Positions 1 to 2,561 of a stretch of 2,561 nucleotides of DNA are shown piece after piece. This DNA comes from a virus (lineage: Duplodnaviria; Heunggongvirae; Uroviricota; Caudoviricetes). A program made the translations under genes and the position numbers. Below the pieces are notes generated by a model. The model worked only from the letters and a program-made list of their open reading frames with translations, was not told where the DNA came from and did not search any database. How positions within the stretch are numbered: position 1 is the first letter of the stretch; every line of letters starts with the position of its first letter. The stretch is taken from IMG/VR virus record IMGVR_UViG_2778261535_000016; one strand, 5' to 3'.

Positions 1-564
1 GTACCAGATAACAGGCCAACTCAGATTTATGCTGTTTCAGGCTCAATAAACACCTCAGATGGTAGGGAAAAAAGCGACCCGCTAACTACGAGTGAACTCA
101 GTCTGAATATGTCCCCTGGTTATGAAGGTGATGCAATTTTGGATGCATGGGGAGATATCAGGATCGTAGCTTTTCGCTGGCTTGCGGCCGTCAGAGAAAA
201 GGGAGATGGTGCCCGCTGGCATTTTGGTGTCATAGCACAACAGGTAAGAGATACTTTTCTCGCACATGGGGTTGATGGAACCCGGTTTGGTCTTCTCTGT
301 TACGATGAATGGGATGATCAATACGAGCCAGTGATGGCGGTAAGGACGATTACTGAAGTTGTGGATGGTGTTGAAATTGAAAGGGAAGAAGAATACGAAA
401 CAGAAGAGCGAACTCTGGTACGCAAGGCCGGAAATAGGTGGGGGATTCGTGCTGACCAGTGTTTATGGCTTGAGTCTGCTTATTTGCGTAGAAGAATCGA
501 AAAAATAGAGTCACATCTTGCGGAGCTGAATAATTTGCTGAATCCGGAGGGGGGATCTAAGTAG
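1..564 (+). CDS. 3' portion of a larger gene whose 5' end lies outside the window; probable phage tail fiber/tailspike C-terminal domain resembling an S74-type intramolecular chaperone (auto-cleaving) domain
   Basis: Frame 1 is open from base 1 with no stop until TAG at 562-564; the ORF track starts at the first ATG (109) but the frame continues upstream. The translation contains ...FGVIAQQVRD... and a C-terminal ...YLRRRIEKIESHLAELNNLL helix-like segment, a pattern I associate with the chaperone-of-endosialidase (peptidase S74) C-terminal domains of tail fibers. The canonical Ser-Lys dyad cannot be confirmed by eye. An acidic stretch EIEREEEYETEE is present. Confidence 0.55.
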   Translation, partial: VPDNRPTQIYAVSGSINTSDGREKSDPLTTSELSLNMSPGYEGDAILDAWGDIRIVAFRWLAAVREKGDGARWHFGVIAQQVRDTFLAHGVDGTRFGLLCYDEWDDQYEPVMAVRTITEVVDGVEIEREEEYETEERTLVRKAGNRWGIRADQCLWLESAYLRRRIEKIESHLAELNNLLNPEGGSK

Positions 565-740
565 TCTGCTTGCTTATTGCACAGTACGTGAAGCTAATTC
601 AATTGTAACTGAGAGGAACACTAGACCATTTTCTAAACGTAATTTTCATTGCCGTAGAAGGTAGAAATACAGTGCTTTGAGGTAACTATTATTCATAAAT
701 GGTTTATTATGTGTGCGTCTTCAATAGTAAGGAGATTGTT
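565..740 (+). promoter_or_regulatory. AT-rich intergenic region upstream of the lysis cassette; probable site of the lysis-operon promoter and/or upstream terminator (no hexamers confidently assignable)
   Basis: 176 bp non-coding gap between the stop at 562-564 and the first lysis-gene start region. It is visibly more AT-rich than the flanking coding sequence and contains a near-tandem GTAGAA-g-GTAGAA at 654-666. No well-spaced sigma70 -35/-10 pair was found by eye. Confidence 0.3.
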
Positions 741-779
741 ATGCGTAATAAATGGTGTCCATTATGTCAGCTCATCTAA
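741..779 (+). other. 12-codon upstream ORF (MRNKWCPLCQLI) preceded by a consensus Shine-Dalgarno, overlapping the start of the first membrane-protein gene in a different frame
   Basis: AAGGAG at 729-734 followed after a 6-nt spacer by ATG at 741; frame 0 reads 12 codons to TAA at 777-779. The membrane-protein ORF begins at ATG 752 or 764 in frame 2, inside this mini-ORF. Confidence 0.3.
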
Positions 780-1168
780 CCACTGACCATCTAAATCAAT
801 GGCTTAGCATGAGCTCTTTTGCTGCTGTTATCGTAGGCGTTCCGCCAGAAGTGGCGCTCGGTGCTTTGGCTGGCGCGGTGATTTTTGTTACCTCTGCAGT
901 AGAGTACCCCATCCGTCGCCGGGTGCTCCTGTCGATGCTCAGCTTTCTTTGCGGCCTTCTCTTTTACAAACCAGCAGCATCAATTCTTATCGGCATAGCC
1001 AGCCTGATCCCTACCATCACGCAGGACTCTTTTGAAAAAGGGATTGTTTTCTCTGCAGGCGCATTCGTGTCAGCAATTGTCGCTGTGCGTATTGGTATAT
1101 GGCTCTATCACCGTTCCGATAATCCACGCGAGTTAATTCCGGGGAGAAAAGACGATGGTAACGCATGA
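752..1168 (+). CDS. putative holin: small polytopic membrane protein (138 aa, about 4 hydrophobic segments, charged C-terminal tail)
   Basis: Hydrophobic segments at roughly residues 18-50 (interrupted by PPE), 57-71, 75-89 and 97-119, followed by a hydrophilic charged tail [19 protein letters not shown]. GxxxG/small-xxx-small motifs (GALAG, SAGAFVSA) are present. Sits immediately upstream of, and co-oriented with, the endolysin. The start is ambiguous: ATG 752 (MVSIM...) or in-frame ATG 764 (MSAHL...). Confidence 0.6.
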   Translation: MVSIMSAHLTTDHLNQWLSMSSFAAVIVGVPPEVALGALAGAVIFVTSAVEYPIRRRVLLSMLSFLCGLLFYKPAASILIGIASLIPTITQDSFEKGIVFSAGAFVSAIVAVRIGIWLYHRSDNPRELIPGRKDDGNA

Positions 1169-1463
1169 GTTTTTTTTGCTTATCACCAATGCAGTTATTT
1201 GCACTGGCATAGCAATTCGCGTTGTCACATTCCGGCGTAACGGCTCTCAACACAGAAGGTGGGGAGGATGGCTTGCTTATTTCCTGATTGTTGCTGCGGC
1301 CAGTATTCCTGTTCGTGTCGCCTATGCAATCTGGTTACGTACGCCAATGGCTGTGGATTTATCCGAGGTCATTATCAACGCTGTCATGCTAGCTGCGGTT
1401 ATTAAAACGCGCGGTAACGTCGTTCAGATTTTCAAAGTATCGAGGTCTAAACATGGAGATTAA
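1155..1463 (+). CDS. second small membrane protein (102 aa, 2-3 TMDs, basic C-terminus); holin/antiholin-like partner, role unresolved
   Basis: SD-like GGGGAG at 1141-1146 with an 8-nt spacer to ATG 1155. Overlaps the upstream gene by 14 nt and the endolysin start by 11 nt. Hydrophobic segments at about residues 6-24, 39-61 and 69-83, with a basic loop [12 protein letters not shown] and a basic tail [19 protein letters not shown]. Confidence 0.55.
1170..1177 (+). repeat. T8 homopolymer tract at the junction of the two membrane-protein genes (codons 6-8 of the second gene)
   Basis: Directly visible run of eight T at 1170-1177, immediately after the upstream gene's TGA stop (1166-1168), encoding F-F-L in the 1155 frame. 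Confidence 0.9.
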
Positions 1464-2082
1464 ACAATTCCAGCGAGCTGCTGGTATCAGCGAGTCACTG
1501 TCCGCACGCTGGTTCTCGCATATAACGTCTGCGATGAAAGAGTTTGGTATCAGCAAACCAGAAGATCAGGCTATGTTTATTGCTCAGGTCGGGCATGAGT
1601 CTGGAGGCTTCACCCGGTTGCAGGAGAATTTCAACTACAGCGTCAGCGGACTGGCTAACTTTGTTCGGGCTGGGCGTCTCACTCAGGGACAGGCCAACGC
1701 ATTGGGGCGACGCGCAGGCGAACCACCATTGCCACCTGAGCGCCAGAGAGCTATTGCCAATCTGGTGTACAGCAAACGCATGGGGAACAATGCCCCCGGC
1801 GATGGCTGGAATTACCGAGGTCGCGGACTTATCCAGATTACCGGTTTGAATAACTATCGTGACTGCGGAAACGGCTTGAAAGTGGACTTGCTGGAGAATC
1901 CTGAACTGCTGGCGCAGGACGAATACGCGGCTCGTAGCGCGGCGTGGTTCTTTGCCAGCAAAGGATGCATGAAGTATACCGGTGATATTGCACGTGTAAC
2001 TCTGATTATCAATGGTGGCCGGAACGGCATCGACGACCGGCGCGCGCGGTACGTCACTGCCAGTAAGGTGCTGGCTATATGA
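1453..2082 (+). CDS. endolysin, glycoside hydrolase family 19 (chitinase-like lysozyme) type; cytoplasmic, no signal peptide or SAR domain
   Basis: 209-aa product with the GH19 signature [12 protein letters not shown] (Glu49 codon at 1597-1599), a second Glu at position 58 (LQENFNY, codon 1624-1626), and [12 protein letters not shown] and INGG motifs. The N-terminus [16 protein letters not shown] is hydrophilic. GAGG at 1442-1445 lies 7 nt before the ATG. The stop TGA 2080-2082 overlaps the next start as ATGA. Confidence 0.92.
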
Positions 2083-2561
2083 TCTGGGAATTCGTAAAAG
2101 CATATTGGAAACAACTGCTTATCGTGGTGATGCTTGCTGCTCTGTTCATCGTCGGAGTGGTTGCCTGGAATATACACGGCAGTCGCCAGTACGATGCCGG
2201 GTATGCGCAGGCGGAAGAAGACCGCAAAGCCGAAGAAGACAAAGTTCGTCAGTACTACGAACAGGAGAAAGTGACCAATGAACGTGAAGCTCAGCAGAGG
2301 ATCGACCAGGCGCGCAATGATGCTCTTGATGCTGCCGCTCGTGCTGGCAGGTTGCAGCAACAACTCTTTGCCATCCGTGAGCAGCTCAGGCAGTATAACG
2401 CCATTGTCGGCGCTGGGACGTCAGCCGCAGACACCGGAGTTTTGCTTGCCGACGTGCTCAGCAAATCTCTCGAGAGAAACAGACAACTGGCAGAGTATGC
2501 TGACCGGGCAGCCGAAGCCGGAAGAGTCTGCGAAAAACAGTATGACACCCTGACAAGATAG
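2079..2561 (+). CDS. Rz: i-spanin (Rz-like): N-terminal transmembrane anchor plus periplasmic coiled-coil domain
   Basis: 160-aa product with a single N-terminal hydrophobic segment [18 protein letters not shown] (residues about 13-30), then an Ala/Glu/Gln/Arg-rich sequence typical of a coiled coil, and a Cys near the C-terminus (RVCEKQYD). ATG 2079 overlaps the endolysin stop (ATGA). Contains an embedded lipoprotein ORF in the +1 frame. Ends at TAG 2559-2561. Confidence 0.85.
2278..2553 (+). CDS. Rz1: o-spanin (Rz1-like) outer-membrane lipoprotein, entirely embedded in the +1 frame of the i-spanin gene
   Basis: AGGAG at 2263-2267, 10 nt before ATG 2278. Product [26 protein letters not shown]... 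has a basic n-region, hydrophobic h-region and lipobox L-A-G-C (Cys26 codon 2353-2355). Ser at +2 (not Asp) is consistent with outer-membrane sorting. The 66-aa mature part is Pro/Ser-rich with two further Cys (C56, C60). Confidence 0.85.
   Translation: MNVKLSRGSTRRAMMLLMLPLVLAGCSNNSLPSVSSSGSITPLSALGRQPQTPEFCLPTCSANLSRETDNWQSMLTGQPKPEESAKNSMTP

Follow-up and report, generated by a model that had tools for sequence, protein, structure and literature searches.

The first 564 nucleotides of the window, by which we mean the whole 2,561-nt stretch of DNA analyzed here, very probably encode the C-terminal intramolecular chaperone domain (CIMCD, MEROPS S74 type) of a single tailspike belonging to an epsilon15/phiV10-like (Uetakevirus) prophage of E. 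coli. The identity of the domain, its conserved catalytic residues, its predicted fold, the gene order and the modular exchange were all observed directly in the data. It is a typical representative of a domain family that has been studied in depth, and its genomic context is already on record in the literature; our findings are of practical use chiefly for annotation and leave the current understanding of S74 domains and of Uetakevirus genome organization unchanged. Only two points are mildly unusual: a 12-residue insertion after the catalytic dyad and, upstream of the window, a rare receptor-binding module tentatively assigned as a beta-propeller.

In window nt 1-564, frame 1 has no stop between the first base and a TAG at 562-564 and comprises 187 codons. 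The features of this region are as follows, with residues numbered from the first codon of the window.

Positions 1..564, + strand: 3' end of the tailspike gene, codons 705-891 plus the TAG stop (open reading frame, PHROG 1171, identity to a longer contig).
Positions 1..54, + strand: last 18 residues of the predicted mature spike (stalk end, ...VPDNRPTQIYAVSGSINT), including R5 at nt 13-15 (alignment to 3GW6 and 4UW8).
Positions 55..561, + strand: C-terminal intramolecular chaperone domain of the Peptidase_S74 type, 169 aa (PF13884; 3GW6, 3GUD and 4UW8; AF2; Foldseek).
Positions 55..57, + strand: Ser19 (S723 in full-length numbering), which is predicted to be the nucleophile and would become the N-terminal residue of the released chaperone (alignment, conservation).
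Positions 70..72, + strand: Lys24 (K728), the other half of the Ser-Lys dyad, predicted to act as general base (alignment, conservation).
Positions 85..129, + strand: post-dyad linker with a lineage-specific insertion of ~12 aa, lying within aa 29-43 (alignments; the placement of the gap is ambiguous).
Positions 220..246, + strand: conserved core HFGVIAQQV, aa 74-82 (alignment of 50 homologues).
Positions 319..423, + strand: long beta-hairpin "tentacle", aa 107-141, with the acidic run EIEREEEYETEE (DSSP on the model, endoNF alignment).
Positions 451..540, + strand: C-terminal amphipathic helix, aa 151-180 (AF2 model; 3-4 spacing read from the sequence).

A preliminary description of this DNA, made from its letters and open reading frames, had proposed that the upstream gene ends in an S74-like chaperone domain whose visible 187 residues carry a GVIAQQV core and a terminal amphipathic helix, and the searches bear this out with similarities well above chance level. 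The window translation matches PF13884 (Peptidase_S74, "chaperone of endosialidase") with 43.6 bits and E=3.7e-11, above the curated gathering score of 22, and the match covers all but the last of the 58 profile positions (1-57), from aa 19 to aa 90 of the translation. A phmmer search of the same translation against the PDB returned the CIMCD of endoNF (3GW6, E=4e-31), as well as GA-1 gp12 (3GUD, E=3e-20), T5 pb1 (4UW8, E=5e-7) and the tail spike protein 9VVR. The translation also matches the tail spike family PHROG 1171 (E=2e-79), and in PHROG families of tail spikes and tail fibres it is the C-terminal end that the 187-residue fragment aligns with.

The AlphaFold (AF2) monomer model of the CIMCD fragment, built with 50 homologues, has a mean pLDDT of 87.3 and shows the fold expected of S74 domains, namely an alpha/beta body, a beta-hairpin at 107-141 and a helix at 151-180. 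When the model was compared with the PDB using Foldseek, the only significant matches were 3GW6, 3GUD, 4UW8 and the eukaryotic MyRF ICA domain 7DC3, at a probability of 1.00. Within the core, residues H74, G76, A79 and Q80 are invariant among the 50 homologues, and the GVIAQQV segment (aa 76-82) holds three of these positions. The terminal helix carries a 3-4 hydrophobic repeat (L162, I166, I169, L173, L176, L180) and is predicted to form a trimeric coiled coil, a role that has been described for the C-terminal helix of such domains (PMC8326128, PMC4690869). Upstream of the CIMCD, a sub-threshold Pfam match to PF12219 (residues 691-722 of the full protein, E=3e-3) hints at a triple-beta-helix stalk, with weak resemblance to the end of the endosialidase stalk; the start of the window aligns with the stalk ends of endoNF and T5, and the full-length model is of low confidence in this region.

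The Ser-Lys dyad, which the preliminary description had not found evident by eye, is present as S19 and K24. Residue S19 occupies PF13884 profile position 1 and aligns with endoNF S911 and T5 pb1 S1264, and K24 aligns with endoNF K916 and T5 K1269. Both reference serines were mutated to Ala in the crystal constructs (S911A, S1264A), and the register becomes visible when upstream sequence is included: the window reads YAVSGSINT-S-DGRE-K-SDP against YLGSNPIVT-A-NGER-K-TEP in endoNF, and T5 pb1 shows the same register with NT-A-DARL-K (S1264A). Among the homologues, K24 is invariant (50/50) and S19 is found in 49/50, the remaining one having Cys. Residue R5 (R709), conserved in at least 90% of the 50 homologues, lies 14 residues before S19, in register with endoNF R897 and T5 pb1 R1250, both of which have been reported to take part in cleavage (PMC8326128, PMC4690869). 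The window translation thus contains the residues that mark S74 members, a Ser-Lys dyad (TSDGREK) with a stalk Arg 14 residues upstream, and from the alignments the scissile bond is predicted to be T18|S19 (T722|S723 of the full protein).

Two metagenome homologues, P0005 and P0103, have Cys at the nucleophile position (INTCDGREK and INTCDARLK, respectively), which points to autoprocessing sites that use a Cys-Lys pair.

The acidic run EIEREEEYETEE (aa 125-136, nt 373-408) had been described as an unusual acidic insertion, a view that the structural and alignment data do not uphold. According to DSSP, the AF2 model contains strands at 107-121 and 124-141 that form a long two-stranded hairpin with a pLDDT of ~98, and the run is part of this hairpin. 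The surrounding W104-A143 segment is hypervariable across the homologues (8-109 aa, n=50) and generally D/E-rich; in the window it comprises 39 aa with 13 D/E. We therefore rejected the run as a true insertion, since the 50-homologue alignment shows a segment of variable length and the tentacle of endoNF has the same net length as that of the window. Such tentacles have been described for endoNF and T5 pb1 as clamping the upstream stalk and the receptor-binding domain (PMC8326128, PMC4690869).

An insertion is found instead in the linker that follows the dyad. Between K24 and D44 of the DAxLDAW motif there are 19 aa in the window versus 7 aa in 47/50 homologues; endoNF and ZX5 both have the 7-aa linker, with a 12-residue gap relative to the window. 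The additional 12 residues are common to two other tailspikes, that of E. coli 85.0412 (NZ_CP122448.1, locus L001) and the protein P0101, and are conserved in diverged E. coli copies. They are without counterpart in the solved structures and are modelled as a short helix with a pLDDT of ~70-82.

The position of this lineage-specific insertion, a few residues past the dyad, is the point that might speak for a domain that has the S74 fold but does not cleave and stays on the mature spike as a structural cap or adhesin. We consider this very unlikely, since conservation extends to the nucleophile Ser, the base Lys and the stalk Arg alike, and each of them aligns with a residue that has been validated by experiment; moreover, a retained chaperone blocks receptor binding in T5 pb1 (PMC4690869), so that retention would probably be disadvantageous.

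For a self-cleaving chaperone, the mode of action can be drawn by homology with endoNF, GA-1 gp12, T5 pb1 and MyRF (PMC8326128, PMC4690869). The C-terminal helices (aa 151-180) would form a trimeric coiled coil that brings three nascent chains into register, and the three acidic beta-hairpin tentacles (aa 107-141) would clamp the stalk and the receptor-binding domain while the trimer folds. Correct folding of the stalk would then bring together R709 of a neighbouring chain, S723 and K728, whereupon the Ser-Lys dyad would cut between T722 and S723, releasing the 169-aa chaperone and leaving a mature spike of 722 residues on the virion. Trimerization, cleavage and release of the tailspike chaperone, as well as the trimer contacts of the tentacles and the coiled coil, are what we infer from these relatives and from a monomer model. 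The predicted placement of the mature C-terminus of the tailspike at T722 would be useful for the design of recombinant receptor-binding proteins or tailocin grafts.

The complete gene was recovered from a longer contig. An exact-sequence look-up of the endolysin encoded in the window retrieved several E. coli contigs, one of which (GCA_014639545.1, L006) is 100% identical to the whole window, at L006:8549-11109. The full tailspike gene occupies L006:6437-9112 and has 891 codons, and the upstream extension confirms the earlier proposal of a tail fiber or tailspike: the protein consists of a phiV10-like anchor, a receptor-binding module (aa ~205-700), a stalk-like segment (691-722) and, at the extreme C-terminus, the S74 chaperone domain (723-891), with PF13884 matched on the full-length protein as well. 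The anchor of this genus is recognized by homology to the first ~205 aa of phiV10 gp25 (PMC10408124), and aa 1-166 of the tailspike have 69% identity to this particle-binding anchor. The N-terminus also matches the anchors of Klebsiella depolymerases in the PDB sequence search. An NCBIfam search with the full-length tailspike gave no match.

The recovered loci also bear on whether the reading frame could be a decaying pseudogene of a cryptic prophage whose chaperone domain is no longer functional. Two findings point that way, the PGAP flag "incomplete; missing C-terminus" on the homologue of E. coli 85.0412 and a related contig, L007, in which the tailspike gene is split into pieces of 273 aa and 135 aa. 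However, the identical contig carries the frame intact, with 891 aa, as do six other loci (L003-L005, L008-L010), and the flagged gene of 85.0412 is an uninterrupted 918-aa frame. The CIMCD codons of the window and of 85.0412 differ by 31 synonymous versus 18 non-synonymous changes, and the adjoining lysis cassette and the upstream virion genes are complete. Decay is thus hardly credible, and an intact tailspike gene is the reading that we retain.

It should be noted that the RefSeq/PGAP pseudogene in L001:6745-9501 ends at L001 9219, ~60 codons into the chaperone, and the 918 codons actually present include the whole S74 domain; the flag looks like an annotation artefact.

The Pfam name of the domain, together with the annotations of many homologues, raises the question of whether the protein is an endosialidase that depolymerizes the K1 capsule. 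In the direction of this identity, endoNF is the nearest to the C-terminal domain among solved structures, weak sub-threshold matches to End_N_terminal and End_tail_spike (PF12218, PF12219) were obtained, and the model of the central domain resembles beta-propellers that include neuraminidases and the phi92 endosialidase. Against it, Pfam gave no match to an endosialidase catalytic family, and the PDB search gave no match to endoNF sequence outside the stalk and the CIMCD, a domain known to be common to unrelated spikes and fibres (PMC8326128).

The central domain was modelled in P0101, a homologous spike, and the full-length model, based on 8 sequences only, has a pLDDT of 53 overall and of 60-87 around residues 300-530. 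The best structural matches of its central domain are the non-sialidase beta-propeller platforms of the receptor-binding proteins (RBPs) of Staphylococcus phages phi11, 80alpha and P68, followed by other propellers such as neuraminidases, and a weak PF21311 match in the tailspike agrees with the propeller-platform reading. Tentatively, then, the modelled central domain may be a beta-propeller resembling the phi11/80alpha RBP platform and not the usual beta-helix. Given these better matches and the low confidence of the full-length model, we regard an endosialidase as highly improbable. Endosialidase (GH58) identity was rejected on the ground that its catalytic beta-propeller and beta-barrel domains were unmatched in the Pfam and PDB sequence searches; without such a match the name endosialidase should not be given to the protein, and the family name "chaperone of endosialidase" does not make it one.

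The tailspike with its terminal chaperone, as we read it, belongs to a modular system. Thirteen complete E. coli genomes are homologous to the window at the DNA level from a point at nt 40-46, immediately ahead of the INTSD motif, onwards through the lysis cassette. In the tailspike of 85.0412, one of these 13 genomes, the anchor is nearly the same as that of the window's tailspike (192/200 residues identical), whereas the middle parts are unrelated (117/504); the two CIMCDs, at 89% identity, have both the 12-aa insertion and the acidic hairpin in common. This comparison illustrates cassette exchange, in which the receptor-binding middle is swapped between an anchor and a CIMCD-plus-lysis region that both stay conserved; shuffling of anchors and receptor-binding domains has been described for Lederberg- and Uetakeviruses (PMC10408124). 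The CIMCD itself is an optional module within the genus, as epsilon15 gp20 and phiV10 gp25 are without an S74 domain.

The receptor-binding module (aa ~205-700; L006:7049-8548 corresponds to aa 205-704) is rare, with only 8 homologous clusters in 5.8 billion proteins, and it is found on three different virion anchors. In P0101, the same middle domain and CIMCD, 94% identical, are carried by a P22-type head-binding anchor, and in P0105 a 67%-identical middle domain is joined to a TSP1/Gp66-type N-terminal domain and to a more divergent S74 domain. It is conceivable, although we would put it at somewhat less than an even chance, that the rare beta-propeller RBP module and the CIMCD variant with the 12-aa insertion and acidic tentacle travel together as a cassette among three unrelated virion anchors, namely those of Uetakevirus, of P22 (head-binding domain) and of TSP1/Gp66 (N-terminal domain). 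If this is true, we would be dealing with an uncharacterized class of module that recognizes or depolymerizes E. coli surface glycans and needs a co-adapted chaperone in order to fold.

Homology to the P22-anchored spike (P0101; hit H54, E. coli AST215) ends at nt 519. Beyond this position, in window 520-561, the ~14 terminal residues that follow the coiled-coil helix read ...SHLAELNNLLNPEGGSK versus ...SRLAAIEKKLFDNECKL in P0101/H54, and from the sequence comparison the boundary at nt 519 appears to mark a second recombination junction, one that falls within the C-terminal helix.

Downstream of the tailspike gene, the window contains a complete lysis cassette on the same strand.

Positions 565..763, + strand: intergenic spacer of 199 nt between tailspike and lysis cassette; the moron slot in epsilon15/phiV10.
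Positions 764..1168, + strand: holin-like membrane protein with three transmembrane segments, homologue of epsilon15 gp23 (PF16931, E=6e-11; PHROG 198 holin).
Positions 1155..1463, + strand: holin, Phage_holin_3_7 (PF05449, E=5e-27; PHROG 217).
Positions 1453..2082, + strand: GH19 (chitinase-like) endolysin (PF00182, E=2e-9; PHROG 181, E=9e-92).
Positions 2079..2561, + strand: Rz-like i-spanin, DUF2514 (PF10721, E=1e-45; PHROG 312).
Positions 2278..2553, + strand: Rz1-like o-spanin in the +1 frame of Rz, with lipobox LAGC (PHROG 11621, E=6e-41).

The start of the holin-like gene at 764 is the conserved one, placed by alignment; a lineage-specific in-frame ATG lies at 752. The embedded Rz1 is annotated likewise in epsilon15 and phiV10. 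At the DNA level, the lysis cassette is 94% identical to that of vB_EcoP_ZX5, 88.7% to that of phiV10 and 82.8% to that of epsilon15, with the same synteny. By this measure the element belongs to the genus Uetakevirus, which comprises temperate podoviruses, or lies close to it. The order of genes is that of the genus: tailspike, an optional O-antigen moron, the gp23-like protein, holin, GH19 endolysin, Rz/Rz1 and the attachment site, and the prophage ends directly after Rz, beside yfgI-yfgH-yfgG-pdeF-ppx-ppk. The tailspike gene closes the structural part of the late region, with the lysis cassette directly after it, which is the normal order for the genus; the non-lambdoid, podovirus-like layout of tail fiber or tailspike followed by lysis that the preliminary description had suggested is accordingly the Uetakevirus order seen in epsilon15, phiV10 and vB_EcoP_ZX5.

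In epsilon15 and phiV10, the order is tailspike, O-antigen-modification genes on the reverse strand, lysis cassette, attP and integrase. The reverse-strand genes in the slot are an O-antigen ligase family protein and an alpha-polymerase inhibitor in epsilon15, and oac in phiV10. The slot (window 565-763 versus L002:4444-6037 and L011:4338-5525), which holds serotype-converting genes in epsilon15 and oac in phiV10, is empty here, and the prophage is therefore probably without modification of the host O-antigen from this locus. Scans of spacer 565-763 found no consensus terminator or + strand promoter, its RNA fold is no better than that of shuffled sequences (z = -0.05), and an Rfam search of the spacer gave nothing relevant, with one chance match at E=0.55.

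The end of the spacer contains a strong Shine-Dalgarno sequence, AAGGAGA (729-735), followed by an ATG at 741 that opens a 12-codon mini-ORF, MRNKWCPLCQLI* (window 729-779 in all), overlapping the conserved holin-like start (ATG 764) out of frame. The Shine-Dalgarno sequence and the ATG are kept in epsilon15 and phiV10; the length of the mini-ORF differs, and in phiV10 its stop lies just before the holin ATG. This element may be a leader or a translational-coupling device for holin synthesis.

Among known systems, endoNF of coliphage K1F (3GW6) shares 37-38% identity with the window across ~180 residues, together with the S-x4-K spacing of the dyad, the Arg 14 residues upstream, the HFGVIAQQ core, a tentacle of equal length and the C-terminal coiled-coil helix. 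Unlike in endoNF, the CIMCD of the window is attached to a non-endosialidase receptor-binding module and a Uetakevirus anchor, has the 12-aa post-dyad insertion and has a more acidic tentacle (13 D/E in 39 aa). T5 pb1 (4UW8) and GA-1 gp12 (3GUD) are alike in fold, in the catalytic Ser and Lys (and in T5 also the Arg), and in having tentacles and a coiled coil, but their identity is only 23-34% and their hairpin regions are shorter in the alignments; the host particle structure is the L-shaped tail fibre of a siphovirus for T5 pb1 and the neck appendage of a Bacillus podovirus for GA-1 gp12.

Within Uetakevirus, the tailspike ORF7 of ZX5 (PMC9782041) resembles the tailspike described here in its genus-type anchor, its C-terminal CIMCD and its position directly upstream of the lysis cassette. 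The two CIMCDs, however, are only 36% identical, and the ZX5 protein has an endosialidase-like central domain and is without the 12-aa insertion; the spacer between tailspike and lysis genes is 306 nt in ZX5 versus 199 nt in the window. Epsilon15 gp20 and phiV10 gp25 share with the window's tailspike a homologous anchor and a position upstream of a homologous lysis cassette with attP/int, but they lack the S74 domain and are separated from the lysis genes by the reverse-strand O-antigen genes.

Follow-up and report, generated by a model that had tools for sequence, protein, structure and literature searches.

A conserved leader reading frame and RNA hairpin ahead of the lysis cassette of epsilon15/phiV10-like phages

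Ahead of the lysis cassette of an epsilon15/phiV10-like phage, a 12-codon reading frame with a strong Shine-Dalgarno sequence (SD) overlaps the start of the first lysis gene (gene 1). The SD, start and stop of this frame are conserved among related phages and prophages, as is a hairpin that takes in the SD and the start codon. We lean towards reading the region as a leader ORF that loads ribosomes for gene 1 by termination-reinitiation and is gated by the conserved hairpin.

The lysis region and its short leader frame

The stretch of DNA analysed here, hereafter the window (2561 nt), corresponds to the lysis region of a temperate, epsilon15/phiV10-like podophage (genus Uetakevirus; Table 1). 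By Megablast, its cassette matched phages of Escherichia, Salmonella, Klebsiella and Enterobacter with 77-94% identity. The cassette sits 3' of the tailspike gene on the same strand, and the tailspike gene is 176 nt upstream in the window. Gene 1 had been taken for the holin in the original prediction, which agrees with its match to the Phage_holin_8 family; the RefSeq entries of epsilon15, phiV10 and Tyrion, however, name gene 1 'membrane protein' and give the name 'holin' to gene 2, so that for gene 1 this is a mere family name, and we call it a putative holin by Pfam family name only. In every annotated relative examined (epsilon15, phiV10, Tyrion, Klebsiella phage ST11-OXA245phi3.2, PAT1, BUCT554, EC.W1-9 and TL-2011b), gene 1 starts at the equivalent of ATG 764 and encodes a product of 134 aa.

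Table 1. Features of the window, in order of position
Feature	Position	Strand	Basis or remark
Tailspike gene 3' end with Peptidase_S74 intramolecular-chaperone domain	109-564	+	Pfam
GGTAAC/GTAACT, like the right half-site of the repressor operator; candidate -35	681-687	+	Putative
TCATAAATGG, degenerate copy of the palindrome CCATATATGG	693-702	+	Directly before the hairpin; near-invariant columns (alignment A2)
Hairpin 5' arm with anti-SD stretch UCUUC (718-722)	702-722	+	Window fold, covariation, slid controls, wobble asymmetry
TATTAT, candidate -10 within the 5' arm	705-710	+	Putative; predicted start near 717
Hairpin loop AAUAGUAA, including the first two A's of AAGGAG	723-730	+	Window fold
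SD AAGGAG of the mini-ORF	729-734	+	Read directly; ATG 741 lies 6 nt downstream
Hairpin 3' arm: SD GGAG, spacer, AUG 741, codons 2-4	731-753	+	Folds
Leader mini-ORF, 12 codons (MRNKWCPLCQLI), stop TAA 777-779	741-779	+	Read directly
In-frame ATG 752 ('M1')	752-754	+	TAA 749-751 directly upstream; not conserved; probably no functional start
GGTG, gene 1's own weak SD	754-757	+	6 nt before ATG 764, immediately 3' of the hairpin
Gene 1, 134-aa membrane protein, Phage_holin_8	764-1168	+	Pfam PF16931, E = 5.7e-11
Gene 1 codons 5-6, CTA ACC	776-781	+	Contain the mini-ORF stop TAA 777-779 in the +1 frame
Gene 2, 102-aa Phage_holin_3_7 protein	1155-1463		Pfam
GH19 endolysin	1453-2082		Pfam
Rz-like DUF2514 spanin	2079-2561		Pfam
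Rz1-like frame embedded in the spanin gene	2278-2553		Inferred from annotation, without Pfam match

The original prediction had described an AAGGAG at 729-734 spaced for ATG 741, opening a 12-codon frame that ends at 777-779, and each of these elements was found at exactly those positions (ATG CGT AAT AAA TGG TGT CCA TTA TGT CAG CTC ATC TAA). Counted from ATG 764, the stop of this mini-ORF lies 13 nt inside gene 1. The gene 1 frame itself runs from TAA 749-751 through ATG 752-754 and ATG 764-766 and is then open to 1168. Predicted SD:anti-SD pairing was -9.2 kcal/mol for ATG 741 versus -2.8 kcal/mol for ATG 764, as computed on L004, which is identical to the window across both SD regions. The claim that the only strong ribosome-binding site (RBS) in front of gene 1 serves ATG 741 is thus borne out as to strength, but a weak SD, GGTG, also precedes ATG 764. 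This motif is GGTGG in most relatives, its columns are near-invariant (alignment A2), and its mean pairing in relatives is -5.3 kcal/mol.

Homologous upstream regions were collected from annotated phages, IMG/VR contigs and bacterial genomes. Among the IMG/VR contigs, 80 were found with the gene 1 protein and 50 more with the conserved 25-nt motif CCATATATGGTTTATTGTGTATGAT, which covers the palindrome and the outer part of the hairpin 5' arm. Five bacterial genomes (two of Citrobacter and one each of Klebsiella, Kluyvera and Scandinavium) came from a genome-contig search with the holin alignment and narrow derived patterns, and the protein homologues listed were relatives with >80% identity. 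Taken from -90 to +30 relative to the gene 1 ATG, these regions gave 77 distinct sequence types, a count in which L108 and L116 were anchored by eye, from phages and prophages of Escherichia, Salmonella, Klebsiella, Enterobacter, Citrobacter, Kluyvera and Scandinavium.

In 72 of the 77 types, an ATG opening a short ORF is preceded at 5-8 nt by a purine-rich SD, with a mean pairing of -10.7 kcal/mol, and the stop of the short ORF falls within about 20 nt of the gene 1 start (range -20 to +20 across homologues). In 53 of the 77 types the ATG is at -23, the frame has 12 codons and the stop is at +13; in 13 others the ATG is at -22 and opens a different frame of 14 codons with its stop at +20. More divergent geometries also occur: the phiV10 leader is 6 codons long, its stop lying 2 nt ahead of the gene 1 ATG, the leader stop of L108 overlaps the gene 1 start as TAATG, the leader of L043 consists of ATG-TGA alone, and the stop is at +8 in L040 and L041 and at +7 in L070. 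On comparison of these sequences, the mini-ORF is a real conserved feature of epsilon15/phiV10-like phages, in an arrangement that exceeds chance, while the leader peptide, its length and even its frame are not conserved across homologues. The SD, start and stop appear to be under selection, and because these are kept while peptide and frame vary, it would be ribosome loading and termination that matter, not the product.

The leader start codon (uATG) is absent from five of the 77 types, namely L042, L045, L061, L064 and L079. In L064 and L079, both the uATG and the loop SD have been lost and an AGGAG has been gained 5 nt before the gene 1 ATG (-7.4 kcal/mol), seemingly another way of meeting the same need. 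The other three, L042, L045 and L061, have no uATG and keep a weak SD only, which suggests either that some genomes can do without the leader ORF or that these prophages are decaying. A tblastn search against phages returned one distant homologue, in Hafnia phage yong2 (35% identity), where the gene has its own GGAG. A comparable leader was not found in yong2, the sole distant homologue among phages, and the leader element therefore appears confined to the close family.

The position of the leader stop inside gene 1 leaves a trace in the codon usage of that gene. Among 41 distinct gene 1 N-termini, which come from related sequences, the triplet at +13 is TAA in 36, TGA in 4 and CAA in 1, the sole exception being L043, the start-stop variant whose leader has already ended. 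Residue 5 of gene 1 is Leu, Ile, Val, Met or Thr, encoded by CTA, TTA, ATA, GTA, CTG, ATG or ACA, and codon 5 never ends in C or T, while codons 2-4 and 6-8 draw on all four bases; over the remainder of gene 1, CTA accounts for only 1.3% of Leu codons. As the stop is kept by way of rare codons and switches between TAA and TGA with the amino acid, the mini-ORF frame is probably read by ribosomes. Codon 10 is mostly TTA and thereby places another TAA at +28 of this frame, which may serve as a reserve stop or follow from a preference for AT-rich codons early in the gene. Since codon 10 is also mostly TTA, conservation of the +13 stop could partly be due to the AT-rich codon choice at gene starts.

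Translation of the leader might also act negatively, with ribosomes on it occluding the weak SD and AUG of gene 1, so that the lethal membrane protein would be kept scarce and lysis delayed, a reading that we consider rather unlikely. The mini-ORF does span the whole gene 1 RBS, the contrast in SD strength between leader and gene 1 is large, and occlusion by an upstream RBS is a mechanism described in a passage of PMC13285730. However, L064 and L079, which lost the leader, replaced it with a strong and well-spaced SD rather than a weak one, and both the phiV10 stop 2 nt before the ATG and the TAATG of L108 are classic positive-coupling geometries, which disfavours occlusion by the leader. Moreover, occlusion does not need a selected stop close to the start, whereas re-initiation expects one. 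The earlier suggestion that gene 1 translation interplays with the mini-ORF is supported by the conservation of the SD, start and stop and by the compensation by an own AGGAG in L064 and L079.

A conserved hairpin over the leader start

The start region of the leader is predicted to lie in a long hairpin. In the window, the folded stem (702-753) has 21 bp and an 8-nt loop, and the fold of the 105-nt window sequence by itself has a z-score of only -1.8, so that the case for the hairpin rests on comparison. The epsilon15 stem, of about 24 bp, is almost perfect; there the 105-nt region folds at -40.8 kcal/mol (z = -5.3), a value equalled by 0 of 200 shuffles. Predicted hairpin energy is -17 kcal/mol in the window and up to -33 kcal/mol in epsilon15. 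At the hairpin base, ATG 752 represents a C/T polymorphism (AAACGG/AAATGG) opposite a G and is neutral for pairing. A hairpin with the mini-ORF RBS in its 3' arm had formed no part of the original prediction.

Nearly all of 43 distinct types form the hairpin despite differing inner-stem sequences, with full stems of 20-24 bp and z-scores of -3 to -9 in most types. From -11 to +12 relative to the uAUG, each position is paired in 25-42 of the 43 types (>35 for most) through two to five pair types per position, and the SD is still paired where the inner sequences differ. In the outer 13 bp, 94.9% of the cells are paired across the 43 sequences, a level that 0 of 500 shuffles reach and that compares with 25-57% in slid controls. 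One outer-stem pair occurs as GC in 21, AU in 16 and GU in 3 sequences, covariation counts that come from related sequences and represent few independent events. RNAalifold independently recovered the same stem, together with an inner helix joining the anti-SD stretch to the SD. Among the non-Watson-Crick cells, 86 are G·T and 4 are A·C, and this large excess of G·T argues for selection on the plus-strand RNA rather than on a DNA palindrome. The outer stem is also retained in the L064/L079 lineage, which lacks the leader ORF. An Rfam search of the whole window (E <= 1) gave as its sole match an irrelevant snoRNA model at 307-358.

Opening the leader RBS is calculated to cost 14.8 kcal/mol in a long transcript of the window, as opposed to 6.3 kcal/mol when the transcript begins near 717; for epsilon15 the figure reaches 23 kcal/mol. 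On these calculated energies, the hairpin should almost abolish leader translation in full-length RNA, and a mechanism that relies on the leader would require a step that opens the stem.

A duplex of this kind may instead serve chiefly for RNase III processing, by which the lysis mRNA would be separated or stabilised; in that case the SD and AUG would be incidental to it and gene 1 would use its own SD once the RNA had been cleaved. An epsilon15 feature in NC_004775.2, 'RNaseIII; mRNA processing' (24755-24817), lies exactly over the hairpin; the duplex is nearly continuous over 21-24 bp, where a length of at least 20 bp (about two turns) is called for; and the outer stem survives in L064 and L079 without the leader ORF. 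The epsilon15 annotation, however, appears to be a prediction, and an RNase III site requires neither that every divergent clade place an SD 5-8 nt ahead of an ATG nor that an in-frame stop be conserved while alternating between TAA and TGA. As a full account of the region, we therefore find processing by RNase III improbable. The RNase III and leader functions are nevertheless compatible and not mutually exclusive. If the enzyme cut about one turn of helix away from the loop, the SD and the AUG would end up on separate pieces, so cleavage would more likely inactivate the leader than open it.

The surroundings of the hairpin bear the marks of transcriptional control. The repressor operator of the phage has the form ATTACC-N5-GGTAAT, and the 10-bp palindrome CCATATATGG recurs before the replication, head (gp3), tailspike and lysis operons in the complete epsilon15 and EC.W1-9 genomes, each copy having this operator 6-47 nt upstream. 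The leader therefore sits in a transcription-control region, in which CCATATATGG is probably a protein-binding site. Both the outer 5' arm and the palindrome are conserved beyond what pairing needs. A -10-like hexamer is kept in nearly all clades (TATTGT, TATCAT, TATTAT, TAATAT or TACTAT), including those with a divergent upstream gene, where a promoter is therefore required.

For the corresponding position in EC.W1-9, the promoter scan called GTAACA-17-TATCAT; the -35/-10 of the window match at 8/12, below the scan threshold, and epsilon15 gave no promoter call. Within window positions 500-900, the sigma-70 scan found no plus-strand promoter above threshold, and a scan of the same interval gave no sign of a terminator separating the cassette from the tailspike gene. 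Three promoter registers are not separable by eye: TATGAT (alignment columns 32-37); palindrome/TTTATT, with CCATATATGG as a class II activator site and TTTATT as the -35; and GTAACN-17-TATYRT. The promoter assignment in the window is accordingly given here as a weak one.

Given this setting, the inverted repeat could be a DNA element, two regulator half-sites flanking a promoter, and not an RNA structure. The conservation of the outer arms beyond the pairing requirement and the location within the recurrent operator/palindrome module would fit such an element. Against it, the asymmetry between G·T and A·C cells is unexpected for a DNA palindrome, and the inner stem covaries freely with pairing kept. 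We regard a purely DNA-level role as very improbable.

Proposed mechanism and start sites of gene 1

Comparison of the homologous sequences leads us to infer that the leader ORF is translated, that it is coupled to gene 1 and that the hairpin is opened in some RNAs. The region combines several elements that coupling calls for (a leader with its own SD and start, a stop near the gene 1 start and a weak downstream RBS) with one that fold-back calls for (pairing of 702-722 with 731-753 over the SD, AUG and codons 2-4). In the termination-reinitiation reading, the strong SD at 729-734 and AUG 741 would bring ribosomes onto the 12-codon leader, whose peptide would be irrelevant. The ribosomes would end at UAA 777-779 and re-initiate 13 nt upstream at AUG 764, aided by GGUG 754-757, and gene 1 expression would thus be set by the leader ORF and not by its own poor RBS. 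According to a passage of PMC5972666, citing Adhin and van Duin 1990, post-termination ribosomes can re-initiate >40 nt away, in either direction, after an SD-like sequence.

Apparent selection on the RBS, start and stop, taken together with a hairpin that should block translation, implies that the RNA exists in a closed and an open form. RNA with the 5' arm would keep the leader closed, and RNA that lacks or loses the 5' arm would be translated efficiently. The likeliest open state would be a transcript from the cassette's own promoter, with the -10-like hexamer 705-710 inside the 5' arm: native transcripts from about 717 would be without most of the 5' arm, and read-through from upstream, which in the window would come from transcription of the tailspike gene, would fold and stay silent. 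RNA processing is an alternative way in which the hairpin gate might be opened.

These considerations allow a more specific proposal, which we put forward as tentative and would ourselves lean against. The hairpin might discriminate between promoters, such that only transcripts of the cassette's own repressor-controlled promoter, starting inside the 5' arm, expose the leader ORF and allow the lethal membrane protein to be made. Read-through or prophage-state RNA would fold the 21-24 bp hairpin and stay silent, and it may be cut by RNase III.

The original prediction had also noted that ATG 752 and ATG 764 recall a dual-start holin/antiholin pair. The two in-frame ATGs do stand four codons apart in the window, and 138-aa versions of the protein exist in some databases. 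Comparison with homologues, which upholds the mini-ORF (72/77), does not uphold ATG 752, since it is found in only 15 of the 77 types and is ACG in epsilon15, phiV10 and Tyrion. Furthermore, ATG 752 has no SD at a usable distance, the extension it would add, MVSI, places no Lys or Arg before the first transmembrane segment (the lack of an extra basic residue between the two starts had been pointed out correctly from the outset), and all annotated phages examined begin gene 1 at the equivalent of ATG 764. A dual start is in our judgement extremely improbable. The chance that a sequencing or assembly indel split a longer gene starting at ATG 741, as had also been suggested, is negligible: beyond the unusual layout nothing speaks for it, the short ORF and gene start recur in dozens of independently sequenced phages and prophages, and in none of the homologues does a frame run on uninterrupted from the SD-proximal ATG, which excludes it.

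Several other candidates were rejected. The only promoter-like site on the minus strand, at 789-761, was considered as a conserved antisense promoter and is not conserved; its -10 overlaps the gene 1 ATG context, which is variable in homologues (CATAAT, CATGTT, CATTGC and others). Scanning of minus-strand promoter sites and comparison of homologues revealed no conserved cis-encoded antisense RNA against the leader RBS. For a hairpin bringing the SD and ATG 764 together, only a weak AU stem is possible. A frameshift fusion of the basic leader peptide (MRNK...) to the membrane protein, as an antiholin, would need a slippery site, but none is conserved, and an A8 run is confined to L040 and L041.

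Related systems and significance

Translational coupling through a leader ORF is known from tap/repA of IncFII plasmids and repY/repZ of IncI/IncB plasmids. A passage of PMC5574718 presents the upstream ORF of iraD as a further example. In all three, as here, a short ORF with a good RBS ends at or near a gene start that is poor or masked; the peptide is irrelevant and RNA structure controls access, as would be the case here. There is no sequence relationship to these systems, the downstream gene here is a phage lysis protein, and no pseudoknot, antisense RNA or CsrA site was identified in the present region. Unlike in these systems, the stop here lies 13 nt past the start that it would serve, so back-scanning would be required.

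Among phages, the lysis gene L of MS2 and GA is activated by termination of coat-gene translation. As in the arrangement proposed here, a lysis protein is made by ribosomes that have just terminated on an overlapping frame, and its start is weak or closed. The upstream frame of MS2 is a full structural gene in an RNA genome; in the present dsDNA temperate phage its place is taken by a dedicated leader of 12 codons that has a hairpin gate of its own. The GA coat-lysis pair serves as a model system in a part of PMC9955659.

The gate itself can be compared with insertion sequences. Like the present region, IS10 and IS50 have an inverted repeat that pairs with the RBS and a -10-like hexamer in the 5' arm; their logic is that native transcripts are without the 5' arm and that read-through RNA folds and stays silent. 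Fold-back inhibition in IS10/Tn10 and IS50 is said to protect against outside promoters, reportedly shown by Davis, Simons and Kleckner in 1985. In contrast to these elements, the transcription start here is only predicted, the gated RBS is that of a leader ORF and not of the gene, and the cassette stands behind a tailspike gene on the same strand.

In hok/mok, a lethal membrane toxin depends on an overlapping leader frame. Here too, the protein is small, membrane-bound and lethal, and the leader RBS would be hidden by intramolecular structure until remodelling; mok, however, is long and overlaps nearly all of hok, and the product here belongs to a phage lysis cassette. The general principle for type I toxin mRNAs is set out in a passage of PMC11228461. 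As to holin genes in particular, a stem-loop just upstream of the gene and two nearby ATGs, such as the window has, are shared with lambda S and P22 gene 13. Those genes carry the dual-start motif with an upstream sdi stem-loop that influences initiation. Unlike in lambda S, the second start here is not conserved and adds no basic residue, and the structure hides a separate leader ORF rather than selecting one of two in-frame starts.

Literature searches returned no description of an upstream ORF before a holin gene. To our knowledge, a coupling leader with a fold-back hairpin before the lysis cassette of a dsDNA phage, present genus-wide, has not been described. Coupling, fold-back gating and RNase III hairpins are each already known, and the arrangement therefore extends known mechanisms rather than establishing a new principle.

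For dsDNA phages, accounts of lysis timing usually turn on events at the level of proteins, namely holin triggering, antiholins and dual starts. A conserved RNA device before the cassette would be a different point of lysis control. The family affected is that of temperate podophages, including serotype-converting and Stx-carrying prophages, in E. coli and Salmonella, and annotation or expression constructs that start at the gene 1 ATG would miss the element that drives its translation. If the gate does discriminate between promoters, IS10-style insulation and leader coupling would together form a safety catch and timing device for lysis, conserved across Uetakevirus.

The upstream neighbourhood and a recurrent module

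In the clade of the window, the tailspike gene directly precedes the lysis cassette on the same strand, and its 3' end encodes a Peptidase_S74 domain (an endosialidase-type intramolecular chaperone; 109-564). The tailspike gene and the lysis cassette are separated in epsilon15 and phiV10 by genes for O-antigen conversion, which are on the opposite strand.

A recurrent module was found 5' of the operons for replication, head, tailspike and lysis: a repressor operator, ATTACC-N5-GGTAAT, precedes the 10-bp palindrome CCATATATGG by 6-47 nt, and TT comes after the palindrome. At the replication promoter, the palindrome lies directly upstream of TTGATA-17-CAAAAT, exactly in the position that a class II activator would occupy. 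The epsilon15 record carries no annotation of the operator-like site TTTACCATATGGGTAAT before the lysis cassette. Because the region upstream of epsilon15 gp3 also contains the palindrome, followed by a small perfect hairpin (TTAAATT-GGTAAT-AATTTAA; 2990-3015), the layout of a palindrome followed by a stem-loop may be more general in these phage genomes.

Operator-palindrome modules, overlaps in the lysis cassette and a promoter-like site
Feature	Sequence	Position	Strand
Module sites	epsilon15 (L093)	2918-3010, 19895-19965, 24704-24775, 33735-33765	
Module sites	EC.W1-9 (L095)	9729-9800, 27890-27945, 29339-29395, 32100-32130, 40484-40520	
Module site	window	681-702	
Promoter-like site, TGGTCA-17-CATAAT with upstream TG	window	761-789	minus
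Gene 2 start, 14 nt ahead of gene 1 end	window	1155-1168	
Endolysin gene start, 11 nt ahead of gene 2 end	window	1453-1463	
Rz start/endolysin stop, ATGA overlap	window	2079-2082	
Rz1-like frame, wholly embedded in Rz	window	2278-2553	

The leader ORF and the start of gene 1

The first ~20 codons are by far the most variable part of gene 1 of the lysis cassette (alignment A1; window 764-830), and the remainder of the gene is >90% identical across hosts in the same alignment. Leader types and gene 1 N-termini occur in shuffled combinations; for example, one homologous locus (L022) carries an N-terminus typical of the leader type with an ATG at -22 together with a leader of the epsilon15 type. 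On this sequence comparison, the start of gene 1 seems to be a recombination boundary.

In the frame of the 12-codon leader ORF, a second TAA lies 15 nt past the first (window 791-793), within gene 1 codons 10-11, which read CTA AAT in the window and TTA AAT in most homologues. This second stop is widely conserved, with A as the third base of codon 10 in 34 of the 41 distinct N-termini and an invariant Asn codon (AAT/AAC) after it, and may represent either a back-up stop or mere codon bias. Two contigs, L040 and L041, contain a run of eight A (ATGTACAAAAAAAATGG) in the leader ORF just 5' of an in-frame gene 1 ATG (about 1476-1500 in these contigs). The run, which is seen only in this lineage, is a potential site of slippage, by which the two frames could be fused.

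Transcription from the promoter-like site on the minus strand would yield an antisense RNA that crosses the leader. The -10 element of this site is the complement of the gene 1 ATG context and is not conserved among the homologues.

Overlaps through the lysis cassette

In the window, the entire lysis cassette is chained by overlaps from gene 1 to the spanin genes. Therefore, the effect of delivering ribosomes to gene 1 could be passed on to the downstream genes of the cassette.

Follow-up and report, generated by a model that had tools for sequence, protein, structure and literature searches.

The window analysed here, a stretch of 2,561 nucleotides of viral DNA, comes from a phage or prophage of the epsilon15/phiV10 type and represents its lysis cassette, in which two adjoining genes (ORF1 and ORF2) encode small membrane proteins directly upstream of an endolysin gene. 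Both genes were assigned to the lysis machinery, because this pair of holin-family genes always occurs together in many unrelated phages. Based on sequence comparison, we give roughly even credence to the reading that the two form a conserved two-protein holin module which times the release of a soluble GH19 endolysin, with ORF2 as the main hole-former and ORF1 as an antiholin or co-holin present at a lower level. This division of roles is a best guess, drawn from the consistently stronger ribosome-binding sites of ORF2. Both membrane-protein genes were already annotated in epsilon15/phiV10-like phages, and the finding is an ordinary one that was known before.

Layout of the cassette and related phages

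The features given below with coordinates are all on the plus strand. A tailspike gene in the window is followed directly 3' by a spacer of 187 nt. The original prediction had described two ORFs of 138 and 102 aa, and both exist, at 752..1168 and 1155..1463; the conserved start of the first, however, is the ATG at 764, which gives a protein of 134 aa (ORF1, 764..1168). Homologs of ORF1 are annotated from the equivalent of this ATG, whereas the additional in-frame ATG at 752 is not conserved and reads ACG in phiV10, epsilon15 and the nearest E. coli prophage. ORF2 (1155..1463, 102 aa) overlaps ORF1 by 14 nt and the start of the endolysin gene (1453..2082) by 11 nt. Further downstream are an Rz-type i-spanin of 160 aa with an N-terminal TMD (2079..2561; DUF2514, PF10721, E = 1.4e-45; phrog_312) and, in another frame inside Rz, an Rz1-type o-spanin lipoprotein (2278..2553; phrog_11621, E = 5.6e-41; annotated in phiV10 as phiV10p30a), in the translation of which a lipobox, LAGC, was seen. 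With hundreds of homologs in conserved synteny, ORF1 and ORF2 are far beyond chance. A scan of positions 500–1500 for promoters and terminators returned no more sites than shuffled sequence did.

The same set of ORF1, ORF2, GH19 endolysin and Rz with embedded Rz1 is present in epsilon15 (gp23/gp24), phiV10 (p27/p28), SPN1S, vB_EcoP_ZX5 and E. coli prophages, at a DNA identity to the window of 82–95% and protein identities of approximately 90–96% for ORF1 and 82–100% for ORF2. In epsilon15 and phiV10, the tailspike gene and the pair are separated by serotype-conversion or O-acetyltransferase genes that run in the opposite direction, whereas the window has none.

Scanning of the P2-like phages Mana, RSA1 and phiCTX (orf9/orf10) revealed both Pfam families in the same order as in the window, overlapping or abutting and directly 5' of the endolysin and spanins. 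A similar layout, in which a DUF754 holin is preceded by an upstream TMD protein, is known to us from the published descriptions of KS5, KS14, KL3 and AP3 (PMC3091744; PMC5247547). The pairs of the P2-like Burkholderia, Ralstonia and Pseudomonas phages share only 20–40% identity with that of the window, and these phages differ from it in that their endolysins are muramidases of the PG_binding_1 + PF11860 type, where the window has GH19, and in that their virions are those of myoviruses. In these P2-like phages, the pair occupies the slot of Y-K-lysA in P2, between the tail gene X and lysB. Y of P2 is a class I holin and LysA an antiholin-like timing protein (PMC3091744). The P2 proteins are similar in size to the pair (holin of ~93 aa, multi-TMD partner of ~141 aa), but in P2, unlike in the window, the endolysin gene separates Y from lysA. 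Homology of the pair to P2 Y or LysA was rejected, with hhalign probabilities of 0.2–1.2% in four comparisons.

Holin families, membrane topology and partner endolysins

It had been proposed that neither protein matches a named holin family; both in fact scored above the curated gathering thresholds (whole protein) of Pfam holin families. ORF1 was assigned to PF16931 (Phage_holin_8; 43 bits, E = 5.7e-11, residues 21–124, threshold 26.4 bits) and to phrog_198 ‘holin’ (E = 9.5e-41), and the PF16931 threshold was also passed by all of the syntenic upstream partners taken from diverse phages (15/15). ORF2 matched PF05449 (Phage_holin_3_7, formerly DUF754) over the full length of the profile (positions 2–80 of 80; 94.2 bits, E = 5.1e-27, threshold 25.4 bits) as well as phrog_217 ‘holin’ (E = 1.5e-35), and carries the conserved motifs NAxIC, FRRxGxxHR and RGNV. 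Remote paralogy between the ORF1 and ORF2 families was rejected (hhalign probability 4%).

The two proteins have strongly hydrophobic sequences. On the basis of hydropathy and the positive-inside rule, each is predicted to have three TMDs with an N-out/C-in orientation, a cytoplasmic loop rich in Arg that follows TMD1, and a C-terminal tail with charged residues, in agreement with the original description of two multi-TMD proteins with charged tails, and the predicted topology is class I-like. The third predicted TMD of ORF2 is short, with 12–15 apolar residues only. In ORF1 the first hydrophobic segment is long, and the TMDs contain conserved small-xxx-small (GxxxG-type) motifs. The helices modelled by AlphaFold2 were compatible with the TMD prediction, at low confidence (pLDDT 63 and 61 for ORF1 and ORF2, respectively). 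ORF1 and ORF2 both show the properties used to recognise holins, namely small size, one or more predicted TMDs and a hydrophilic C-tail that bears charges, and the overlapping genes of the window also place them beside the endolysin.

In their predicted topology the proteins resemble lambda S105/S107, which likewise have three TMDs, an N-out/C-in orientation and a cytoplasmic tail with charged residues; the endolysin of lambda, too, is soluble and depends on large holes. The lambda antiholin, however, arises from an alternative start within one gene, with a Lys between the two Mets, whereas the window contains two separate, non-homologous genes. A lambda-type dual start was absent from ORF1, where the segment M1-V-S-I-M5 has no Lys or Arg between the Mets and M1 is not conserved.

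The endolysin of the window (PF00182, phrog_181) is, judging by its sequence, soluble and cytoplasmic, as had been claimed, and therefore depends on a holin that makes large holes for access to the cell wall. The maximum 17-residue hydropathy of its N-terminus is 0.27, without any hydrophobic segment, and it is a close homolog of the SPN1S endolysin structure 4OK7 (E = 8e-116). A pinholin/SAR-endolysin system was rejected, as the window endolysin has no N-terminal SAR or signal sequence. In 13 other lineages in which the downstream ORF is an endolysin, the 17-residue hydropathy maximum was at most 1.10, and an N-terminal TMD or SAR segment was found in none of the partner endolysins checked by hydropathy (the window and these 13 lineages). 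The endolysins found with the pair represent five or more unrelated families, and none of those checked has an N-terminal TMD or SAR segment, which argues that the large-hole function is supplied by the constant part of the cassette.

Pairing across phages and translation signals

The order PF16931, PF05449, endolysin was identical in 13 annotated phages of at least six virus groups. The pair was found in Uetakevirus, P2-like, N4-like, Casjensviridae, lambdoid and D3-like phages, including both temperate and virulent (N4-like) phages, and hosts from Pseudomonas to Shewanella were covered. Viral-contig loci were collected with seeds from either family in three clades and with an additional ORF2-family member from Pylas; of the loci with room for the two genes, 430/430 carried both. 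Both were likewise present in 8/8 very divergent ORF1-family representatives and beside the weakest ORF2-family matches (4/4), and no solo copy of either gene was detected in any of these three sets of sampled loci. At the annotated ORF1/ORF2 junctions of 16 diverse loci, the two genes overlapped by up to 14 nt or were at most 2 nt apart. It is the ORF2-family gene, not the ORF1-family gene, that adjoins the endolysin gene in nearly all loci sampled; no recognisable endolysin gene was located directly 3' of the pair in BR313c and FBPa47, both of which are D3-like. Among phages with different endolysins, the two genes are transferred together.

There are 229 phage records with PF05449, while the ORF1 family comprises 215 clusters at 50% identity. 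The divergence rates of the two families were nearly equal (identities of 29% and 32%), and a mirror-tree comparison gave r = 0.19 among distant pairs. Fusions were rare among the 215 ORF1-family representatives. An ORF1-ORF2 fusion through a 1-nt deletion (P0082, 232 aa) was rejected as evidence of interaction; it probably represents a decayed prophage or an error, since the C-terminus of ORF1, on the cytoplasmic side, would be linked to an N-terminus of ORF2 on the periplasmic side. Another candidate for a natural fusion (P0241, 247 aa) was set aside as it looks like an over-extended gene call.

RNA folding and a consensus fold of four relatives identified a conserved hairpin 5' of ORF1 (699..756), which matches a predicted RNase III processing site annotated in the epsilon15 record. 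The consensus fold has 19 pairs, two of them with compensatory changes, which is modest support given that the four sequences are closely grouped. A strong Shine-Dalgarno (SD) sequence, AAGGAG (729–734), is positioned in and beside the apical loop, and an ATG at 741 lies in the stem. This SD serves an out-of-frame mini-ORF of 12 codons (741..779), read from the sequence as MRNKWCPLCQLI followed by a stop, which overlaps the start of ORF1. phiV10, epsilon15 and an E. coli prophage share its SD and ATG but not the peptide, and in phiV10 its stop is 2 nt before the ORF1 ATG. The mini-ORF may act as a leader, either coupling the translation of ORF1 to its own or limiting it.

Behind this hairpin and leader, the own SD of ORF1 is very weak in the window (-2.8 kcal/mol). 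The SD of ORF2, GGGGAG (1141..1146), lies within the 3' end of ORF1, where it codes for the conserved C-terminal Gly of that protein, 8 nt before the ATG at 1155. Taking SD strength as a proxy for protein level, the ORF2-family gene had the stronger SD in 20/22 loci (~17 independent clades), with means of -9.7 vs -6.2 kcal/mol (Wilcoxon p = 2.6e-4). Translational coupling may equalise the output of ORF1 and ORF2 despite this difference.

Proposed division of roles between ORF1 and ORF2

According to the preferred reading, ORF1, ORF2 and the endolysin would be expressed late as one translationally coupled unit, and both membrane proteins would insert into the inner membrane with three TMDs, N-out/C-in. 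ORF2, with its stronger ribosome-binding site and its position next to the endolysin gene, would accumulate as the main hole-forming holin and trigger at a critical concentration or upon loss of membrane potential, and the resulting holes would allow the folded 23-kDa endolysin to pass. At its lower level, ORF1 would bind ORF2 in the membrane and set the timing, either as an antiholin or as an essential co-subunit, after which the Rz/Rz1 spanins would disrupt the outer membrane. Holin plus antiholin and two-component holin are both compatible with the computed evidence. Earlier annotators of Burkholderia P2-like phages regarded the DUF754 protein as the holin and the product of the gene 5' of it as a putative antiholin, in both cases as predictions (PMC3091744; PMC5247547).

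An obligate two-component holin, in which ORF1 and ORF2 form a heteromer and neither alone makes endolysin-sized holes, is possible in our judgement, if rather doubtful. It would fit the lack of any solo copy, even in very divergent lineages, the transfer of the pair as a whole among phages with different endolysins and the nearly equal divergence of the two families, and the fixed order with overlapping or near-abutting frames suits coupled translation. Two-gene holins have been reported for Bacillus phage SPP1 (gp24.1/gp26) and PBSX (XhlA/XhlB), which counts in its favour. The systematic SD difference, on the other hand, suggests unequal amounts of the two proteins, and co-occurrence alone does not discriminate, because separate antiholins such as P2 lysA are also stably kept within phage groups. 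Strict co-occurrence also counts against the preferred reading, since it is explained by an obligate heteromer no less well than by an antiholin that the phage could do without. A more specific form of this idea, held with somewhat greater reserve, is an obligate heteromeric PF16931/PF05449 holin that is widespread in Gram-negative phages, where the hairpin and mini-ORF of epsilon15-like phages would make ORF1 the limiting, timing-setting subunit. If the obligate heteromer were true, annotations as ‘holin’ and ‘membrane protein’ or as ‘holin’ and ‘antiholin’ would be mechanistically wrong.

The roles could also be reversed, as ORF1 and ORF2 share a class I-like topology and both have oligomerisation-type motifs, although we regard it as unlikely that the hole is formed by ORF1 (PF16931), with ORF2 (PF05449) as an antiholin or regulator. 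ORF1 combines this predicted topology with GxxxG-type motifs and a charged C-tail, is labelled holin by PGAP and PHROGs, and is the first gene of the cassette, the position held by the holin gene in lambda and P2. Its ribosome-binding site is nevertheless the weaker one in 20 of the 22 loci, ORF2 and not ORF1 is next to the endolysin gene, and DUF754 was mostly chosen as the holin by earlier annotators. Support from a pyocin system also fell away. Co-expression of the Pseudomonas aeruginosa pyocin holin Hol PA0614 with the GH19 lytic enzyme PA0629 leads to lysis (PMC10710452), and phiCTX orf9 belongs to PF16931. The idea that PA0614 is a homolog of phiCTX orf9, and hence that the ORF1 family is the tested holin, was rejected, as PA0614 has been placed in TC 1.E.20 and reported as ‘not related to’ the phiCTX type TC 1.E.56 (Ghequire et al., PMC4684702). 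A search for homologs of phiCTX orf9 returned phiCTX-like prophage copies only and no ubiquitous P. aeruginosa relative. As PA0614 is of a different holin family, its experimental data are not transferable to ORF1 or ORF2.

That ORF1 has no part in lysis and instead acts in superinfection exclusion, in altering the O-antigen or the surface, or in some other moron role, as the original prediction had allowed for one of the two genes, is strongly disfavoured and was considered highly improbable. The serotype-conversion genes near the pair in epsilon15-like phages would fit such a role, but in epsilon15 and phiV10 these are genes other than ORF1, they lie on the opposite strand, and the window lacks them. 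An automatic label in a single JGI record describes a homolog of ORF1 as ‘involved in response to NO’, which would likewise point away from lysis. Against this stand the match of ORF1 to a holin family and the position of the ORF1-family gene, locked in every sampled lineage directly 5' of the PF05449 gene, with the endolysin gene next in almost every sampled locus. A PADLOC search gave no family at E <= 0.1 for ORF1 or ORF2.

The pair had been described as the least characterised part of the window. This no longer applies to family membership, as both proteins belong to curated holin families; with regard to experiments it stands, as no experimental work on the PF16931 or PF05449 families was found in the searchable literature. 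The published role labels are bioinformatic and mutually inconsistent: the ORF1 and ORF2 genes are ‘membrane protein’ and ‘holin’ in RefSeq, ‘putative holin’ and ‘phage holin family protein’ in PGAP, and both ‘holin or antiholin class I’ according to the CPT.

For the window itself this matters little, as its genes are homologs of annotated genes in well-known phages and both membrane proteins fall into curated holin families. The two-gene module is nevertheless common and was always paired in our samples, yet the database labels of its two genes conflict. Knowing which gene is the holin would correct the annotation of hundreds of phage and prophage genomes, including those of E. coli O157 and Salmonella phages used in typing and biocontrol, and the pair might add a Gram-negative example of a two-component holin.

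Gene content of the lysis module

Positions 109–564 contain the 3' portion of a tailspike gene (PF13884, phrog_1171), coding for the C-terminal region of a tailspike or tail fibre with its Peptidase_S74 intramolecular chaperone domain; E. coli strain 85.0412 has a counterpart that is marked as an incomplete pseudogene. A 187-nt spacer (565–751) separates the tailspike gene from ORF1 (752/764–1168), ORF2 (1155–1463), a GH19 endolysin gene (1453–2082) and an Rz-type i-spanin gene (2079–2561), in which an Rz1 lipoprotein gene (2278–2553) is embedded, all on the plus strand. Megablast gave 82–95% identity between the window and the lysis cassettes of phages such as epsilon15, phiV10, SPN1S and vB_EcoP_ZX5, and among 5,426 complete E. 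coli genomes, 564 carried matching prophages. Judged by these matches, the window is the lysis module of a podophage or prophage of the epsilon15-like (Uetakevirus) type.

At the junction of tailspike gene and holin pair, phiV10 has an O-acetyltransferase gene (locus 1350–2366) and epsilon15 has genes for an O-antigen ligase-family protein and a polymerase inhibitor (locus 985–2376), in both phages on the opposite strand. Serotype-conversion genes are absent at 565–751 and from the nearest E. coli prophages, by which comparison this cargo is a variable insertion at the junction.

The two small ORFs are present as originally predicted; they share 14 nt, and the last 11 nt of ORF2 run into the endolysin gene. 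Hydropathy and charge distribution bore out multiple transmembrane segments with charged tails, giving three hydrophobic segments and a charged C-tail in each protein, with an Arg-rich loop after the first segment in both (EYPIRRR in ORF1). From this charge layout and the positive-inside rule, both proteins are predicted to be N-out/C-in, the topology of class I holins. Low-confidence AlphaFold2 models showed three long helices in ORF2 (pLDDT 61) and helices interrupted at Pro-Pro-Glu and Lys-Pro positions in ORF1 (pLDDT 63). The proposed ORF1 length of 138 aa needs revision: since ATG 752 is not conserved (ACG in relatives), and the relatives' annotated start is the equivalent of ATG 764, the protein is most likely 134 aa long. 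No holin family had been named for either protein, yet ORF1 matches PF16931 (Phage_holin_8, E = 6e-11) and phrog_198, and ORF2 matches PF05449 (Phage_holin_3_7, formerly DUF754; E = 5e-27) and phrog_217. Paralogy between the two families was not detectable with hhalign (probability 4%). An eight-T run (GAGTTTTTTTTGC, 1173–1185) at ORF2 codons 6–8 is a potential slippage or sequencing-error hotspot; it is probably incidental, as phiV10 and epsilon15 lack it and encode THELLLL there.

Pairing of the two families and their endolysins

Searches with tblastn detected ORF2 in 229 phage records, with hosts including Ralstonia, Klebsiella, Pseudomonas, Salmonella, Burkholderia, Shewanella and Aeromonas, and ORF1 in 37 only. 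Twelve diverse ORF2-family loci and phiCTX were compared: Hafnia phage yong2, Ralstonia phage RSA1, Klebsiella phages Pylas and Seifer, Salmonella phage TR2, Burkholderia phage Mana, Pseudomonas phages BR313c, FBPa47 and phiCTX, Shewanella phage M16-3, Escherichia phage HK639, Pectobacterium phage MA12 and Aeromonas phage LPM4. A gene of 117–140 aa lay directly 5' of the DUF754 gene in 13/13. Each of the 15 upstream proteins in the alignment, twelve from these loci and one each from the window, phiV10 and epsilon15, passed the PF16931 threshold, and phiCTX orf9 also scored above it. Paired loci covered Uetakevirus, Peduoviridae, Schitoviridae, Casjensviridae, lambdoid and D3-like phages.

For a census, HMMs were built from both family alignments and all ORFs were scored in viral-contig loci, seeded with either family in three clades and with an ORF2-family protein from Pylas. 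The partner gene was present in the same order in 430 of 430 loci with room for it, the samples from the two families' seeds sharing many contigs, so that distinct contigs are fewer than 430. ORF2-family seeds gave both genes in 78/78 (RSA1 ORF13), 79/79 (phiCTX orf10), 79/79 (HK639_68) and 2/2 (Pylas gp76) loci, and ORF1-family seeds in 79/79 (RSA1 ORF12), 33/33 (phiCTX orf9) and 80/80 (HK639_67). An exhaustive profile search (E <= 1e-3) placed the ORF1 family in 215 clusters at 50% identity, nearly all of 100–140 aa. Context was examined for nine, mostly among the most divergent and one at a contig edge; an ORF2-family gene was next downstream in all eight with room (precomputed Pfam match or own HMM). 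The four weakest ORF2-family tblastn matches each had an ORF1-family gene 5' of them. No solo copy of either family was seen in the census, the divergent clusters or the weakest matches. A further protein, P0082 (232 aa; cluster of 21 member sequences on 2 contigs), is an in-frame ORF1–ORF2 fusion caused by loss of 1 nt from the A-run that precedes the ORF2 start (window ~1147–1150); it joins a C-in end to an N-out end, which is topologically awkward, and therefore probably reflects prophage decay or an assembly error.

At least five unrelated endolysin families adjoin the pair (GH19; GH24; GH108 with PG_binding_3; PF11860 muramidase with or without PG_binding_1; Amidase_3), and no N-terminal hydrophobic (signal or SAR) segment was found in any sampled endolysin. 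The window endolysin also has a close homolog in the soluble SPN1S endolysin of solved structure (4OK7), in agreement with the cytoplasmic endolysin assumed before. On this pattern the pair is read as the invariant membrane component serving interchangeable soluble endolysins and, since these are soluble, we infer that it must supply large, endolysin-permeable holes, as a canonical holin and not a pinholin.

D3-like phages BR313c and FBPa47 had no recognisable endolysin gene after the pair. A PF18894 'putative phage metallopeptidase' gene comes next in BR313c (locus 2798–3421), and several small hypothetical genes in FBPa47 (locus 2767–3495), where the one scanned (119 aa) had no Pfam match; these two phages may have an endolysin of an undescribed type, or its gene may be located elsewhere. 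In a lambdoid prophage on a GCA_001105985.1 contig, an AcrIF11-type ADP-ribosyltransferase (anti-CRISPR) domain is encoded on the opposite strand (locus 1304–1789), immediately 5' of the PF16931/PF05449/GH19 cassette and 3' of the Q antiterminator gene.

Translation signals

Shine-Dalgarno (SD) pairing was stronger for the ORF2-family gene in 20 of 22 loci, which represent about 17 independent clades (mean −9.7 vs −6.2 kcal/mol for the ORF1 family; Wilcoxon p = 2.6e-4). Translation-initiation strength is the only computed feature setting the two genes apart, the families diverging at nearly equal rates; the gene abutting the endolysin is, in addition, always ORF2. The ORF2 SD lies inside the ORF1 3' end (1141–1154 region), as GGGGAG in the window and GGAGG in most lineages (22 related loci), and codes for the C-terminal Gly that hardly varies in the ORF1 family; apparently for this reason, the Gly or 'RGG' motif of PF16931 may be conserved at the nucleotide and not the protein level.

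The window ORF1 has a very weak SD of its own (−2.8 kcal/mol). The sole strong SD 5' of it (AAGGAG, 729–734) serves the out-of-frame ATG 741, the first codon of a 12-codon mini-ORF that overlaps the beginning of ORF1. This SD and ATG are contained in a hairpin (699–756) whose conservation in four relatives includes two compensatory pairs, and at its position the epsilon15 record annotates a predicted RNase III site. Both phiV10 and epsilon15, as well as an E. coli prophage, keep AAGGAG and ATG 741 but not the mini-ORF peptide, and the phiV10 mini-ORF ends 2 nt short of the ORF1 ATG. The arrangement could be a leader or reinitiation device limiting ORF1 translation. Given the SD difference and the weak ORF1 SD behind this hairpin, production is probably higher for ORF2 and limited for ORF1, as would be expected of a structural holin that has a regulatory or limiting partner.

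Roles of ORF1 and ORF2

No experiments on either family were found in the searchable literature, published statements being predictions. Lynch et al. 2010 (PMC3091744) and Roszniowski et al. 2016 (PMC5247547) assign 'holin' to the DUF754 gene and 'putative antiholin' to the gene preceding it, annotators at the Center for Phage Technology call both 'holin or antiholin class I', and RefSeq and PGAP labels disagree. The tested pyocin holin PA0614 was considered as a phiCTX orf9 homolog and rejected after a homolog search and literature check. P2 Y/LysA is a characterised pair without detectable homology to ORF1/ORF2, even though P2-like phages carry the PF16931/PF05449 module in the genome slot of that pair.

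We put at about even the chance that ORF2 is the principal hole-former and ORF1 a lower-level antiholin or co-subunit. What the analysis demonstrates is family membership, synteny, predicted topology and the solubility of the endolysins, with hole formation, interaction, stoichiometry and triggering presumed. An obligate two-component holin, which strict co-occurrence fits at least as well as a holin with a lower-level partner, is a possible but less likely reading. Reversed roles are unlikely. That ORF1 has a function unrelated to lysis is highly improbable, its family being locked to holin and endolysin even in virulent N4-like phages and in hosts from Pseudomonas to Shewanella. The original prediction had allowed for superinfection exclusion or O-antigen modification; a protein of that kind would not be so locked, PADLOC gave no match for ORF1 or ORF2, and serotype conversion in epsilon15 and phiV10 is due to other genes, encoded on the opposite strand and missing from the window, which removes this option.

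Both genes, with their family assignments and the holin/antiholin reading, have stood in annotation and literature since 2005–2010, and the window is closely related to well-known phages. The two families form a common, invariably paired holin module.

Follow-up and report, generated by a model that had tools for sequence, protein, structure and literature searches.

A highly probable embedded two-component spanin of the DUF2514 (Bcep176) family at the end of an epsilon15/phiV10-type lysis cassette

The last gene in the 2,561-nt stretch of viral DNA analysed here (the window) encloses a second open reading frame (ORF) with the features of a lipoprotein gene. This arrangement raises the question of whether the inner frame is a gene under selection or a by-product of the outer one, and, if both proteins are made, what they would do together. 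The first-pass annotation had read the pair as an embedded two-component spanin, in which an inner-membrane i-spanin (Rz) is encoded by the outer gene and an outer-membrane lipoprotein, the o-spanin (Rz1), by the inner one. This identification is borne out by protein family matches, by orthologues of identical geometry in phages phiV10 and epsilon15, and by the listing of these orthologues in a survey of spanins (PMC6139136). We consider it very probable, with little room for doubt, that positions 2079–2561 encode an embedded two-component spanin orthologous to the Rz/Rz1 pairs of phiV10 and epsilon15 (DUF2514, “Bcep176”); the spanin role itself we infer from architecture and analogy.

According to the ORF list, the window consists of five forward ORFs in tandem (Table 1). 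The two holin-like genes overlap each other and come first in the cassette, followed by the GH19 endolysin gene, with Rz/Rz1 last; the ATG of Rz overlaps the stop codon of the endolysin gene (ATGA). These lysis genes are an epsilon15/phiV10-type (Uetakevirus) cassette, with DNA identities of 89% to phiV10 and 83% to epsilon15. The cassette DNA is also 91–95% identical to prophages in ≈10% of complete E. coli genomes, and in one E. coli prophage an identity of ≈92% extends across nearly the whole window. Scans of the window for Rfam families, promoters and terminators, and repeats returned nothing bearing on the spanin finding.

Table 1. Features of the window, with positions counted from its first base.
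Feature	Positions	Strand	Basis
Tail-fibre gene, 3' end	base 1 (open) to 564	+	Peptidase_S74 chaperone domain
Holin-like membrane-protein gene 1	764..1168	+	Phage_holin_8, 5.7e-11; PHROG 198 “holin”
Holin-like membrane-protein gene 2	1155..1463	+	Phage_holin_3_7, 5.1e-27; PHROG 217 “holin”
GH19 endolysin gene	1453..2082	+	Pfam Glyco_hydro_19, 2.3e-9; endolysin in phiV10/epsilon15 annotation
Rz-like i-spanin gene, 160 aa (start ATG 2079; stop TAG 2559–2561)	2079..2561	+	ORF list, DUF2514, PHROG 312
Rz N-terminal transmembrane segment, residues ~13–30	2115..2168	+	Kyte-Doolittle
Predicted break between two long periplasmic helices, Rz 111–115 GAGTS	2409..2423	+	AlphaFold2
Rz Cys151, sole Cys of Rz, 10 residues from C-terminus	2529..2531	+	sequence
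Rz1 Shine-Dalgarno AGGAG	2263–2267	+	10-nt spacer to ATG 2278
TGA closing the +1 frame one codon ahead of the Rz1 ATG	2272..2274	+	sequence
Rz1-like o-spanin gene, 91-aa precursor, 66-aa mature lipoprotein (start ATG 2278; stop TGA 2551–2553)	2278..2553	+	ORF list, PHROG 11621, orthologues
Rz1 lipobox L23-A24-G25-C26, predicted cleavage before Cys26	2344..2355	+	PS00013-type pattern
Rz1 C56-L-P-T-C60 (CxxxC) motif in conserved core	2443..2457	+	sequence, alignment

The outer gene product is matched by Pfam DUF2514 over profile positions 1–160 of 161 (1.4e-45; 155.7 bits against a cut-off of 26) and by PHROG 312, “Rz-like spanin” (8e-60), and its length and position correspond to those of phiV10 p30 and epsilon15 p06. 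A search of the PDB by sequence returned no meaningful relative of Rz, and NCBIfam holds no model for either Rz or Rz1. The hydropathy profile of Rz has a single hydrophobic segment, with a 19-residue Kyte-Doolittle maximum of 2.69 at residues 14–32, and the RefSeq record of the epsilon15 orthologue carries the note “one transmembrane domain”. When Rz was modelled with AlphaFold2 from the single sequence (mean pLDDT 86), it formed a helix from residue 2 to 110 and, after a break, a second helix from residue 116 to 159. This model agrees with the published figures for the orthologous i-spanins of the Bcep176 family, for which coiled-coil segments were called by Pepcoil and a helix content of ≈85% was given (PMC6139136 supplement). 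The single N-terminal transmembrane domain (TMD) and the largely helical periplasmic domain predicted here are the features by which an i-spanin is recognized. The C-terminal Cys pointed out in the first-pass annotation is C151, which is invariant in the alignment of Rz with diverged homologues (14/14).

The inner ORF had been described as lying entirely inside Rz in the +1 frame and ending 8 nt before it, with AGGAG 10 nt ahead of its start, a LAGC lipobox with Ser at +2, and two further Cys residues. All of this was reproduced. The recomputed start is offset by 199 nt from that of Rz, which places Rz1 in the +1 frame, and the gene runs from 0.412 L to 0.983 L, where L is the length of the i-spanin gene, so that its final base lies 8 nt ahead of the final base of Rz. 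The Shine-Dalgarno (SD) sequence, Cys26, Ser27, C56 and C60 were found in the expected places. The protein is matched by PHROG 11621, “Rz-like spanin” (5.6e-41). Its signal passes a PROSITE PS00013-type pattern and its side rules, with Cys26 as the lipobox Cys and K4 and R7 supplying the Lys or Arg within residues 1–7, and the RefSeq record of the phiV10 orthologue, p30a, bears a PS00013 lipid-attachment note. Judged from its sequence, Rz1 would thus carry a lipoprotein signal of the signal-peptidase-II type, LAG/C, without the Asp at +2 that serves as an inner-membrane retention signal. The mature protein had also been called Pro-rich, which applies only in part: Pro is present at 8 of the 66 positions (12%), a modest proportion, and Ser is more frequent (13/66). 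There is no hydrophobic segment besides the signal peptide, and the C-terminus is polar. The single-sequence AlphaFold2 model of Rz1 was mostly coil and of low confidence (pLDDT 51), a weak indication that the mature domain may be largely unstructured.

Both genes are annotated by RefSeq in phiV10 (PhiV10p30/p30a) and in epsilon15 (p06/p07). In these two phages, as in the window, Rz measures 483 nt and Rz1 276 nt, the offset is 199 in the +1 frame, and Rz1 ends 8 nt before the end of Rz; the cassette order, the position of the lipobox, the CLPTC motif and the C-terminal Cys of Rz are shared as well. The amino acid identities to the window are 89% (Rz) and 96% (Rz1) for phiV10, and 88% and 86%, respectively, for epsilon15, with point substitutions as the only differences. 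Kongari et al. (2018) placed epsilon15, phiV10, TL-2011b, SPN1S and their relatives in the “Bcep176” embedded i-/o-spanin families (PMC6139136), and Table S4 of that survey lists epsilon15, phiV10 and TL-2011b with the values “emb, +1, 199, 8, 483 nt, 0.412008, 0.983437”, the same as those computed for the window. Embedded two-component spanins are recognized (Summer 2007; Kongari 2018) by the placement of the inner gene, location in or beside a holin–endolysin cassette, and one or more periplasmic Cys residues that could serve homodimer disulfides. They are further marked by a need for both genes in disrupting the outer membrane, with arrest as spherical cells in Mg2+ on loss of either one, and by contact of Rz with Rz1 via the C-termini. 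Embedded o-spanins typically begin at 0.4–0.5 L and end at 0.9–1.0 L of the i-spanin gene (PMC6139136), and Rz1 falls within both ranges. Rz directly follows the GH19 endolysin and the two holin-like genes; Rz C151 and Rz1 C56 and C60 are present and all invariant; and the profiles matched are DUF2514 and PHROG 312 for the i-spanin and PHROG 11621 for the o-spanin. Since orthologues of the same family and the same geometry, ≈90% identical, have already been annotated and catalogued, the pair was known before this analysis. The evidence supports a real and conserved pair that is a textbook, ordinary spanin, and its significance extends little past correct annotation.

The first-pass annotation had likened the pair to the lambda-type spanins, a description that fits the architecture but not the sequence family. 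In lambda, Rz1 is likewise embedded in the +1 frame of Rz, at ≈0.48–0.87 L compared to 0.41–0.98 L in the window. In both systems the TMD of Rz is N-terminal, the protein comprises two helices plus a linker, and a Cys stands ≈10 residues before the C-terminus in loosely comparable surroundings (a QC close to the end). The Rz1 of lambda is an outer-membrane lipoprotein that lacks Asp at +2, as predicted here. The mature Rz1 of the window is longer than that of lambda (66 vs 40 aa) and contains less Pro (12% vs 25%), and the Cys residues are distributed differently: two in Rz1 (CxxxC) and one in Rz in the window, compared to one in Rz1 and two in Rz in lambda. Neither protein was matched at E ≤ 0.1 by the lambda Pfam families, PF03245 (Phage_lysis) and PF06085 (Rz1), on which lambda's own Rz and Rz1 score 183 and 72 bits. 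Profile comparison with hhalign gave probabilities of 0.5% for Rz and 27.7% for Rz1, and pairwise BLASTP against the lambda proteins gave weak matches (E = 0.004 and 2e-4, as single comparisons). Membership in the lambda families was rejected on the unmatched Pfam models and the profile comparison. The match to DUF2514 and the lack of a match to the lambda Pfam families point to a spanin that would be lambda-like in its working, but outside lambda's family.

Two other spanin types served for comparison. The T4 two-component spanin, PseT.3/PseT.2, is encoded by separate genes, whereas the pair in the window is embedded; the T4 i-spanin has no Cys, whereas Rz has C151; and the sequences are unrelated. 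The T1 protein gp11 likewise has an N-terminal outer-membrane lipoprotein signal and is likewise encoded by the last gene of its lysis cassette, but it is a single protein whose TMD is C-terminal and whose periplasmic part lacks Cys, whereas in the window the TMD is on a separate protein. A unimolecular spanin of the T1 type was considered for Rz1 and discarded, the signal peptide being its sole hydrophobic segment and its C-terminus being polar.

The first-pass annotation had named two findings that would refute its reading, a +1 ORF not conserved in homologous phages and a predicted lack of a signal-peptidase-II site. Neither refuted it: the lipobox rule is passed, and the ORF is conserved. 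We assembled 106 homologous loci, comprising 15 annotated phage or prophage loci (Uetakevirus, Skatevirus, Swiduovirus, Schitoviridae, Eiauvirus and Burkholderia phage Magia; Rz identity 28–98%), 80 IMG/VR contigs, and 11 bacterial genome contigs that were found by a scan with a 6-sequence alignment and extend the set to Oxalobacter and Burkholderia. At every one of the 106 loci, down to an Rz identity of ≈28%, the +1 frame contains an ORF that has its own start codon and encodes an n-region rich in K/R, then a hydrophobic core and a lipobox Cys. The PS00013 rule was passed by 89 of the 91 loci outside the annotated set. The two homologues that failed it, along with eiAU-183 from the annotated set, which escaped a separate and stricter lipobox pattern, were inspected by eye, and the +1 frame of each proved to encode a lipobox of the form LTGC, LAAC or LMGC. 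Six positions of Rz1 (L23, C26, L43, P50, C56 and C60) are invariant in 13 diverged sequences, and among the viral contigs, which supply 36 distinct sequences of mature Rz1, the core is nearly invariant. Within seven Uetakevirus-type sequences, the diversity at third codon positions of Rz drops from 0.276 before the overlap to 0.117 inside it, a 2.4-fold reduction. In five of six distant homologues of the same module type, the shared DNA is better conserved in its Rz1 reading (core, residues 40–72) than in its Rz reading, among them Kp6991 (82% identity for the core, 68% for Rz), swi2 (73% and 59%) and Magia (58% and 38%); Horatius, the sixth, shows hardly any difference (48% and 47%). Conservation across loci, the invariant residues, the drop at third positions and the identities of the core together indicate that the +1 frame is under purifying selection of its own.

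These data bear directly on whether the +1 ORF might simply follow from the composition of Rz, with no functional protein translated from it. Helices rich in Ala, Gln, Arg, Leu and Glu rarely create stops in the +1 frame, and among synonymous shuffles of Rz 13% yielded a +1 ORF with an ATG and at least 91 codons, while 45% yielded an open stretch of at least 92 codons. NCBI PGAP also leaves Rz1 uncalled in E. coli prophages, which is attributable to the known bias of gene callers against embedded genes (PMC6139136). The length of Rz1 is within chance, given the Rz protein, and was accordingly set aside as evidence, which leaves the comparative data as decisive. The complete, rule-passing embedded lipoprotein ORF, by contrast, arose in only 65 of 5000 synonymous shuffles and 14 of 5000 codon-order shuffles (0.3–1.3%), and the other four genes of the window contain no such ORF. 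All 106 loci retain the lipoprotein features, including those at which the overlapping Rz codons specify other residues, the conservation of the +1 core in distant homologues equals or exceeds that of the Rz frame, and third-position variation in Rz is suppressed within the overlap; a compositional by-product is thus so improbable as to be negligible. A separate question is where translation of Rz1 begins. The double Met encoded by ATG-ATG at 2317/2320 (M14/M15) is conserved, GAGGA lies 15 nt upstream of 2317, and a precursor initiated there would be 78 or 77 aa long, its signal peptide reduced to a minimum and the mature lipoprotein unchanged. The 10-nt spacer between AGGAG and ATG 2278 is rather long. 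On the other hand, the n-region of the shorter precursor would have no positive charge, whereas distant homologues all keep a K/R-rich n-region ahead of the hydrophobic core. AGGAG and ATG 2278 are kept in 7/7 aligned Uetakevirus-type sequences, and the curated annotations of phiV10, epsilon15, Skate and Magia take the upstream start. In phiV10 and epsilon15 there is an additional in-frame ATG 14 codons further upstream, to which the +1 frame is open; in the window and in the E. coli prophage of ≈92% identity, the TGA at 2272–2274 closes the frame and rules out such a start. The conserved SD sequence, the need for an n-region and the TGA just upstream lead us to prefer the start at 2278, and initiation at 2317/2320 appears unlikely.

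If both proteins are translated, their joint function can be considered by analogy with the lambda and T4 spanins (PMC6139136). Rz would be anchored in the inner membrane, and Rz1 would be lipidated at Cys26 and delivered to the outer membrane, a destination suggested by the lack of Asp at +2. The C-terminal parts of the two proteins, encoded by shared DNA, would bind each other across the periplasm, and disulfide bonds at Rz C151, at Rz1 C56 and C60, or at both might hold homodimers together. With the peptidoglycan cleared by the action of the holin and the GH19 endolysin, the complexes would collapse and thereby bring about fusion of the inner membrane with the outer one, the step that would complete lysis. 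Other phage lipoproteins, such as Cor, Llp and Bor, have roles outside lysis, and the two proteins could both be real and yet act elsewhere in the envelope on behalf of the prophage, for instance in superinfection exclusion. The Pfam entry for DUF2514 still reads “unknown function”, and in the literature we found no experimental or genetic test of lysis function for any DUF2514/Bcep176 member. Against such a role, the pair always closes a lysis cassette, beside an endolysin or a holin, and does so in phages of unrelated background (Uetakevirus, Skatevirus, Schitoviridae and Burkholderia phages). No other annotated spanin was present in any cassette examined, and both the topology of the partners and the way in which their C-terminal parts co-vary fit what a spanin requires, which makes a non-lytic function very improbable. 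For the spanin, the arrangement of the disulfides allows of more than one interpretation. Intermolecular disulfides through C56 and C60, as put forward in the first-pass annotation, are plausible from the sequence, but with the CxxxC spacing an intramolecular bond would be equally possible. In the latter case, a C56–C60 disulfide would shape the Rz-binding core, and the covalent link of the homodimer would come from Rz C151 alone. The Cys residues are three residues apart and form an invariant pair in all subtypes (CLPTC, CSPTC, CSPNC, CLETC and CLPSC), and Rz C151, also invariant, is placed like lambda Rz C152, which forms a functionally sufficient intermolecular bond (PMC6139136). In T4 PseT.2, two Cys residues serve intra- and intermolecular bonds (PMC6139136), which also speaks for an intramolecular bond here. 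The single Cys of lambda Rz1, however, bonds intermolecularly, and parallel interchain bonds, C56–C56' and C60–C60', fit the sequence equally well; we therefore hold the intramolecular arrangement only as a tentative possibility, though one to be taken seriously.

The spanin family also bears traces of recombination. Phage PAS61 is 93–100% identical to the window until ≈2200, after which the identity falls to 77% in the next 30-nt block and then mostly to 30–60%, and phage seszw departs from Skate just past the codons for the Rz1 signal peptide. In each of these two recombinants, the C-terminal domain of Rz and the mature part of Rz1 have been jointly replaced by a second allelic type, with a CSPTC or CSPNC core. 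This joint swap in natural recombinants lends indirect support to the pairing of the C-terminal parts of Rz and Rz1. In the evolution of the DUF2514/Bcep176 family, the Rz C-terminal domain together with mature Rz1 appears to be exchanged as one module between two allelic types. It is a rather doubtful proposition that the family stands apart from lambda through a disulfide and interaction design of its own (an invariant o-spanin CxxxC staple, RQP..P..C.PTC, with a single C-terminal i-spanin Cys), module swapping and mixed architectures. The invariance of CxxxC, the exchange of the Rz C-terminal/mature Rz1 module and the overlapped Rz1 in two Schitoviridae members are only mildly new. The DUF2514 family would be a reasonable system in which to study how CxxxC and one Rz Cys replace lambda's arrangement.

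Members of the family in Uetakevirus and Skatevirus have Rz1 embedded in Rz, whereas in the Schitoviridae phages FBKp27 and Horatius, which belong to the same Pfam family, Rz1 is overlapped instead of embedded. The 2018 survey stated that no mix of architectures was found within one family (PMC6139136). The naming of these genes in public records also varies: in E. coli prophages, PGAP lists only a “DUF2514 domain-containing protein” and misses the embedded o-spanin. Recovering Rz1 by a scan of the raw sequence was thus the right approach, as automatic pipelines still miss embedded o-spanins. Several phage records name Rz an “endopeptidase” or a “tail protein”.

Among the homologues of the window's spanin genes, we found that Rz1 is overlapped rather than embedded in two Schitoviridae members, Klebsiella phage FBKp27 and Pectobacterium phage Horatius, whose Rz proteins belong to the DUF2514 family. 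In both phages Rz1 retains the RQP..P..CLPTCSKNLSNE.DSW core, and its reading frame extends beyond the Rz stop codon, by 25 nt in FBKp27 and by 22 nt in Horatius. According to the survey of phage spanins by Kongari et al. 2018 (PMC6139136), embedded and overlapped members are mixed in no family. The coordinates of the stretches described here are collected in the table.

The C-terminal domain of Rz and the mature part of Rz1 make up a module that occurs as two allelic types. Type A is recognized by CLPTCS..ETDNW on the Rz1 side, paired with a conserved 11-residue segment, and type B by ESN..Y..A.EA / CSP(T/N)C. Whichever background is considered, Uetakevirus or Skatevirus, the two types are swapped as a whole, and in phage seszw the break point lies directly after the stretch encoding the Rz1 signal peptide.

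The window's Rz1 bears a faint likeness to that of lambda, both in the signal peptide (MML..MLPLV..GC) and near the C-terminus, where NWQSMLTG in the window corresponds to DWQTPLNG in lambda. BLASTP gave an E value of 2e-4 in one single comparison of the two proteins, and hhalign a probability of 27.7%. At the level of sequence, this likeness could reflect either distant homology or convergence.

Both prophage and phage records have an annotation gap for the Rz/Rz1 family. In E. coli prophages, PGAP annotates a "DUF2514 domain-containing protein" only and leaves out Rz1. The product names given to Rz homologues in several GenBank phage records are "endopeptidase", "tail protein", "lysin" or "protein gp55".

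Coordinates of the features and compared stretches
Feature	Locus	Coordinates	Remark
C-terminal end of tail-fibre or tailspike gene	window	1-564	open from base 1; Peptidase_S74 intramolecular chaperone domain
Conserved block	window	700-712	GGTTTATTnTGT
Strongest SD	window	729-734	AAGGAG
Mini-ORF region	window	729-779	MRNKWCPLCQLI, then stop
Two successive holin-like genes	window	764-1463	Phage_holin_8-like, 134 aa; Phage_holin_3_7, 102 aa
Allelic module, compared region	window	about 2200-2561	
Allelic module, compared region	L005 (phage PAS61)	401-898	
Allelic module, compared region	L009 (phage seszw)	380-859	
Rz1, compared stretch	window	2278-2550	
Rz1, compared stretch	L107 (lambda)	1087-1266	
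Rz (DUF2514 member) with overlapped Rz1	L010 (FBKp27)	401-935	
Rz (DUF2514 member) with overlapped Rz1	L013 (Horatius)	344-866	
DUF2514 gene annotated without Rz1	L003 (E. coli prophage)	5046-5528	

The strongest SD of the lysis cassette lies 6 nt upstream of an ATG at position 741, which opens a mini-ORF of only 12 codons. It runs, in another reading frame, across the annotated start of the first holin-like gene (ATG 764), and no SD belonging to that start itself is obvious. Both AAGGAG and ATG 741 were kept in all six aligned relatives, with a mini-ORF of varying length (6 codons in phiV10, 12 in the window and in epsilon15). The mini-ORF may control the first lysis gene, either as a leader ORF or through translational coupling. 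The two holin-like genes overlap by 14 nt; in phiV10, the first is annotated as "membrane protein" and the second as "holin". Judged from the annotations, either of the two may be the holin, and the other may be an antiholin or accessory protein.

Judged from the genome matches, the junction between the tail-fibre gene and the lysis cassette is mosaic, because only 13 of the 564 matching E. coli genomes have both parts together. The conserved block upstream of the cassette was invariant in 6/6 aligned phages. An RNase III processing site is annotated in the matching region of the epsilon15 record.
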